Shown here: one piece after another, positions 1-64,000 of the stretch | How the letters are laid out: each line of letters begins with the position of its first letter | Numbering within the stretch: the stretch's first letter is position 1 | From: an uncultured Acidobacteriota bacterium | GTDB lineage: Bacteria; Acidobacteriota; Terriglobia; UBA7540 | Assembly: GCA_963804995.1 (NCBI GenBank) | Contig: CAWDSK010000006.1 | Location: 448,001-512,000, forward strand | DNA length: 64,000 nucleotides | Direction: 5' to 3' | Translations under genes and position numbers: made by a program | Notes under the pieces: model-generated | Told to the model about the DNA's origin: nothing | Seen by the model: the letters and a program-made list of their open reading frames with translations, nothing else | The model's database searches: none

Positions 1-104
1 GCGATGCGCGCCGCAACTTCCGGGTCAACCCCAAACCCCTGGGTGCCCATCAGGGCTTCACCGCTCAGCTTCAGCAGAATCCGACGAAATACGGGCTGGC
101 TCAT
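1..104 (-). CDS. pyrH: UMP kinase, 5' part (runs off the left edge)
   Basis: Manual translation gives [34 protein letters not shown], containing the LLKLSGEAL motif. It lies directly downstream of tsf. Confidence 0.93.
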
Positions 105-211
105 GTGTTTGCGGCTCGCGACCTGGCCATAACGCTCTTATCCAAGGCGGCTTTCCGAAGTGACCGTGGCCCTTGCCTGCCCCGCGCGATACTCGCAGGC
201 GATGCAACTTG

Positions 212-859
212 CTACTGAGCCGCCTCCGCCGGTGCGGGTTCGGGGCTCGACTTCCCTGACCCCTCGCCGACCTTGAATCTCGAAAACCGGCTTACGGTGA
301 TATTCTCACCAAACTTGTGGATTTTCGAGACAATCAATTCGCCCACCGTCAGGCTGCTTCCGCTATCCTTGATGAAGTGCTGTTCGTAAAGGCAGTTGTC
401 CTCATAAAACTTCCCGAGCTTGCCTTCCACGATCCGGTCCAGCACATTCTCCGGCTTTCCGGTGGCTGCCGCCTGGGCGCGCAGCACTTCCTTTTCGCGC
501 GCCAGCGCTTCCACGGTTACGTCGTCCTTACGAATATAGCGCGGGTCGGTGGCGCAAATCTGCATAGCCAGGTCGTGGGCCAGTTGCTGGAACTCATCAT
601 TACGGGCCACGAAATCCGATTCGCAGTTAACCTCCACCAGCACGCCTATCTTCCCGCCGGCATGGATATAAGAACCCACCACGCCTTCTGACGTCACCCG
701 GCCGGCCTTCTTTGCCGCCGTGGCCATGCCCCTTTTGCGCAGAACCGTGAAAGCTTTTTCCAGCTCCCCTTCGGCCTCATCCAGGGCGCGTTTGCACTCC
801 ATCATGGGAGCGCCGCTCATCTCACGCAGTTTTTTTACTTGCTCCGGTGTAACACTCAT
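212..859 (-). CDS. tsf: Translation elongation factor Ts (short form)
   Basis: VKKLREMSGAPMMECKRAL N-terminus and EVNCESDFVARN motif; located between rpsB and pyrH. Confidence 0.97.
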   Translation of the reverse strand: MSVTPEQVKKLREMSGAPMMECKRALDEAEGELEKAFTVLRKRGMATAAKKAGRVTSEGVVGSYIHAGGKIGVLVEVNCESDFVARNDEFQQLAHDLAMQICATDPRYIRKDDVTVEALAREKEVLRAQAAATGKPENVLDRIVEGKLGKFYEDNCLYEQHFIKDSGSSLTVGELIVSKIHKFGENITVSRFSRFKVGEGSGKSSPEPAPAEAAQ

Positions 860-946
860 TCTGGATTGATTCCTCTCGACACGAAAAAGGTAGGCGTTGC
901 TCAGCGCCGCGCCTACCTCAGGTGTTGCAATCTGAATTCGCGGGTA

Positions 947-1900
947 TTACTGAACGTCCGCCGGAGGCTCACCGCCCTCGTCGGGTTTACGCGTGCGGGG
1001 CCTGATCTCGCCTGGCTTCCGCCGCAGCTTGGGAACGCGCACGCGGCCATCCAAATCTTCTTCCGCGGCCAGCACGGCGGGCGAAAGCACTCCATCGATT
1101 TCCACCATTAACTCCGGCGCCTCGCCGGCCACATACGCTCCTGCCTGGCGCTGCCGCTCCAGTTCCTCCGCCGCCTTCTCCGCGGCCACTTTCTCTTCCT
1201 CCAGCCGCTTATCCTCTGCCGCCTGGCGGCCTTCCAGGACCGCATCCGCAATGCGCGAGGTAAAAAGGCGAATGGCCCGCAGGGCGTCATCGTTGCCGGG
1301 AATCACGTAATTCACGAGGTCCGGGTCGCAGTTGGTGTCCACAATGGCCACCACGGCAATCCCCAGCTTGCGCGCTTCCTGCACCGCAATTTCCTCACTA
1401 TGAGAATCCACCACAAAGAGTAGATCCGGCAACCCTGGCATGTCTTTGATGCCCGCGAGGTTCTGTTCCAGATGCTTCCGCTCCCGCTCCAGGCGCTGCA
1501 CTTCCTTTTTCGTGAGGAGGTCGTAGCGGCCGTCGCGGCTCATCTCCTCCAGCTCCTTAAGGCGCTGAATCGATTTCTGGATGGTGGAGTTATTGGTCAG
1601 CAGCCCGCCCAGCCAGCGATGATTCACATAATACATCCCGCAGCGAGCAGCTTCTTCAGCAATAGCTTCCTGGGCCTGGCGTTTGGTGCCGACAAACAGG
1701 ATGGTTTTGCCTTCGCGGGACATGTCGGAAACAATGCGGGCGGCTTCCTTGAACAGTTTCAGGGTTTTCTGGAGGTCGATAATGTAAATCCCGTTGCGCT
1801 CCCCGTAGATGTATTCCTTCATCTTGGGGTTCCAACGGCGGGTCTGGTGGCCGAAGTGAACACCGGCCTCCAAGAATTCCTTCATCGTTATGTTTGACAA
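947..1900 (-). CDS. rpsB: 30S ribosomal protein S2
   Basis: [18 protein letters not shown] and [10 protein letters not shown] motifs. Confidence 0.98.
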
Positions 1901-1920
1901 AACCTCACCTCGCTGTAAAA

Positions 1921-1990
1921 GCTATCAGCCACCAGCTTTCAGCCTTCAGCTAAGGCCCAAGCTGATAGCTGAAAGCTAATAGCTGATAGC
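1921..1990. repeat. Inverted heptamer tandem repeat (GCTATCA/TGATAGC type) forming a hairpin between rpsI and rpsB
   Basis: gctatcagc caccagc tttcagc cttcagc ... gctgata gctgaaa gctaata gctgatagc. Confidence 0.8.
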
Positions 1991-1997
1991 TTCTTCC

Positions 1998-2399
1998 CTA
2001 CCGCTTCGAGAACTGGAACCGCTTGCGCGCTCCCTTTTGGCCGTACTTCTTCCGTTCCTTGGCGCGCGGGTCGCGGGTCAGGAAGCCGCCCTGGCGCAAA
2101 CGCGACCGGAGCTCCGGATTGAAAATCACCAACGCACGCGCGATCCCCAGGCGCGCCGCCCCCGCCTGACCGTGAATGCCGCCGCCCGCGCAATTCATCA
2201 GAATGTCAAACTTCCCGGTCAGCTCGGTGATCCCCAGCGGTTGCTGGACTTCCGCGCGCAGAGCTTCCGAGGGGAAATAGACGTCGAAGGCCTGGCGGTT
2301 GACCAGCATCTTACCTTCACCGGGACGCAAAATCACCCGGCACACCGCGGTTTTCCGACGACCTGTTGCCATGTATTGGACAAGCTCAGCCACAGTCAC
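1998..2399 (-). CDS. rpsI: 30S ribosomal protein S9
   Basis: [17 protein letters not shown] and C-terminal [19 protein letters not shown]. Confidence 0.98.
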
Positions 2400-2431
2400 T
2401 CCGTTCTGCTTGAGATTCTGGAGGATTCAAA

Positions 2432-2884
2432 CTAGCGGGCCAGGGAAAGCGCCTGGGGGGACTGCCCCGTATGGGGGTGGGTCGATCCCACGTAGACCTT
2501 CAGCCGCCGAGCCAAACGATCGCGCCACCGGTTCTTGGGCAGCATCCCGTAGATCGCCTCGCGCAGCAGCTTTTCCGGTTGTGTCTCGAAAAGCTTTCGC
2601 GCCGTGATCTCCCGGAGCCCTCCCGGATAACCCGTGGTATGACGGTACATTTTATCGTCGAGCTTCTTCCCAGTCAGGCGAATCTTTTCAGCGTTGATGA
2701 TGATCAGACCGCTGCGGTGATCGGAGTGCGGGGTATAGTCCGGCGAATCTCTGCCGGTCAATACCCGTGCGGCCCGGGCAGCGAGCCGCCCTAACACCCA
2801 ACCGTCTGCATCTACAACGTTCCAGTGAATTTGCCCACGACTGGCCTTGGCGAAATAAGTCCCCACTCCACTCTCCGTTCGCAT
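2432..2884 (-). CDS. rplM: 50S ribosomal protein L13
   Basis: WNVVDADGWVLGRLA, YRHTTGYPGGL and GMLPKN motifs. Confidence 0.97.
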   Translation of the reverse strand: MRTESGVGTYFAKASRGQIHWNVVDADGWVLGRLAARAARVLTGRDSPDYTPHSDHRSGLIIINAEKIRLTGKKLDDKMYRHTTGYPGGLREITARKLFETQPEKLLREAIYGMLPKNRWRDRLARRLKVYVGSTHPHTGQSPQALSLAR

Positions 2885-3681
2885 CCTCAGATTGCAAACT
2901 TATATTTTTACTTGAGAATACCCTCTCTTGTCAACTTACTTCCGCAAGGAGGGATGATGCAGTTCTATTTTGAGGCGGCTGAACCTGTCCCGTTTCTATC
3001 GGAACACGGTTATCTGGCGAGGTAAACTCACCGCTACAACATCAATTGTACCACTACCTGGCGTTAAGCGGTGGTAGAAAATACCAAGCGTAGCGCACAC
3101 CTGTCTCGAGGTCGGCAGCCTTTGGTCGTTAAGGTGGATGGACCACGGGCTACATATATAGGCCCCGCGACTCGCGGCTATTGCCACAACGATCGCCTGT
3201 TGCCCCGCTGGGTGTGTCGAAGGGGCGCTTCGCGAATCGCCCTGGTCAAGAATTATGCGCGTTTTCTGACGGAGGCTTCGCGCTACCCCCTTTTGACTTT
3301 CTCTTGCTACTCTGCGCCACGGCGCTTCTTTTTCGGGAATCTTCGGACGTTGTGCCCCTAGCCTTGCATTTTGGGGCTACCGGTAGCCCAAACGCGTACA
3401 TTGTCTATTGACATAGCCCAGTCGATTAAGAGCACAATAGAGGTGAGGAAGCGTAGCGCCATGATGTGTCCAGGCAGCACTCGAAGAACCACGGACCCCG
3501 AGATTGGGGATCTGCCATGCCCTACCATGAAGGCTGGTTTTCTTGGCAAACATTGCTCTGTGTCCTCTCTGTCCCGAAGAGCTTTCACACCGAGATCACG
3601 GAGACGCTCTGGGGGGAGAGCAGCGCCATGCCAAGACCAAATTCTTCCGTTTTTCGGCCTCCAGCATCCGCGGTTTGTGAA

Positions 3682-4119
3682 GATGTTAATGAAAACAAAG
3701 AGGGTTAGGGGTGGCGATGAGTTTTTTAGCAAAAACCTATCTAGTTGAAATAAAATGAGTTGTCTTTACTGAGGAAAGAAGAAGAAGGCAACATTTTCTT
3801 GATTCGGATAGTCTAACGATGTGTATGAAAACAAAGGAAAATAAAAGCGACAAATTGGCAAGTCTAACGATGTTGATGAAAACAAGTAAGTTATGTGTGT
3901 TTTCTAACTATGTTTATGAAAAGAAAGGTAGTTAGTGAATAAAATGGGAAGAAAAATGGACCAAGCCGTCGCCATTCGCAATTGTACCGATCGCCCGATC
4001 TCCGGATCACCCGATCTCCTGATCGCTAGCCCGCGCCGGCACACACTCCCCCGCTTCGGTTATCGGCGGCCCAAGGGTTAAAAATGAGGGAACCTCCGGG
4101 GATGTGTATGAAAACACTG
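3682..4119 (+). repeat. Five direct repeats of an AT-rich 19-bp motif, consensus GATGT(G/T)NATGAAAACAAAG
   Basis: Copies start at 3682, 3818, 3869, 3909 and 4101. The three central copies are preceded by CTAAC. Confidence 0.8.
3988..4026 (+). repeat. Octamer tandem repeat (CCGATCNC) x5
   Basis: ccgatcgc ccgatctc cggatcac ccgatctc ctgatcgc. Confidence 0.7.
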
Positions 4120-4283
4120 GAGAGGGTGACAATTTGTCAGGCTATTGTGCAAGTTTTATGCAGAAAATTCCGGAATTTTGTGAGAATGGACGGCAATCGA
4201 TCGGGATTGTGGGCCGAAAATACACGAATTACGTGCTAGAATCACCGATTTCAATTCTGTTATCCGCTTAAGGGAGGAAGTCT

Positions 4284-5615
4284 ATGGGGGTTTCCGCCCG
4301 GCCGCCGGGGCCTAAAGGGCATTTTCTGGTTGGTTCATTGCCTGAGATCCAGAGAGACGAACTGGATTTCTTGATGAAACAAGTGCGCGAGCACGGCGAC
4401 GTCGTATTCCTGCGCGTGGTGAACCATCCGGTTTTTATTTTAAGCAACCCTCGGGACATCGAAACCGTCCTGGTAAGCAAGAGCAGCAATTTCATCAAGT
4501 CGGTTTTCTTGCGGGAGAGCAAGGCCCTCTTTGGCGATGGTCTGCTGACCAGTGACGGACCCTTGTGGCAAAAGCAGCGGCGTTTGCTCCAGCCGGCCTT
4601 TCATCACGATCACGTTCTCGCCTTCACCCAGCCCATGATCGAGTCAGCGCAGAAGATGCTCGCGACCTGGCACGACGGCGAAGAGCGCGATGTGCACATG
4701 GACATGACGCGCCTTACCCTGGAGATTATCGCCAAGGTTCTGTTTGGCGATGAAATAACCTCCGATGCCGACGAAGCCTGTGACGCCTTCCTGGCCTTCT
4801 TCAAGCAGTATGACAATCGCTTTGGCCTGTACCTGATTCCGGAGTGGCTCCCCACACCTGAGAACCTGCGCTATCGCAGCGCCATCAAGCGGCTGGACAA
4901 GATCGTCTTGAAATTGATTCGGCGGAAATCCGCCCACAATGGGGACTCCCACGACATGCTCTCAACCTTATTACACCCCAAAGATAAGGATGGCGGTGTG
5001 ATGTCAGAACGCCAAATGCGCGACGAGATGATGACTCTCTTCTTCACCGGCCATGAAACCACCGCACTGGCGCTCTCCTGGACCTTCTATCTTTTGGGGA
5101 AAAATCCGGAAGCAGAACAAAAACTCTGGGAAGAAGTGGATCGCGTCCTGGAGGGCCGGACGCCAACCTATCAGGATTTGGCCCGCCTCCCGTACCTGGA
5201 GATGGTGTTCAAGGAATCGTTGCGCCTTTATCCTCCCGCCTTTGGCGTGGTGCGTGAGGCTCTGAAAGACTGCGAAATCGGCGGGTATCAAGTTCCGCGC
5301 GGAGCCACCCTGGCCATCTTCCAATGGGCGGTGCATCGTGACCCGCGATACTTTGACCGCCCGGAAGAATTCATTCCTGAGCGCTGGGAGAACGACTTTG
5401 CCAAGACCCTGCCGCGCTGCGCCTATTTCCCCTTTGGGGCTGGACCCCGCGTCTGCATCGGCAATACTTTTGCCCAGGCCGAAGTGCCCCTGCTGCTGGC
5501 CATGATCGCGCAGAAATATCAACTCCAACTGGTTCCGAGCCACCGCGTTTCCATCGCTGCTTCCCTGACCCTCCGCCCCTGGAAAGGGATCAGGGTTACC
5601 CTCAAGAAACGCTGA
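4284..5615 (+). CDS. Cytochrome P450
   Basis: I-helix TGHETT, K-helix ESLR, PERW, and heme motif FGAGPRVCIG; GGAGG ribosome-binding site upstream. Confidence 0.96.
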   Translation: MGVSARPPGPKGHFLVGSLPEIQRDELDFLMKQVREHGDVVFLRVVNHPVFILSNPRDIETVLVSKSSNFIKSVFLRESKALFGDGLLTSDGPLWQKQRRLLQPAFHHDHVLAFTQPMIESAQKMLATWHDGEERDVHMDMTRLTLEIIAKVLFGDEITSDADEACDAFLAFFKQYDNRFGLYLIPEWLPTPENLRYRSAIKRLDKIVLKLIRRKSAHNGDSHDMLSTLLHPKDKDGGVMSERQMRDEMMTLFFTGHETTALALSWTFYLLGKNPEAEQKLWEEVDRVLEGRTPTYQDLARLPYLEMVFKESLRLYPPAFGVVREALKDCEIGGYQVPRGATLAIFQWAVHRDPRYFDRPEEFIPERWENDFAKTLPRCAYFPFGAGPRVCIGNTFAQAEVPLLLAMIAQKYQLQLVPSHRVSIAASLTLRPWKGIRVTLKKR

Positions 5616-5631
5616 TGAAACCTGGGCGCTG

Positions 5632-6333
5632 TCAGTGCTGGTCGATAATCTCGGTGTCGGGCGGGGGGATGAAGCGAAAGAGCGAGGGGGCCAACGGAGG
5701 GTTGCGTTCAATGTGGTCGAACTGGAATTCCATCCGGCCGCGATCGGGAAGATCCACCACCAGTCGCCGGATATCAAACTGCGGGTCAAGCTCGATGAGG
5801 ACGTCCTGATAATCCTCGGCGAACTCTTTCTTCGGGTAGGCGCGCAGCACGCGGTCAGCAGCCTCATGGGGGAGCGCCGCATCGGCAAACTCGATGCGCG
5901 CGAACACGCGCCCGAGATTCAAGCGCGAAAGGAGCAATTGGAAGGGCACACGAACATCGTCGCTCGACTTGACCGGCGAGCGCGTGAGTTGTTTCTCTTC
6001 GGGAATGTAGAGCAGCAAATGTTTTCCGTCAGAGAGGAAGAGTTTCTGGGTGGGATGCTGATAGTCCCAACGCATCACCCCGCCCCGCGCGAAACAGGCG
6101 ATTCCCGACTCGCTGCGGGTCCGACCCTCCTCAGCATAAGTCTCGGAAAAGCCTGCCCGCAAACTTTGCACCTGGTGATAGCTCGACTCGAAGGCGTGAA
6201 CGTAGGCGTCCACGGTTGGGGGTGGGACGGGTGGTTTCTGGCCGCTCGCGATTCCGCCTTGCGAAAGTCCCAGCGCCAGAACCAGGAGGACCAAGCCCCT
6301 GACCAAACGCCGCCGAAGGTTAATGGACGTCAT
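5632..6333 (-). CDS. lolA: Outer-membrane lipoprotein carrier protein, LolA family
   Basis: Likely start MTSINLRRR with a signal peptide; LolA-type motifs MRWDYQHP, SDGKHLLLY and FRFIPP. The true start is inside the longer 5632..6681 ORF. Confidence 0.8.
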   Translation of the reverse strand: MTSINLRRRLVRGLVLLVLALGLSQGGIASGQKPPVPPPTVDAYVHAFESSYHQVQSLRAGFSETYAEEGRTRSESGIACFARGGVMRWDYQHPTQKLFLSDGKHLLLYIPEEKQLTRSPVKSSDDVRVPFQLLLSRLNLGRVFARIEFADAALPHEAADRVLRAYPKKEFAEDYQDVLIELDPQFDIRRLVVDLPDRGRMEFQFDHIERNPPLAPSLFRFIPPPDTEIIDQH

Positions 6334-8311
6334 GTGAGGTTGACAATAGCCGCTGGAGAGCCGCCTGCGCCTCCGCGTTGCGGGGGTCAGAGGCCAGGCC
6401 CGCCTGGAACTCCCGCAACGCTTCTTCCGGCCGCCCCGTGGCTTCGAGTATGTTTCCCAGGGCAAAATGCGCGTGGCTATCCAGGTCATCCTGAGCCACG
6501 GCTTGCCGATACGCTTTCTCGGCGACATCTCTGCGCCCCAGGCGCGCATTGATATCCCCGATGGCATTGTAGGCGCCGAGGTTGGGTATGCTGTCGACCG
6601 ACTCTTGGAACTGTGCCTCGGCCTCCGCGAGGCGGCCGGTTTTGAAATAGAAACTTCCCAACTCGTTGCGCGTCTGGACACTCAAAGGCGCCAAGGCCAC
6701 CGCCGCCCGCAATTGCAGCTCGGCCTCGGGCAGCTTTCCAGTTTCCTCGTAAAGCCGGCCGAGGTTCAAATGGGCATCCGTAAAGTTCGGGCGAAAACGC
6801 ATGGATCGCTCGAAGTACACCTGGGCATCATCGTACTGCTTCTTGCTGGCATAAACCAAACCCAGGTTGTTAAGAAGGAAGGCGCTATCCGGGGATTTCT
6901 TCAGAGCCTCCCGCCATTCGCGCTCGGCTGCGCCGGGTTGCAAATGATTCCAGTACACCGTACCCAGGTTAAGCCGGTAACCGGCAGCTTCGGGTTCAGC
7001 CGCCAGAGTCACGGTGTAGTAGGTTACTTCATCCGACCAATCACGATTGCGAGTCACGATACGCCCTATGGCCAAGACTGCAACCACGCCCAGCCCAATG
7101 CCCACGGCCCAGCGCCAGGCGGGGGCGCGCCGGGAGGCATGAGACCAGATTCGTTGGAGGCCCCAAGCGCCTACCCAGCAAAGGCCAACGGAGGGAAGAT
7201 ACAGGTACCTTTCCGCGAAAACGTTGGGGCCGAGCCAGCGCGAATTCAAAACGGGCGCCAGATTGATGAAGAACCAAATGAACCCGAAGGATATGGGCCG
7301 CGCGCGCTTCCAAAGGAACCCAAAGGCGAGCCCGCACAATCCCAGGCCCACAAGACCCGCCAGAACGCGCGGGTCAAGGGGTGTGACGCTCTTATGAAAA
7401 GCGTAAAAGGCGCTAAGGCGAGCCGGCCAGACCATTTTCCATAAGTACTCCCCGGCAAGCGGAATGCTGGAGAGGATGGCCTCATACCAGGTCACATGGG
7501 CGGTCAGGAGGACCGGGGCAAAGGCTCCAAAAAAGCGAATTCGAAACAGGACGTACGCGAGGACGAGTAACCAGAGGACACCATAGCGGGCGACCTTCTG
7601 GAGCCAAGTCGTCCGGCCGCGATCGCCTCGATAGAAGTGCTCGTAAACCATCGCCAGGAGGGGCAGAGTCACAGCTTGTTCTTTGGAAAGGACGGTCAAG
7701 ACAAAGGCGCCCATCATGCCCAGTTGGGCGAGCTCGGACCGCTTGCCGTCGGGACGCGCGCTGGCCAGGAAGAACCAGAAAGTAACCAAATAGAAAACCG
7801 CCAGCTCCAAGTCAGTCACCGCCGAAACCCAAGCCACGGATTCGGTGTGAATGGGGTGCAAGGCAAATAAAGCCGCCGCCGCGAAGGCCAGCCAATCATC
7901 CCGGAATAGTCGTCTGGAGAGCCCGAACAGAAGACAAACCATGAGGGCGTGGAGCACAAGATTCGCCAAATGATAACCGTAGGGAAGAACCTGGAAGACT
8001 TTGTAACACAGCAGGAAACCCAGGATGCTGATGGGGCGATAGTAATTGGTTGCACCGCGCGCACCCAGGTGGGCCAGGGTTCGAGTGGAGAAGATATCTC
8101 CGAGGTGTCCGAAACTTCGAATGTAAGGATTCGTCAGCACCTCATTGTTGTCGTCATAGACGAAGCCATTTTGGAGGGTGTTGAAGTAAGGGATGACCGC
8201 GAGCAAAAGCAGCAGCGCGATCAGCCCGGCATAGGGAGAACTTCCCTTCCGGCGCGATCCGTCGGAAGCCATCTCCAAGACATTCGAAGCTCTCTCGCCC
8301 TGTCCTGTCAT
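6320..8311 (-). CDS. TMTC-like GT-C fold membrane glycosyltransferase with C-terminal TPR repeats
   Basis: GFVYDD, YYRP, HPIHTESV, SKE and AERYLYLPS motifs, multiple transmembrane segments and a TPR-rich C-terminus. Confidence 0.85.
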   Translation of the reverse strand: MTGQGERASNVLEMASDGSRRKGSSPYAGLIALLLLLAVIPYFNTLQNGFVYDDNNEVLTNPYIRSFGHLGDIFSTRTLAHLGARGATNYYRPISILGFLLCYKVFQVLPYGYHLANLVLHALMVCLLFGLSRRLFRDDWLAFAAAALFALHPIHTESVAWVSAVTDLELAVFYLVTFWFFLASARPDGKRSELAQLGMMGAFVLTVLSKEQAVTLPLLAMVYEHFYRGDRGRTTWLQKVARYGVLWLLVLAYVLFRIRFFGAFAPVLLTAHVTWYEAILSSIPLAGEYLWKMVWPARLSAFYAFHKSVTPLDPRVLAGLVGLGLCGLAFGFLWKRARPISFGFIWFFINLAPVLNSRWLGPNVFAERYLYLPSVGLCWVGAWGLQRIWSHASRRAPAWRWAVGIGLGVVAVLAIGRIVTRNRDWSDEVTYYTVTLAAEPEAAGYRLNLGTVYWNHLQPGAAEREWREALKKSPDSAFLLNNLGLVYASKKQYDDAQVYFERSMRFRPNFTDAHLNLGRLYEETGKLPEAELQLRAAVALAPLSVQTRNELGSFYFKTGRLAEAEAQFQESVDSIPNLGAYNAIGDINARLGRRDVAEKAYRQAVAQDDLDSHAHFALGNILEATGRPEEALREFQAGLASDPRNAEAQAALQRLLSTSHDVH

Positions 8312-9342
8312 CGTCCTTCCTCAAGTTTCTCCGGGAGGGTGGCATCCGGCGCCTTGGCGAGCCAGGGGAGGCGCTCAGCCCAACTCACCGGAATGGGGAC
8401 ATGTACAGGGACCTCCCCAAAGTGGCGGAAGAGCCAATTGGCGAGCCCGAAGGAAAGCGGGGCGAGGATCAAGCCAGCGAGGACATCGATCAAATAATGG
8501 TAGCGAAGATATACGGTAGAAAACCACAAACTGATGATCAGGGGCGCGAGGATCCAGAAGAGCTTCTTGGAGTTCCTGTACGCGTAAAGCCAAACGACAA
8601 AGGAGATCCCCACATGCAAGCTGGGGAAAACATCCCGGCGGATGCGGGCAAAATCCATGAAATCCACCTCGCGATTGAAAACCCCCAGGGATTGCCGTAA
8701 GGGAACCGTGAATTGATCGCGCAAGGTGTATACCGGCCCGATGGCTGGGACCAGCAAGTACCCCAGCAATCCCAAGAACGAAACCACCATGATGCCGCTC
8801 ATCATCTCGCGAAACCGGACTCGGCCCCTGAAAGCATAGAGAAAGCACGCGACCAGCGGAATATTGACGACGTGAAAGAAATAGGCAAATTCCATCCAGG
8901 TCGTGAGCCCGGGTGAAATGATACGTTGCAGAACCAGGCTGGCTTGGAATCCGAAGAGTCGCTGGTCGAGCGCGATCAGTGCCTGGTCGCGGTCTGTGGT
9001 GACCAGCATCAGGGTCGCATCACCCCACAGGGAGTAGTACATCAGCAGGATCGCCAGGAAGGGAAACCAATCGCGGATGATCTCCCAATAGGGCCGTACA
9101 AAATCCAAGGGGCCCTGCCTGGAACCACCGGGTTCGGATTTTCCGGCAATGAAGTAGTGCACCAGCTCCTTCCCGAGCAACAGGGTCACGGCGGGAATGA
9201 TGATGAGGACATCGGCAGGGCTGAAATTCTGATGTACCACGCCGCGAGAAAGAATCCTCAGGAGGAGGTTGATCAGGAGAAAGGTCAGGGCGACCAGGTC
9301 TTCCAATCGCAAACGCAGCGTGAGGCGGTGGCTATTGGCCAT
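8308..9342 (-). CDS. PAP2-superfamily membrane phosphatase/phosphotransferase (AUR1/IPT1-like)
   Basis: PAIGP, DVFPSLH and STVYLRYHYLIDV motifs; hydrophobic. Confidence 0.85.
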   Translation of the reverse strand: MANSHRLTLRLRLEDLVALTFLLINLLLRILSRGVVHQNFSPADVLIIIPAVTLLLGKELVHYFIAGKSEPGGSRQGPLDFVRPYWEIIRDWFPFLAILLMYYSLWGDATLMLVTTDRDQALIALDQRLFGFQASLVLQRIISPGLTTWMEFAYFFHVVNIPLVACFLYAFRGRVRFREMMSGIMVVSFLGLLGYLLVPAIGPVYTLRDQFTVPLRQSLGVFNREVDFMDFARIRRDVFPSLHVGISFVVWLYAYRNSKKLFWILAPLIISLWFSTVYLRYHYLIDVLAGLILAPLSFGLANWLFRHFGEVPVHVPIPVSWAERLPWLAKAPDATLPEKLEEGR

Positions 9343-10081
9343 AAAGCCCCTTCAGCGCCTCGAACCTTTGCCGGGCGGGCACAGGAAAGGGGAGTTTCCT
9401 GGTCGCGTCAAGCACGTAGAGGGCGCGCTGTCGATCCCCGGCCAGGTAATACGCGCGGGCAAGACCCTCCACGGCGGCTTGATGCGTGGGAAACATTTGA
9501 AGAACTGCCAGGAAACTCTTCTCCGCTTCGGTAAATTTTCTTTCCGCAGTGTAAGCCAGGCCTTGCAAAATGTATGGGGCGGCATAGGAAGGATTCTGAC
9601 TAATCAGGTGCGAGGTTGTGGCGATGGCCGGGTCGTATTGGCCCAGGAAGAAGGCGCAGAGGGCGAATCGATAGTCATCCTCCTCGTCAAGCTTACCGCC
9701 ACCAAGGGTCCGGAACGCCGCCTCGTCATCCAGAACGGATTGCAATTGCTGCAACCGGATCTTGCTCTGCACCAACGCACGCCAGTAAGGCAGACTGGCA
9801 GGGCGCAGGCTCACCGCCATGACCGCATTGGAATACCCTCTCACCAGATCCCCTTGGCCCAGGTTGCTGTAGCAACTCCACATGTAAACTTCCGCTGCGA
9901 TGTCGTTGCCGACATTCCACGATCCGACGGCCGCGAGGAGCAAGATGACCCCATAGAGCGCAGGCTTGATCCAAGCCCTCCGCACCAGGAGACCACCCAC
10001 AGCCTTGGCCGAGAGGAGTCCGAGGAAAACCAACCCCAAAACTTTAGCGGCTTCCCAAAAGATGAAACGTATGATTTCCAC
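9332..10081 (-). CDS. Membrane-anchored TPR protein
   Basis: Two N-terminal transmembrane helices followed by TPR-like helices; overlaps the next gene. Confidence 0.75.
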   Translation of the reverse strand: MEIIRFIFWEAAKVLGLVFLGLLSAKAVGGLLVRRAWIKPALYGVILLLAAVGSWNVGNDIAAEVYMWSCYSNLGQGDLVRGYSNAVMAVSLRPASLPYWRALVQSKIRLQQLQSVLDDEAAFRTLGGGKLDEEDDYRFALCAFFLGQYDPAIATTSHLISQNPSYAAPYILQGLAYTAERKFTEAEKSFLAVLQMFPTHQAAVEGLARAYYLAGDRQRALYVLDATRKLPFPVPARQRFEALKGLYGQ

Positions 10082-10111
10082 GTAGATTTACCTCTGCTCC
10101 CGGGGCGTTCC

Positions 10112-11017
10112 CTACTGCAAGAGACCCAAATCAATTCTGCTCCCCGGCCCCAGGGAGGCGCGGCCATCCGGCCCAATGATGTACCGTTCACCGGAGGGGT
10201 CAATCGGAATCCCGCGGATATAGCCTGCCACCATCAGATCTTGAATGGAACGGGCTTCCCGGCCTTGCTGTTTCCGGTACAGGGTCAGCAAGCCATTGAG
10301 TTTGTTGAAGGCCAACTGAGTATCCAAGGCGGCCAAGTGGTTTTCGGCGGACCGTCGAATAGCCTCGTTCCCGGCGGTCCTTGCGATTTCTGACCAGAGG
10401 ACGTAAGAAGTCGATAGCTCGCCGCCCTGGGCCGCCACCGAGGCGGCGAGAACCCGCATCCACGGCAGCGCGCCAGGCCGTTCGCTCCCGGTCCGGAAGG
10501 CTACGGCCGCGTGAGCGTAATCCTTCAAATCCCAATAGTAGATAAATCCCGTGTCCTCCCACAAGCGCCAATAGCTTGGGTTGGCAACAATCCCACGATG
10601 GAGCAAGTGGATGGCGAGGTCAGGTCTTCCTGCGCCTTCCGGTGGCTTCCCTGCCAAGAAGAGGGAACCGAATCGGTAGGCGATGAGCAAGTTCGGGTCA
10701 AGTTCCGTGGTAATGTTGAGCAAGGCTCCAAGAAGTGCATAATCCTTGGCGTGCGCCAAGCGCCTGCGCCCATAATATTGCACGGCTCTGGTCCAGTAGA
10801 TGTCCGCCAGCAGGCCTGAATATCCCCCACTCAAGCGACGAAGCGTCGGGCCCGAGGGCAAGAAGAGGATTTCCTCACTTTCACTCTCGCTTCCCCCACG
10901 GTCATGGTCAATGCTCCGCTGGAGGGGAAATAAGGAGAGCAATCCCCCCGCCACGATGCACCCACACGCCAGGCGTACAAGGTCTTTCCGCCCAATCTGT
11001 AGCCACGAAAGGGTCAT
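10112..11017 (-). CDS. Pilin-ABC-associated membrane-anchored protein (PilG/XapA-like)
   Basis: N-terminal TM, LLADIYWTRAVQYYG and TELDP motifs, C-terminal PIDPSG; overlaps the permease stop. Confidence 0.7.
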   Translation of the reverse strand: MTLSWLQIGRKDLVRLACGCIVAGGLLSLFPLQRSIDHDRGGSESESEEILFLPSGPTLRRLSGGYSGLLADIYWTRAVQYYGRRRLAHAKDYALLGALLNITTELDPNLLIAYRFGSLFLAGKPPEGAGRPDLAIHLLHRGIVANPSYWRLWEDTGFIYYWDLKDYAHAAVAFRTGSERPGALPWMRVLAASVAAQGGELSTSYVLWSEIARTAGNEAIRRSAENHLAALDTQLAFNKLNGLLTLYRKQQGREARSIQDLMVAGYIRGIPIDPSGERYIIGPDGRASLGPGSRIDLGLLQ

Positions 11018-11790
11018 CGGAATTCCCGTTCTTCAAAGACTAGCACCGAGGCTGAGACCACTATGGCAATATAGAGAACGGCATAACAAGTGTTGGCGGC
11101 AAGAAGGGGACGAGAGATGGTTACACCATGCGCCGCCAGATTTATGACATTGAAGTCGCTGAAGTTTGGCAACACGTAGTATAACCCGGCAGTGATCTTC
11201 TTGAGGATGGAGCTTTGACTCTCCTGCCCAAACCAGCGGATGTCACTCAAGAAGTTTCCGATTACAAACAGCGAGAATGTGAAAACGGCGGAGAGTATCG
11301 GCGTGGAGATGCACGAGAAGAAAAGTGCCACGCCCGTCACGATGGCAAACTGTAACAAGATAAAATACACAGCCGCCAGGAGGGAAAGGTCTTGTCCGGT
11401 CAGGCCTTTATTCTGGAAGGCCAGGGCGGCATAAAAGCCCGCGGTCATGATGGCGGTGTTGACGAAAAGGGTGAGCAGAAGTCCGGCATATTTACCCAGG
11501 ATAAATTGAGCGCGCGCGACCGGTTTCGAAAGGATGTTGTAGATTGTCCGCCGCTCGATTTCCTTGGAGACCAATCCAATACCTATGAAGATCGCCATCA
11601 GCAAGCCGAACATGGAGATGGCGGTAAGCCCCAGGTTCACCAGGAGAATCTGCTCCACACCTAAGGATATGTTGGCCAGAAGAATTGCGGCGGCAATCAT
11701 CAAGAAGGCAAAGACCACGAGGTTGTAGAGAACCCGCTCCCGCACCGATTCCTTAAAGGTCGCGAGGGCTATGGTTACGATTTGTCCCAT
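11014..11790 (-). CDS. ABC-2 type permease (PilI/Xap-like)
   Basis: EIERRTIYNILSKPVARAQFILGKY motif and about six TM segments. Confidence 0.9.
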   Translation of the reverse strand: MGQIVTIALATFKESVRERVLYNLVVFAFLMIAAAILLANISLGVEQILLVNLGLTAISMFGLLMAIFIGIGLVSKEIERRTIYNILSKPVARAQFILGKYAGLLLTLFVNTAIMTAGFYAALAFQNKGLTGQDLSLLAAVYFILLQFAIVTGVALFFSCISTPILSAVFTFSLFVIGNFLSDIRWFGQESQSSILKKITAGLYYVLPNFSDFNVINLAAHGVTISRPLLAANTCYAVLYIAIVVSASVLVFEEREFR

Positions 11791-11800
11791 AGGGCCAGCC

Positions 11801-12769
11801 TTAATGATCCCGCGCGCACGGTGCGCTACCCGAGTCTTGTCCCACGTGGGGGGAGACTTGCGCCAGGAAATAGTCCTCCAACGACATCTTCACAGGGTTG
11901 AGTGAGACAACCTTCGCGTTGCCGTGTACAACCAGTTCCAAGATCTTGGCGACATTGGATTCCTCGCCGATTTGCAGCCGAACTCGGTCCCCGGCTCGAA
12001 TCACCGAAACAGTGTAGGGGCGCAACTCGTCCAGCAACCCCTCCGCGGGGTTTTCCAGCAACAACTCCGTGCTCGATACTCCCAAGCGCAGGATTTCGCG
12101 CAGATGACCACACCCCTGCAGTTTCCCGCGATTCAGGATGGCAACTCGATCACACAACGTTTCCGCATCTGATAGGATATGGGTCGAAAAGAAGACGGTC
12201 TTCTTCTCGTCGCGTAATTGCAGGACCAGATCCCGCACTTCGCGTCGCCCCACGGGGTCCAGGCCAGACATGGGCTCATCCAGAAAAACTACTTCCGGGT
12301 CATTAATCAAGGCTTGCGCGATCCCCACTCTCTGCACCATACCCTTGGAGAATTTCCGCAACGGAACGTTCCGCGATTCGGTAAGCCCCACCCGGTCCAA
12401 GAGCTGATTCACTCGGCGGCGTAGGTCACCTTTCCCTATTCCGAAAAGCCGGCCCGCGTAATTGAGGAACTCCTCCGGCGTCAGGTGGTCATAGAAATAG
12501 GGGTTCTCGGGAAGGTATCCGACCCGCTCGTGAAGCGTTCCATCGTCGAGCTCTTTCCCCAGAATGCGCGCGGTTCCGGAAGTCGGGAAGATCAAGCGGA
12601 ACAAAGTCTTGAGCGTGGTGGTCTTCCCCGCTCCATTATGCCCAAGCAAGCCGAAGACCTCGCCAGTATCTACCTGCAAATCAAGCGAGTCCAGGGCGCG
12701 AATTACTCGGGTCTTCCAAAAACCCACCTTGTACTCTTTCGTCAGTTTTATTATTTCAATGGCAAACAT
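11801..12769 (-). CDS. ABC transporter ATP-binding protein (PilH/XapD-like)
   Basis: Walker A GHNGAGKT, signature FSKGM and Walker B VFLDEP; directly downstream of pilA. Confidence 0.93.
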   Translation of the reverse strand: MFAIEIIKLTKEYKVGFWKTRVIRALDSLDLQVDTGEVFGLLGHNGAGKTTTLKTLFRLIFPTSGTARILGKELDDGTLHERVGYLPENPYFYDHLTPEEFLNYAGRLFGIGKGDLRRRVNQLLDRVGLTESRNVPLRKFSKGMVQRVGIAQALINDPEVVFLDEPMSGLDPVGRREVRDLVLQLRDEKKTVFFSTHILSDAETLCDRVAILNRGKLQGCGHLREILRLGVSSTELLLENPAEGLLDELRPYTVSVIRAGDRVRLQIGEESNVAKILELVVHGNAKVVSLNPVKMSLEDYFLAQVSPHVGQDSGSAPCARDH

Positions 12770-12891
12770 ACCTTGGATTGCCCATTCTGCGCTGACAGGA
12801 GATTCTCACCGCTTGGTCTCTTGCCCGCGCCTTAAGCCGTGAGAATAAGTATACCTGACGTGGGTTGGACATCCGAGGGATATGAGGCATG

Positions 12892-12923
12892 AAAAAAAAG
12901 GGGAGTCCGTTGACTCCCCCTTT
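12892..12923 (-). terminator. Rho-independent terminator after pilA copy 1
   Basis: Minus strand GGGGAGTC-AACG-GACTCCCC followed by T8. Confidence 0.85.
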
Positions 12924-12948
12924 GAATCCTTCCCGTGTCCCAACAGAC

Positions 12949-13434
12949 TTAGCCGGCAATCGGCGAGTCCGTGGAACTGGCGGTGGTCGTCGAGTTCTGA
13001 CGAATCACGCCCGACTGGTCGGTGAAGTAGTAGTTCGTTCCGGTGTTGTTGCTGATGGGTGAACCCGTGTACTGGTACGTGTTGATGCGGGTTGTCGCGT
13101 CAGGGGGGCCCGCCGAGTACGCAAAGGTATAGCCGCTCTTGTTGCCCGCTGCCAGCACGCTATCAATCAACCCCGCGGCTGTCGAGGTCGGGTTCGCCCC
13201 CACTGTCGTGGGCGGAGCCAGATAGCTCATGAACGCCGGATACCCGGTGTTGTAAGTCGTGGAGTAGGTTATCTCGGCGGTGTTCAGGGTGCGGAGTGAC
13301 CCTACGGCCGAGGCTTGGTTCGCCGCAATGCGCGAACGCAATAGGTTGGGAATGGCGATTGCCGCGATGATCAGAATGATCGCGACAACGATCAAGAGTT
13401 CAATCAGCGAGAAACCCTTTGAATTTTTCTTCAT
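12949..13434 (-). CDS. pilA: Type IVa major pilin, copy 1
   Basis: Class III signal MKKNSKG|FSLIELLIVVAII with Glu5; Ser/Thr-rich globular domain. Confidence 0.93.
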   Translation of the reverse strand: MKKNSKGFSLIELLIVVAIILIIAAIAIPNLLRSRIAANQASAVGSLRTLNTAEITYSTTYNTGYPAFMSYLAPPTTVGANPTSTAAGLIDSVLAAGNKSGYTFAYSAGPPDATTRINTYQYTGSPISNNTGTNYYFTDQSGVIRQNSTTTASSTDSPIAG

Positions 13435-13500
13435 TCAGCCCTCCATAGATTTGGTTGTTACCACTTGGGAATTCCCAGGAGATACACACCTGTGGGTAAG

Positions 13501-13515
13501 GCAACTTGCCTTCCA
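13501..13515 (-). promoter_or_regulatory. sigma54 -24/-12 promoter of pilA copy 1
   Basis: Minus strand TGGAAGGCAAGTTGC fits GG-N10-GC. Confidence 0.7.
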
Positions 13516-13630
13516 AGAGTCGGCTGATTTTTCACTTTTCTCAGAAAACAATACGCCTCTTTTCAATGGATTGAAGGAAATCCATGTTCCATCCCATCCT
13601 CGCTCTTCAGATTGGCGCACCCGATGCCTA

Positions 13631-13662
13631 TTTTTGTCGAACGCCAGAGACAAATCCTGTCA
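13631..13662. promoter_or_regulatory. Putative PilR enhancer site TTTTTGTC-N10-GACAAnTnCTGTCA
   Basis: The same motif occurs upstream of pilA copy 2 at a matching distance (116 versus 115 bp) from the sigma54 element. Confidence 0.7.
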
Positions 13663-14025
13663 TCTCAAGGGTTGAGATTTCGGCACAATTCCGAGGGCCG
13701 AGAGCTGCAGTGGTAACCCTTGCAGCCGGTCGCAAACCCTGCCTGCATCTCAGTAAATGTCTCAAGGGAGCAGGCTGGGTGCAAGCTACGTTGGCTCCCT
13801 ATCTCGGGAGTGGGTCACTTTCGTTTTTTAATGGCGGCGGTTGGAGTATCCCACCCAGGGGCAGGGACCGTCGGCTTTTGATTCAAAAGATTCCGGTGCT
13901 CCCCCTCAAGGCGGGGCAGGCACGGAGCACCGCTGCGGGAGGCTGATTCGCTACCCCTATTTCCGGTACTGTGATCCAAATATATTGACCCTTGGTCTAT
14001 ACTGTGCGGTTAAGACGATCCATCC

Positions 14026-15891
14026 ATGACGAGGAATAAGTCGCGACCTATGTCCACCAAACCCCACACCAATGTTAGCTCTCCCGAACGCGAGGGTGTG
14101 ACAACACGGGAGCTGCCGAAAGAAACCCGCGGAGTTGCCCAAAGCCTCCCTTTTGGGCTGGGGATCGCACTGGTTCTGGCGCTAACTTTTGCGGCGTACA
14201 GCCACACGCTCCATTACCAGTTTGTCCATGATGACGGAGGCCAGATTGTGGAGAATCCCGTGGTCCATTCCTGGCGGGACGTCCCCGGCTACTTTGCGTC
14301 ACACGTTTGGGAGGGGGTCGACCCGGAAGACCTGGGGAACTATTACCGCCCACTTTTCGTGTTCTGGCTGAGAATCAACGACGCGATTTTCGGAAACCAA
14401 CCGTGGGGATGGCATCTCACCACCATCCTGACACACCTTCTAACCACTTTCTTGGTGTATCTCCTGGCGGGACGGCTGGTAAACCGGGATGTCGCAACAC
14501 TGGCGGCGCTGATTTTCGGCCTCCATCCCGCGCACATCGAGGCTGTGGCCTGGATCTCGGGGGTAACTGAACCTTTGCTGGGGATCTTTCTTATAGGTTC
14601 ATTCCTTTGTTACCTCCAGTCGCGGCGAGACGACGAACGGGTCCTTCCATGGAAACTTGCCTCCCTGGCATTATTTGCTCTGGCCATTTTGGAAAAGGAA
14701 ACCGCTGTGATACTTCCCGGCTTTCTACTTGTCTATGAGTGGGTCTATAGGCCGGAATGGGGAAGGCCGCTGCAAGGAAGGAGAGTTGTCGATTGGTGTG
14801 GAGGGGCACTTCGGAAAACCTGGGCGTACTTTCTCCTAGGGCTCCTTTACCTGCCAGCGCGAATCCATGCTCTGAAAGGATTCAGCCACACTATTACACC
14901 TCTCAGTGCCAGCCAGTTGCTCTTCACCTGGCCCGGGCTAATTTGGTTCTGGATACGCCACCTGCTGTGGCCCGTCGGCCTGACCACCTTTTATGACATG
15001 CCTGCCGTGGTCCACCCCACTCTGCGGAATTTCATTCTGCCCGCCATCCTGGATGTCTGTGTCGGATTTGCCCTGGTCGCTTGGGCTCGGCGCTCTCGTG
15101 CCACCGCCTTCTTTGCGACCTGGTTGGTAGTGCCATTTATTCCACTGCTCAATATCCAGGTCTTTGCCGCAGACGATTTTGCCCACGACCGGTACCTTTA
15201 CCTCCCCTCCGTTGGTCTGGCAGTTCTCGCTGCACTTCTCCTGAGGAAGGTATGCAGGGGACAACCACGATATTGGGGCCTGCCAGCATCCCTCCTCATT
15301 ACCGTATTGTGCCTGGCTACAATTCTGAGCTACGGAACAGTTACAGCGAGCCAATACTTCAGAGATAATGATACCTTTTATTCGTACAACATCAGCCGAG
15401 CGCCACACAACCGCTTTGTCGAAATCGACTATGCCATCGTCCTGGGCGAGAAGGGGATGTACGCCCCCGCCCTCGAACGCCTTACGGACGTGGAAAAACG
15501 GTATCCGAACTTCTGGCCCGCCAGCTACAACCTGGCTTACACTTACTACAAATTGGGGCAACAACCGGAAGCAGAGAAGTATTTCCTGGAGGCCATCCGC
15601 ATCAAACCCTACAAACCGGATGCCTTCCTGTACCTGGGGATGACGCGTTTCAAGATGGGCCAAACCCCCGAGGCCATCGCTGCGGTGCGGCAAGCGATTG
15701 CGATTCGCCCCAAGGGCTACGCTTACCATTTTGCCCTCGGGATCATGCTAAAGACGCAAGGAGACCTGAACGGCGCCCTCCGCGAGTTCCGGATGGAGCT
15801 GTTAAATTACCCGGGTGAAAGATCAGCGTTTGAACAGGTCGCGGAGATTGAAAATCAGTTAAAGCAGCAAACCAAACCCCCGCTTCAATGA
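14026..15891 (+). CDS. Second TMTC-like GT-C/TPR glycosyltransferase, between the two pilA copies and on the opposite strand
   Basis: QFVHDD, YYRPL, HPAHIEAV, EKE and DRYLYLPS motifs; TPR C-terminus. The start may be 14050. Confidence 0.85.
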   Translation: MTRNKSRPMSTKPHTNVSSPEREGVTTRELPKETRGVAQSLPFGLGIALVLALTFAAYSHTLHYQFVHDDGGQIVENPVVHSWRDVPGYFASHVWEGVDPEDLGNYYRPLFVFWLRINDAIFGNQPWGWHLTTILTHLLTTFLVYLLAGRLVNRDVATLAALIFGLHPAHIEAVAWISGVTEPLLGIFLIGSFLCYLQSRRDDERVLPWKLASLALFALAILEKETAVILPGFLLVYEWVYRPEWGRPLQGRRVVDWCGGALRKTWAYFLLGLLYLPARIHALKGFSHTITPLSASQLLFTWPGLIWFWIRHLLWPVGLTTFYDMPAVVHPTLRNFILPAILDVCVGFALVAWARRSRATAFFATWLVVPFIPLLNIQVFAADDFAHDRYLYLPSVGLAVLAALLLRKVCRGQPRYWGLPASLLITVLCLATILSYGTVTASQYFRDNDTFYSYNISRAPHNRFVEIDYAIVLGEKGMYAPALERLTDVEKRYPNFWPASYNLAYTYYKLGQQPEAEKYFLEAIRIKPYKPDAFLYLGMTRFKMGQTPEAIAAVRQAIAIRPKGYAYHFALGIMLKTQGDLNGALREFRMELLNYPGERSAFEQVAEIENQLKQQTKPPLQ

Positions 15892-15963
15892 GGGACGGAG
15901 ATGGAAGCTTCGAGCAGGCAAACGTTGCGGTGAGATTTCCCCTGCCGAGGGCCAAGTCAAAAC

Positions 15964-15990
15964 AAAAGGGGAGTCCTTTGACTCCCCTTT
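15964..15990 (-). terminator. Terminator hairpin after pilA copy 2, probably bidirectional
   Basis: AAAAGGGGAGTC-CTTT-GACTCCCCTTT between convergent genes. Confidence 0.8.
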
Positions 15991-16015
15991 GAATCCTTCC
16001 CGTGTCCCAACAGAC

Positions 16016-16501
16016 TTAGCCGGCAATCGGCGAGTCCGTGGAACTGGCGGTGGTCGTCGAGTTCTGACGAATCACGCCCGACTGGTCGGTGAAGTAGTAG
16101 TTCGTTCCGGTGTTGTTGCTGATGGGTGAACCCGTGTACTGGTACGTGTTGATGCGGGTTGTCGCGTCAGGGGGGCCCGCCGAGTACGCAAAGGTATAGC
16201 CGCTCTTGTTGCCCGCTGCCAGCACGCTATCAATCAACCCCGCGGCTGTTGAGGTCGGGTTCGCCCCCACTGTCGTGGGCGGAGCCAGATAGCTCATGAA
16301 CGCCGGATACCCGGTGTTGTAAGTCGTGGAGTAGGTTATCTCGGCGGTGTTCAGGGTACGGAGCGACCCTACGGCCGAGGCTTGGTTCGCCGCAATGCGC
16401 GAACGCAATAGGTTGGGAATGGCGATTGCCGCGATGATCAGAATGATCGCGACAACGATCAACAACTCAATCAGTGAGAAACCCTTCGAACCCTTCTTCA
16501 T
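16016..16501 (-). CDS. pilA: Type IVa major pilin, copy 2 (mature protein identical to copy 1)
   Basis: MKKGSKG|FSLIELLIVV; immediately downstream of pilR. Confidence 0.93.
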   Translation of the reverse strand: MKKGSKGFSLIELLIVVAIILIIAAIAIPNLLRSRIAANQASAVGSLRTLNTAEITYSTTYNTGYPAFMSYLAPPTTVGANPTSTAAGLIDSVLAAGNKSGYTFAYSAGPPDATTRINTYQYTGSPISNNTGTNYYFTDQSGVIRQNSTTTASSTDSPIAG

Positions 16502-16566
16502 TCAATCCTCCTCTATTCTCAATCAACCGCCTGGGAATTCCAAATTGGTAACCGTAACTGAAGGTG

Positions 16567-16582
16567 TGCAAGTGGGACGCCA
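16567..16582 (-). promoter_or_regulatory. sigma54 -24/-12 promoter of pilA copy 2
   Basis: Minus strand TGGCGTCCCACTTGCA is close to the TGGCAC-N5-TTGC consensus. Confidence 0.8.
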
Positions 16583-16696
16583 AGTCCAATAGAGAAATAC
16601 CTTCACACCGACTCCATCCCTTTTATCATGAGAATGATGCACTAAGCCCCCCTCCGGACTTTCCAGCAGGTCACCCGCTGGAAGGGAAAAAGCCTG

Positions 16697-16728
16697 TTTT
16701 TGTCTAAACCCTACGACAATTTCTGTCA
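16697..16728. promoter_or_regulatory. Putative PilR enhancer site upstream of pilA copy 2
   Basis: TTTTTGTC-taaaccctac-GACAATTTCTGTCA matches 13631..13662. Confidence 0.7.
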
Positions 16729-16881
16729 CCTAATCGTGCAGATGAGGCCAAGGCACATGCCACTTAGCCTGGAAGCAACGACGCGGCGAGCAAGGTTGCG
16801 GTTCGGTTCTACTGAAGCTATTATAATATATGCGATAACTCACAAGTAATACAAGCGTGGCAGCCACGCTTCTATACCCAG

Positions 16882-18252
16882 CTAGATTCCGTACTTCTTC
16901 GCGTAGTGCCGGAAGGAGCGATAAGACATATGGAGGATATCCGCGGCTCGGCGACGAACTCCTCCCGCTGCCTGCAGCGCTGCCACCAGGTATTGCTTCT
17001 CTGTTTGTGAAATCTGAACCTCAAAATCAATACCTTCCGCCGGGATCTGAATGACCCTTTCACCGCTCATGGCGAATCCGGTTACTGATTCGGGAAGGTG
17101 TGATAGTTCGACCAGTTCCTGGCGGCTTTCGCTCACGGCGACAGCATGTTCGACGGCATTTTCCAGTTCCCGGACATTCCCGGGCCAACTCCCGCGCTTT
17201 AAGGTTGCCAGCGCCTCAGGATTGAAATCACTCAAGGGCTTTCCCATTTGCAGGGCGAACTTACGTAGGAAGTGTCGTGCCAGGGGTTCGATGTCGTCGG
17301 GGCGTTCTCGCAAGGGCGGGACATGAATGGGGATCACGCTGATGCGATAATAAAAATCCTCCCGAAACTGCCCACTGGCTACCATCCGCTTCAGATCCCG
17401 GTTGGTGGAAGCGATTAAGCGTACATCCACAGAGACATCCATGGTGCCGCCCAGAGGCCGGACCGTCCTTTCCTGCAAGACCCGCAAAAGTTTAACTTGC
17501 ATCCCGGGGCTAGTTTCCCCGATTTCATCCAGGAAAAGTGTTCCCCCATGCGCCGATTCAATAATGCCCTTGCGGTTCGATTCCGCACCCGTAAATGCCC
17601 CGCGGAGATATCCGAAGAGTTCGCTTTCCAAAAGGGTTTCGGGAAAGGCCCCGCAGTTGATCGAGACGAAGGGTTTTTCCCGGCGCGTACTGGCTTCATG
17701 AATGGCGCGCGCCACCAGTTCCTTGCCCGTCCCACTTTCGCCAGTAATCAAGACCGTACTGGTCGTCGGGGCGACGGTTCGAACCATCTCCAGGATGGCT
17801 TCGATTGAGTGGCTGCGGCCCACGATGTTCTGCGCGGCAAACAGGCGCAAAAGCTCGCGCCGGAGGCGGATGTTCTCTTCGCGCAGAGCTAACTCTTCCA
17901 AGGCGCGGTTCACCGTCAGCTTCAGCTCTTCCACAAGCGTGTCGGTTTTGATGACATACCGGTATGCTCCCAAGTTCAAAGCCTGGATGGCGGTCGACAT
18001 AGTGGGGACGGCCGTAATAAGAAGGAACGCAGCCGGGTTACGAGTGTCACGGGCATATTCCAGTAATTCGATCCCGGTCAGGTCCGGCATGCGGATGTCC
18101 GAAATGATCAAGTCATAAACCTGGGACTCGATCTTCTTTTTGGCGGCCTGGCCACTGGAAACGGTTTCAACCAGGTGTCCGTCTTTCCGAAAAGCGATTT
18201 CGAGCAGTTGGCACAGCGATTTCTCGTCATCGACGACCAAGAGTCGAGCCAT
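16882..18252 (-). CDS. pilR: sigma54-dependent response regulator, PilR-like
   Basis: Receiver domain, GESGTGKE, GAFTGA and C-terminal HTH; located between pilS and pilA. Confidence 0.88.
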   Translation of the reverse strand: MARLLVVDDEKSLCQLLEIAFRKDGHLVETVSSGQAAKKKIESQVYDLIISDIRMPDLTGIELLEYARDTRNPAAFLLITAVPTMSTAIQALNLGAYRYVIKTDTLVEELKLTVNRALEELALREENIRLRRELLRLFAAQNIVGRSHSIEAILEMVRTVAPTTSTVLITGESGTGKELVARAIHEASTRREKPFVSINCGAFPETLLESELFGYLRGAFTGAESNRKGIIESAHGGTLFLDEIGETSPGMQVKLLRVLQERTVRPLGGTMDVSVDVRLIASTNRDLKRMVASGQFREDFYYRISVIPIHVPPLRERPDDIEPLARHFLRKFALQMGKPLSDFNPEALATLKRGSWPGNVRELENAVEHAVAVSESRQELVELSHLPESVTGFAMSGERVIQIPAEGIDFEVQISQTEKQYLVAALQAAGGVRRRAADILHMSYRSFRHYAKKYGI

Positions 18253-18262
18253 CAGTTGCTCC

Positions 18263-20005
18263 TCATGGGATAATTCCCTCCCTCGGTCGCCGGGAATCGG
18301 CGACCGGCTGAGCCGTTCCCCCCTTGGAAAGCAGGAGCGGCGAGTCCGGACGTGGCAATTCGATCAAAAAGCGCGCCCCCCTTCCAGGCTTGGACTCGAC
18401 TTGGATGGAGCCCTGATGCCCCTGGATGATCTGATAAACGAGCGCCAATCCCAACCCCGTTCCCTCGCTGAAACCTGATTGAAATGGCTCAAAGAGTTTT
18501 TCCAGCTGCACAGATGTAAAGCCGATGCCACTGTCGCTCAGGACGATGCGAACTTTGTCGCCCGTCTCTTCCGCCTGGGCGCTAAGCACCCCTCCGCTGG
18601 GCATCGCTTTGAGCGAGTTGTCACAAATATTCCAAAAGACCTGCCGGAGCTTATCGGCATCGGCGGTCAGCGTCACCGCCCGTCGGGGAAACTTGCGTTC
18701 AATCCGGAACTGCGGGCCAAAAAGCGGATGATGTTCGACCAGCAGAAGAGTCTCCTCCAGCAGATTGACCACGTCAACCCGGTGAAACTCTAATCGTTGG
18801 TCTCGCGAGTACAGCAGAAAATCGGAAACCAGCTTGTTGAGCCGCTCAGATTCCCGGCTGACAATCGCAATCAGCTTCGCCTGATCCTCGTCAAGCTGGC
18901 TGATGGAATCCAAGAGCTTCACAGAGCCTGCGATCGAGGCGAGAGGATTGCGGATTTCATGAGCGATGCCCGCTGCCATGCGGCCCAGGGTCGCCATGCG
19001 GTCTTTGGTCCGGTACTCGACTTCTCGCCGCTTTTCCTCCGTCAAGTCTTGAAAGTTGTAAACGTACCCCACCGCGCCCACTTCTGGCACCACCAGTGGA
19101 GATGATGAGACACCTAGGATGCGGTGCTCCCGCTGGGGATGACGATACGTGATTTCCTGGCGGAAAGGGGGCGAGTCAGCCTCATGCCCGCCCCGATCAT
19201 GTGGCAGGCCGCGGAACACTGTCTCAATCCGTCGCCCACGAAGGACTTCAATCTCGCGGCCCAGAATCTCCGCCCCCGCCGGGTTTAATTCCGTGATGGT
19301 TCCGTCGAGATCGGTGCTCAATAGACCTTCGCTCATACTCTGGATGATGTTTTCGTTTTTGGCCTGGAGGCTGGCGACTTGTCCGCTCTTGTCCCGCAAC
19401 TCAGCCCCAGCCTTGCGAAGACTTTCCGCCAAGTGGCTGGAAAGATAGGCCACTGCAAAAAAGGCGAAAAGGCTCGCACTAATCTTAACCTGCAGCGTTC
19501 TCAGGTCTACCGGCAGGGACGAGGCGGTGGCCAGAATATGCAGAGCCGGGTAATGCTCCACGAGCTGAGGGTAGATACTCGGCAGGTAAGCGAGCTCGAT
19601 TACCGAACCCATCAGCACGAAACTCACCGCCGCCACCATGAACGCCCGGGCGCGGGGAAGAAGGATACTGGCCAGGATGATCGCGACCAGATACAGAGAA
19701 AGATAATTGCTCTCCAGGTCGCCCGTCACATGGAGAATGCCAGTGATGATGACCACATCCAAGAAAATCTGAAGATAGGCCTGCAGCAGATAGTCTTGAC
19801 TGATCTGATTGTAAATCAGGAAGAAGAGGCTCAGGATCAACCAGAGAATGACCGCCACCCCCAAATACTTGATGGAGGTGGCATTGGCAGGGTCAGGAGC
19901 CAATTGCCGGATGGCATAATCGATGGCGAATACAAAAACGATGATCACGAACCGGATCTTGATGACCCACGGAAGCCAATCCTTTATTTCGCCGGTAGAG
20001 GTCAT
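18263..20005 (-). CDS. pilS: Membrane sensor histidine kinase, PilS-like
   Basis: About six TM segments, a PAS region, H-box AHEIRNPL and G-boxes DSGIG/GTGLGL; gene order matches. Confidence 0.87.
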   Translation of the reverse strand: MTSTGEIKDWLPWVIKIRFVIIVFVFAIDYAIRQLAPDPANATSIKYLGVAVILWLILSLFFLIYNQISQDYLLQAYLQIFLDVVIITGILHVTGDLESNYLSLYLVAIILASILLPRARAFMVAAVSFVLMGSVIELAYLPSIYPQLVEHYPALHILATASSLPVDLRTLQVKISASLFAFFAVAYLSSHLAESLRKAGAELRDKSGQVASLQAKNENIIQSMSEGLLSTDLDGTITELNPAGAEILGREIEVLRGRRIETVFRGLPHDRGGHEADSPPFRQEITYRHPQREHRILGVSSSPLVVPEVGAVGYVYNFQDLTEEKRREVEYRTKDRMATLGRMAAGIAHEIRNPLASIAGSVKLLDSISQLDEDQAKLIAIVSRESERLNKLVSDFLLYSRDQRLEFHRVDVVNLLEETLLLVEHHPLFGPQFRIERKFPRRAVTLTADADKLRQVFWNICDNSLKAMPSGGVLSAQAEETGDKVRIVLSDSGIGFTSVQLEKLFEPFQSGFSEGTGLGLALVYQIIQGHQGSIQVESKPGRGARFLIELPRPDSPLLLSKGGTAQPVADSRRPREGIIP

Positions 20006-20331
20006 AAGAACATTCGGGTTAACTACGCCCCCGCGCGGAGGTAATTAGTTCCAAGGCATGAAGGCTGATGCCCCCTGCCCCGTCCCCCGGTTAAGGGGTT
20101 GGGCAAGGCACAATCCAGAATTCATTTTGGCTCCATTTCCTCCCCTCGGTCCGGCGATCTCAGCTTGGAGCCCGAGGCCGGCCGACGAGTGGTGGGGGCG
20201 GCGGACTTGCCGTGACCTGGCTAGGAGGATAGCCCAGGAAAACGGTGGGCTGGCCAACCTATCGCGAGTGGAGTTCTTCCCTGGGGTCCGCCGGCAGCGG
20301 GACGGGGGACCCCAAGTAGCATTTCGGCGTC

Positions 20332-21544
20332 CTAGCCTGCCAGTTTCCCAATCAGACTGAACAGGGGAAGATACATGGAAATAACCACACCGCCAACGAC
20401 CACGCCCAGAATGAGAATGATCATCGGTTCCATCGCGGTAAGCAGATCGCCCACCGCGGCGTCAACTTCGTCCTCATAAAAATCGGCAACCTTATTCAGC
20501 ATGGCATCCAAAGCACCGGTCTGCTCACCCACCCCAATCATTTGTGTGACCATGTTCGGAAACACCCCTGTTTCGCGCAGGGGGTCAACAATCGTCCGGC
20601 CCGTTTCGATGGCCCTCCGGACACTGAGGATGGCCCTTTCAACCACGGCGTTCCCGGAGGTACGCGCGGTGATATCCATGGCTTCGAGCATCGGAACGCC
20701 GCTCGTGATCAGGGTACCCAGGGTACGGGTGAAACGCGCCACAGCGATCTTCCTCATCAGATTTCCGAGCACGGGGAGCTTCAGAATTAACGAGTCAATC
20801 ACCAGCCGGCCATCAGGAGTCTCATAGTATTTCTTGAATCCCCACACGCCAAAACCGGCCGCCACAATCAGCGGGATCGCAAACGTTCCGATGGCGTTGC
20901 TGAGCCCGATCACAATTCGCGTGGGCAAAGGCAACTCTACGCCCAGCCCCGCGAACAGGGTGGCAAAGATGGGAACCACTTTCCAAAGCAGGAGGAAGAT
21001 CACGCCGCCGGCGATAAGCAGCACGGCGATCGGGTAAATCAACGCGGACTGCACGGCGCGCCTGAGTTTGACGGCTTTTTCAATGTAGCCCGAGAGTCGC
21101 TGCAGGATGGTGTCGAGAATACCGCCCGTCTCCGCCAGCCTCCACCATGTTGCAGTAGAGGGGGTCAAAGATCTTGGGATACTGGCGCAGACCATTGGCA
21201 AGCGTTGAGCCCGCCTCCACGGAAGTCCGCACGTCCGTCAACGCCTTCGCAAAGGACTTGTTTTCCTGCTGGGTCGACAAGATCTCCAAGCACTGGACCA
21301 GTGGCAATCCAGCATCAATCATCACCGAAAACTGCCGTGTGAATACGGCGAGCTCTTTGGCGGAAACCTTACCCGCCACCTTGGGCTTGGGAATGGCGAT
21401 CTCTCGTCCCTTTTCAACGATCCGGGTGGGGGTAATCTGCTCCTGGCGGAGCATCGCGTCCAACGCTTCGCGATTGGAAGCGACCCTGGTCCCACTTACC
21501 GACTGGCCAGTTCGCGAAGTCCCACGATATTCAAATTGCGCCAT
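20332..21544 (-). CDS. pilC: Type IV pilus platform protein PilC, with a +1 frameshift at about 21132 (probably a sequencing error)
   Basis: Two overlapping ORFs join into MVEAGETGGILDTIL when one C at 21132-21133 is removed; FTRQFSVMIDAGLPL and GEQTGALD motifs. Confidence 0.9.
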
Positions 21545-21624
21545 CGCTTCACCTCACTCCGTTCTGCTCCGCCCCTTTCCCGGCGCCGCCACCCTGGAGG
21601 CCTGTCTGGGGCCAACCGAGCGCG

Positions 21625-22755
21625 CTACCTCCGAGCAGGAGCATAAGGCATCGGCGGTCGCTGCACAGTTCCGCCCACGGCGCCGCCCCGATTAATCATG
21701 TCCTGAAGTTCGTCGACATTGCTCGAACGGCTCAGCGCCGTCTCCAGGGTAATCGCTTTCTGCTGATAATTTGCAAACAGCGCTTGGTTAAAAGTCTGCA
21801 TTCCGAACTTATCCTGGCCCGACTGCATGGTGGAGTAGATCTGGTGAATCTTGTCCTCGCGGATGAGATTTCGAACCGCCGCATTCGGAATCAGGATTTC
21901 CATGGCCATTACCCGGCCCCGCCCGTCTGCCCTGGGCAAGAGCGACTGGCAAAGCACGGCCTCCAGCACCAGTGACAATTGCGCCCGGATCTGCGACTGC
22001 TGGTGCGAGGGAAACACGTCGATGATTCGGTTGATGGTCGAAGAGGCGGAGTTCGTGTGCAGGGTGGCAAACGTCAGGTGGCCCGTTTCAGCAATACGCA
22101 GCGCCGACTCAATGGTCTCCAGGTCGCGCATTTCACCGATCAGCACCACGTCGGGGTCCTCACGCAGAGCGGCGCGCAACGCGTTGGAAAAGGATTGCGT
22201 GTCCGAGTGAACTTCGCGCTGGTTCACCAGGCATTTCTTGTGCGGGTGGATAAACTCGATGGGGTCCTCGATCGTGAGCATATGCTCATAGCGGGTTTGG
22301 TTGATCACGTTGAGCATGGTGGCCAGGGTGGTCGACTTCCCGCTGCCGGTCGGACCGGTCACCAAAATGAGTCCCCGGGGCTTTTCGCAAAGCTTGCGAA
22401 GGATGGGGGGTAGCATGAGCTGCTCGAAGGTTCTGATCTCGAAGGGGATCACGCGGAAGACACCCGCCGTGGCGCCGCGCTGATTGAAGAGATTCCCACG
22501 GAAGCGGGCGATGTTCTTGATCCCAAAAGAAAAGTCGAGCTCGAGGCTTTCCTCAAACCGGTGCTTTTGGTTGTCGGTCAGAATGCTGTAGGCGAGCTGT
22601 TTCGTGTCCGCAGGACCCAGGGGAGGAACATCGTCCAGCGGCTTCAGTTCGCCGTGGATACGAACACGCGGCGGTGAGTTGGTGGTAATGTGGAGGTCGG
22701 AGCCTCCCGAATCGACCATCCTCTTCAGCAGTTCGCTGAGTGTTGGTAACGCCAT
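21625..22755 (-). CDS. pilT: Type IV pilus retraction ATPase
   Basis: GPTGSGKS, ALREDPD, TGHL and AVRNLIRE motifs. Confidence 0.95.
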   Translation of the reverse strand: MALPTLSELLKRMVDSGGSDLHITTNSPPRVRIHGELKPLDDVPPLGPADTKQLAYSILTDNQKHRFEESLELDFSFGIKNIARFRGNLFNQRGATAGVFRVIPFEIRTFEQLMLPPILRKLCEKPRGLILVTGPTGSGKSTTLATMLNVINQTRYEHMLTIEDPIEFIHPHKKCLVNQREVHSDTQSFSNALRAALREDPDVVLIGEMRDLETIESALRIAETGHLTFATLHTNSASSTINRIIDVFPSHQQSQIRAQLSLVLEAVLCQSLLPRADGRGRVMAMEILIPNAAVRNLIREDKIHQIYSTMQSGQDKFGMQTFNQALFANYQQKAITLETALSRSSNVDELQDMINRGGAVGGTVQRPPMPYAPARR

Positions 22756-22805
22756 TACTTCTGCACTCCTTTGGGGGGCCGCCCCGTCCTCAGCCGAGCG
22801 ACCGG

Positions 22806-24536
22806 CTAAAGCACCGTTTCACGAAAAACTTCTTCGAGCGTTGTCATCCCCGCCGCGCATTTGATCAACCCGCTCCGCCGCAAGCTGATCATCCCCTGGT
22901 CGATCGATTTCTTCCTGAGTTCGAGAGCCGACGCTCCCACCAGGATCAGTTCGCGAAGCTCATCGGTAACCTCGACGATCTCGTATAGGGCCACGCGTCC
23001 CTTATAGCCTCTGTTACCACAGGTGGAACACCCCGCGCCTTTATAGACTTTCACCGTCTTGGCTTCTTCCGGGGTGTAGCCTGCGTCAATGAGCAATTGG
23101 GGGGATACCGCCTCCACAGTTTTGCAGTCCTGGCAAATCCTCCGGACCAGGCGCTGGGCGCAGATCAAGTGCACCGAAGTGGCCACCAGGAACGGTTCGA
23201 TGCCCATGTTCATCAATCGCGAAATGGTAGAGGGTGCATCGTTGGTGTGCAGGGTCGAAAGAACCAGGTGGCCCGTGAGCGCCGCCTTGATGGCAATTTC
23301 CGCGGTTTCAAAGTCCCGGATCTCACCCACCAGGATAATGTTGGGATCTTGCCGCAGGAAGGCGCGCAGGGCGGCCGCGAAGTTCAGCCCAATCTGCTCC
23401 TTCATCTGCACCTGGTTGATGCCGGGCAATTGAAACTCCACGGGGTCTTCCGCGGTAATAATGTTGGTTTCCGGCTTGTTGAGCTGCGAAATCGAGGAAT
23501 AGAGCGTGTTGGTCTTTCCGCTTCCGGTGGGCCCGGTCACCAGAACCATGCCATAGGGCTTGAAAATCGCCTTCTGGAATTTATCCAGTGACTCCTGCTC
23601 AAACCCCAGCTTGGTCATGTCGAGGCGCAGGTTTTCTTTGTCCAACAAGCGCATGACGACCTTTTCGCCGTGCAGCGTGGGAAGCACCGAGACGCGGAAG
23701 TCGAGCGACTTCTTCTTCCCATCCTTCATCATTTTGATCATGATGCGCCCGTCTTGCGGCAGGCGCTTTTCAGAGATATCCAACTTCGACATGATCTTGA
23801 TGCGGCTGATAATGGCGTCGCGCAGTTTGAAGGGTGGATTCATGATGGTCTGGAGCAAGCCATCCACGCGGTAGCGGACGCGGTATTCCTTTTCGTAAGG
23901 CTCCAGGTGAATGTCACTGGCCCCACGCTTGACCGCGTCGGTCAGAATATAGTTGACCAGTTTGATGACCGGAGCTTCCTCGGCCGCTCTCTCCAATTGC
24001 TCCAGGTTTAACATCCCATCTTCGTCAGCCTCCAGCTCCAGGCTTTCGGTTTGGCTTTCATCAATGAAGCTGACGATTTCTTCCAGCTCTCTCCTGCGTT
24101 CCTGGTCCTCAATGCTTCCATAGTTTTTTTTGATGGCATCCACGATGGCCGCTTCGGACGCCACCACCGGTTCGATGTTGAATCCGGTCATGAACTTGAT
24201 ATCGTCCATGGCGAATACATTGGTGGGATCCACCATGGCCAACGTCAACGACGATCCCACCCGGCTGAGCGGCAGCACCTGGTATTTCAGCGACGTTTCC
24301 ATGGGGATCAGTTTGATAACATTGGGATCGACTTCAAAATAGGCGAGGTTGATGGAAGGAACACCATACTGCCGGGAAAGGACGGCAGTGACCTCATCGT
24401 CATTTAGAAAACCCAACTTAACCAGGGAATTCCCCAGCCTACCCCCGTTCGCCTTCTGGTGATCAAGCGCTTGCTTGAGCTGATCCGGGGTAATCAGGTT
24501 TTCTTTAATCAGGATTTCGCCGAGCTTGCCAGACAT
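22806..24536 (-). CDS. pilB: Type IV pilus extension ATPase
   Basis: MshEN-like KLGEIL N-terminus, GPTGSGKT, LRQDP and a tetracysteine motif. Confidence 0.95.
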   Translation of the reverse strand: MSGKLGEILIKENLITPDQLKQALDHQKANGGRLGNSLVKLGFLNDDEVTAVLSRQYGVPSINLAYFEVDPNVIKLIPMETSLKYQVLPLSRVGSSLTLAMVDPTNVFAMDDIKFMTGFNIEPVVASEAAIVDAIKKNYGSIEDQERRRELEEIVSFIDESQTESLELEADEDGMLNLEQLERAAEEAPVIKLVNYILTDAVKRGASDIHLEPYEKEYRVRYRVDGLLQTIMNPPFKLRDAIISRIKIMSKLDISEKRLPQDGRIMIKMMKDGKKKSLDFRVSVLPTLHGEKVVMRLLDKENLRLDMTKLGFEQESLDKFQKAIFKPYGMVLVTGPTGSGKTNTLYSSISQLNKPETNIITAEDPVEFQLPGINQVQMKEQIGLNFAAALRAFLRQDPNIILVGEIRDFETAEIAIKAALTGHLVLSTLHTNDAPSTISRLMNMGIEPFLVATSVHLICAQRLVRRICQDCKTVEAVSPQLLIDAGYTPEEAKTVKVYKGAGCSTCGNRGYKGRVALYEIVEVTDELRELILVGASALELRKKSIDQGMISLRRSGLIKCAAGMTTLEEVFRETVL

Positions 24537-24834
24537 TCCCCAACCCCTCGCTATCCCGGCTTAGTCTACACCGCTCCATGAGACCGCACGCCCTTGTGTG
24601 ACTCCATGGCAAGTCTCTGAAAGTCACGTAGTTAATTGAATCGTAAGGAACTCCTCGCAAGATGTCAAGGCGATTTCCCACACCCACTGGCGCGCCAGGA
24701 AACACCCCCGGCCGCCCTCCGGCCCGAGCCTCGAAGGGTTGCCCTCGCCAGTATGATTCACCCGGTCACCTCGGCGGCTTTCGCCCCCCCGGGCACCTTG
24801 ACTTTGGGGTAGGGCGAGTATAACTTTTCATAAT

Positions 24835-25590
24835 ATGCAATGGATAGCTCAGCCGTGCGAGGCGGCGCCAGGTGAAACACTTCGCCGGTTCTACCGGACA
24901 CTGCTGGAACGCCTGGGGCCGCAAGGTTGGTGGCCTGCCAAAACGCGCTTGGAAATGATCCTGGGCGCCATTCTTACCCAGAACACGACTTGGCGAAATG
25001 CCACGTTGGCCTTGAAGAACCTCCGCAGGGCCGGGCTGCTCTCCTGGCGAGGTCTTCGGCGGACCCCCTTAAACGAACTGGAGCTCGCGGTGAGGCCGGC
25101 CGGCTTTTATCGGCAGAAAGCCAGGACGATTCACCTTTTTGCGGACTGGCTCGAGCATGCCTTTGGCGGCTCGTTGGAGGCCCTCTTTAAGTTAGGGCCC
25201 CAGCCCGCCCGGCAGGGACTTCTCACTCTCCAGGGTATTGGCCCGGAGACGGCGGATGCGATTCTGTTGTATGCGGGACGGCTCCCCCTCTTTGTTGCGG
25301 ATGCTTATACCCGCCGGGTTCTTTCCCGTCATCAACTCCTTCCCGCGACAGCCAGTTACGAGTCCGCCCAGCAATTCCTGCACCAGCACCTGGGATCTGA
25401 TCAGGCGATGTACAATGAGTTTCACGCCCTGCTGGTTGAGGTCGCCAAACGCTATTGCCAGCGACAAGTGGCGCACTGTGAGGAATGCCCCCTGCGCGAG
25501 TTCCTTCCGTCAGGGCTGGCCCAAGAATTACAGGCTGCTGCCACCATGGGGCAGGACAGAAGGCTGACGCTCAGGAACGCCACCGCATAG
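24835..25590 (+). CDS. Endonuclease III-related HhH-GPD protein
   Basis: GAILTQNT, GIGPETADAILLY, a DAY motif and a C-terminal C-x6-C-x2-C. Confidence 0.85.
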   Translation: MQWIAQPCEAAPGETLRRFYRTLLERLGPQGWWPAKTRLEMILGAILTQNTTWRNATLALKNLRRAGLLSWRGLRRTPLNELELAVRPAGFYRQKARTIHLFADWLEHAFGGSLEALFKLGPQPARQGLLTLQGIGPETADAILLYAGRLPLFVADAYTRRVLSRHQLLPATASYESAQQFLHQHLGSDQAMYNEFHALLVEVAKRYCQRQVAHCEECPLREFLPSGLAQELQAAATMGQDRRLTLRNATA

Positions 25591-25599
25591 GCGACGGTT

Positions 25600-27855
25600 A
25601 TGAATACTGATCCGGCTCAACGGCGCAAGATTATCCTGATGGTGTTGCTGGTCGTTGTCCCGGCCCTTTTCTTCCTGGGCTGGAGTCAAGTCTCGCTCCA
25701 GTTGTGGTTCTTCATTCATCCCACTAATTCCGAACAAACCATCTTGTTGCTGGCTCTTTCCACGGTCATTTTCCTTGCCTTTGTGATTTTTGCGCTCATC
25801 CTGCTGCGCATTCTTTTGAAACTCTATGTGGAACGAAAGCAACAGCAACTGGGGGCGCGCTTCAAGACCAAAATGGTGGTGGCGTTCCTGGGACTCTCCC
25901 TGGTACCGGTCTGTTTTCTCTTCGTCTTTTCCTCCTGGTTGCTGAACCGCACCATCGACCGATGGTTCAGCGTCCCCCTTGACCTGATCCGGCAGGACTC
26001 AGAGGAACTGGTGCGGCAGCTCGAACTCCAGGCCGCCCAGCGCGCCGACCACATTTCCAACTTTCTGGCGGAGAGTGCGGAAATGATCGAGGCCATGGAG
26101 CACCACCGGACTCCCGTGGTGGCGCGACTGGTGACGCAGGAGGTAACCGCGGACCCTGGAACCGTCGCCGCCATGTGCTTTGATTCCTCTGGCCGGCTGG
26201 TGGCCCAAGCGGGAGACCCGTGGCCCGATGCAGCCGCCGTCGCCGGATATTTTCCCCAAGTTCGGGGAGGCAGCATCCCCCCAAGCGGCCTCATCGGACA
26301 CTGGCCGGTGGGAGAATATGTGCTCTTCATTTCAGTTGACCCGATCCTCAATGCGGCTGGCACGCGGCTGGGAACAGTCGCTGGTATCACGCGCTTGCCC
26401 GCGAAGCTCACCTTGATCTCCAGTGAAATCTCCCGGGAGACCCAGAAATACAACGACCTCACGCGGGAAAGAAAAGCCGTCAAGCGCAATTACCTTTCCA
26501 TGCTCTGGCTGCTGACCCTGCTCATTCTTTTCATGGCCACCTGGTTCGCACTTTTCCTTTCCAAGCAGGTCACCATTCCCATCCAGGCGCTGGCGCGAGC
26601 CACGCACGAGGTTTCGCAGGGCAACCTGGGATTCCAAATCAATGCGCGCGCCGACGACGAGTTGGGAGTGCTGGTGCATTCCTTCAACCAGATGACCCTG
26701 CAACTGCTGGAGAACCGGCGCGCCATCGAGCAAGCCTCCCTCAAGCTCCAGGAGGCCAATCGCCAATTGGAGGAGCGCGGCAACACGATCGAAGCCATCC
26801 TGGAAAACATTCCCACCGGAGTCATTTCGTTTGATCCGCAAGGCCAAATCACGCGGCTGAACTCTACTGCCGAACGGATGTTTGGCGGGGCCCCCGTCCG
26901 CTCGGCCCACCTCCTCTCCGACCTTTTCTCTCCCGAGGACTCGCTGGAAATTATCCGCATGTTCCGGCGTGCCGGCCGCCAGGGTGTGGTCACGCACCAG
27001 ATGGAACTCAACCTGGGAGGGCGCTCAACCTTTGTGGCGCTGACCCTCTCCTCCGTTCAGGCTCGGCATGGGCGGGTGGGATCCGTCCTGGTGATAGAAG
27101 ACCTTACCGAAGTCTTACAAGCGCAGCGCTCTGCCGCCTGGCGGGAGGTCGCCCAGCGCATCGCCCACGAAATCAAGAACCCGCTCACCCCCATTCAGCT
27201 TTCCACGGAGCGCATTCTGCGGCTGATTGAGCGCGCCGGGGCCGCTGCCCCCTCGCCGGAACTGCTGGCCGCCGTGGGTGACAGCGCCTCGTTGATTGGC
27301 CGCGAGGTCAGCACTCTGAAGACGCTCGTCGATGAGTTCTCCGCCTTTGCGCGTTTCCCAACTTCCAAACCGGTACCCTCCAGCGTCAATGACATCCTGG
27401 AAAACGCCTTGAATGTCTTCGAAGGACGCTTGGACGGGGTCAAAATCCATCGCGACTTGTCTCCCGGCTTGCCCGTCGTCCAGGCCGATCCCGACCAGAT
27501 GAAGCGCGTCGTGGTCAATTTGATTGATAATGCTGCGGAAGCTCTGGAACATTCCTTGCGCAAGGAAATCTGGGTCAGCAGCGCGCTGGACTCTGAGCGC
27601 GACGTGGTGGAAATCACGGTCGCGGATAGTGGCCCGGGAATCCCCCCGGAAGCCAAGGAAAGATTGTTCCTGCCTTACTTCTCCACCAAGCGTACGGGAA
27701 CCGGTCTGGGCTTGGCGATCGTCAATCGCATCGTCACCGAGCACCACGGCTCCATTCGCGCCGAGGAGAACCTGCCCACGGGCAGCAAGTTTGTCATCGA
27801 ACTGCCCGTGGAACGAACCCCCGCCGAGCCAGCCACAGCGCGCGAGATGTCGTAA
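25600..27855 (+). CDS. NtrY-like HAMP/PAS sensor histidine kinase
   Basis: AWREVAQRIAHEIKNPLTPIQLS H-box typical of the NtrY family; HAMP and PAS regions. Confidence 0.88.
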   Translation: MNTDPAQRRKIILMVLLVVVPALFFLGWSQVSLQLWFFIHPTNSEQTILLLALSTVIFLAFVIFALILLRILLKLYVERKQQQLGARFKTKMVVAFLGLSLVPVCFLFVFSSWLLNRTIDRWFSVPLDLIRQDSEELVRQLELQAAQRADHISNFLAESAEMIEAMEHHRTPVVARLVTQEVTADPGTVAAMCFDSSGRLVAQAGDPWPDAAAVAGYFPQVRGGSIPPSGLIGHWPVGEYVLFISVDPILNAAGTRLGTVAGITRLPAKLTLISSEISRETQKYNDLTRERKAVKRNYLSMLWLLTLLILFMATWFALFLSKQVTIPIQALARATHEVSQGNLGFQINARADDELGVLVHSFNQMTLQLLENRRAIEQASLKLQEANRQLEERGNTIEAILENIPTGVISFDPQGQITRLNSTAERMFGGAPVRSAHLLSDLFSPEDSLEIIRMFRRAGRQGVVTHQMELNLGGRSTFVALTLSSVQARHGRVGSVLVIEDLTEVLQAQRSAAWREVAQRIAHEIKNPLTPIQLSTERILRLIERAGAAAPSPELLAAVGDSASLIGREVSTLKTLVDEFSAFARFPTSKPVPSSVNDILENALNVFEGRLDGVKIHRDLSPGLPVVQADPDQMKRVVVNLIDNAAEALEHSLRKEIWVSSALDSERDVVEITVADSGPGIPPEAKERLFLPYFSTKRTGTGLGLAIVNRIVTEHHGSIRAEENLPTGSKFVIELPVERTPAEPATAREMS

Positions 27856-27910
27856 AGCGGCTGGCCAAATTACCAATCGACCCGCGCGATCTCTGCCCTG
27901 AAAATGCACG

Positions 27911-28084
27911 CCTCCTGAATCAGGAGGCGAGCTATTTAAGAACTCCCCGCCTCAGGTGCCCGCGTAACCACCCCGTCGCCTCCGGCGCCACCCCTCCTGA
28001 ATCAGGAGGGGAGTTCTTAAGTAACTCCCCGCCTCAGATGAGGAGGGGTGGCGCGCCGAGCGCCGGGGTGGCGCTGACAAGATA
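27911..28084. repeat. Palindromic repeat cluster (CCCCTCCTGAATCAGGAGGGG / CTCCCCGCCTCAGATGAGGAGGGG family)
   Basis: Internal duplications; a partial copy is present at 31858-31909. Confidence 0.75.
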
Positions 28085-28224
28085 ATGGGGCGGCCGGCTG
28101 GCGGAAATCGCGGCTCCTCGTTATCGGCGTCCCAAGAAAATGCGCGGAACTTTCCGCCCCCTCAAACGTATGAGGTTACGGGGGCAGCTTTCAGCCCAAA
28201 CCAAGCTGGCCAGGGGGCCGGATC

Positions 28225-30693
28225 GTGGGATCATTCAACCGTCAACTCAGACAAATTCTGCGCAGGTTCGGTCGGGCGCCTATGTTTATGGTGGTTACTC
28301 TGGTGACGCTCGCCGTGGGGATAGGTGCCAACACTGCGATTTTCAGCGTGATCGAGGGCGTGCTGCTGAAGCCGCTCCCCTACCCTCAGGCGGAGCAACT
28401 GGTGGGTGTGCAGCTCACGGCGCCGGGCGCTAACATCAAGGATGTGGTCCTCTCGCCCTCCGCGTATTTCATCTTTCGTGAACAAAGCCGCGTCTTTCAG
28501 GATGTGGGTCTTTACAGCAGTAATACGTCAAATGTGACGGGTGTCGCGCAACCCGAACAGGTGCCGGTGCTGATGGTCACCGATGGCACGTTGCCCCTTC
28601 TGGGTATTCCGCCCATGCTGGGGCGAGGGTTTAACCGCACGGACGATTCGCCGGACAGTCCCCGAACGGTGATGCTGACCTATGGGTATTGGCGCCGCAA
28701 GTTCGGCGGTGACTCGTCCGTCGTGGGGCGAACCCTGCAAGTGGACGGCAAGGCGCGGATCATCATCGGGGTAATGTCAGAGCGCTTCCACTTCCTGGAT
28801 AACGACAACCCGGCGCTGGTCCTGCCCTACCGGCTCGACCGTGCCAAGACCACCCTGGCAGATTTCAGTTACCCCGCCTTGGCCCGACTCAAGCCGGGAG
28901 TTACCCTGGCGGAAGCCAACGCCGACGTGGCGCGGATGCTTCCCATCGTCAACCGAAGTTTTCCAGCACGCGGCATCAGCGTGAAGCAACTGGAGGAAGC
29001 GCGGATTGGGCCGAACCTGAAGACTTTGAAACAAGTCGTGGTGGGCGATGTGGGTGAACTCTTATGGGTTCTCATGGGGGGGATTGGGATGGTGCTGCTG
29101 ATCGCCTGCGCCAACGTCGCCAACCTGCTCCTGGTCAGGGCCGAAGGGCGCCGGCAGGAATTCGCGGTTCGGGCTGCTCTGGGCGCCACGCAGGGGCGGA
29201 TTGCCGGTGAATTGCTGTTCGAAAGCGTGCTCCTCGGCTTCCTTGGCAGCATGTTGGGGTTGGGATTGGCCTATGGCGCCTTGCGCCTGCTGGTGGCGCT
29301 GGCCCCGGCGGGCCTGCCGCGGCTGGATGAGATTGGAATTGATGCGCCGGTGTTGCTGTTCACCGTGGCTGCCTCTTTCCTGGCGAGCCTCTTGTTCGGC
29401 TCGATTCCCGTCCTCAAATATGCCGGGGCGCTTCCGGGAGCCGACCTGCGCGGCGGAGGACGATCGCTCAGCGAGAGCCGGGAACGGCGCCGCGCCCGCA
29501 ACGCCCTCGTAATCGTCCAGGTGGCGCTGGCGATGGTGCTGCTGATCTCGTCCGGTCTCATGATTCGCACCTTCCGGGCCCTGACCCGAGTCCATCCCGG
29601 ATTCACGGGGGCGGCCCAGGTTGAGACCCTCTCGTTATTTATCCCTGACGCCGAGGTGCCGGAAGCCGCCCAAGTGGTGCGCATGGAGGAGGAGATTCTG
29701 CACAAGCTCGAGGCCATACCGGGTGTGTCCTCGGTCGGTATGGGCACCAACATTCCCATGGATGGATCTGACAGTTGGAATCCGATCTTCGCCCAGGACC
29801 GGACCTATCACGAGGGGGAACTTCCCCCCCTGCGACATTTCAAGTTCGTGTCACCCGGCTACTTCCGAACCCTGGGCATTCCGTTCGTTGCCGGGCGCGA
29901 TATCACCTGGATGGAGATCTACAACCAGCGGCCGGTGGCGCTGGTTTCTGAAAACCTGGCGCGCGAGTATTGGGGCGACCCGGCGGGCGCGCTGGGCAAG
30001 CGTGTCCGGATGGGTCCCCTCGAGGACTGGACCGAGGTCGTCGGCGTGGTGGCCAACGTTCATGAGAACGGGGTGAATCAGGAGGCTCCCACCGGTGTCG
30101 ATTGGCCCATCATGATGCGCCATTTCTGGAATGAAGCGCCGATGGTGCGCCGCTCGCTGACCTTCGTCATCCGCAGCCCCCGGGTGGGCTCGGAGAGCTT
30201 TCTGAAGGAGGTGCGGCAGGCGGTGTGGTCGGTGGATGCCAGTCTCCCCATTGCCAACATCCACTCCCTGGATTACTTCTACCAGAAATCCATGGCACGG
30301 ACTTCGTTCACCCTCGTGATGCTGGGCTTGGCGGGAGCCATGGCGCTGTTGCTGGGGGCCGTGGGTCTCTATGGTGTGATCGCCTATTCGGTTTCGCAAC
30401 GCAAACGCGAGATCGGCGTGCGCCTGGCGCTCGGCGCACAGCAGCATGAAATCACGGGAATGTTCGTTCGGCACGCCCTGTTGCTCGCCGGTACGGGGGT
30501 AGCTTGCGGCCTCGCCGCAGCCATGGCCTTGATGCGGCTGATGTCATCGCTGCTGTTCAGGGTGAGCCCCGCCGATCCCGTCACCTACGGCGCGGTCTCC
30601 GTGGGTCTGGTTGCGACTGCCGTCCTGGCCAGCTACTTGCCCTCCCGGCGAGCGGCAAAGGTGGACCCCATGGATGCCCTGCACGCCGAGTAA
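28225..30693 (+). CDS. MacB/FtsX-like duplicated ABC permease (ADOP-type)
   Basis: GIGANTAIFS, LLIACANVANLLL, GVIAYSVSQRKREIGVRLALGA and RRAAKVDP motifs; no adjacent ATPase. Confidence 0.92.
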   Translation: MGSFNRQLRQILRRFGRAPMFMVVTLVTLAVGIGANTAIFSVIEGVLLKPLPYPQAEQLVGVQLTAPGANIKDVVLSPSAYFIFREQSRVFQDVGLYSSNTSNVTGVAQPEQVPVLMVTDGTLPLLGIPPMLGRGFNRTDDSPDSPRTVMLTYGYWRRKFGGDSSVVGRTLQVDGKARIIIGVMSERFHFLDNDNPALVLPYRLDRAKTTLADFSYPALARLKPGVTLAEANADVARMLPIVNRSFPARGISVKQLEEARIGPNLKTLKQVVVGDVGELLWVLMGGIGMVLLIACANVANLLLVRAEGRRQEFAVRAALGATQGRIAGELLFESVLLGFLGSMLGLGLAYGALRLLVALAPAGLPRLDEIGIDAPVLLFTVAASFLASLLFGSIPVLKYAGALPGADLRGGGRSLSESRERRRARNALVIVQVALAMVLLISSGLMIRTFRALTRVHPGFTGAAQVETLSLFIPDAEVPEAAQVVRMEEEILHKLEAIPGVSSVGMGTNIPMDGSDSWNPIFAQDRTYHEGELPPLRHFKFVSPGYFRTLGIPFVAGRDITWMEIYNQRPVALVSENLAREYWGDPAGALGKRVRMGPLEDWTEVVGVVANVHENGVNQEAPTGVDWPIMMRHFWNEAPMVRRSLTFVIRSPRVGSESFLKEVRQAVWSVDASLPIANIHSLDYFYQKSMARTSFTLVMLGLAGAMALLLGAVGLYGVIAYSVSQRKREIGVRLALGAQQHEITGMFVRHALLLAGTGVACGLAAAMALMRLMSSLLFRVSPADPVTYGAVSVGLVATAVLASYLPSRRAAKVDPMDALHAE

Positions 30694-30746
30694 CCTGACT
30701 TCCTTTGGGTGAGGCGACGGCGTAAGCGCACCGGACTCAATGAGGG

Positions 30747-30923
30747 GTAGCGCAGAGGTACGCGCCTTTTGCGTTCCTCTGCGGCATTTCGTTTATTCGC
30801 TTTAATAAACATGTGAACGCTTGCCGTATTTAGCTTTTCGTTTATTCGCTTTAATAAACATGTGATCGCTTGCCGTATTTAAAGCCGCGGAGTAGTGCTG
30901 AGATGCGCACAACTCCGCGCTAC
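30747..30923. repeat. GTAG-type REPIN (two inverted REP hairpins) with an internal tandem duplication of about 50 bp
   Basis: Begins GTAGCGCAGAGG and ends CTCCGCGCTAC; homologous to 33788-33914 and 53064-53172. Confidence 0.8.
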
Positions 30924-30931
30924 CCGCTAAG

Positions 30932-31573
30932 CTAGGGCCCGGCGACGGCGAACGCAAAGCGCTCTTGACCAACGAGGAAGTTCTTCACCAGTTCGCCGTT
31001 GTGCGTACCTGCCATATAAACGACGTATTCGCCCGGCGGAAGGGTCTGCCGCGGAATCAGTTGAAACGACGCTGCTGGGCGATTGGTTTGCTTGCTGTCG
31101 AGGCCGGGCGTCGGGTGCCCGTAACTCCGCACGTCAACCGGCACGTTAACCTTGGTAATGAAGCGTTTCCCGTCCTGGACGGCCAGTCGCGTGAGCAGCA
31201 GATGCCTCTGCACTGCTTCGACCGTCGTTTCCTGGCCCCATCGATCGCCAGGAGCCAGAAAGCGAACGGCCAGCACCTGCGCCTCGCCGGGCTTGAACAC
31301 CACCGAAGACGCCGCGCCCTCGATGTACATCGTGTAAGACTGAACCGCGGGTTGGAAGATTCCCGCGCGGTGCGGCGGACCTGCTTTCTTCTCCTTCAGC
31401 TTGACTCGCTCGAGCGCCTCGAGTGCACCCACCGGCGTAAGGCGGTAGACCTCACCGACCGTGGCCGGCTCTGGAGCGGTCAGCGGTGACGGTAACGGAG
31501 GATTCTGAGCATGAGAAGCACAGACCCATAGAAACACAGCGATCAGGGAATAGGTAAGTCGTTGTCTCGTCAT
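30932..31573 (-). CDS. Secreted hypothetical protein
   Basis: Signal peptide MTRQRLTYSLIAVFLWVCASHA|Q with a GGAAGG ribosome-binding site upstream. Confidence 0.7.
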   Translation of the reverse strand: MTRQRLTYSLIAVFLWVCASHAQNPPLPSPLTAPEPATVGEVYRLTPVGALEALERVKLKEKKAGPPHRAGIFQPAVQSYTMYIEGAASSVVFKPGEAQVLAVRFLAPGDRWGQETTVEAVQRHLLLTRLAVQDGKRFITKVNVPVDVRSYGHPTPGLDSKQTNRPAASFQLIPRQTLPPGEYVVYMAGTHNGELVKNFLVGQERFAFAVAGP

Positions 31574-31646
31574 AATGATCGTTCCTTCCCTTGCCGCGTT
31601 AGCTGGCGGACTCGTACTGTCTGAGTTAGTGCGCCTTCCGGCTCAT

Positions 31647-32330
31647 GTAGCGGGGAGCGCAGGGGTGGACGTCCTTTGCCCTACTCCGCGGCTCGTCATC
31701 TGGCCGCGGGTACGGAACGTCGCAATCCCATGCGAGTATTTTCTCGCGTCGCAGACACGCCATGCCGGCCATTATAGGGCTTGCACCCATGTCCGCAAGT
31801 CGTCATTTCCGAAATTAGAGCCGCGGAGTAGTGCTGAGATGCGCACAACTCTACCTTGCTATTTAAGAACTCCCCGCCTCAGATGAGGAGGGGTGGTGCT
31901 GACAAGATAGTGGATGGCGCTGAAGGACGTGTAGCGCGGACCTGTTTTGTAGGTCCGCGGGTCTTCCCCCCATGACAACGAAAAGCCGCGGACCTCAAGA
32001 ACAGGTCCGCGCTACCTTGGCGAAGTGACCCCTCACCCGGCGGCGCATGGCCGCCACCCTCTCCCCTCGGAGAGGGCGGTTTAAACTCCTGCCTTCTCCC
32101 AGGGGAGAAGGTGCTGAGGTACGAAGCGGATGAGGGGTTTCTTGGATTGCGGCTCATCATCTGGCCCCGTGTCCGGAGCGGATTTCGCCAGGCCATCAAA
32201 CGCCGGTGCTTTGATCGATGGCGTCGCCGAAGCGACATGCCGCCCCTGATAGGCCTTGCACCCGTGTCCCCAAGCGGTCATTGCCCATTGTAGTGCCGCG
32301 AAAGAGGGCCAAGCACGCCCAGCTCGCGCT
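31647..32330. repeat. Cluster of REPIN-like elements (31647-31854, 31931-32015, 32020-32144, 32148-32330)
   Basis: GTAG...CTAC bounded palindromes. 32020-32144 is nearly identical to 52926-53049. An internal sequence TCGTCATCTGGCC...CTTGCACCC...GTCATT is shared with 33073-33383. Confidence 0.8.
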
Positions 32331-32408
32331 AATTGTTGATACCCTTCGTGCACGTTTTCTTTTCGTCACGTTAGTGTTACCCTCGGATTTTGGAGATAGT
32401 GTCTCGGT

Positions 32409-32714
32409 ATGGCCAAGATGAAAATTCCGATTCCCGCGGAGCGTGTCAGCGAGTTCTGTCGAAAGTGGAGAATCGCTGACCTCTCGATCTTCGGTTCGGC
32501 GCTTCGGGATGACTTCCGCCCCGACAGCGACGTCGACTTGTTGGTAACCTTCGCTCCGGATGCGCAATGGAGCCTTTACGATTGGGTAGACATGATTGCC
32601 GAGCTTCGAGAGATATTTGGCCGCGAGGTCGACCTTCTCTCCAGCCAATCCCTGCGAAATCCCTTCCGCAGGCACGAAATCCTAAAGACCTGCGAGAGTT
32701 TGTATGCAGCCTGA
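32409..32714 (+). CDS. Minimal nucleotidyltransferase (MNT/MntA) antitoxin
   Basis: FGSALRDDFRPDSDVDLLV fits the GSX10DXD motif. Confidence 0.92.
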   Translation: MAKMKIPIPAERVSEFCRKWRIADLSIFGSALRDDFRPDSDVDLLVTFAPDAQWSLYDWVDMIAELREIFGREVDLLSSQSLRNPFRRHEILKTCESLYAA

Positions 32715-33051
32715 CGCGAAGGATGCCGCGTATTTGTGGGACATGCTGGATGCGGCGCGGGCGATCCAGCAATTTGTTCTGTCGCGCTCATTTGAGGATT
32801 ACAAATCAAACAGGATGCTTCGTGGGGCCGTGGAAAGGCATATCGAGATCATCGGTGAGGCCGCTAATAAGTTGTCGCGAGGATTTCGCGCCGCTCACCC
32901 GGAAATCCCCTGGCAGCGAATCATCTCGCAACGCAATGTTCTGGCGCATGAATACGGCGAAGTTGACGACTCGCTGGTGTGGAGAGTGGCCACCTCACGC
33001 ATTTCCGAGCTCATCAGCCAGATCGAACCTATTGTCCCGCCCCTGCCCTGA
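32704..33051 (+). CDS. HEPN (DUF86/HepT-like) ribonuclease toxin
   Basis: EIIGEAA, IPW and RNVLAHEY (RX4HXY); overlaps the MNT gene. Confidence 0.92.
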   Translation: MQPDAKDAAYLWDMLDAARAIQQFVLSRSFEDYKSNRMLRGAVERHIEIIGEAANKLSRGFRAAHPEIPWQRIISQRNVLAHEYGEVDDSLVWRVATSRISELISQIEPIVPPLP

Positions 33052-33072
33052 GGGTCACTTCTGTTCCAGCAG

Positions 33073-33383
33073 GTAGGGCGGGGTGGACCTACTTTGGCCC
33101 CCTCAGCAGTTCGTCATCTGGCCCCGTGTACGGGCCGGCTTTCCCATGGCCATCCAACGCGGGTGCTCTGACCCGTGGCGTCGCTTTCGGAGTGCGGGAG
33201 CTCGCTCCCGCTTTTTGCAGCCGGTGACTCGTCACCGGTGCGGAGGTTCGCCGCGACGAGTCGCGGCGAGCAAGAGCGGCGACGAGTCGCCGCACTCCGA
33301 AAGACAAGCCTTGCACCCGCGTCCGCAAGCGGTCATTCCCCGATCTAGTGCCTCGGAGGAGGGCCAAGTACGCCCACCTCTAC
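33073..33383. repeat. REPIN-like element with a nested second palindromic element (33185-33302, GGAGTGCG...CGCACTCC)
   Basis: Imperfect terminal inverted repeats starting GTAG and ending CTAC. Comparison with 32148-32330 shows the nested insertion. Confidence 0.75.
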
Positions 33384-33499
33384 TTGCTCTTAGGAAATGC
33401 TGTTAGAATTGCAGAGAAGCACCGTCCGCCTTAGGCCCAGGCCAGACGAGTCGTTTTCGAGGAGAGAGTGAAGAAAATTTGGACGTAGGGGAAATTCAT

Positions 33500-33784
33500 A
33501 TGGCAAACGACAGAATTGCTGCGTTGGCGGTCGCCAGATTAAGCCACCCACTTACCCTGAAGGAAGTGGAGGATGCGTGGCGTTACGAGCAGGAGCTTAT
33601 TCCTGGCGCTCATCCTTATCTGGACTTCGATGTTCAAGAAAACGAGGTTCGCTTTACGGTCTCTCCGCGACACACGCTTGTCATCTCAACCGATGAAATA
33701 AAACGGCCATTTCAAATCGCCATTCACAGGAAATATCCGAATATGAAGATTGAATGGCTTGATGGACCCATGCCGCCGTTATAG
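33500..33784 (+). CDS. Small hypothetical protein
   Basis: 94-aa ORF with an AGGGG ribosome-binding site, bounded by repeats on both sides. Confidence 0.55.
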   Translation: MANDRIAALAVARLSHPLTLKEVEDAWRYEQELIPGAHPYLDFDVQENEVRFTVSPRHTLVISTDEIKRPFQIAIHRKYPNMKIEWLDGPMPPL

Positions 33785-33787
33785 CGG

Positions 33788-33914
33788 GTTGCGCAGACGG
33801 AGGCGTAGTTTGCCTTCGTCTGCGGCTTTTCGGTCTTTCACATTGATAGACATGTGAACGCGCTTCTTATTATGAGCCGCGGAGTGGTGCAGAAAGTGCA
33901 CAACTCCGCGCTAG
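33788..33914. repeat. GTAG-type REPIN between convergent genes
   Basis: Homologous to 30747-30923; its right end overlaps the stop codon of the 33911..34402 gene. Confidence 0.75.
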
Positions 33915-34402
33915 CCGGGGTACATTGCGTCGAACGCAGCGAGCTTTGCATCCTCGGGGTTGTTGTCCCATCCTGGCACCTGAATCCAATCCGAATCGAG
34001 GGCGTCCTGAGACTTGTAGCTGACAGCCCAGCCTCCACGCGGTCCACGCTTCAGGACAATCACCGTTCCGCTCTTCTTGAGGTACAAGTTCCCTTTCTCT
34101 GAAAGCCGCCAGTTCAGAGTGGGCCAACGCATGCGGCGACTTGCTCGGCCTTTCAACTCGCGCTCGCGCAATCTAGGAGTTGCGAAATCTTGGGTTAAGT
34201 GCTCAGCGCAGACGCACCCTACTTTCACCTGCTGACTGGTCCTTTGGTTTTTCAACTGATGCACAAAGCGCACGTGTGGGTACCCGCAATTTTCGCAAGT
34301 GAACTCGGCTGCTCCGTTGTCGGTGGTACCAACCAACGCCCACCCGCGGCAGGGCCACCCACTCCGATACTGAAATCTCTCTTTCACCGGAAGCTGCCCC
34401 AT
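33911..34402 (-). CDS. Hypothetical basic zinc-finger protein (CENC...H...CVCAEH), last gene of the SIR2-HerA operon
   Basis: Two CxxC-type pairs and an Arg/Trp-rich tail; starts 15 nt after the KTSC stop. Confidence 0.7.
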   Translation of the reverse strand: MGQLPVKERFQYRSGWPCRGWALVGTTDNGAAEFTCENCGYPHVRFVHQLKNQRTSQQVKVGCVCAEHLTQDFATPRLRERELKGRASRRMRWPTLNWRLSEKGNLYLKKSGTVIVLKRGPRGGWAVSYKSQDALDSDWIQVPGWDNNPEDAKLAAFDAMYPG

Positions 34403-34417
34403 GGACTAATTCAAGGA

Positions 34418-34639
34418 CTATCCTGCGCAGCGACCATTTGGCTTGAAGTTCAGAACGTTGTGAATGTACTTACCCCGTGATTGACCAGGTGCACTGAATT
34501 CCTGCCATACGTCAGGTGGACATGCGGCGTAGAACCACTCAACTCCATCGCGGAATCGGACGTATATTGTTTCAGTTTCCGGGTCGTAAGCTTCGGCGAC
34601 AATACGTGTTGAGCCGCTGACCTCAATCCATTCAATCAT
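34418..34639 (-). CDS. KTSC domain protein
   Basis: 73 aa with the KTSC pattern V-S-x-S-x-x-I...YD...VRFRDG..W.Y...P...F....S.GKY.H; starts 4 nt after the HerA stop. Confidence 0.85.
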   Translation of the reverse strand: MIEWIEVSGSTRIVAEAYDPETETIYVRFRDGVEWFYAACPPDVWQEFSAPGQSRGKYIHNVLNFKPNGRCAG

Positions 34640-34643
34640 TACT

Positions 34644-36410
34644 CTATACCTCGTACGTTGCGCGCCAGGCTTCTATTGGGGGTCTGACGTCGGGCACTTG
34701 TGGCTGTCCCCTCCATGGGCTGAGAGATGGGTCATCTGCCATTGGCTTTGGATTTGGCATGTCGAGCACCATACGGGCAGGTAAGACGACGGCCTCCCCG
34801 CTAACGACAGCTTCGCCTGTACGCAGGGAGGGAAGGACGGCGGCCAACCCAGCGACGGTATCCGGGAGCGCTGCGCGAATTGTGCCTTGGTCCTCTGCGT
34901 TAGATAGCCGAAGAGCTATGATTGTGCCGCACTGAGCCAAGGCGGTTTTGGGTAGTTCAGTCGGCCTCTGAGTAACTAGCAAAAGTCCAATTCCATACTT
35001 GCGTCCTTCCCGGGCTATTCTATTCGCGGAATCCCGGGTGAGAGCTCCAGCTTCATCGCCCAGGTACCTATGGGCCTCCTCGAGGACAACTAATACCGGG
35101 CTTGGACGGCCAACACCGGGTCCCCCTGGCGCGCTCCTGAGACACACCTCAAAGAGAAGGCTCAGGATCACACCGATAGCTAGGTCGGTAGCGATTGACG
35201 GTACGCCACTGAAATCAAGGACAGAGATAGGTCGCGCCTCACCTAGCCATTCCTGCATTGCTTCCACGAGAGGATCTGGACCTTCATTAGTGCCGGGACA
35301 CTCTTGGAAAAAGCGAAGTTGCGGATCTAGCAGCCCAAGTCGGAGCAGGTCAGGCGTTGTACCATACACGCCGTACAAAGGACCCTTATGGGGTGCCTGA
35401 CCGGCAGGGTTGTAAGGTCGAAATTGCGCGGACGTCAGTGTGGCCGCGTCACCCGGCTGCAACAGGCATGCAGTGGCGGGATCACCCTTATTCATCCGCG
35501 TTTCGCGATTTTCTGAATCAATTCTGTGCCAAACCGGGCGGATGTCAAAGGGTACCGGAGTGTCGGCCGTCACGGCGGTAGGCTTAAGATTAAGCCAGTC
35601 TGCGCTCGCCACAAACGTTCTTCGAGCGTCCGCCACCAGCTCGGCAAAACGATTGTTGAAAGTAGCGCCGCCTAGCGCACCTGCAAAAACCCGCACGATA
35701 TCCGCAGCCGGTAGCGCCCAGTACGGGACTCGCAGTCGACTCTCGCCATCTCCGAGGACGCTGCGGACGGATGCGCTGTCTCCGAGCGCGCGCGCATACT
35801 CGCCGTGTGGGTCGATAACCACAACATTCGCTGCCTGCCATCCGCCCTTGATGAGGTTCTGCAAGAGAGACGCCACAGCGCTCGTTTTGCCGGCTCCGGT
35901 CGACCCCACGATTGCGGCATGACGTACCACCAGGCGCGAGGCTTCCAAACAAACAGGTACCTCTTCAGAAGCCGCCAAGCAGCCCAACCGCAGATGCTCC
36001 GCGCCCTGTTCAGGAAAAATCTCGCGAAGTTGCTCCGGCGTTGCGAAGTGCACCGGGTCGTCAAGTCCAGGGTAAGACCCCACACCACGTCGGAACTTGC
36101 GGGTGCCCCTGTCAATTTCGCCAAGCAACTGGACTTGCAACCAGCGCTCACCGGATTGAATATTTTCGGCTGGAGCAAGCGGGCCCGCCAGTTCTGCAAT
36201 GCCCAAAAGCGAGACTGTCGCGATTAGGTCGACAAGGCCCTGCGGTATACGGACAAGGGAGCCAATCTGGCCAACTGGTTGAAGTTTGCCCCGGTAGATT
36301 GGCGCTACGCCGGCAAGATCGGGGTCGAGAGCCACGGTTACTGTGGCGCCCAGCACATGTCGAACCCTGCCGATACAGGTTGGGTCGCGCTCAGGCATCT
36401 GTTCTTCCAC
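34644..36410 (-). CDS. HerA/FtsK-family ATPase (HAS barrel plus DUF87)
   Basis: GQIGSLVRI N-terminus, Walker A GSTGAGKT, Walker B LVVLEEAH and IAREGRKYG...TQRP. Confidence 0.92.
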   Translation of the reverse strand: MEEQMPERDPTCIGRVRHVLGATVTVALDPDLAGVAPIYRGKLQPVGQIGSLVRIPQGLVDLIATVSLLGIAELAGPLAPAENIQSGERWLQVQLLGEIDRGTRKFRRGVGSYPGLDDPVHFATPEQLREIFPEQGAEHLRLGCLAASEEVPVCLEASRLVVRHAAIVGSTGAGKTSAVASLLQNLIKGGWQAANVVVIDPHGEYARALGDSASVRSVLGDGESRLRVPYWALPAADIVRVFAGALGGATFNNRFAELVADARRTFVASADWLNLKPTAVTADTPVPFDIRPVWHRIDSENRETRMNKGDPATACLLQPGDAATLTSAQFRPYNPAGQAPHKGPLYGVYGTTPDLLRLGLLDPQLRFFQECPGTNEGPDPLVEAMQEWLGEARPISVLDFSGVPSIATDLAIGVILSLLFEVCLRSAPGGPGVGRPSPVLVVLEEAHRYLGDEAGALTRDSANRIAREGRKYGIGLLLVTQRPTELPKTALAQCGTIIALRLSNAEDQGTIRAALPDTVAGLAAVLPSLRTGEAVVSGEAVVLPARMVLDMPNPKPMADDPSLSPWRGQPQVPDVRPPIEAWRATYEV

Positions 36411-36422
36411 CTGCTGGGTGTA

Positions 36423-37559
36423 TTATGGTGCCGCCGCACTTACTGTTCCTGGTGCCGTTGACGGAGTCTGGGATTGACTTGCGGTGTTACGAGCTAAGTA
36501 CGCAGCTAAATTTCGAAAGTCGCGAAGTGCGAATTGGTTGCTCTCCCAGAGTTCATGCGGAGGACTAGCAGGAACCTTCCAGTTGCCGCGGACTCCACCC
36601 AAAATCGCCTCTGTGCCACTAGCCACTTGCAGATTTGGCGTATTACTGGCCCACTTGGAAAGGACGTCAGGTATACTTGAATAACAGAACGCAACAAACT
36701 CCGACCGCTCTCGTCGAGCCGCGGCTTCAAAAATCATTTCATTGAGGTGATCGTCACCAAATGAGTATCCTGCAATAATTACAAGGCTTTCCGGTTCCTG
36801 TAACGCCCTTCGAAAACGGTCCTGTAAAACTACGAATGGAACGCGCCGTGACTCATCGTATTTGGCATCGGAAGGATAAATCGCGGCAGCCAAGCCTTGT
36901 GAAACAGGAACTCCGAGGCGAACGATGTTCTTGTCCTCCCAGAGCCAATTGACGGAACCGTGTAATTTCCACAACCGAACGAAGAAAGCGGGAACACATT
37001 CTTCAATCTTTCCGGCTGTGGCCTCAACCAATTCGGTGTGAAATCGAGCTCTTAACGCACCTACAAAGCCATCGAAGTAAGGAATTCTGCGGCTTTCAAG
37101 CGCGGTTTCTAACAACAGGTCATAGTTTACGGTGAACAACTCGACCGGAAGATGATATATGGCGCTTCCAGCCCAAGCGGCGAGGAAATCAACGGCAGTG
37201 AGGTCCGTGCCAGGCTTGATCTCAAGCTCTTTAACAATTATCTGGCAGACTGCACTGTCCAGCAACGTGGCCTGCGCGGAAGTTAAGCCGTCGACCTCTT
37301 GAATGTCGGTGATCAGTGCTGCGATTCTACGAAGACGACTGAGAGCTTGCTCCAAATTTCTGCTTTTCAGCTGGGTCTCAAATTTTCCTGCGTCCTCTGG
37401 CTTCAAACCACTGAGAACGCGTTGCTGAAGGCTGGCAACGTCAGGCAGTCCGCACGCGCTCCCAACACCGGCTCCAAGGAAGGCGCAGATATGGCGCGAC
37501 CGAGCAGCAAGTTTTGCGCTCAGGTCAGCGGCGAACCTAATAGGGTCGTGGTCCGGCAT
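36423..37559 (-). CDS. SIR2-like (SIR2_2) NADase of a Sir2-HerA (Nezha-type) antiphage system
   Basis: FLGAG, TVNYDLLLE, KLHGS and GYSFGDDH motifs; directly upstream of HerA. Confidence 0.9.
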   Translation of the reverse strand: MPDHDPIRFAADLSAKLAARSRHICAFLGAGVGSACGLPDVASLQQRVLSGLKPEDAGKFETQLKSRNLEQALSRLRRIAALITDIQEVDGLTSAQATLLDSAVCQIIVKELEIKPGTDLTAVDFLAAWAGSAIYHLPVELFTVNYDLLLETALESRRIPYFDGFVGALRARFHTELVEATAGKIEECVPAFFVRLWKLHGSVNWLWEDKNIVRLGVPVSQGLAAAIYPSDAKYDESRRVPFVVLQDRFRRALQEPESLVIIAGYSFGDDHLNEMIFEAAARRERSEFVAFCYSSIPDVLSKWASNTPNLQVASGTEAILGGVRGNWKVPASPPHELWESNQFALRDFRNLAAYLARNTASQSQTPSTAPGTVSAAAP

Positions 37560-37740
37560 GTGACCAAGTTCTCCCGGAAGTAGAATTCCGACCTTCAGTT
37601 ACCAGGGAGTATACACCTGTTTGCCTTTTGCGTGGCCATGGAATGCGCGGGTGGGGCAGACATTGCCTATGATGTCTGCGTCCCAAGCCTCGCGTTGCGA
37701 TCTCTCGCGCCCAAGTGTTCACGGCAGCCGGGAAGAGCAG

Positions 37741-37814
37741 GGGCTAGGGGTTAGGGATTGGGGGTTAGGGGCTCGGGGAGTCGGAAATCGAAGATTGCAG
37801 ATTCGAGATTCAAG
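37741..37814 (+). repeat. Heptamer tandem repeats (GGGGTTA and AGATTCG types)
   Basis: gggcta ggggtta gggattg ggggtta ggggctc ... agattgc agattcg agattca. Confidence 0.65.
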
Positions 37815-38036
37815 AACACGGCAAGGCCGCGCGGCACTGGAACTTGTCGTCAGACCTGCGACCCGAGCACTTGCAATATGTCGACTAGCCCGGATAATTC
37901 ATGAATTTCTCGGAGCCATTGAGGGAGGGAAAGAATTTCGAGGGTCACGGAGATGCGGCACAGAGACCCCAGCGCGGCGGGGCCGCGACCCAAGCCGTGC
38001 CATGGCCGTCCCGGCCATGCCCGAGCACGGGCGGGA

Positions 38037-38164
38037 GAAGCTGTGAAAAAATCCCATCAAACCTTTCACCGCGGAGACGCGGAGGCGCAGAGGTTTGAAA
38101 ACAAAGGGTCATTTCTCTGCGTCTCAGCGACTCAGCGGTGAAAATGGTATTTTTTCACACCTTC
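38037..38164. mobile_element. 128-bp MITE inserted into a REP palindrome
   Basis: 21-bp terminal inverted repeats GAAG(C/G)TGTGAAAAAAT(C/A)CCAT matching at 19 of 21 positions; GGA duplicated at 38034-38036 and 38165-38167. Confidence 0.75.
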
Positions 38165-38419
38165 GGACGCCCTTGGCACATTAAAATGCGTCACCTTAAC
38201 TCCCCCCCTTGCCCCCTGGGGAGAGACGGCGGTAAATTCAAATCAACTCCCCGCCGGTCGTCGCGGCGACAGAGAGACCGGGGGTGAGGGGGTCTTAGCA
38301 TCGAAACAATCCCTCTAAAAGCGGCTGAGTGAACAGCATTAGGTTAGAATAGTGCACGCGGGGACGAGACCCTCCGCGTCGGATTTAAATGTCGCGATGC
38401 TGAACGACGGAAAGATAGC

Positions 38420-39790
38420 GTGAATCCTAATTCCATTCTGATTGTCGACGACGAACCCGGAATCCGCGAATCCCTCACGGACGTTCTGCATGACGAGGGA
38501 TACGCGGTCGAATCCGTGGCCAGCGGTGAGGCCTGCCTGGAATCCCTGGCTATCAACAAATATGACGTCATCTTGCTGGATATCTGGTTGCCCGGCGAGG
38601 ACGGCATCCAGACCCTGGAGAAGATCCGGGCGCTCGAAGCCCCACCCACGGTCATCATGATCTCCGGCCACGGGACCATTGAAACCGCGGTCCGTTCCAC
38701 CAAGCTGGGGGCTTTTGACTTCATTGAAAAGCCCCTCTCGATTGAGAAAATCCTGCTGACCTTGCGGCACGCGCTGGAGCAATCGCGCCTGGCTGCCCAG
38801 AACCGCGAATTGCGCGAGGAACTGCACGGGCGTGACCGCATCATCGGCGACAGCGTCCCCCTGAAGGCTCTACGCCAGCAGTTGGGGCTTGCCGCTCCCA
38901 CTAACGGCCGGGTACTTATCTTCGGGGAGAGTGGTACGGGAAAGGAACTGGTGGCCCACGCGCTGCACAATCTGAGCCAGCGCGCTGAGCAGGCCTTCGT
39001 GGAAGTCAATTGCGCGGCCATTCCCGAGGAGCTGATTGAAAGCGAGTTGTTCGGACACGTCAAAGGTTCTTTCACCGGGGCCCTGGAAGACAAGGTCGGA
39101 AAATTCGAGCAAGCCCACAGCGGCTCCCTGTTCCTGGATGAAGTGGGGGACATGAGCTTGCGCACCCAATCCAAAGTGCTGCGCGTGATCGAAGAACAAC
39201 GCTTCACGGCGGTCGGCTCCGGCAACAACCTTACCGTCGACGTGCGCGTGATCGCCGCCACTAACAAGCGGCTCGAAGACGAAATCCAAAAAGGGAATTT
39301 CCGAGAAGATCTCTTCTACCGTCTCAACGTCATTCCCTTTTATGTTCCTCCGCTGCGCGAACATGCCGAAGACGTGCCGGCTCTGGCCAATTACTTCCTG
39401 GCGGAATTTGCGCGCGCCTATGGACGCCGGCCCAAACACTTCGCGGAGGCGGCCATGGAAGTCCTGAGCGGCTACCGCTGGCCCGGGAACGTTCGCGAGC
39501 TTAAGAACCTGGTGGAGCGTCTCGTCATCATGGTTCAGGGCGAACGCATCGAGCGCCGCCATCTGCCCCCTTCCCTGCACCACGACCGCATGCGCCCGAC
39601 CTCAAGCAAAAACGCGACGGGAGGATTTTCAACCCTCCAGGAAGCGCGCGCTGCCTACGAGCGTGACTACATCCTGCGCAAACTCGAAGAGAATCAGGGC
39701 AACGTTACCCGCGCCGCCGAAGTCCTGGGCCTGGAACGGAGCCACCTCTACCGCAAGATGAAGTCCCTGGGGATACCCTTCGGAAGCTGA
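38420..39790 (+). CDS. NtrX-like sigma54-family response regulator
   Basis: LLDIWLP, MISGHGTIETAV, GESGTGKE, GSFTGA and HTH ERSHLYRK. Confidence 0.88.
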   Translation: MNPNSILIVDDEPGIRESLTDVLHDEGYAVESVASGEACLESLAINKYDVILLDIWLPGEDGIQTLEKIRALEAPPTVIMISGHGTIETAVRSTKLGAFDFIEKPLSIEKILLTLRHALEQSRLAAQNRELREELHGRDRIIGDSVPLKALRQQLGLAAPTNGRVLIFGESGTGKELVAHALHNLSQRAEQAFVEVNCAAIPEELIESELFGHVKGSFTGALEDKVGKFEQAHSGSLFLDEVGDMSLRTQSKVLRVIEEQRFTAVGSGNNLTVDVRVIAATNKRLEDEIQKGNFREDLFYRLNVIPFYVPPLREHAEDVPALANYFLAEFARAYGRRPKHFAEAAMEVLSGYRWPGNVRELKNLVERLVIMVQGERIERRHLPPSLHHDRMRPTSSKNATGGFSTLQEARAAYERDYILRKLEENQGNVTRAAEVLGLERSHLYRKMKSLGIPFGS

Positions 39791-40051
39791 ACCAGGCTTG
39801 ACAATCTAGCGCAGGCCTGTGGTTGAGGTCAGCAGCCTATTGTGTTCCACCGGAGGCCAACCGTAGACCTCCCTGACAGGTCCGCATCGCGTGCTCACCA
39901 GCTCATTTTTTGCGGGGGCGCAATTTTTTGTTAAAAGGTGGGACTGTCCCACTTGTTGCTCTCCGCGGGCCATAGCGAGCGAGGTCCCACCAAAACTCCC
40001 ACCTTCTGGCCTTTTTCGCCCCCTGACTTTTTCATTTACGAATCCGCAACG

Positions 40052-41359
40052 CTACGCCGGCGAAACCAAATTAAGAGACTCGTGAATGACGTCGTAAATG
40101 AAGTGCATCTCCTCAGTGGTAACGCAATAAGGCGGGAGAATGTACACCACATTCCCAAGCGGGCGAAGAAGCACGCCCTTGCTCAAATAGAAATCGTAGA
40201 GCCGCGCGCGCAACGATGAAAGATACCCCGGGTCATCGGCCCGCAACTCCAGCGCGGCCACGGTGCCGATAGTCCGCACATCTTGAACCGCCGGGTGATC
40301 CTTGAATTTTGGAAGCCTCTCCTCATGAACCTGCTGGATCGAACGGATGCGATCAAACACCGGCTCCGTCTCGAAGATCTTCAAGTTGGCATTGGCCGCA
40401 GCACAGGCAATTGGATTGGCCGTATAAGAGTGCCCATGGTAGAAAGTCCGTCGTCGCTCAGGAACTGCGAAGGCTTCCCAAACACGGCCCGTGCAGAGCG
40501 TGGCGGCGAGCGGCAAGAAGCCGCCGGTCAATCCTTTTGAAATACACATCAAGTCAGGAGCCACACCTACGACTTCACAAGCGAACATCTTTCCGCAGCG
40601 CCCGAAGCCGGTCAGCACTTCATCGGCAATCAGCAAGATATTGTGCTCGTCGCACAATTGCCGGATTCCTTCCAGAAACTCCCGGGGATGAACGATCATC
40701 CCTCCCGCCCCTTGCAGCAGAGGTTCGACGATCACCGCGGCAATAGCGCCCGCGCGCGCAGTGAGCAAATCCCGCAGCTTGTCGAGGCAATCGATCTTGC
40801 ATTGCTCGCGAGTAAGACCCACGGGACAATGGAAGCAGTAAGCGGAATGGACCCTGTGGAACGGGAGGCGCAGACTTTCGAACGGCGTGGAGAAGGCGGA
40901 ATCCGCGCCGGCAGACATGGCGCCGATCGTATCGCCATGATAGGCGTACTCAAGCGCGATGATTTCCCTTTTTTCCGGCTGCCCCAAGTTCCACCAGTAT
41001 TGCACCGCCACCTTCAGAGCCACTTCCACGGCCGTCGAGCCATCGTCTGAAAAGAAGATGTGTTCAAGTCCGGAAGGCAGTATCTTGCCCAACCTCTGCG
41101 CCAGTTCCTCCGCCGGTTCGTGGCTGAAGCCCGCGAAGATGACCTGCTCGAGCTTGCGCGCTTGCTCCGCAATAGCGTTGGCAATGGCCGGGTGGGCATG
41201 CCCATGCAGAGTTACCCACCAGGAGGAGATTGCGTCAAGCAGGCGCCGCCCGTCACGAGTGAAAAGGTAAGCACCCTCGGCGCGCTCTACGAAAACAGGT
41301 TCCCCGTCAAGCGCTGGATGCGTGAACGGATGCCAAATTTTGAGACCGCTGGGAGTCAT
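40052..41359 (-). CDS. bioA: Adenosylmethionine-8-amino-7-oxononanoate aminotransferase
   Basis: IWHPFT, DAISSWW, DEVLTGFGR and SKGLTGG motifs. Confidence 0.95.
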   Translation of the reverse strand: MTPSGLKIWHPFTHPALDGEPVFVERAEGAYLFTRDGRRLLDAISSWWVTLHGHAHPAIANAIAEQARKLEQVIFAGFSHEPAEELAQRLGKILPSGLEHIFFSDDGSTAVEVALKVAVQYWWNLGQPEKREIIALEYAYHGDTIGAMSAGADSAFSTPFESLRLPFHRVHSAYCFHCPVGLTREQCKIDCLDKLRDLLTARAGAIAAVIVEPLLQGAGGMIVHPREFLEGIRQLCDEHNILLIADEVLTGFGRCGKMFACEVVGVAPDLMCISKGLTGGFLPLAATLCTGRVWEAFAVPERRRTFYHGHSYTANPIACAAANANLKIFETEPVFDRIRSIQQVHEERLPKFKDHPAVQDVRTIGTVAALELRADDPGYLSSLRARLYDFYLSKGVLLRPLGNVVYILPPYCVTTEEMHFIYDVIHESLNLVSPA

Positions 41360-41988
41360 AACGGAAAGTAGGACTTGTCAAAATGTATTTCGAAAACGCG
41401 CCGCAATTCTTGCCGCGAAATTCCTGCGAGGGGTGGAACCCAACCCAGAATTGGAATACGGCCATAGCGTTCCACGGCCGCCCGATTATTGCGATCTTCT
41501 TCACCGTTCAGCACCACGCCGGCCACCTGAATCCCTCTCTCGCGAAGCGCTGCAAGACTGAGGAGAGTATGGTTGATAGTCCCCAGAGCGGTGCGCGCCA
41601 CCAGGACAACTGGAAAGCCCAGGAACTTCATGAGATCCACCATGAACTCAGAGTCATTGAGAGGAACGAGCACGCCGCCCGCACCTTCCGCAATAAGCCA
41701 TCTGGTTTCGGGAGTTGAAGGTTTCTGGAGGACGGCGAGCTGAATTCGAATCCCATTCCATTCTGCCGCCAGGTGCGGTGATACAGGCTCAGGGAAACAA
41801 TACGCCTCTGGAATCTCATCTTCAGCAGAAAGCCCTGCGAGCCTCCGCACAGTTTCACGGTCCGTCCCCTCGCGGGAGCCCGTCTGAATTGGCTTCCAGT
41901 ACACACCGTCGAGCGCGGCACACAAGAGTGCGGAAACAATGGTTTTTCCCACACCTGTGTCGGTTCCTGTTACAAACAATCTTTTCAT
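41356..41988 (-). CDS. bioD: Dethiobiotin synthase
   Basis: TGTDTGVGKT, KPIQTG, EGAGG and LGTINHT motifs. Confidence 0.96.
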   Translation of the reverse strand: MKRLFVTGTDTGVGKTIVSALLCAALDGVYWKPIQTGSREGTDRETVRRLAGLSAEDEIPEAYCFPEPVSPHLAAEWNGIRIQLAVLQKPSTPETRWLIAEGAGGVLVPLNDSEFMVDLMKFLGFPVVLVARTALGTINHTLLSLAALRERGIQVAGVVLNGEEDRNNRAAVERYGRIPILGWVPPLAGISRQELRRVFEIHFDKSYFPL

Positions 41989-43160
41989 TCGTGTCCCGAA
42001 GCTGAGGCCAGCACGGTAAGCTGTTCGCGAATCTGGCAGAGGCTGGTGGCAAAGGTTCCGAGGTCTGCCTGTTTCAATCGTGCGGTGACGGACAGTCGCA
42101 GGCGGGCAGTGCCCGGCGAAACCGAAGGTGGACGGATGGCCCGCACCGTGAAGCCCGCCTTCGAAAGACCCTCTGCGTATCCCACCGCCAGAAGATTCGA
42201 GCCCAGAATCACGGGAACGATGTGCGAATCACTCGAGCCTGCGTCGAAGCCCGCTTTTTGAAGGTGTGCACGCAGGAAACGACTCAACTCCTGGACTCGG
42301 TCCCGCAATAAATCTCCCTCGGTGGCCGCTCGTAATGCGGCCCGAATTTGGCACGCGAAGTAAGGAGGCAAAGCCGTGTTGAAAATGAACGTGCGTGCCC
42401 GATTGATGAGGAATTGTTTCAGCGTCTGAGACCCGCACACAAAAGCTCCGGCGCTGGCCAGGGCCTTGCCGCAAGGATAAACGGAGGCCAAAACTCGCCG
42501 CGATGCCCCGGCTTCCGCCACCAGGCCTCTCCCTTGAGGACCTAATACGCCCAACGCATGCGCCTCATCCACGATCAGTTCTGCGCCATAACGGTCTGCC
42601 ACATTCACGAGGTCCCCGATAGGACTCCTGTCGCCGTCCATACTGAACAGGCTTTCCACCACAATGAATTTCTCCTGTGGGGAACCGGCGGCTTTTCGCA
42701 ACTGATCTTCTAAAAAGTTCCAATCACGATGCGGAAAAATCACCTTTCTGGCTCCGGAAGACCGAACCCCATCGATGATGCTGGCGTGATTGGCACTGTC
42801 TGAAAAAACCAGGTCTTCCTTGCGGATCACGGAACTGAGCAGGCCGATATTCGCGGCGTATCCGGAGCTAAAAAAGAGAGCCGCCTCCGTGCCCACAAAG
42901 CCGGCAAACTCCTGCTCCAACTCCTCCCAGGCGCGGGCATTTCCCGAGAGCAACCGCGATCCCCCAGAACCCATCCGCGCGCCGGCCGCAAGCCCCTCCC
43001 TCACAGCTTCGCGCAGTCGTGGATCCTCGCTGAGGCCCAGGTAATCATTGGAATTGAAATCGATACCCTGTGGAAGGGTCAAGGTGCGGAACTGCAAATG
43101 CTCACGCAGTTCGCGGAGTTCCGAATCCAGGCGTTCGAGGGTGGAAGAGTTTTTAGGCAC
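41985..43160 (-). CDS. bioF: 8-amino-7-oxononanoate synthase
   Basis: SNDYLGL, SRLLSG, ESLFSMDGD and DEAH motifs; likely GTG start overlapping the bioB stop. Confidence 0.93.
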   Translation of the reverse strand: MPKNSSTLERLDSELRELREHLQFRTLTLPQGIDFNSNDYLGLSEDPRLREAVREGLAAGARMGSGGSRLLSGNARAWEELEQEFAGFVGTEAALFFSSGYAANIGLLSSVIRKEDLVFSDSANHASIIDGVRSSGARKVIFPHRDWNFLEDQLRKAAGSPQEKFIVVESLFSMDGDRSPIGDLVNVADRYGAELIVDEAHALGVLGPQGRGLVAEAGASRRVLASVYPCGKALASAGAFVCGSQTLKQFLINRARTFIFNTALPPYFACQIRAALRAATEGDLLRDRVQELSRFLRAHLQKAGFDAGSSDSHIVPVILGSNLLAVGYAEGLSKAGFTVRAIRPPSVSPGTARLRLSVTARLKQADLGTFATSLCQIREQLTVLASASGHE

Positions 43161-44163
43161 GACGCATCGGCTGCATCCCAAGATCGCGGAGTAGTTGTTG
43201 ATCCTCATCGCGGTCGGGATTGGGGGTTGTAAGGAGCTTCTCGCCCACAAAAATAGAATTCGCGCCCGCCAGGAAACAGAGGGCGGCACACTCGCGGCTC
43301 ACGGACCTCCGCCCCGCGCTCAATCTAACCTTGGAGGCCGGCATCAAAACTCGTGCGGTGGCGATGGTCCGGACCATGATGAAAGGGTCCAACGGCTCGG
43401 CTTTGGCCAGTGGAGTCCCCTCCACTCGCACCAGCAGATTGATCGGCACGCTCTCCGGGTGAGGGCTCAGGCTTGCAAGTTGCTGCAACAATCCCACTCG
43501 ATCTTCGTCCCCTTCCCCCATGCCGATGATTCCACCGCAACAGACCGTCACGCCTGCTTTGCGGACGGCTGCGAGGGTCTGCAGTCTATCCTCGTAAGTC
43601 CGAGTGGTGATAATCCGGCTGTAGTACTCAGGAGAAGAATCCAAGTTATGATTGTAGGCGGTCAGCCCAGCCTCGGCCAGGCGGTTAGCCTGTTCCTGCG
43701 TAAGCATTCCCAGGGTACAGCAAACTTCCAATCCCAGGTGGGCGACGGCGCGGACGATTTCCAAGACACGATCAAATTCCTCACCCTCCGGCGCCTGCCG
43801 CCACGCCGCCCCCATGCAGAATCGCGTCGCTCCCTCAGCCTGAGCTCGGCGCGCCGTCTCGACAACTTCCGCCAGGGGTAATAAGGGTTGACGCTCAACT
43901 CCTACCTCATAGTGGGCGCTCTGCGGACAATAGGCGCAATCCTCCGGACAGCCACCCGTCTTGATGGAAAGCAATTGGCAGAATTGCACCTCACTCTGCG
44001 GATGGTGCCGGCGATGAATCTGCTGAGCCAGGAAGACCAACTCAAGGAGTGGCCGATGATAGACCTCGCGGACCTCTTCGCGCGTCCAATCGCTCCGAAT
44101 CGAGTAATCTGAGCACGTTTGCGGCGCTTCTAGAGACAAAACCAGTCCCCCAGTGATTCCCAA
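43153..44163 (-). CDS. bioB: Biotin synthase
   Basis: CPEDCAYCPQS radical SAM motif, YNHNLD and VRLSAGR; exact start uncertain. Confidence 0.97.
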   Translation of the reverse strand: MGITGGLVLSLEAPQTCSDYSIRSDWTREEVREVYHRPLLELVFLAQQIHRRHHPQSEVQFCQLLSIKTGGCPEDCAYCPQSAHYEVGVERQPLLPLAEVVETARRAQAEGATRFCMGAAWRQAPEGEEFDRVLEIVRAVAHLGLEVCCTLGMLTQEQANRLAEAGLTAYNHNLDSSPEYYSRIITTRTYEDRLQTLAAVRKAGVTVCCGGIIGMGEGDEDRVGLLQQLASLSPHPESVPINLLVRVEGTPLAKAEPLDPFIMVRTIATARVLMPASKVRLSAGRRSVSRECAALCFLAGANSIFVGEKLLTTPNPDRDEDQQLLRDLGMQPMRRA

Positions 44164-44380
44164 AATGGTGGTTGCCTGTTGCTTCTCCCTGTCCTGTAGC
44201 GAAGCATTCTAACCCAGGACGCAGGGCTCGCGGCTAAAATACCGCTGCCAACTTGACTCGTGTCAATAACAGCCGAAGTCATTTCAGCATTCTTAAACCT
44301 GGCCCTCAGACAACCACGCCGTCACCTATGGAATCGAAGGGAATACGACAATAAGGATTGTGGCGACGGAGGGGTTGCTC

Positions 44381-45130
44381 ATGAAAAGGCTTTTGAGATT
44401 TTCGATTCGCATGGCGATGCCGATTGTGGCTTGCTACCTTGCTATCGCGCTCGTCAGCGTGGCGCGCGCTGGAGATAAAGTTCAACTGAAAGGCACCTGG
44501 AACTTCAACCCGGACCAGAGTGACGATGCCCAAGAAAAGGTGCAACAGGCGCAGCAGAATACCGCCAACGCGCGCCGGGGCGGAGGTGGAGGCGGCGGTT
44601 ACCCAGGCGATCCAAACGGCGGACCTTATCCGGGCGGCGGCAGCACCTACCCCGGCGGTGGCTACCCAGGAGGCGGTGGCATGGGCGGCATGGGGCGTGG
44701 TGGAATGGGCGGTCCCATGGGTGGCGGCGGTATGGGCCGTCGCGGCGGCATGGGAAATCCCGGCGGAGGGGTAAGCAGTCAGGAGTGGGAGGAATTGGCC
44801 GCGAATCCGAGGCACCTCAGCATTAACCAGCATGACGATCAGATTGTGATTAATGACGATTCCAATCACACCCGCACCCTTTATCCCGACGGCAAGAAGC
44901 ACGAAGATAAGGACGCGGATGGAAAGAAGATCTCAACCAAGACCGAGTGGCAGGGTGATGCCCTCATCGCCGAGACGAAAATGGGGCACTCGGGGAAACT
45001 CACGGAAACCTACCGGGTCAGCCCTGACGGCAAGCAACTCTTCGTGGTTTCGCGCTTTGATGATTCGTCACTCTCGGGACCACTAAGCATCCGGCGGGTG
45101 TACGACGTTGGGAATGCCTCCGCGCACTAG
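44381..45130 (+). CDS. Secreted protein with a Gly/Pro/Met-rich low-complexity insert
   Basis: Signal peptide, GTWNFNPDQSDD, YPGGG/GGMG repeats and a beta-rich C-terminus. Confidence 0.75.
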   Translation: MKRLLRFSIRMAMPIVACYLAIALVSVARAGDKVQLKGTWNFNPDQSDDAQEKVQQAQQNTANARRGGGGGGGYPGDPNGGPYPGGGSTYPGGGYPGGGGMGGMGRGGMGGPMGGGGMGRRGGMGNPGGGVSSQEWEELAANPRHLSINQHDDQIVINDDSNHTRTLYPDGKKHEDKDADGKKISTKTEWQGDALIAETKMGHSGKLTETYRVSPDGKQLFVVSRFDDSSLSGPLSIRRVYDVGNASAH

Positions 45131-45274
45131 AACCCCAGTCTTGACGAGCCCGGCGCCCTCAACCCTCTCCCTCTTGGGGGAGAGGGTCCGAGCCTTGCGG
45201 TCGCGCGGATATTCAGGTCCGTCGATTTCACCCTGGCGAGGCCAAGCGGTACTTCCTCACCTATCTCAAACAAC

Positions 45275-46318
45275 TCACTCCCCGCTCTCGTTGCGGTAAT
45301 CCAGTTCGGCGATCACCGCACGATTCTCGCGCCAGTGCGGTTCAACCTTTACATAGAGCTCGAGAAACACTTTGGGAGGGAATAGCTTTTCCAACTCCTT
45401 CCGCGCTTCGGTGCCGATCTCTTTCAGGCGCGCGCCGCCCGCGCCGATCACGATAGGTTTTTGCGAGTCCCTCTCCACCACAATCGTGGCATGGAGGCGC
45501 GTGATCGTTTCGCCTTCCTCGAACTGGTCAAGCAGCACGGCCGTCACGTAAGGCAGTTCCTGCTTGGTGTGGCGAATGACCTTCTCACGAATGATTTCGC
45601 TCGCCAGGAAACGCTCCGGCTGGTCCGTGTATTCATCGGAGGGGAAATACTGCGGCCCCTCGGGAAGCCGCTGGATGACCGCCGCGAGGAATCCTTCGAG
45701 TCCATCCCCCTCCAACGCTGAGATTGGGAAGATTTCTTCAAAGTCATACAATTTGGAATAACGGTCTATCAAGGGCAGCAGTTCGGGCTTGTTCACTCGA
45801 TCGATCTTGTTAAGCGCCAGAATCGCCCTTGGTGCATACTCCTTCAGGAGGTGGATGACGAAATCATCGCCCCTGCCGAATCTTTCGCTCGCATCCACGA
45901 TCAGTATGGCGAGGTCCCGGTCCGCCAGTGCCTGGCGCACAAAACTCATCATCTGCTGGTTCAGTCGCGAAAGCGGCTTGTGCACGCCGGGCGTATCCAT
46001 GAAAATCACCTGCGCCTCGGGGCGGCTCAGGATCCCGAGAATGCGATTGCGCGTGGTCTGCGGGACGGGCGTCACAATCGAAACCTTGGAGCCCACCAGA
46101 GCGTTAACAAGCGTGCTCTTCCCTGCGTTCGGCCGGCCCACCACAGCAACAAATCCTGATTTGAACGGAACGGTCTCCGACACGGGCTGAATTTGTGCAG
46201 AGCTGCCTGGGGCACTATTCCCTGTCCCCTGTTCCCTGTTCTCTGTTCCCTGTTCTCTGTTCCCTGTCCCCGGTTCTCTGTTACCTGTTCCCTGTTCCCT
46301 GTTCCCTTCTTTAAGCAT
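45275..46318 (-). CDS. era: GTPase Era (start at 46318 with a repeat-derived extension, or GTG at 46183)
   Basis: GRPNAGKS, QTTR, DTPG, NKID and a KH domain VIGAGG. Confidence 0.96.
   Translation of the reverse strand: MLKEGNREQGTGNREPGTGNREQGTENREQGTGNSAPGSSAQIQPVSETVPFKSGFVAVVGRPNAGKSTLVNALVGSKVSIVTPVPQTTRNRILGILSRPEAQVIFMDTPGVHKPLSRLNQQMMSFVRQALADRDLAILIVDASERFGRGDDFVIHLLKEYAPRAILALNKIDRVNKPELLPLIDRYSKLYDFEEIFPISALEGDGLEGFLAAVIQRLPEGPQYFPSDEYTDQPERFLASEIIREKVIRHTKQELPYVTAVLLDQFEEGETITRLHATIVVERDSQKPIVIGAGGARLKEIGTEARKELEKLFPPKVFLELYVKVEPHWRENRAVIAELDYRNESGE
46218..46307. repeat. Heptamer tandem repeat (TTCCCTG), about 12 units, at the 5' end of era
   Basis: Translates as (GNREQGT)n in the Era reading frame. 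Confidence 0.85.
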
Positions 46319-47609
46319 GGGTAGGACTCACAGCAGGCTGGGCGGGGGTGACTTTCATCCGCACCTTGAGCACTGTCCGCTGGTTCGCTTCCAGCACTTC
46401 AAAGGTCAATCCGTTCTTCTCCACCTTCTCACCGGCCACGGGTACATGCCCAAGGTGTGCCATCACCAGGCCCGCGACGGTTGAGTAATCGCGCCCCTCG
46501 AGAGAGATATGCAACTCATCGGCTATCTGCGCCAGTTCGGCGTGCCCGGAAACAATGTAAATCCCCGTGGATTCCTTCACAATATCGCGCGTGTGGGTTT
46601 CCACTTCATCGCGGATTTCTCCCACGATCTGCTCCAGCAGATCTTCGATGGTGATTAATCCCGCCACGCTCCCGTATTCATCAATGACTACGGCCATTTG
46701 CGTGGTGGATTGCTGTAATTCCTTCAGCAGATCTTTGATGGGCTTGGTCTCGGGCACAAAAGGTACGGGCCGCACCAGACTGCGGAGGGGCACGCGCTGT
46801 TGCTCCTCCGGCGGCAGCTCCGTCAGGTCCCGCACGCTCACGATGCCCTCGATGTGGTCGATTTGGCCGGCATAGACGGGGTAGCGGGTCAGGCGCTTGG
46901 TGCGGAACAGCTTCCGCAGTTCTTCGATTGAGGAATTGATTTCGATGGCGGCGATTTCCGGCCGGGGCGTCATCACCTCGCGCACTGTCTTACCCCGGAA
47001 TTCAACCATGGATTGCAGCAATTCCCCCTCGCCTTTTTCAATCAGACCTTCCTGCTCCCCTGCCGCGATCAGCTCCTGAAGATTTTCTTCGGGCGAGGGT
47101 GGCTCGGGTTCAGGCTCAGTGGGCTCCAGCAGCCGGGCGATTGTGGTGGAGATAAGAATGGGAAAGGTGAGAGGCAGCGCCCCAATGACGGCGCGCCGAA
47201 GCACCGGCACCCAGCGCTCCAGGATGACATCCGGCTCGTCATGACGCGCCACCAACAGAAAGGGAATCAATTGGTCCGCAATGGCCACAGCGCAAAGCAC
47301 GATCAGGAGTGAGGTGCCGAGGTCGCCCCAGATGTGGTCCGGCCGGCGCACAATCAAGAGGCCGGTCAGTCCCACCGCAAACAGGTGCATAGCCGCGCCG
47401 TGCAAGGCGGAAATCGACACGCCCACCCGCTCGCGGTTCGGCCGGACGAGCCCTGCCTCGCTGGGTCCAAAAACCTTCCGGGCCCCCACGGGCGTCAGTC
47501 GCCGCATCAACAACCGCAGGTAAGATGCGACAGAACCCACCGTCAAGAGCACGGCCAGGGCAAAAACCCAGACAATCGTAAGGAGGAACCACTGATCCAT
47601 AATCTGCAT
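46311..47609 (-). CDS. Hemolysin/CorC-like CNNM-CBS transporter
   Basis: TM region, VREVMTPR, VIDEYG and a CorC_HlyC C-terminus. Confidence 0.9.
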   Translation of the reverse strand: MQIMDQWFLLTIVWVFALAVLLTVGSVASYLRLLMRRLTPVGARKVFGPSEAGLVRPNRERVGVSISALHGAAMHLFAVGLTGLLIVRRPDHIWGDLGTSLLIVLCAVAIADQLIPFLLVARHDEPDVILERWVPVLRRAVIGALPLTFPILISTTIARLLEPTEPEPEPPSPEENLQELIAAGEQEGLIEKGEGELLQSMVEFRGKTVREVMTPRPEIAAIEINSSIEELRKLFRTKRLTRYPVYAGQIDHIEGIVSVRDLTELPPEEQQRVPLRSLVRPVPFVPETKPIKDLLKELQQSTTQMAVVIDEYGSVAGLITIEDLLEQIVGEIRDEVETHTRDIVKESTGIYIVSGHAELAQIADELHISLEGRDYSTVAGLVMAHLGHVPVAGEKVEKNGLTFEVLEANQRTVLKVRMKVTPAQPAVSPTHA

Positions 47610-48128
47610 CTATCTCTTCCGGCTTCGCCGTCCCCGGGCCTGAGCCAGTCGCTCACGCAACGCCAGTTCGAGCGTCGTCATTTCTCCATTATCCTGCTCG
47701 TGGTCATAACCCAGCAAGTGAAGTACTCCGTGCAGGATTAGCCAGCGAATTTCGTTGAGCGTTGAGTGGCCTTCCTCACGTGCGTTCCGCCGGGCCGTCT
47801 CAACCGAGATCACCACGTCGCCGAGGAACCCCTCGAACTCCGCGCGCGCACCCCTCGAGTTCGTGTGCCGCAGCGGTCGGGAGGCGGGGTCCTTCCCCCT
47901 TCCCACGGTGCCCCGCGACCGGTCAGGCTCGCCCCAGGGAAAAGAAAGAACGTCGGTCGCGCGATCTTTCCCGCGGAAGGCCGCATTGGCCCGCCGCATG
48001 GTGGGGTCATCCACAAAGCAGATATTGAATTCCCGGGTTCCCAATCGCAACCGTTGCTTCAATTCCCGCACGTAAGCGTCAAGAACGGGAAGGCGCAAGG
48101 CGTAAGCTTTTTGCTGGTTCAGAAGCAT
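47610..48128 (-). CDS. ybeY: rRNA maturation endoribonuclease YbeY
   Basis: TDVLSFP, LGDVVIS and HGVLHLLGYDH motifs; the start could be 48155. Confidence 0.93.
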   Translation of the reverse strand: MLLNQQKAYALRLPVLDAYVRELKQRLRLGTREFNICFVDDPTMRRANAAFRGKDRATDVLSFPWGEPDRSRGTVGRGKDPASRPLRHTNSRGARAEFEGFLGDVVISVETARRNAREEGHSTLNEIRWLILHGVLHLLGYDHEQDNGEMTTLELALRERLAQARGRRSRKR

Positions 48129-48158
48129 GGGAGCCCGCCGGACGGCAGCCGGCAAATT

Positions 48159-49154
48159 TCATTTCTGCTCGCCATTGGTTTTGGCAGCTCGTGTCTGATC
48201 GAACTCCTCGTAGGCGCGGATGATGCGCTGCACCAGGGTGTGCCGGACCACATCGCGTTCATTGAAATAGACGAAGCTGATGCCGGGGACCCTGACCACA
48301 ACTTCCACCGCTTCCACCAGGCCGGAGCGCCGCCCGTTTGGAAGGTCGATTTGCGTGACATCGCCCGTGATCACCGCCTTGGAATTAAACCCCAGGCGCG
48401 TCAGAAACATCTTCATCTGTTCGCTCGTGGTGTTCTGCGCTTCGTCCAGGATTACAAACGCGTCGTTCAGAGTTCGGCCGCGCATGAAGGCGATGGGCGC
48501 GATTTCGATGATGCTTTTCTCGATAAACCGGTCCACACGGTCGGGATCCAACACGTCGTACAGCGCATCGTAAAGCGGGCGCAAATAGGGATTCACTTTT
48601 TCCTGCAAGGTGCCCGGCAGGAATCCCAGGCGCTCGCCGGCCTCCACGGCCGGGCGCGCCAGGATGATGCGGCTGACCTCCTTGGTGAGCAACGCATCCA
48701 CCGCCATCGCCACGGCCAGATAGGTCTTGCCGGTCCCCGACGGGCCGATGCCAAACACCATGTCGTGCCGTTCGATCGAATCCACGTAGCTGCGCTGGTT
48801 CAAGCTCTTCGGGGTGATCGACTTCTTGCCGAAGGTCCGGGGACGCCCTGCTTCCGCCAGGCCTTTCAAGGTGGCCTCGGAGTCCTGAGTCATGATGCGC
48901 AGGAAGCCTTCGATTTCGGCACTCTCGAAACGCACTCCCTTTTCGAGCAGCTCCGAGTATTCCTCCACCAGACGCTGCGCCCGGCGCACGTTCGTCTCTT
49001 CACCTTCAAACTCCAGCGACTCTTCGGCCAAGTGGGCGGAAACCTGGAAGCATCGCTCCAGCAGTTTCAAGTTTACGTCGTAGGTGCCGACGAGCGTCTG
49101 GACTCCCTTTCGGATTCGGACACTGGTCATCATAGGGTTTGAAGTGTTAGGCAC
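48159..49154 (-). CDS. phoH: PhoH family ATPase
   Basis: GPSGTGKT, RPAVEAGERLGFLPG, MRGRT and DEAQN motifs. Confidence 0.93.
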   Translation of the reverse strand: MPNTSNPMMTSVRIRKGVQTLVGTYDVNLKLLERCFQVSAHLAEESLEFEGEETNVRRAQRLVEEYSELLEKGVRFESAEIEGFLRIMTQDSEATLKGLAEAGRPRTFGKKSITPKSLNQRSYVDSIERHDMVFGIGPSGTGKTYLAVAMAVDALLTKEVSRIILARPAVEAGERLGFLPGTLQEKVNPYLRPLYDALYDVLDPDRVDRFIEKSIIEIAPIAFMRGRTLNDAFVILDEAQNTTSEQMKMFLTRLGFNSKAVITGDVTQIDLPNGRRSGLVEAVEVVVRVPGISFVYFNERDVVRHTLVQRIIRAYEEFDQTRAAKTNGEQK

Positions 49155-49356
49155 GCCTCCATTTCAAAGGGTGCAAATGGCATGGGGTTCGGCAGACTGC
49201 CGCCGGTCGGCGTTAGTGGCAGGAAGATGCCTGTTCATTAATTCCTCAGTACGATAATCAATGCCGGGATGAAAGTCAATGTGGGAGCAATTTGGGTAGT
49301 GACGCATTTTGAAGTGCCACGGGCGTAGCGCCCCGATGCATCGGGGCCCGCGCTTG

Positions 49357-49686
49357 CTAATCCAAGTAAAACCAGCGGCCGATGGTACCGGCGATTAGCA
49401 GAAACAGCCCGATCATGACAAAGGCCAGTGCCAGCTTGTGAGGGTCACCGGGAGTCTTGGTGTCCGGACCCAGGGTAGCAAGCAACAGCACGCCAAGCAG
49501 GAGAACCATACCGCCCCCAACTTGCGCCTTTCGTCCGGTGCGGCTCTTGACCTCACTCATGCTTCGCGACCGCGGCAACTCTGGACCGGCGAACTCTTCG
49601 TATTGCCCCGTGTCCAGAGTCGTTCCACAGTGGGTGCACGAGCTGCTTCGTTCATCCACACCCTTCCCGCACTTGGGACAGAGCAT
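49357..49686 (-). CDS. Zinc-ribbon membrane protein
   Basis: MLCPKCG...CTHCG followed by two TM helices; GGAG ribosome-binding site. Confidence 0.7.
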   Translation of the reverse strand: MLCPKCGKGVDERSSSCTHCGTTLDTGQYEEFAGPELPRSRSMSEVKSRTGRKAQVGGGMVLLLGVLLLATLGPDTKTPGDPHKLALAFVMIGLFLLIAGTIGRWFYLD

Positions 49687-49771
49687 CTCCTCTCCTCCAC
49701 GGTGATCTTCTTCGCACTCCCGCCCCAAAACTTCGAATCCAGCGCACTGCTTACAATCAGCAGGAGTAGCG

Positions 49772-51684
49772 GTTGCGGTAGGGATACCGGTTACCCGGTA
49801 CCCCCCGCACGGATCCGTACGTGCGCTGGTTAGCGCATACGGCTCTTATCTCGGATGTGTGGCGGCGAACCGTTGGGATGGCCAAGGATGCACAACGTGC
49901 GGAGCAGGCAACCAGCAGGCCGCAAGCTTCCCCAGTCGGTCCCAGTTGAGGCGGTGGCGTTGACTGCGTTGACGCAGTTGTGTTCGCCACAGTCGGGTCA
50001 ACCGTTCCCGAAAGATTCGCAGGCGGTCGAGGTTTCCCGGTACCGCGTGATAGTTGAAGTAGCCTTGCACGACCGACCGGAGCCATTTACCCGTATCCGC
50101 GATGGGATCGTGCCGACGCTGCCGGAGTTGTTGCTTGAGTTCCTGCAACTTCCCCCGCAGGCGCTTGCTGATCGTCTTCCGCTTCACGGTAAATTGCCCC
50201 CTCCGGTTCTTCCCGCTGATATGCGTGAAGCCCAGAAAGTCGAACGTCTCCGGCTTACCTTCTCCTCTCCGTTTCCGGTAAAGTTCGGCAAACGGCCCGA
50301 ACTCGATCCGGCGCGTTTTGTCAGGATGCAGTTCCAATCCAAACTTCCCCACCCGCTCCCGGAAATCCTCCAGAAAGCGGTCGGCTTCCGTCTGCGATTG
50401 GAATCCAAGGACCGTATCGTCGGCATACCGCACCACGACCACGTCTCCCCGGGCGTGCTTCTTGCGCCACGCCTGCACCCACAGGTCAAAGACGTAGTGC
50501 AGATAGATATTCGCCAGCAGGGGCGAGACCACCGCCCCTTGTGGCGTACCCATCTCCGTCTCCGACCATTCGCCTTCCTCCCTCACCCCGGCTTTCAGCC
50601 ATTTCTGGATGAGCCGGAGAATCCGGGGGTCGGCGACGCGATGCTGCACGAACTTGAGCATCCATTCGTGGGATATCGAATCGAAAAATCCACGAATGTC
50701 CGCGTCAAGAACGTAGTTCACGTGCTTCACCGTGAGCGCGTACGAGAGCGCGTCCAGCGCTTGATGCTGGCTGCGTCCCGGTCGAAAGCCATACGAGAAG
50801 CCCAGAAAGTCTTCCTCGTAAATCGCATTGAGGATGGTGACCACGGCCTGTTGGACGATCTTGTCCTCCAGTGCCGCAACCCCCAACGGACGTTGCCGCC
50901 CGTCGCCTTTCGGGATATACGCCCTTCGCGAGGGCTTCGCTCGGAATGCTCCGCGGTGGACCCGGCTGTGCAGATCGACGAGTCGACCTTCCAGCCCGCT
51001 TTCATACTCCTGCCACGTCATGCCGTCTACTCCCGGTGCAGCTTTTCGCTTCAAGGCGTAAAAGCTTTCCCGCAGCAGATCGACCGTTAAGTGGTGGAGC
51101 AAGGCCGTGAACTTCATCTCCCTGTGTTCCTTCGCGGCTTTCCGCACACCCGCGAGTCCCTGGGACACGCGTGCCCCGCTCTGTGTCGGGTGCGTGTTAG
51201 GCCAACGGGTGTTCTCCTTGATCAGCGGCCTTCCCTCCTCATTCTCCGCCAACGGCTTCCCGTCTTTGTTCAAATGATTCATCGGTACTGTTCCGCTGTC
51301 CGACTCCTCGAAAGCGTGCAGGCGGGCTGTACGGCCATCGCCTTTTCCCGCCGTCCGGCCACGATCTACGGCGGCCGGCGCCTCCGAGGTCTCCCGGTTC
51401 TCGTGCAGAAAGTGTCTAGGCGTGTCTGGGGTCTACGACTACGCAGGACTGTGCCGGAACTCGCGTTGGCGTCCCGGCCTCATGTTGCCTTCCGTTTAGT
51501 CTGAAAACGTCGGCGTCCTGATTGGACATTTTCGAAGCTCAATACCCAGCCCACCTATTCCCCTGTTTACGCTTCACCGTGCGCCTCACGACGCCCAGCG
51601 CAAAACTCGGGGCCGAGTGGATCGCTGCTCCTTCCTCGTGAGAAATTTTCATTCTCTGCTTTCTGCCGGTTTATCCCGGCGCAC
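49772..51684 (-). mobile_element. Complete group II intron (about 1.9 kb)
   Basis: 5' end GTGCG at 51684; domain V GAGCCGTATGCG...CGCACGTACGGATC; domain VI ending CTACCGCAAC at 49772; internal RT ORF. Confidence 0.92.
49846..51282 (-). CDS. ltrA: Group II intron reverse transcriptase/maturase, without an endonuclease domain
   Basis: APGVDG, RPLG, FSYGFRP, GTPQG, RYADD, FDFLG and the X domain GYFNYH. Confidence 0.95.
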   Translation of the reverse strand: MNHLNKDGKPLAENEEGRPLIKENTRWPNTHPTQSGARVSQGLAGVRKAAKEHREMKFTALLHHLTVDLLRESFYALKRKAAPGVDGMTWQEYESGLEGRLVDLHSRVHRGAFRAKPSRRAYIPKGDGRQRPLGVAALEDKIVQQAVVTILNAIYEEDFLGFSYGFRPGRSQHQALDALSYALTVKHVNYVLDADIRGFFDSISHEWMLKFVQHRVADPRILRLIQKWLKAGVREEGEWSETEMGTPQGAVVSPLLANIYLHYVFDLWVQAWRKKHARGDVVVVRYADDTVLGFQSQTEADRFLEDFRERVGKFGLELHPDKTRRIEFGPFAELYRKRRGEGKPETFDFLGFTHISGKNRRGQFTVKRKTISKRLRGKLQELKQQLRQRRHDPIADTGKWLRSVVQGYFNYHAVPGNLDRLRIFRERLTRLWRTQLRQRSQRHRLNWDRLGKLAACWLPAPHVVHPWPSQRFAATHPR

Positions 51685-51727
51685 CAGACCCCCGCCCTAT
51701 GGGGTCTGCGCCAGCCCGAGTGACCCC

Positions 51728-52814
51728 TCACAGAATCAACATGCAATCCCCATAGCTGTAAAAGCGATAGCGGGCGTCAACCGCGTGCTGGTAAGCACGC
51801 AGCACGAAGTCTTTGCCGGCCAACGCGGAAACCAGCATGAGCAAGGTCGACTGGGGAAGATGGAAATTGGTGAGCAGTCCGCGCACCACTTGGAATTTGT
51901 ACCCCGGGGTGATGAAGAGATTCGTTTCACCGCCGCCGGCCTGGATCCGACCGCCGTGCTCGCGCGCCACGTGTTCGAGGGTACGGACGCTGGTGGTTCC
52001 AACCGCGATCACACGACGGTGTCCATCCAGGGCCTTGTTAATAGCTGCCGCAGCCGTGCCTGAAACCTCGTAGCGCTCCGCCTCCATCCGATGGTCTTCC
52101 ACGCGCTCAGTGCGCACCGGCTGGAAAGTCCCCAGTCCCACATGCAACGTAATCTCGCAGGCCTCAATTCCACACACGGCGAGGGCGCCTAGCACCTGCG
52201 GGGTGAAATGAAGGCCCGCCGTCGGCGCCGCCACCGCACCGCGTACCTTGGCGTAAATGGTCTGGTACGTGGTACGGTCGCCCGGTTCGTCGCTGCGGTG
52301 AATGTAGGGCGGTAGCGGTACATGGCCCAGACGGTCGAGGGTTTCTTCGATGGTCCCCTGCCGCGCCCGCAGCCTGACCCGGCGCACCCCATAGTCGCCG
52401 CGATCCAGGACTTCCGCTTCCAACTCGTCATCGCCAAATACCAGCACCTCTCCCGTGCGCACCTTTCGCCCGGGATGAACCAGCCCCTGCCAAATGTCCT
52501 CACTTTCCTGCCGAGTCAACATCAGCTCGGTTTCGCCGGTCAGGAACTCACGAACCGTGGGATTATTCTTTCCAACCTTCTGTGCGGTCAGCCCCCGCCG
52601 GCGCCCCAGCAGCCGGGCCGGAAACACCTTCGTGTTGTTGAACACCAGTAAATCACCAGGTGCGAGGATTTGAGAGATCTCGCGGAATGACCGGTCTTCA
52701 AAGCTTTGCGCCGTACGGTCAAGCATCAACATGCGGGAGGCGTTCGCGCCCGGCGAGCGGCCTTTGCGCGATGAGTTCGGTGGGCAATGCGTAGTCGAAT
52801 TCTTTGAGAAGCAT
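51728..52814 (-). CDS. queA: S-adenosylmethionine:tRNA ribosyltransferase-isomerase, with a +1 frameshift at about 52743
   Basis: MLLKEFDYALPTELIAQRP joins DASRMLML when one base is removed; PLPPYI, AAPTAGLHF and RFYSYGD motifs. Confidence 0.93.
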
Positions 52815-52925
52815 CCTGGAGGAATTATGGATTATGAAGGGTGAATTATGAATACGTTTCTGGGGCCCAGAAGCATTTCACCACAAAAACCACAGCACGA
52901 CCGAGCCTCAACCAAATGTCGGCTG

Positions 52926-53172
52926 GCAAAGTGCCCCCTCACCCGGCGGCACATGGCCGCCACCCTCTCCCCTCGGAGAGGGCGGTTCACTTTCAACCTT
53001 CTCCATGGGGAGAAGGTGCTGAGGTACGAAGCGGATGAGGGGTTTCTTGTATCGAAGTCGCAGGTAGCGCGGAGGTAGGCGCAGTTTGCCTTCCTTCCCG
53101 GCCCTTCCGAATGATGAAGAGAGACACCGAAGAACCGCGGAGGAACGCAAAAGACGCGCACCTCCACGCTAC
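52926..53172. repeat. CCCTCACCC-type dispersed repeat (copy of 32020-32144) followed by a GTAG REPIN (53064-53172)
   Basis: About 120 bp nearly identical to 32020-32144; GTAGCGCGGAGG...CCTCCACGCTAC. Confidence 0.8.
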
Positions 53173-53200
53173 CTACCTGCTTATGTGATAGAGTGACGAA

Positions 53201-54367
53201 ATGAGTTTCCCCTCGGTGACCATCACAACGCGAGGCATCGAGCGCCTCACCTCCGGCCATCTATGGATTTATCGCACCGATGTAGACGACGCCACTGGGG
53301 CCGAGCCCGGCGCGATCGTGCGCCTGCTGGATCGCAAAAAACACTTCTGGGGGCAGGCCCTTTACAGCAGCACTTCCCAAATCGCCTTGCGACTTCTGAC
53401 CCGGGAGAAGCGGCCCTTTGACGAGGCGTTTCTCGCGGAGCGCATCCTCGCCGCCGCGTCTTTTCGCCGGCAGGTCACCGCAGGAGCGCAAGCCTATCGG
53501 TTGGTGGGCTCCGAAGGCGATCTGCTGCCCTCGCTCATCATCGACCGCTACGCCGCCTGTTATGTTATTCAGACGCTCAGCCAGGGCATGGAGCGTTTGA
53601 AACCCGCCATCGTCGAAATCCTCAAGCGGGAGCTTACCGCCCTCTCCGTCATCGAACGCAATGACGCGGCGGTGCGGGCCTTGGAGGGCCTGCCGGAACA
53701 GGTTGGCGTGCTGGCGGGCGACGAAATCCGCGAAGTGGTGGTGGAAGAAAACGGCGTGAAGTTTTGCTTTGACCTGCTGCACGGGCAGAAGACCGGCGGC
53801 TTTCTCGACCAGCGTGAGAATCGCGCCGCAGCCGCCCATTACGCGCATGGGCGAGCCCTTGATTGCTTCACGTACACGGGAGGCTTTGCCCTTACGCTGG
53901 CATCGAAATGTGGATCAGTCCTGGGGGTGGATAGTTCAGCCGAGGCGCTCGCTAGCGCCCGGCGCAACCAGGACCTGAACAGGTTCGCAAATGTGGAGTG
54001 GAAGGAAGCCAATTGTTTCGACTATCTCAAAGCCGCCGATCAGGAAAAGCAGCGCTTCGATACCGTGGTGCTCGATCCTCCCGCCTTCGCACGGCAGAAA
54101 TCCAACCTGGAATCGGCGCTGCGCGGCTACAAGGAATTGAACCTGCGCGCGCTGAAGATTTTGAACCCCGGGGGTTATCTCATCACGTGTTCGTGCTCCT
54201 ACCATGTGAGTGAGGCTGACTTGCTGGAAGTGCTCGCCAGCGCCGCGCTCGACGCCCACCGCACCCTCTCGATCGTTGAGCGTCGCACCCAGTCACGCGA
54301 CCATCCCATCCTGCTCACGGTTCCGGAGACGCATTACTTGAAGTGTGTAATCCTGAGGGTGCTGTGA
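53201..54367 (+). CDS. RlmI/RlmK-like SAM-dependent rRNA methyltransferase
   Basis: PUA-like GHLWIY, GQKTGGFLDQR, LDPPAF and DHP...PETHYLK motifs. Confidence 0.9.
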   Translation: MSFPSVTITTRGIERLTSGHLWIYRTDVDDATGAEPGAIVRLLDRKKHFWGQALYSSTSQIALRLLTREKRPFDEAFLAERILAAASFRRQVTAGAQAYRLVGSEGDLLPSLIIDRYAACYVIQTLSQGMERLKPAIVEILKRELTALSVIERNDAAVRALEGLPEQVGVLAGDEIREVVVEENGVKFCFDLLHGQKTGGFLDQRENRAAAAHYAHGRALDCFTYTGGFALTLASKCGSVLGVDSSAEALASARRNQDLNRFANVEWKEANCFDYLKAADQEKQRFDTVVLDPPAFARQKSNLESALRGYKELNLRALKILNPGGYLITCSCSYHVSEADLLEVLASAALDAHRTLSIVERRTQSRDHPILLTVPETHYLKCVILRVL

Positions 54368-54422
54368 GGAGAGGGAAATGCCATACCTAATGCTGGTCTC
54401 AAGTATGGTATGATGAGACATC

Positions 54423-54626
54423 ATGGAAACCGCACGCAAGATTACCGTGGAGGTACCGGTCGAGCTTCTCGAGAAGGCGCAGCGAGCGAGTGGCGCCGGT
54501 ATCACCCAGACTGTCCGTACCGGTCTTCGCCTGCTGGCGGCGTCGCGGACCTACGATCGCCTGCGCCAACTCCGAGGCGCCGTTCGGTTCACACGCACTG
54601 TGGCGGAACTGAAGGCCGACCGATGA
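54423..54626 (+). CDS. VapB-like antitoxin
   Basis: Small ribbon-helix-helix-like protein (RKITVEVPVELL) with an ATGA overlap to the PIN toxin. Confidence 0.75.
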   Translation: METARKITVEVPVELLEKAQRASGAGITQTVRTGLRLLAASRTYDRLRQLRGAVRFTRTVAELKADR

Positions 54627-55016
54627 TCGCGGCAGACACGAGTACATGGGTTGCCTTTCTGGAAGGCGGCACAGGCAAAGATGTAGAACTGCTCGACAGG
54701 GCGCTGGAAGAGCGGCAGGTGCTGATGGCGCCGGTTGTGCTCACCGAGTTGTTGAGCGATCCGAAGCTTCCTTCCGACGTGGCCAAAACTCTCTCCGACG
54801 TGCCCTCGGATCGAAATCGGAGAGGGCTATTGGCAACGGGCCGGACTATTGCGCGCGAAGGTATTGGCCAAGCGCCGTAAGGCGCGCCTCGGAGACGCCC
54901 TGATTGCCCAGAGCTGTATTGATCAAGCTGTTTCCCTCCTCACGCGAGACCGGGACTTCGGGACCTTCGCCGAGGCCGCAGGCCTCGATCTTGTATTTGG
55001 CTTCGGAACTCACTGA
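54623..55016 (+). CDS. VapC/PIN-domain toxin, with a +1 frameshift at about 54808
   Basis: MIAADTSTW...TELL continues in the shifted frame as ...DALIAQSC...LLTRDRDF. Confidence 0.85.
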
Positions 55017-55084
55017 CCCCATCAACCTCGACGGAAACCTCAACGCTATACACGTATAGCGCGTACGAGTTATGATGACCAAGT

Positions 55085-55141
55085 GTAGCGCGGACCTGTT
55101 GTGTAGGTCCGGGGCTTTTCGAATATGGGACAAACCGCTAC
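55085..55141. repeat. GTAG REP palindrome
   Basis: GTAGCGCGGACCTGTTGTGTAGGTCCG, the same family as 31931. Confidence 0.7.
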
Positions 55142-55202
55142 CCCTGCTTTTTTCAAGGCCTTTTCAGGGTTAGACTGTTGAGGTCTGAGGAGGACTACAT
55201 TT

Positions 55203-55436
55203 GTGAAGAGCTATGTATTCAAAGTCGTTGTCGAACCGGACGATGACAAGTGGCACGCGTGTGTTCCGGAACTTGAGAGCCGCGGGGCGGCAACCTGGGG
55301 GAAAACTCGCGAAGAGGCCCTTCAAAACATCCAAGAGGTGGCCCAAATGGTTATCGAGGAAATACTGGAGGATGGCGAGCCCATCCCCGTCGGGGTGACG
55401 GTATATGAAGAGCCGCGCGTTGCCGTAACCATATGA
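55203..55436 (+). CDS. HicB-like antitoxin
   Basis: ACVPEL...TWGKTREEALQNIQE...GEPIP pattern. Confidence 0.88.
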   Translation: MKSYVFKVVVEPDDDKWHACVPELESRGAATWGKTREEALQNIQEVAQMVIEEILEDGEPIPVGVTVYEEPRVAVTI

Positions 55437-55684
55437 CGGCGGTCGATTACAGCCGCCTGCGGTCGCTCACCGCTCGGCGTCTGGTTGCTGCCCTCCTGCG
55501 AGATGGGTTTGTTATGGCTCGCCAAACGGGAAGCCACCGACACTACAAACAGCCGGACGGCAGACGAGTGACAGTTAGTTTTCATCATCCCTCAGATACG
55601 TTCCCATTGAAGACACTCCGAAGCATGGTTGAGATACAGGCCCGATGGCAAACAGAGGATTTGGAACGTCTCGATTTGTTGTGA
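55433..55684 (+). CDS. HicA-like mRNA interferase
   Basis: GFVMARQTGSH motif; ATGA overlap with hicB. Confidence 0.88.
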   Translation: MTAVDYSRLRSLTARRLVAALLRDGFVMARQTGSHRHYKQPDGRRVTVSFHHPSDTFPLKTLRSMVEIQARWQTEDLERLDLL

Positions 55685-56842
55685 TGGCGGGCTTGGCGGG
55701 AGTAACGTGGCTCTTGCTGGCGGCGCCGGCTGCAAACCAGACCAACACCCCCGATCTGAAATTGCTGGTCTCCACCGACCAGCAAATGCTTGTCGAACCC
55801 TACCCGGCGCGGATCACCCTACACCTTCACAATGCTTCGTCGCGTACGCTCTGGCTCTATCGGCGGGCCAAGGGCAAGCACCCACCGGTCGAGCGGCCCT
55901 TCGAAGAGAATCGTCCGGTGGAGACTACTGGCGGTTCCACCGTAGAGGTCGCCCTGCAACCCGCGGATCCGAAGGCTGTGCAAGCTGCGGTTTCAGCGCC
56001 GGTGGTGAAGGTGCTCGAATACGTTGGGTTACCGAAGCCGAAGCTTATCAAGCTGGCAGCCGGGGAGGATTACGAAGAGCGGGCCATCGTGCACTGGGAG
56101 CCCGCGCTGGCCGAGGGCCGGCAGCCCCTCTGGGGAGCGTACCGGCTGGCTGTGACCTACGGCGCTAGCTTTTCCACGGCCAACGAATTTCAGAACAATT
56201 TGGGCGCCACTCTCTGGCAGGGTGAGGTTTCGAGCAACTCGCTCGATGTTGAGCTGCGCCCGGCTTTGCCCGATAGCGTGGGAGCAGTAGCGGGAACGGC
56301 GGTGGGGCAGGACCTGCGGCCGCGCGAGGGAATCAGGGTCTCACTCAGTAACGACAAGGAGCAGTTGATCCATCAGGAAATCACCGGGGTGGATGGGACC
56401 TATGCTTTCGATCACCTACCGCTCGGCCTCTATTGGGTCACGGGAAGGCGCGATGACTCGACAGAGGACACCGCGACTTTTCACCACGTGGAGCTGACGT
56501 CCGCATCACCCAGTGTGAGCGACCAAATTGTGCTGTACCCCCCGGAAATTTACCAAGCGGTGAAACTCCAGCACAAACCTGTACTCTTCAAGGTTGTTGA
56601 CCCGCAGGGCAAGCCGGTCGACAAGATCACACTCGATGCCACCTGGTCGAATGGGCCGGTGCTCGATGATGTCAAGGCCACGACCGACACAGAGGGCTTC
56701 GCGCTGATGGAACTGCTCCCCGCCCGCAATTTTGTGACCCTCAAGCGCCATGGCTGCGCCGATCAGCAGGAACGCGCGGAACGTCGTGCCGGGTGAAGGT
56801 GCAGACAGTTTCAAGCTACAATTTGAATGCGCGAAGAAATGA
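55645..56842 (+). CDS. Secreted protein with carboxypeptidase-regulatory-like (transthyretin-like) beta domains; probable +1 frameshift at about 56780
   Basis: Signal peptide, DGTYAFDHLPLGLYWV and TDTEG motifs. Removing one A extends the protein to ...DSFKLQFECAKK*. Confidence 0.7.
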
Positions 56843-56895
56843 AAGAGGATCGAGACGGGCAGAGTGCCGCGCAAGGCTACCTCACCGGCTGGCTT

Positions 56896-56927
56896 AATCC
56901 AAAATCCAAAATCTAAAATCCAAAATC
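56896..56927 (+). repeat. Heptamer tandem repeat (AATCCAA)
   Basis: aatccaa aatccaa aatctaa aatccaa aatc. Confidence 0.75.
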
Positions 56928-57975
56928 ACATCAGCCCCTGCATTACCTGATCCAGAACTTCCTTGGGCGGGCGCACTTTCGATTCCGGCAGAGTAGCCAG
57001 CGGCTCTTCCGTCACATTCAACAAGTCGATGAAGTTCGGCCGTTGGGTGTCGACATAGAAGAGCCCCGTAACAATCTCCCCCTTGTCGTGGGAATCGGAG
57101 AGTGACCGCAGCGCCTCACCTTTGTTCGTGGGGTCGTAGTCGGTTGCGAGCTTACGCAGCAGCACGTGCGAGCCGTCGTGCAAGGTGATATCGGTGGTCG
57201 TGCCCGGGTCATACTCCACGTTTATTTCTTCGAAGAACGGAACAAAGGTCACGTCCGTGATGGGCTCGTCGTGATCCTTTACGTAGCTGTAGGATTTGGT
57301 GGACCCCTCGTGGTCGTTAAAGGTGACACAGGGCGAAATCACGTCGAGCATGGAAGTGCCGTGATGGGAGAGCGCCCCCTTGAGAAGGGCGGATAGTTGC
57401 TTCTTGTCACCTGAGAACGATCGCGCGACGTAAGTGGCGCCGAGCTCGATCGCGAGCGCGCAGGTGTCGATAGGCGGCAGGTCGTTCACAACTCCCGTCT
57501 TCAGTTTGGAGCCGAGGTCGGCAGTGGCGGAGAACTGGCCCTTGGTCAGACCGTAGCATCCGTTGTCCTCAATGATGTAAATAATCGGCAGGTTGCGCCG
57601 CATCAGGTGCACGAACTGCCCGATGCCGATGGAGGCGGTGTCGCCGTCGCCGCTCACCCCCATGGCAATCAGATTATGATTGGCGAGCAGGGCGCCGGTG
57701 GCTACAGACGGCATGCGCCCGTGGACCGCGTTCACGCCGTAAGCGGTGTTCAGGAAGTAGGCGGGGCTTTTCGACGAGCAGCCGATTCCGGAGAGCTTGG
57801 CCACGCGGTGCGGTTCGATGCCCAGATCAAAGCAGGCTTCGATGATGCGCTCCGATATGGCATTGTGCCCGCAGCCCGCGCACAAGGTGCTCTTGTTGCC
57901 TTTGTATTGGGCAACCTCCAGACCTATGCGGTTGGTTTTTGCGGACGGGGCAGATGGAACGGTGGTCGTGGCCAT
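56926..57975 (-). CDS. korB: 2-oxoacid:ferredoxin oxidoreductase subunit beta
   Basis: CAGCGH, SGIGCS, GDGD and SPCVTF motifs. Confidence 0.92.
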   Translation of the reverse strand: MATTTVPSAPSAKTNRIGLEVAQYKGNKSTLCAGCGHNAISERIIEACFDLGIEPHRVAKLSGIGCSSKSPAYFLNTAYGVNAVHGRMPSVATGALLANHNLIAMGVSGDGDTASIGIGQFVHLMRRNLPIIYIIEDNGCYGLTKGQFSATADLGSKLKTGVVNDLPPIDTCALAIELGATYVARSFSGDKKQLSALLKGALSHHGTSMLDVISPCVTFNDHEGSTKSYSYVKDHDEPITDVTFVPFFEEINVEYDPGTTTDITLHDGSHVLLRKLATDYDPTNKGEALRSLSDSHDKGEIVTGLFYVDTQRPNFIDLLNVTEEPLATLPESKVRPPKEVLDQVMQGLM

Positions 57976-57976
57976 T

Positions 57977-59821
57977 TTAGTTTACAGCCTCCTGGGAAAC
58001 GATGTTATCGGTCAGCGAGCGCGCGTCGGGGGGTAAGCCATCGTAATGGCGGACGCTGCGGAGCTTTGCGATTTCCTCCGCGCTACATTCCAGCCGCAAC
58101 AGAGCCAGCATTTGGGCGTCGCGGTTCTGGTCGATAACGTACACGCGCTGGTGACGCTCGATGAAATCGTGGACTTCACGGTTAAAGGGATAAGCACGCA
58201 GGCGGCAATAGCTCGCGTCAATGTTATGCTCGCACCGCAACTGGTCGAGACTCTCTTCGACGGCCCAGTGACTGGTTCCGTAGGCGATAATACCAACCTC
58301 GTGCTTTTCAGATTCCGTAATGACCGGCCCGGGAACTTTCTGGCGCGCGGTATCGAACTTGCGGGCCAGCCGGTCGACGTTGTTCACGTAAACATCGGGC
58401 CGCTCGCTGTAGATGGCCTTTTCGTTGTGGCCGCTGCCGCGTGCGAACCACCCGGCCAGACGCTCCGGAGTTCCCGGCAGGGTGCGGTAACCGACGCCGT
58501 CGCCATCGACGTCTTTGTAGCGCTCGAACCCCCCCATTTGCCGCACTTGCTCGGCGCTCAGCACCTTGCCGCGGGCCATGGGTTTTTCCGGGTACGGGAA
58601 GGGGTCTGACATCCAGGTATTCATTCCCAAATCCAGGTCGCACATCACAAAGACCGGAGTCTGCAGCTCTTCCGCGATGTCAAAGGCATCGATCGCCATG
58701 GTGAAGCATTCAATCATGGAGCAAGGGAGCAGCATGGGATGCTGGGTATCGCCGTGCGAAAGGAGGGCGGTGGAGAGGATGTCGCCTTGGGCGGTGCGGG
58801 TGGGCAGACCCGTTGAGGGCCCCACGCGTTGAATATCGAAGATGACCGTCGGGATTTCCACGTAGTAGCCGAATCCCACGAACTCCGCCATCAGGGAAAC
58901 CCCGGGCCCGGAGGTCGAAGTCATGGAGCGCGCTCCGGCCCAGCCCGCGCCCAGCGCCATGCCCACGGCCGCCAGTTCATCCTCCGCCTGCACGATGGCG
59001 AACGTGGCCTTCCCCGTCTCCTTGTCGATGCGATAGCGCTTCATGTATTCGATCAGCGTTTCGCAGAGCGAGGAGGAAGGGGTGATAGGGTACCAAGTCA
59101 CCACCGTGACGCCTGCGAACATCGAACCCAGGGCCGCTGCGGCATTGCCTTCAATCAGAATCTTGCCTTCGGTGGCGTTCATGCGCTCCACGACGTAGGG
59201 ATCCAACTTTACTAGATTCTTCTCGGCAAACTCATAGCCTGCCTTTGCGGCGTTCCAGTTAAGTTCCGCCGCCTTGGCCTTTTTCTTGAACTGCTTCTGG
59301 AGGGCCCGGTGGATTTCCTCCATCTCGATTCCCAACAGCTTGGCCAGGACGCCGTCGTAAATCATATTGCGGACCAGTTTGCGCAGCCGTGCGTCCGGGC
59401 AAACCGGCTGGACGAGCTGGTCAAAGGGCACCGGATAGAAATTCACATCATTGCGCAGACGCTTGAGGTTCAGGCGCTCGTCGTAAACGCAGGAGGCTCC
59501 CGGCTTCAGGCCCAGCACATCTTCTTCAGCGGTCTCGGGATTCATCGCCACCATGTATTCGCTGTCCCGGCGGCGGGCGATGTAGCCATGCTTGGAAGCG
59601 CGGATGGTAAACCAGGTGGGAAGTCCGGCAATGTTGGAGGGGAAAAGGTTCTTCCCTGACACCGGAATTCCCATTTGAAAAAGCGCTCGCAGCAGAACCA
59701 GGTTGGCGGTTTGGCTTCCGGACCCGTTGACGGTGGCTACCTGAATACTGAGGTCGTTCACGCTGCGCGCTTGGCCCACCGGCGGCGCAGCTTCTTGCGG
59801 CTCAACGTGCGTAGTTGCCAT
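57977..59821 (-). CDS. korA: 2-oxoacid:acceptor oxidoreductase subunit alpha
   Basis: YPITPSS, QAEDE, TSGPG and QRVGPSTGLPT motifs. Confidence 0.92.
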   Translation of the reverse strand: MATTHVEPQEAAPPVGQARSVNDLSIQVATVNGSGSQTANLVLLRALFQMGIPVSGKNLFPSNIAGLPTWFTIRASKHGYIARRRDSEYMVAMNPETAEEDVLGLKPGASCVYDERLNLKRLRNDVNFYPVPFDQLVQPVCPDARLRKLVRNMIYDGVLAKLLGIEMEEIHRALQKQFKKKAKAAELNWNAAKAGYEFAEKNLVKLDPYVVERMNATEGKILIEGNAAAALGSMFAGVTVVTWYPITPSSSLCETLIEYMKRYRIDKETGKATFAIVQAEDELAAVGMALGAGWAGARSMTSTSGPGVSLMAEFVGFGYYVEIPTVIFDIQRVGPSTGLPTRTAQGDILSTALLSHGDTQHPMLLPCSMIECFTMAIDAFDIAEELQTPVFVMCDLDLGMNTWMSDPFPYPEKPMARGKVLSAEQVRQMGGFERYKDVDGDGVGYRTLPGTPERLAGWFARGSGHNEKAIYSERPDVYVNNVDRLARKFDTARQKVPGPVITESEKHEVGIIAYGTSHWAVEESLDQLRCEHNIDASYCRLRAYPFNREVHDFIERHQRVYVIDQNRDAQMLALLRLECSAEEIAKLRSVRHYDGLPPDARSLTDNIVSQEAVN

Positions 59822-60117
59822 CGGACTCCTCTTTGTTTCCCTTATGAGATTGTATCAAGTCAGAAATCGCTTCCCTTGGCACGCGCCCCAGGCATGCGCC
59901 AGAATCAGCGTGGTGCGGTACCCCCATAGCAACGCAGATGCCAAAAAGTGAAGCTGTCTGATGCGAACGCCCCCGGTCCTGAGATAGAACTACCCGAGCA
60001 TTGCAAACTGGAGCCGGGCTGCCCACGCGCTCGAACTTTTTATTATAGCAAACAAGCTGCAAGACTTGGCCCATAAGATGCAAGTTCACATGGAATGCAC
60101 GGTCCCTGAACCTGAGC

Positions 60118-60469
60118 CAGCGCAGACCTGTTTTGTAGCGCGGTCCCCCGATTTTGGGGTCCGCGGTTCTTCATTTGGCAAACCCACGAAGCTCCGACAT
60201 GGACGGTCGCGCCGCAACTATTCCTTCGCCACGATACATTTGCTCAATTGGCACAGGAAGAACCGCGGACCTCAACGGCGGAGGTCCGCGCGACAAGAGC
60301 ACTAACTCGCCCCGACGCGTCGGGGCGATTTACGTCGCGTTCACAGCCAGGAGTGGCTGTGCTACAGCTCGGGTTTGGCGGCAGGCGGGCGCGGTAGCAC
60401 AGGCACTCTTGCCTGTAATTGCGGCTTGAGGTTTGAGATGAGCGACACAGCCAGGAGTGGCTGTGCTAC
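60118..60469. repeat. REP/REPIN cluster: a GTAGCGCGG family REPIN (60135-60294) and three GTAGCACAG-family REPs (60342-60469)
   Basis: CACAGCCAGGAGTGGCTGTGCTAC occurs twice, plus an inverted GTAGCACAGGCACTCTTGCCTGT. Confidence 0.8.
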
Positions 60470-60507
60470 AGCTTTGGCCCGCTGGGGCAGAGGGCCATGC
60501 AGACTAA

Positions 60508-61416
60508 GAGCTTATCCGTAAATAATAGTTGAAGCCTGCTACAATTTGATGCATGATTATGACCCAAGATGCCGCAGATAAAATCTTGGGAAGTATCCGA
60601 CGAGTTTTGGGTGAAAGTCGAACCGCTGATTCCCGTTCGACAGCGGTCGAAAGGTCGAAAGTATAGACGGAAGCCGGGGGGTGGGAGGAAGCCAATGCCG
60701 GCGCGCCGGATCTTCTCGGCCATTGTGTATGTGCTGCGCACGGGATGTCAGTGGAAGGCCTTGCCCAAGGAATTCGGCAGCGCGAGCGCGATCCACAAGC
60801 ATTTTCAACAGTGGCAGCGGGCGGGTTTCTTTCTGGCGCTGTGGCGGTCGGGGCTGGCTGAGTACGATGATCTGGAGGGCATTGCCTGGGACTGGCAAAG
60901 CATCGACGGGGCCTTGGTGAAAGCCCCTCTGGCCTTGGCGTGTGTGGGACCGAATCCCACGGATCGGGGAAAAAAATGGGCGCAAGCGAAGTTTGTTAGT
61001 CGACGGGCGTGGCGTCCCACTGTCGCTCGCCGTCAGCGGAGCCAACGTCCATGATGTGAAGCTGCTGGCCACCACCCTCGACCAGGTGGTGAGAGCGCGA
61101 CCGGCGCCGAGACCGAGAAAGCCCCAGCACCTCTGCGCCGATGCGGGTTACAAGGGATCCCCCGCTCGGCAAGCGGCCACGAACCGCCACTACCGGCCGC
61201 ATATCAAGCAACGGCGAGAAGAGATGAAAGCAAAGCTCCTCGTCCCCGGTTACAAGGCGCGCCGCTGGGTGGTCGAGCGGACCCATTCCTGGCTCAACCG
61301 ATACCGTAAGGTGTTGGTGAGCTTTGAAAAGACCGAGGAAAGCTATATCGCCTTACTGACCTTAGCCGCGGCCATGATCTGCTGGCGACAGACGATTATT
61401 ATTTACGGATAAGCTC
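60508..61416 (+). mobile_element. IS5-family insertion sequence (909 bp)
   Basis: Perfect 19-bp terminal inverted repeats GAGCTTATCCGTAAATAAT; TAA duplicated at 60505-60507 and 61417-61419. Confidence 0.93.
60569..61412 (+). CDS. IS5-family DDE transposase in two frames joined by a -1 frameshift at GGGGAAAAAAA (60966-60976)
   Basis: orfA YVLRTGCQWKALP and SIDG; orfB ADAGY and RWVVERTHSWL. Confidence 0.9.
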
Positions 61417-61434
61417 TAAGATGCGGGGCCTCGG

Positions 61435-61941
61435 TTAGACCTGATTAAAAGGCAAGACTTTCCACCGTCCGCTGGTCTCGCAGACGAGGCAACTGCGAGG
61501 TATTCCACCTTCCTCCTCTCCCATGGCCAAAAGCTTCTCATCGATCCGCAGGGACACACGTTCGGAGCAAGTGGGGCACTCCAGCACTACTCGCACCGTG
61601 AATTGATCGCTCGGTTCGAGAGCGGGAAGTTCCACACCCCACATATTCTTCTCCGGGTCCAGGCTCGCGACCCCCCAATAGGTATACTGGGGCTTCAAGC
61701 CCTCGACTTTCCCCACCACCCGAAAAGGAGCATCCTGGCACGTGGAAAGACTGTAAAGATGAATCTCTTGATCCGGTAGAAGTTGGTGGGTCAGGCGAAT
61801 CTTGGCCCCATGCTGATTGACCACGTCAGTCACCGAATCCTCGGTGAAAAACTTTCCTTGATAGTCAGACCCGAAGATTCGTATGGGGACAGAGAGCACA
61901 ACCCGACAACTGCGCCGGAACTGATAACCTGGCATAAGCAA
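61435..61941 (-). CDS. PilZ-like domain protein with a C-terminal zinc ribbon
   Basis: RRSCR and VNQHGA match the RxxxR / NxxG pattern; CPTC...CLVC. Confidence 0.75.
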   Translation of the reverse strand: MLMPGYQFRRSCRVVLSVPIRIFGSDYQGKFFTEDSVTDVVNQHGAKIRLTHQLLPDQEIHLYSLSTCQDAPFRVVGKVEGLKPQYTYWGVASLDPEKNMWGVELPALEPSDQFTVRVVLECPTCSERVSLRIDEKLLAMGEEEGGIPRSCLVCETSGRWKVLPFNQV

Positions 61942-62749
61942 GCCTCCGGGTTTTATCTAGGTCCAATTGCATCGGAGTATACATGAGAGAGCTTAGGTTT
62001 TCGAGTAAGAAATTACTAACATATTATCTGCCGAGGGGATCAGTTCGCCGGCAGCCGCGGCTCTGGCTGTTGCGCCTCCAGCAGGCTCAAAGCATCCGAG
62101 ATCTCGTCCAACAAATCGCGCGCCCCCGGCTGCCCCGCACTCGCCGCCGCCACAATTCCGTATGCACAATTGAGGCAGAGGCAATAAGAGCGGCTCTCCA
62201 CAATCTCACTGGGGCGGCAAACTGCGCACGGCCAGTCGTCACACGAATGAACCAGCAACCCCCCAGGCGTCATGGCAAAATCCACGGTAAACCCCCGGCC
62301 GATTGCACTTGCTTAGAGCAAGTAGGCCACCACTGTTGATTATCGGATTTCGGGGGCTAAGCTTAAGGGCGGGAGCGCACTAGTTTGCTCAGGGGTGATT
62401 GATGGGGCCTCTTTGGGCAACAAGGGCTGACAGGGTGTCGCTGAGGCGCGGGCTGCCTGCCCCGATGCCTTGGGGTCCCGGCCGTCGGCCCGGCGTTCCT
62501 CCAACAAATCCGAACTCAACCTAAGATTTCTGGTGATGGGACGACTCTGAGGAAAAGAACTCGCTAAGCAAAAACGGTAGGACGCACGCAGATCCCGGCA
62601 GGTTTTGCCCGCCAGGCACAACCCACTTCGTTGATCGCTGAACTGCCATGTTTACCGCAGAGGCGCAGAGACGCTGGGGAAAACATTCCTTTCAAATCAC
62701 TGTGTCGCTGTGGGGGGAAAGAAAAGTCTTTGCGGACGGCGGCCACTAG

Positions 62750-62972
62750 TGTCCTGAGTCAGAAGTTCGCTGACAAAGTCCCATTGGGTTCAAAGGCGAC
62801 CCCCTCACCCCCCGGCCCCTCTGTCGCCGCGGCGACCGAGGGGAGAGTTAATCTGAATTTGTCGCCCTCGCCCCTTTGGGGGAGAGGGTGGACCGCCACC
62901 GGCGTTTTCATCAGCCGGGGCGGGACGGGTGAGGGTGTTCTCTAATAATCAGCGAACTTCTGACTCATGACA
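62750..62972. mobile_element. 223-bp MITE carrying an internal CCCTCACCC palindromic repeat
   Basis: 24-bp terminal inverted repeats TGTC(C/A)TGAGTCAGAAGTTCGCTGA, flanked by CTAG on both sides. Confidence 0.8.
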
Positions 62973-63025
62973 CTAGCTGGACCCGACAACATCTTCACCC
63001 CCGGAAGAGAGGGCCGGGGGCTAGA

Positions 63026-64000
63026 TTACTTCGACGGCACCGCATGCTCTTTGACGTACTTCTCGATGCGGGGATCCACATCGGCGCCGGAAGCTCCCGG
63101 GGGGATGTAATGGAACGCTTCGGCGTACTCAACGCCGTATTGTCTGCCCAACTCGCGGTCGGGTCCCAGGAAAAATTCCTTGATGTAATTGCGATCGGCG
63201 GTGGCATCGTCGTCGCCGAGCAGAGGCAGGACCTCATGGCGCTTCGCCAATTCCGCCCGCAACTTTGCTCCGTTGTGGCCGCCCGGGCCTTTCCAAACGT
63301 TAGCCCGGATGGATTCGATCTTCTTATCGATTTGCTTGCTGATATCGACTACGCGGGTAATCTCCGGCCGCCGGGCGAAGTAATACTTCTCCTGCACTTC
63401 ATGGGGCGTGAGGCCAGCCGCGAATTGCTCCTCGTAGTCATGCTCGCGGCCGGCCATCCAGCACGCCGCTTCCGTGGCCTTGGCGATGGTGTAATGATCG
63501 GGATTTTCTTCGTCGTGCGCCCAGGGATCCCAGCAAACAACGGTATCCGCCTTCACCAACCGGATGATCAAAATGAGGCGGCTGATCACCTCGTTCACCG
63601 AAACGTCGGCCATGCGGTGGTTACTGTAGTTCAGGTTGAAGACCTTCACGCAACCCATGGCCCGCGCCACTTCCGCGTTATCGCGCTCGTTGCCGAGAGC
63701 GCCTTCAGAAATCGTTCCGCGCGTGCCCAGCCCCGGTGAGTCCCCCATATCATCGTTGGTGGCGCGCACCAGGTAGCCCGTGTAGCCTTCTTCGATCAGT
63801 TTGGCCACCGTGCCCGAAGACGAAAAGGGTATATCGTCGGAATGGGCCTGGATGGCGAGAAGAGCCTTCCCCTTGTGCGGTTGGCCGGCGAGTTGCCCCT
63901 CAAAAAAGACCCCGCTTGCCGCCTGTGGCCGCGGGGGCTGAGATTGAGCGAACTGTGCCAGGGCACTTCCGGCAATCAAACTGTAAAAGAAATCGCGTCG
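63026..64000 (-). CDS. PIG-L/LmbE family deacetylase with a Tat signal (start beyond the right edge)
   Basis: AHSDD and NPDH metal motifs; the frame continues to the edge as RRDFFYSLIAGSALAQ. Confidence 0.85.
   Translation of the reverse strand, partial: RRDFFYSLIAGSALAQFAQSQPPRPQAASGVFFEGQLAGQPHKGKALLAIQAHSDDIPFSSSGTVAKLIEEGYTGYLVRATNDDMGDSPGLGTRGTISEGALGNERDNAEVARAMGCVKVFNLNYSNHRMADVSVNEVISRLILIIRLVKADTVVCWDPWAHDEENPDHYTIAKATEAACWMAGREHDYEEQFAAGLTPHEVQEKYYFARRPEITRVVDISKQIDKKIESIRANVWKGPGGHNGAKLRAELAKRHEVLPLLGDDDATADRNYIKEFFLGPDRELGRQYGVEYAEAFHYIPPGASGADVDPRIEKYVKEHAVPSK

Follow-up and report, generated by a model that had tools for sequence, protein, structure and literature searches.

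The window analysed here (the whole stretch of 64,000 nt) contains a group II intron lying inside a REP palindrome, which raises the question of whether such an intron is dedicated to REPs and, if so, whether it recognizes their sequence, their folded structure or something that the REPs themselves bring along. The reading that we favour, with a probability of about 75%, is retrohoming of a young, mobile intron of class E type by the usual endonuclease-independent route, with a conserved part of the REP as its target sequence. What appears to be new is the dedicated homing into REPs; the route itself is known.

Anatomy of the intron and its insertion site

The intron, 1,913 nt in length and of class E type (IIB-like), occupies positions 49772..51684 of the minus strand; its GUGCG...AAC ends confirm the boundaries originally predicted, and it matches the Rfam model group-II-D1D4-6 at 51429-51649 (170 bits, Rfam model search). 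It encodes an RT/maturase of 478 aa with a YADD motif (49846..51282, minus strand; 347.8 bits against TIGR04416, cut-off 300), in which Pfam detected RVT_1 alone and no HNH endonuclease domain, in agreement with the claim that the intron lacks an endonuclease. Direct reading of the sequence placed domain V at 49812..49845 (minus strand), with the AGC triad that had been announced, and domain VI at 49772..49811 (minus strand), with a bulged A and the terminal AAC. The features expected of a group II intron are therefore present: GUGYG...AY ends, a domain V triad, a bulged A in domain VI and an RT/maturase ORF. The zeta-prime loop of domain V, which has 5 nt in class E introns, measures 4 or 6 nt here, depending on the closing pair chosen, and 5 nt in locus L027. 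MFE folding did not resolve the structure of domain I, and a search for delta-delta' pairing in the intron gave no informative signal. The splice joint was not seen in the contigs of four sequencing runs (of 20), in which the RNA contigs come mostly from relatives, and the flanks of the window's intron site were likewise absent from the contigs of the same four runs. Contigs of the DNA runs X1-X3 skip approximately 1,270 nt of the ORF (window positions 49869-51142), and ORF-less derivatives of this intron family thus exist in peat and sediment metagenomes; none was found in the host genome (G000).

The intron is intergenic, approximately 15 nt past the stop of an upstream gene in the same orientation (51728..52732, minus strand), which we take, from its translation, to be QueA-like; the stop lies that same distance before the REP. 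The 5' exon (51685..51712, minus strand) comprises the 5' arm, loop and 3' arm of the REP, with IBS1 = GGTCTG at 51690-51685, and ends in GGGGTCTG, as had been described. The 3' exon CGCTAC (49766..49771, minus strand) contributes the end of the stem and the complement of the GTAG tag, with IBS3 = C at 49771. Removal of the intron restores the proposed hairpin, with 11 bp in the DNA and -14.8 kcal/mol. The REPs reported at 31931, 55085 and 60118-60135 do exist, but they are of the GGAC short-loop variant, and two of them are degenerate. A tag of related sequence, GTAGCGCRGAG, recurs in the window (30747, 30913, 53064 and 58076) and is probably another REP subfamily.

Forty copies share one junction in a RAYT-associated REP family

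The host genome (7.55 Mb, 9 contigs) carries 40 copies of the intron, with 99.7-100% identity and identical boundaries wherever these are readable; two of them are cut by contig ends, and one or two near contig ends could be assembly duplicates. So many near-identical copies imply that the intron was probably mobile recently. All 38 readable 5' exons end in RGTCYG (34 TG, 4 CG), and CGCYA opens each of the 39 readable 3' exons (24 of CTAC type, 15 of CCA type). The 36 copies scored on both flanks all fall among the 359 RGTCYG/CGCYA sites present in 7.55 Mb, a concentration far beyond chance; for 35 of these copies the hairpin has at least 8/9 pairs, and for the remaining one 7/9. The arm targeted is the one on the tail side of a REP family associated with RAYTs. 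Four copies occupy a mismatched IBS1 (GTCCG), and no compensating change was found in their EBS1.

Several side observations concern the copies themselves. Across all 40, seven variants (intron nt 58, 373, 732, 858, 910, 1657 and 1704) are common to copies in mixed combinations, which suggests that recombination or gene conversion may have taken place among them. The copy at C6:1168363 carries a frameshift. Related introns have left truncated remnants at non-REP sites of the same genome (C6:842676, C5:460087, C1:441114 and C9:36920), which also holds at least three other RT families, with 32-37% identity to the window's RT and some of them multi-copy (C3:1126646, C1:97964, C9:154739, C6:296931 and others).

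The intron-free host genome yields 285 hairpin matches of the REP family, mostly GTAG-tagged with a CTGG-tagged minority, and approximately 270 REP arms that are mostly extragenic by a crude gene call. The family has the attributes of GTAG-family REPs, namely a short palindrome, a GTAG tag at one end, more than 100 copies and an extragenic location (crude gene call), and its pattern was found in 34 of 36 other genomes of the host's family and in none of 24 outside it. Out of 14 Y1_Tnp matches, the three proteins scanned all passed the NF047646 cut-off. These REPs flank RAYT genes on both sides at two loci (L011 and L012), and related hairpins surround a third (L010). Binding and cleavage of REPs by the cognate RAYT have been addressed biochemically, according to the accessible part of PMC8266576. 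The claim that the intron homes into an abundant REP family is upheld by the 40 copies, by the REP-flanked RAYTs and by sister introns in the same REP family; REPs may also serve the intron as a multi-copy 'safe harbour'.

Could the REP system itself have multiplied the intron? REP/RAYT activity or recombination might have propagated the filled REP as a unit, or RAYT-nicked REPs might supply the priming end, and two intron copies do lie in REPs directly adjoining RAYT genes (C5:56440 and C6:720305), with some others within tandem REP arrays. Nevertheless, the flanking hairpins vary in stem, loop and tag while the intron remains 99.7-100% identical, indicating that the intron moved alone, and the replichore-strand bias described below fits fork priming. 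We therefore regard this explanation as very improbable.

Exon-binding sites

Pairing between intron and target was analysed by covariation in a set of 79 homologous loci, which gave 75 domain I matches, 76 with the window's intron; 12 were dropped, leaving 64 in which the 5' end was clear. The loop of the stem GCCGACG...CGGAAGGC covaries with the 5' exon targets: its pairing with exon positions -6 to -1 averages 5.55 of 6 Watson-Crick pairs against 3.46 in shuffled sets (n = 40 distinct loops), and 39 of the 40 distinct loops reach 5 or 6 pairs. This identifies EBS1 as CAGACU, intron nt 182-187 (51498..51503, minus strand). EBS3 is G249 (51436, minus strand), by its complementarity to exon position +1, which is seen in 60 of 61 introns and in 7 of the 8 where +1 is not C.

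The original prediction had taken TAGACCCC for EBS1. Its position (51428..51435, minus strand) is correct, but the segment is a near-invariant part of domain I directly after EBS3, with an AGACCC core conserved in homologues that have unrelated targets. Its pairing with the 5' exon is at the shuffled level, both over distinct segments (3.32 vs 3.24 of 6, n = 19) and over the whole set (3.11 vs 3.07 of 6, n = 64). In the Rfam D1 model the segment falls at the 3' end, approximately 70 nt from the true EBS1, which is further 5'.

A terminal loop 3' of EBS1 (51463..51473, minus strand) contains alpha-prime (C222) and a weak EBS2-like CGNN. G60 and C222 are complementary in 61 of 61 introns, with two pair types, and more covarying cases were read by eye. 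For EBS2, the best of the 8 registers tried reached only 3.38 vs 2.98 of 5 pairs, a weak signal, and GGCG at -12 to -9 is present in 13 of 31 filled and 16 of 37 empty sites, so that a strong EBS2 was rejected. This agrees with the dispensability of EBS2 for the splicing of IIE introns reported in the accessible text of PMC3753933.

Target strand and replication polarity

Intron orientation flips at dnaA on contig C2 and, as judged from dnaA and KOPS counts, 39 of the 40 copies point away from the origin, which places the target-bearing strand on the lagging-strand template. KOPS polarity was undecided on C1 and C9; on the contigs where polarity could be assigned, 33 of 34 copies have their target on the lagging-strand template. 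With C1 and C9 set aside, perfect-match hairpins are filled in 27 of 62 cases on this favoured strand, against 1 of 73 on the opposite one. A terminus within C3 was considered as the cause of the single off-strand copy and discarded, since polarity is minus throughout C3. A search for the dif site returned no credible one, plain GC skew was too weak to set polarity, and orientation relative to neighbouring genes, from crude gene calls, followed no pattern.

Sequence or structure in target choice

On the favoured strand, perfect-match GTCTG hairpins are filled in 31 of 68 cases and one-mismatch GTCCG hairpins in 4 of 60 (p = 4e-7), so that approximately 45% of the best-match sites are occupied. 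The opposite REP arm, which offers the same IBS1 and IBS3 in an equally good hairpin, is filled in 0 of 109 cases on that strand, and so are 0 of 22 non-hairpin matches, 9 of them intergenic and 13 in called genes (crude gene call). Three hybrid sites, the window's own among them, have a valid tail on each arm; two are filled, both on the favoured strand. The filled arm carries A-15 in 36, A-14 in 35 and C-10 in 37 of 38 copies, and this triple is missing from the opposite arm and from 21 of the 22 non-hairpin matches. Absence of these bases offers a linear explanation of why both kinds of site are left unfilled, and hairpin recognition is not needed: linear sequence suffices for the choice of target and arm. 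Non-REP homologues lean to the same upstream bases, with A-14 in 42 of 61, although these introns are related and not independent. Hairpin stability did not predict occupancy, filled and empty sites being alike (p = 0.65).

Selection alone, with loose insertion and survival just in REPs, seems extremely unlikely as the source of this distribution. It could appeal to the 13 of 22 favoured-strand non-hairpin matches that lie in called genes, but it does not account for the same junction in 38 of 38 copies, the use of a single arm and the filling of about 45% of one site class, in a genome with 5,167 IBS1+C matches.

Structure poses a more serious question, because IBS1 is buried in a stem of -7 to -19 kcal/mol. 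Pairing requires the hairpin to be opened or displaced, since the 3' arm of the stem serves as IBS1 and EBS1 imitates the 5' arm. The folded REP on single-stranded DNA, or a fork pause that it causes, might be recognized or exploited in place of EBS2, with EBS1 invading the stem, much as terminator and attC hairpins replace EBS2 for IIC introns. Every scored copy lies in a hairpin, none of the 9 intergenic non-hairpin matches on the favoured strand is filled, EBS2 pairing is missing at many filled sites and a second lineage, described below, is likewise found at a hairpin. Against this, the non-hairpin matches also lack the upstream bases, the equally good hairpin of the opposite arm is not used, most close homologues reside in unstructured targets, and the two lineages insert at different places, within the stem here and at its 3' end in the second. 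Sequence and structure are inseparable in these data, as the full sequence hardly ever occurs at an unstructured site; on balance, assistance by structure appears unlikely. The same doubt applies to its broadest form, in which REP homing would be a recurrent IIB-like strategy whose particle exploits the REP in its folded form on the lagging-strand template, with an EBS1 that copies a REP arm and invades the stem, so that a non-IIC intron would read DNA structure and parasitise the REP/RAYT system, filled REPs being lost as RAYT substrates.

REP targeting among relatives

A sister intron (92% identity) in genome G005 has EBS1 CGGACU, and its 6 copies are all in REP hairpins ending in CCG, although several of these targets mismatch EBS1. 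Another (88%) in G026, with EBS1 CAGACC, has 3 copies: one in a full REP, one with a REP 5' half and an unrelated 3' flank (L117, possibly a rearrangement between intron copies), and one in a degenerate hairpin whose 3' flank resembles that of the opposite arm. The idea that EBS1 tracks the dominant REP variant of each species was rejected, since 111 of the 153 empty REPs of G026 are CCG and yet its loop is CAGACC, and G005 has both variants empty, with only 33 of 61 CCG. A second G005 lineage (83-86%; 4 copies), with EBS1 CAGACU and a 5' end apparently shifted by 2 nt, has by eye one REP-like hairpin, two degenerate ones and one target with none, and the intron at L016 (84%) lies in a REP. 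At L016, L130, L131, L132 and L138 the 5' end is seemingly 2 bases off the usual GUGCG position, with EBS1 CAGACU.

Most close homologues have non-hairpin targets, as only 4 of 56, the window's included, fold at -7.4 kcal/mol or better. Hence, the expectation that all copies and close homologues would be flanked by these REPs held for the copies in the host genome, at a REP junction wherever readable, and failed for most homologues. REP targeting is a trait of sublineages and not of the whole intron family; a single clean REP-homing clade was not recovered, REP and non-REP targets interleaving with low support among the 80-92% relatives. Sister introns and 5' fragments also lie behind an A-rich TGAAAA repeat (L017, L018, L025, L031, L136, and C2:652257 and C1:206552 of the host genome), a dispersed, non-hairpin element whose loose motif has 235 matches in that genome. 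At L062 intron copies stand in head-to-tail tandem, and at L017 one intron is nested inside the ORF region of another.

A further intron, 54% identical, was found in a genome of another family (G058), where 26 of 30 candidates were scored and 18 of 18 copies lie at the 3' end of a GGAG-tagged REP hairpin (G058:C1, L109, L122 and L148-L163; start GAGCG rather than GUGCG). This hairpin has 554 empty exact copies and flanks a RAYT. Read by eye, the EBS1 loop is GCGGGC and EBS3 is U. Provided that the terminus lies opposite, 17 of the 18 copies are directed away from dnaA. Many non-REP lineages separate the two introns in the RT tree, from which we infer independent origins: REP homing probably arose at least twice. 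In a survey of 250 other genomes of the phylum, 9 had a match at E<=1e-140, with mostly 6 candidates scored in each, and only G206 was multi-copy, with 6 copies whose targets, inspected by eye, are not hairpins. Two class E-type lineages with different EBS1 loops, filling different REP families, thus point to probable convergence.

A model for homing into REPs

Under the favoured reading of sequence-guided, endonuclease-independent retrohoming, EBS1 CAGACU of the spliced RNA-RT particle would pair with RGTCTG and the G of EBS3 with the next C, as the covariation indicates, and the protein would probably read the loop bases A-15, A-14 and C-10 of the REP together with the CGCYA of the 3' exon. 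The RNA would reverse-splice into the single-stranded lagging-strand template at the fork, in keeping with the observed strand bias, and nascent lagging DNA would prime reverse transcription, the chemistry of both steps being borrowed from RmInt1. Mostly extragenic REP arms, combined with a short guide, would offer many tolerated landing sites and may have led to the 40 copies. Filling of approximately 45% of the sites amounts to a natural saturation experiment in which strand, arm and a single mismatch can be told apart in their effects, and the intron provides a testable case of a ribozyme pairing with a target held within a strong DNA hairpin. The forty identical 1.9-kb repeats may in turn promote rearrangement and alter REP functions in transcripts.

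Class assignment and comparison with known systems

The intron RT is 57% identical, over residues 108-427, to a frameshifted RT on pRmeGR4b, and 33-35% identical to the other intron RTs on pRmeGR4b and pRmeGR4d. The accessible text of PMC5894124 places S.me.I4, a disrupted class E intron, on pRmeGR4b, and the frameshifted RT is presumably that of S.me.I4. In the RT tree, which includes a single class E reference and none of class F, the window's RT groups with the pRmeGR4b RT (support 0.948), and the intron is of class E type. Its class E traits are alpha-prime at the stem-loop tip in DId3, the lack of an endonuclease, EBS3-IBS3 pairing and an apparently weak EBS2. Class C introns have CGC as domain V triad; the AGC triad, the 6-bp EBS1 and the insertion inside a stem all depart from that class, and the assignment outside IIC made in the original prediction stands.

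The class E introns S.me.I4 and Cl.be.I2, as covered in the accessible sections of PMC5894124 and PMC3753933, share with the window's intron an alpha-prime in the terminal loop, EBS1-dominated recognition and a weak EBS2, but no REP target or 40-copy burst is described there. A survey found a moderate strand bias for class E introns (PMC8919778, in the part available). For P. putida KT2440, the table in the available part of PMC1525189 gives 2 of 9 copies of a group II intron as REP-associated, which does not make it a dedicated REP homer there. This was the nearest case in a literature search without subscription journals and the Zimmerly database, which returned no dedicated REP-homing group II intron in the text available; the accessible portions of PMC3733652, PMC2936281 and bioRxiv 10.64898/2026.09.22.753630 contain nothing on introns in REPs.

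A close mechanistic parallel is that of RmInt1 and RmInt2, class D introns of Sinorhizobium meliloti, which likewise lack an endonuclease and have a lagging-strand-template bias, attributed to fork priming for RmInt1, together with multi-copy intergenic or mobile targets and protein-read distal positions near -15 and +4 (PMC4615759 and PMC5894124, accessible sections). They differ in RT class (33-35% identity) and in targeting an IS instead of a REP; RmInt2 uses both inverted repeats of ISRm17, whereas the window's intron uses one REP arm only. Class C introns, which insert at terminators and attC sites, share insertion at DNA hairpins, fork-strand bias and high copy number, and a IIB intron after an attC site is also on record (PMC7923331, in the part available). 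Their EBS1, however, forms 3-4 bp, not 6, and they insert after a stem-loop, whereas the window's intron inserts inside the stem with strict sequence requirements, and structure reading is not needed. Finally, REP-targeting insertion sequences such as ISPpu9, ISPpu10, ISPsy8 and ISPa11 resemble this intron in having all copies in REPs, according to the same portion of PMC1525189, but they move by DNA transposases, in contrast to the RNA-guided retroelement described here. REPs thereby join ISs, terminators and attC sites as natural homing targets of group II introns.
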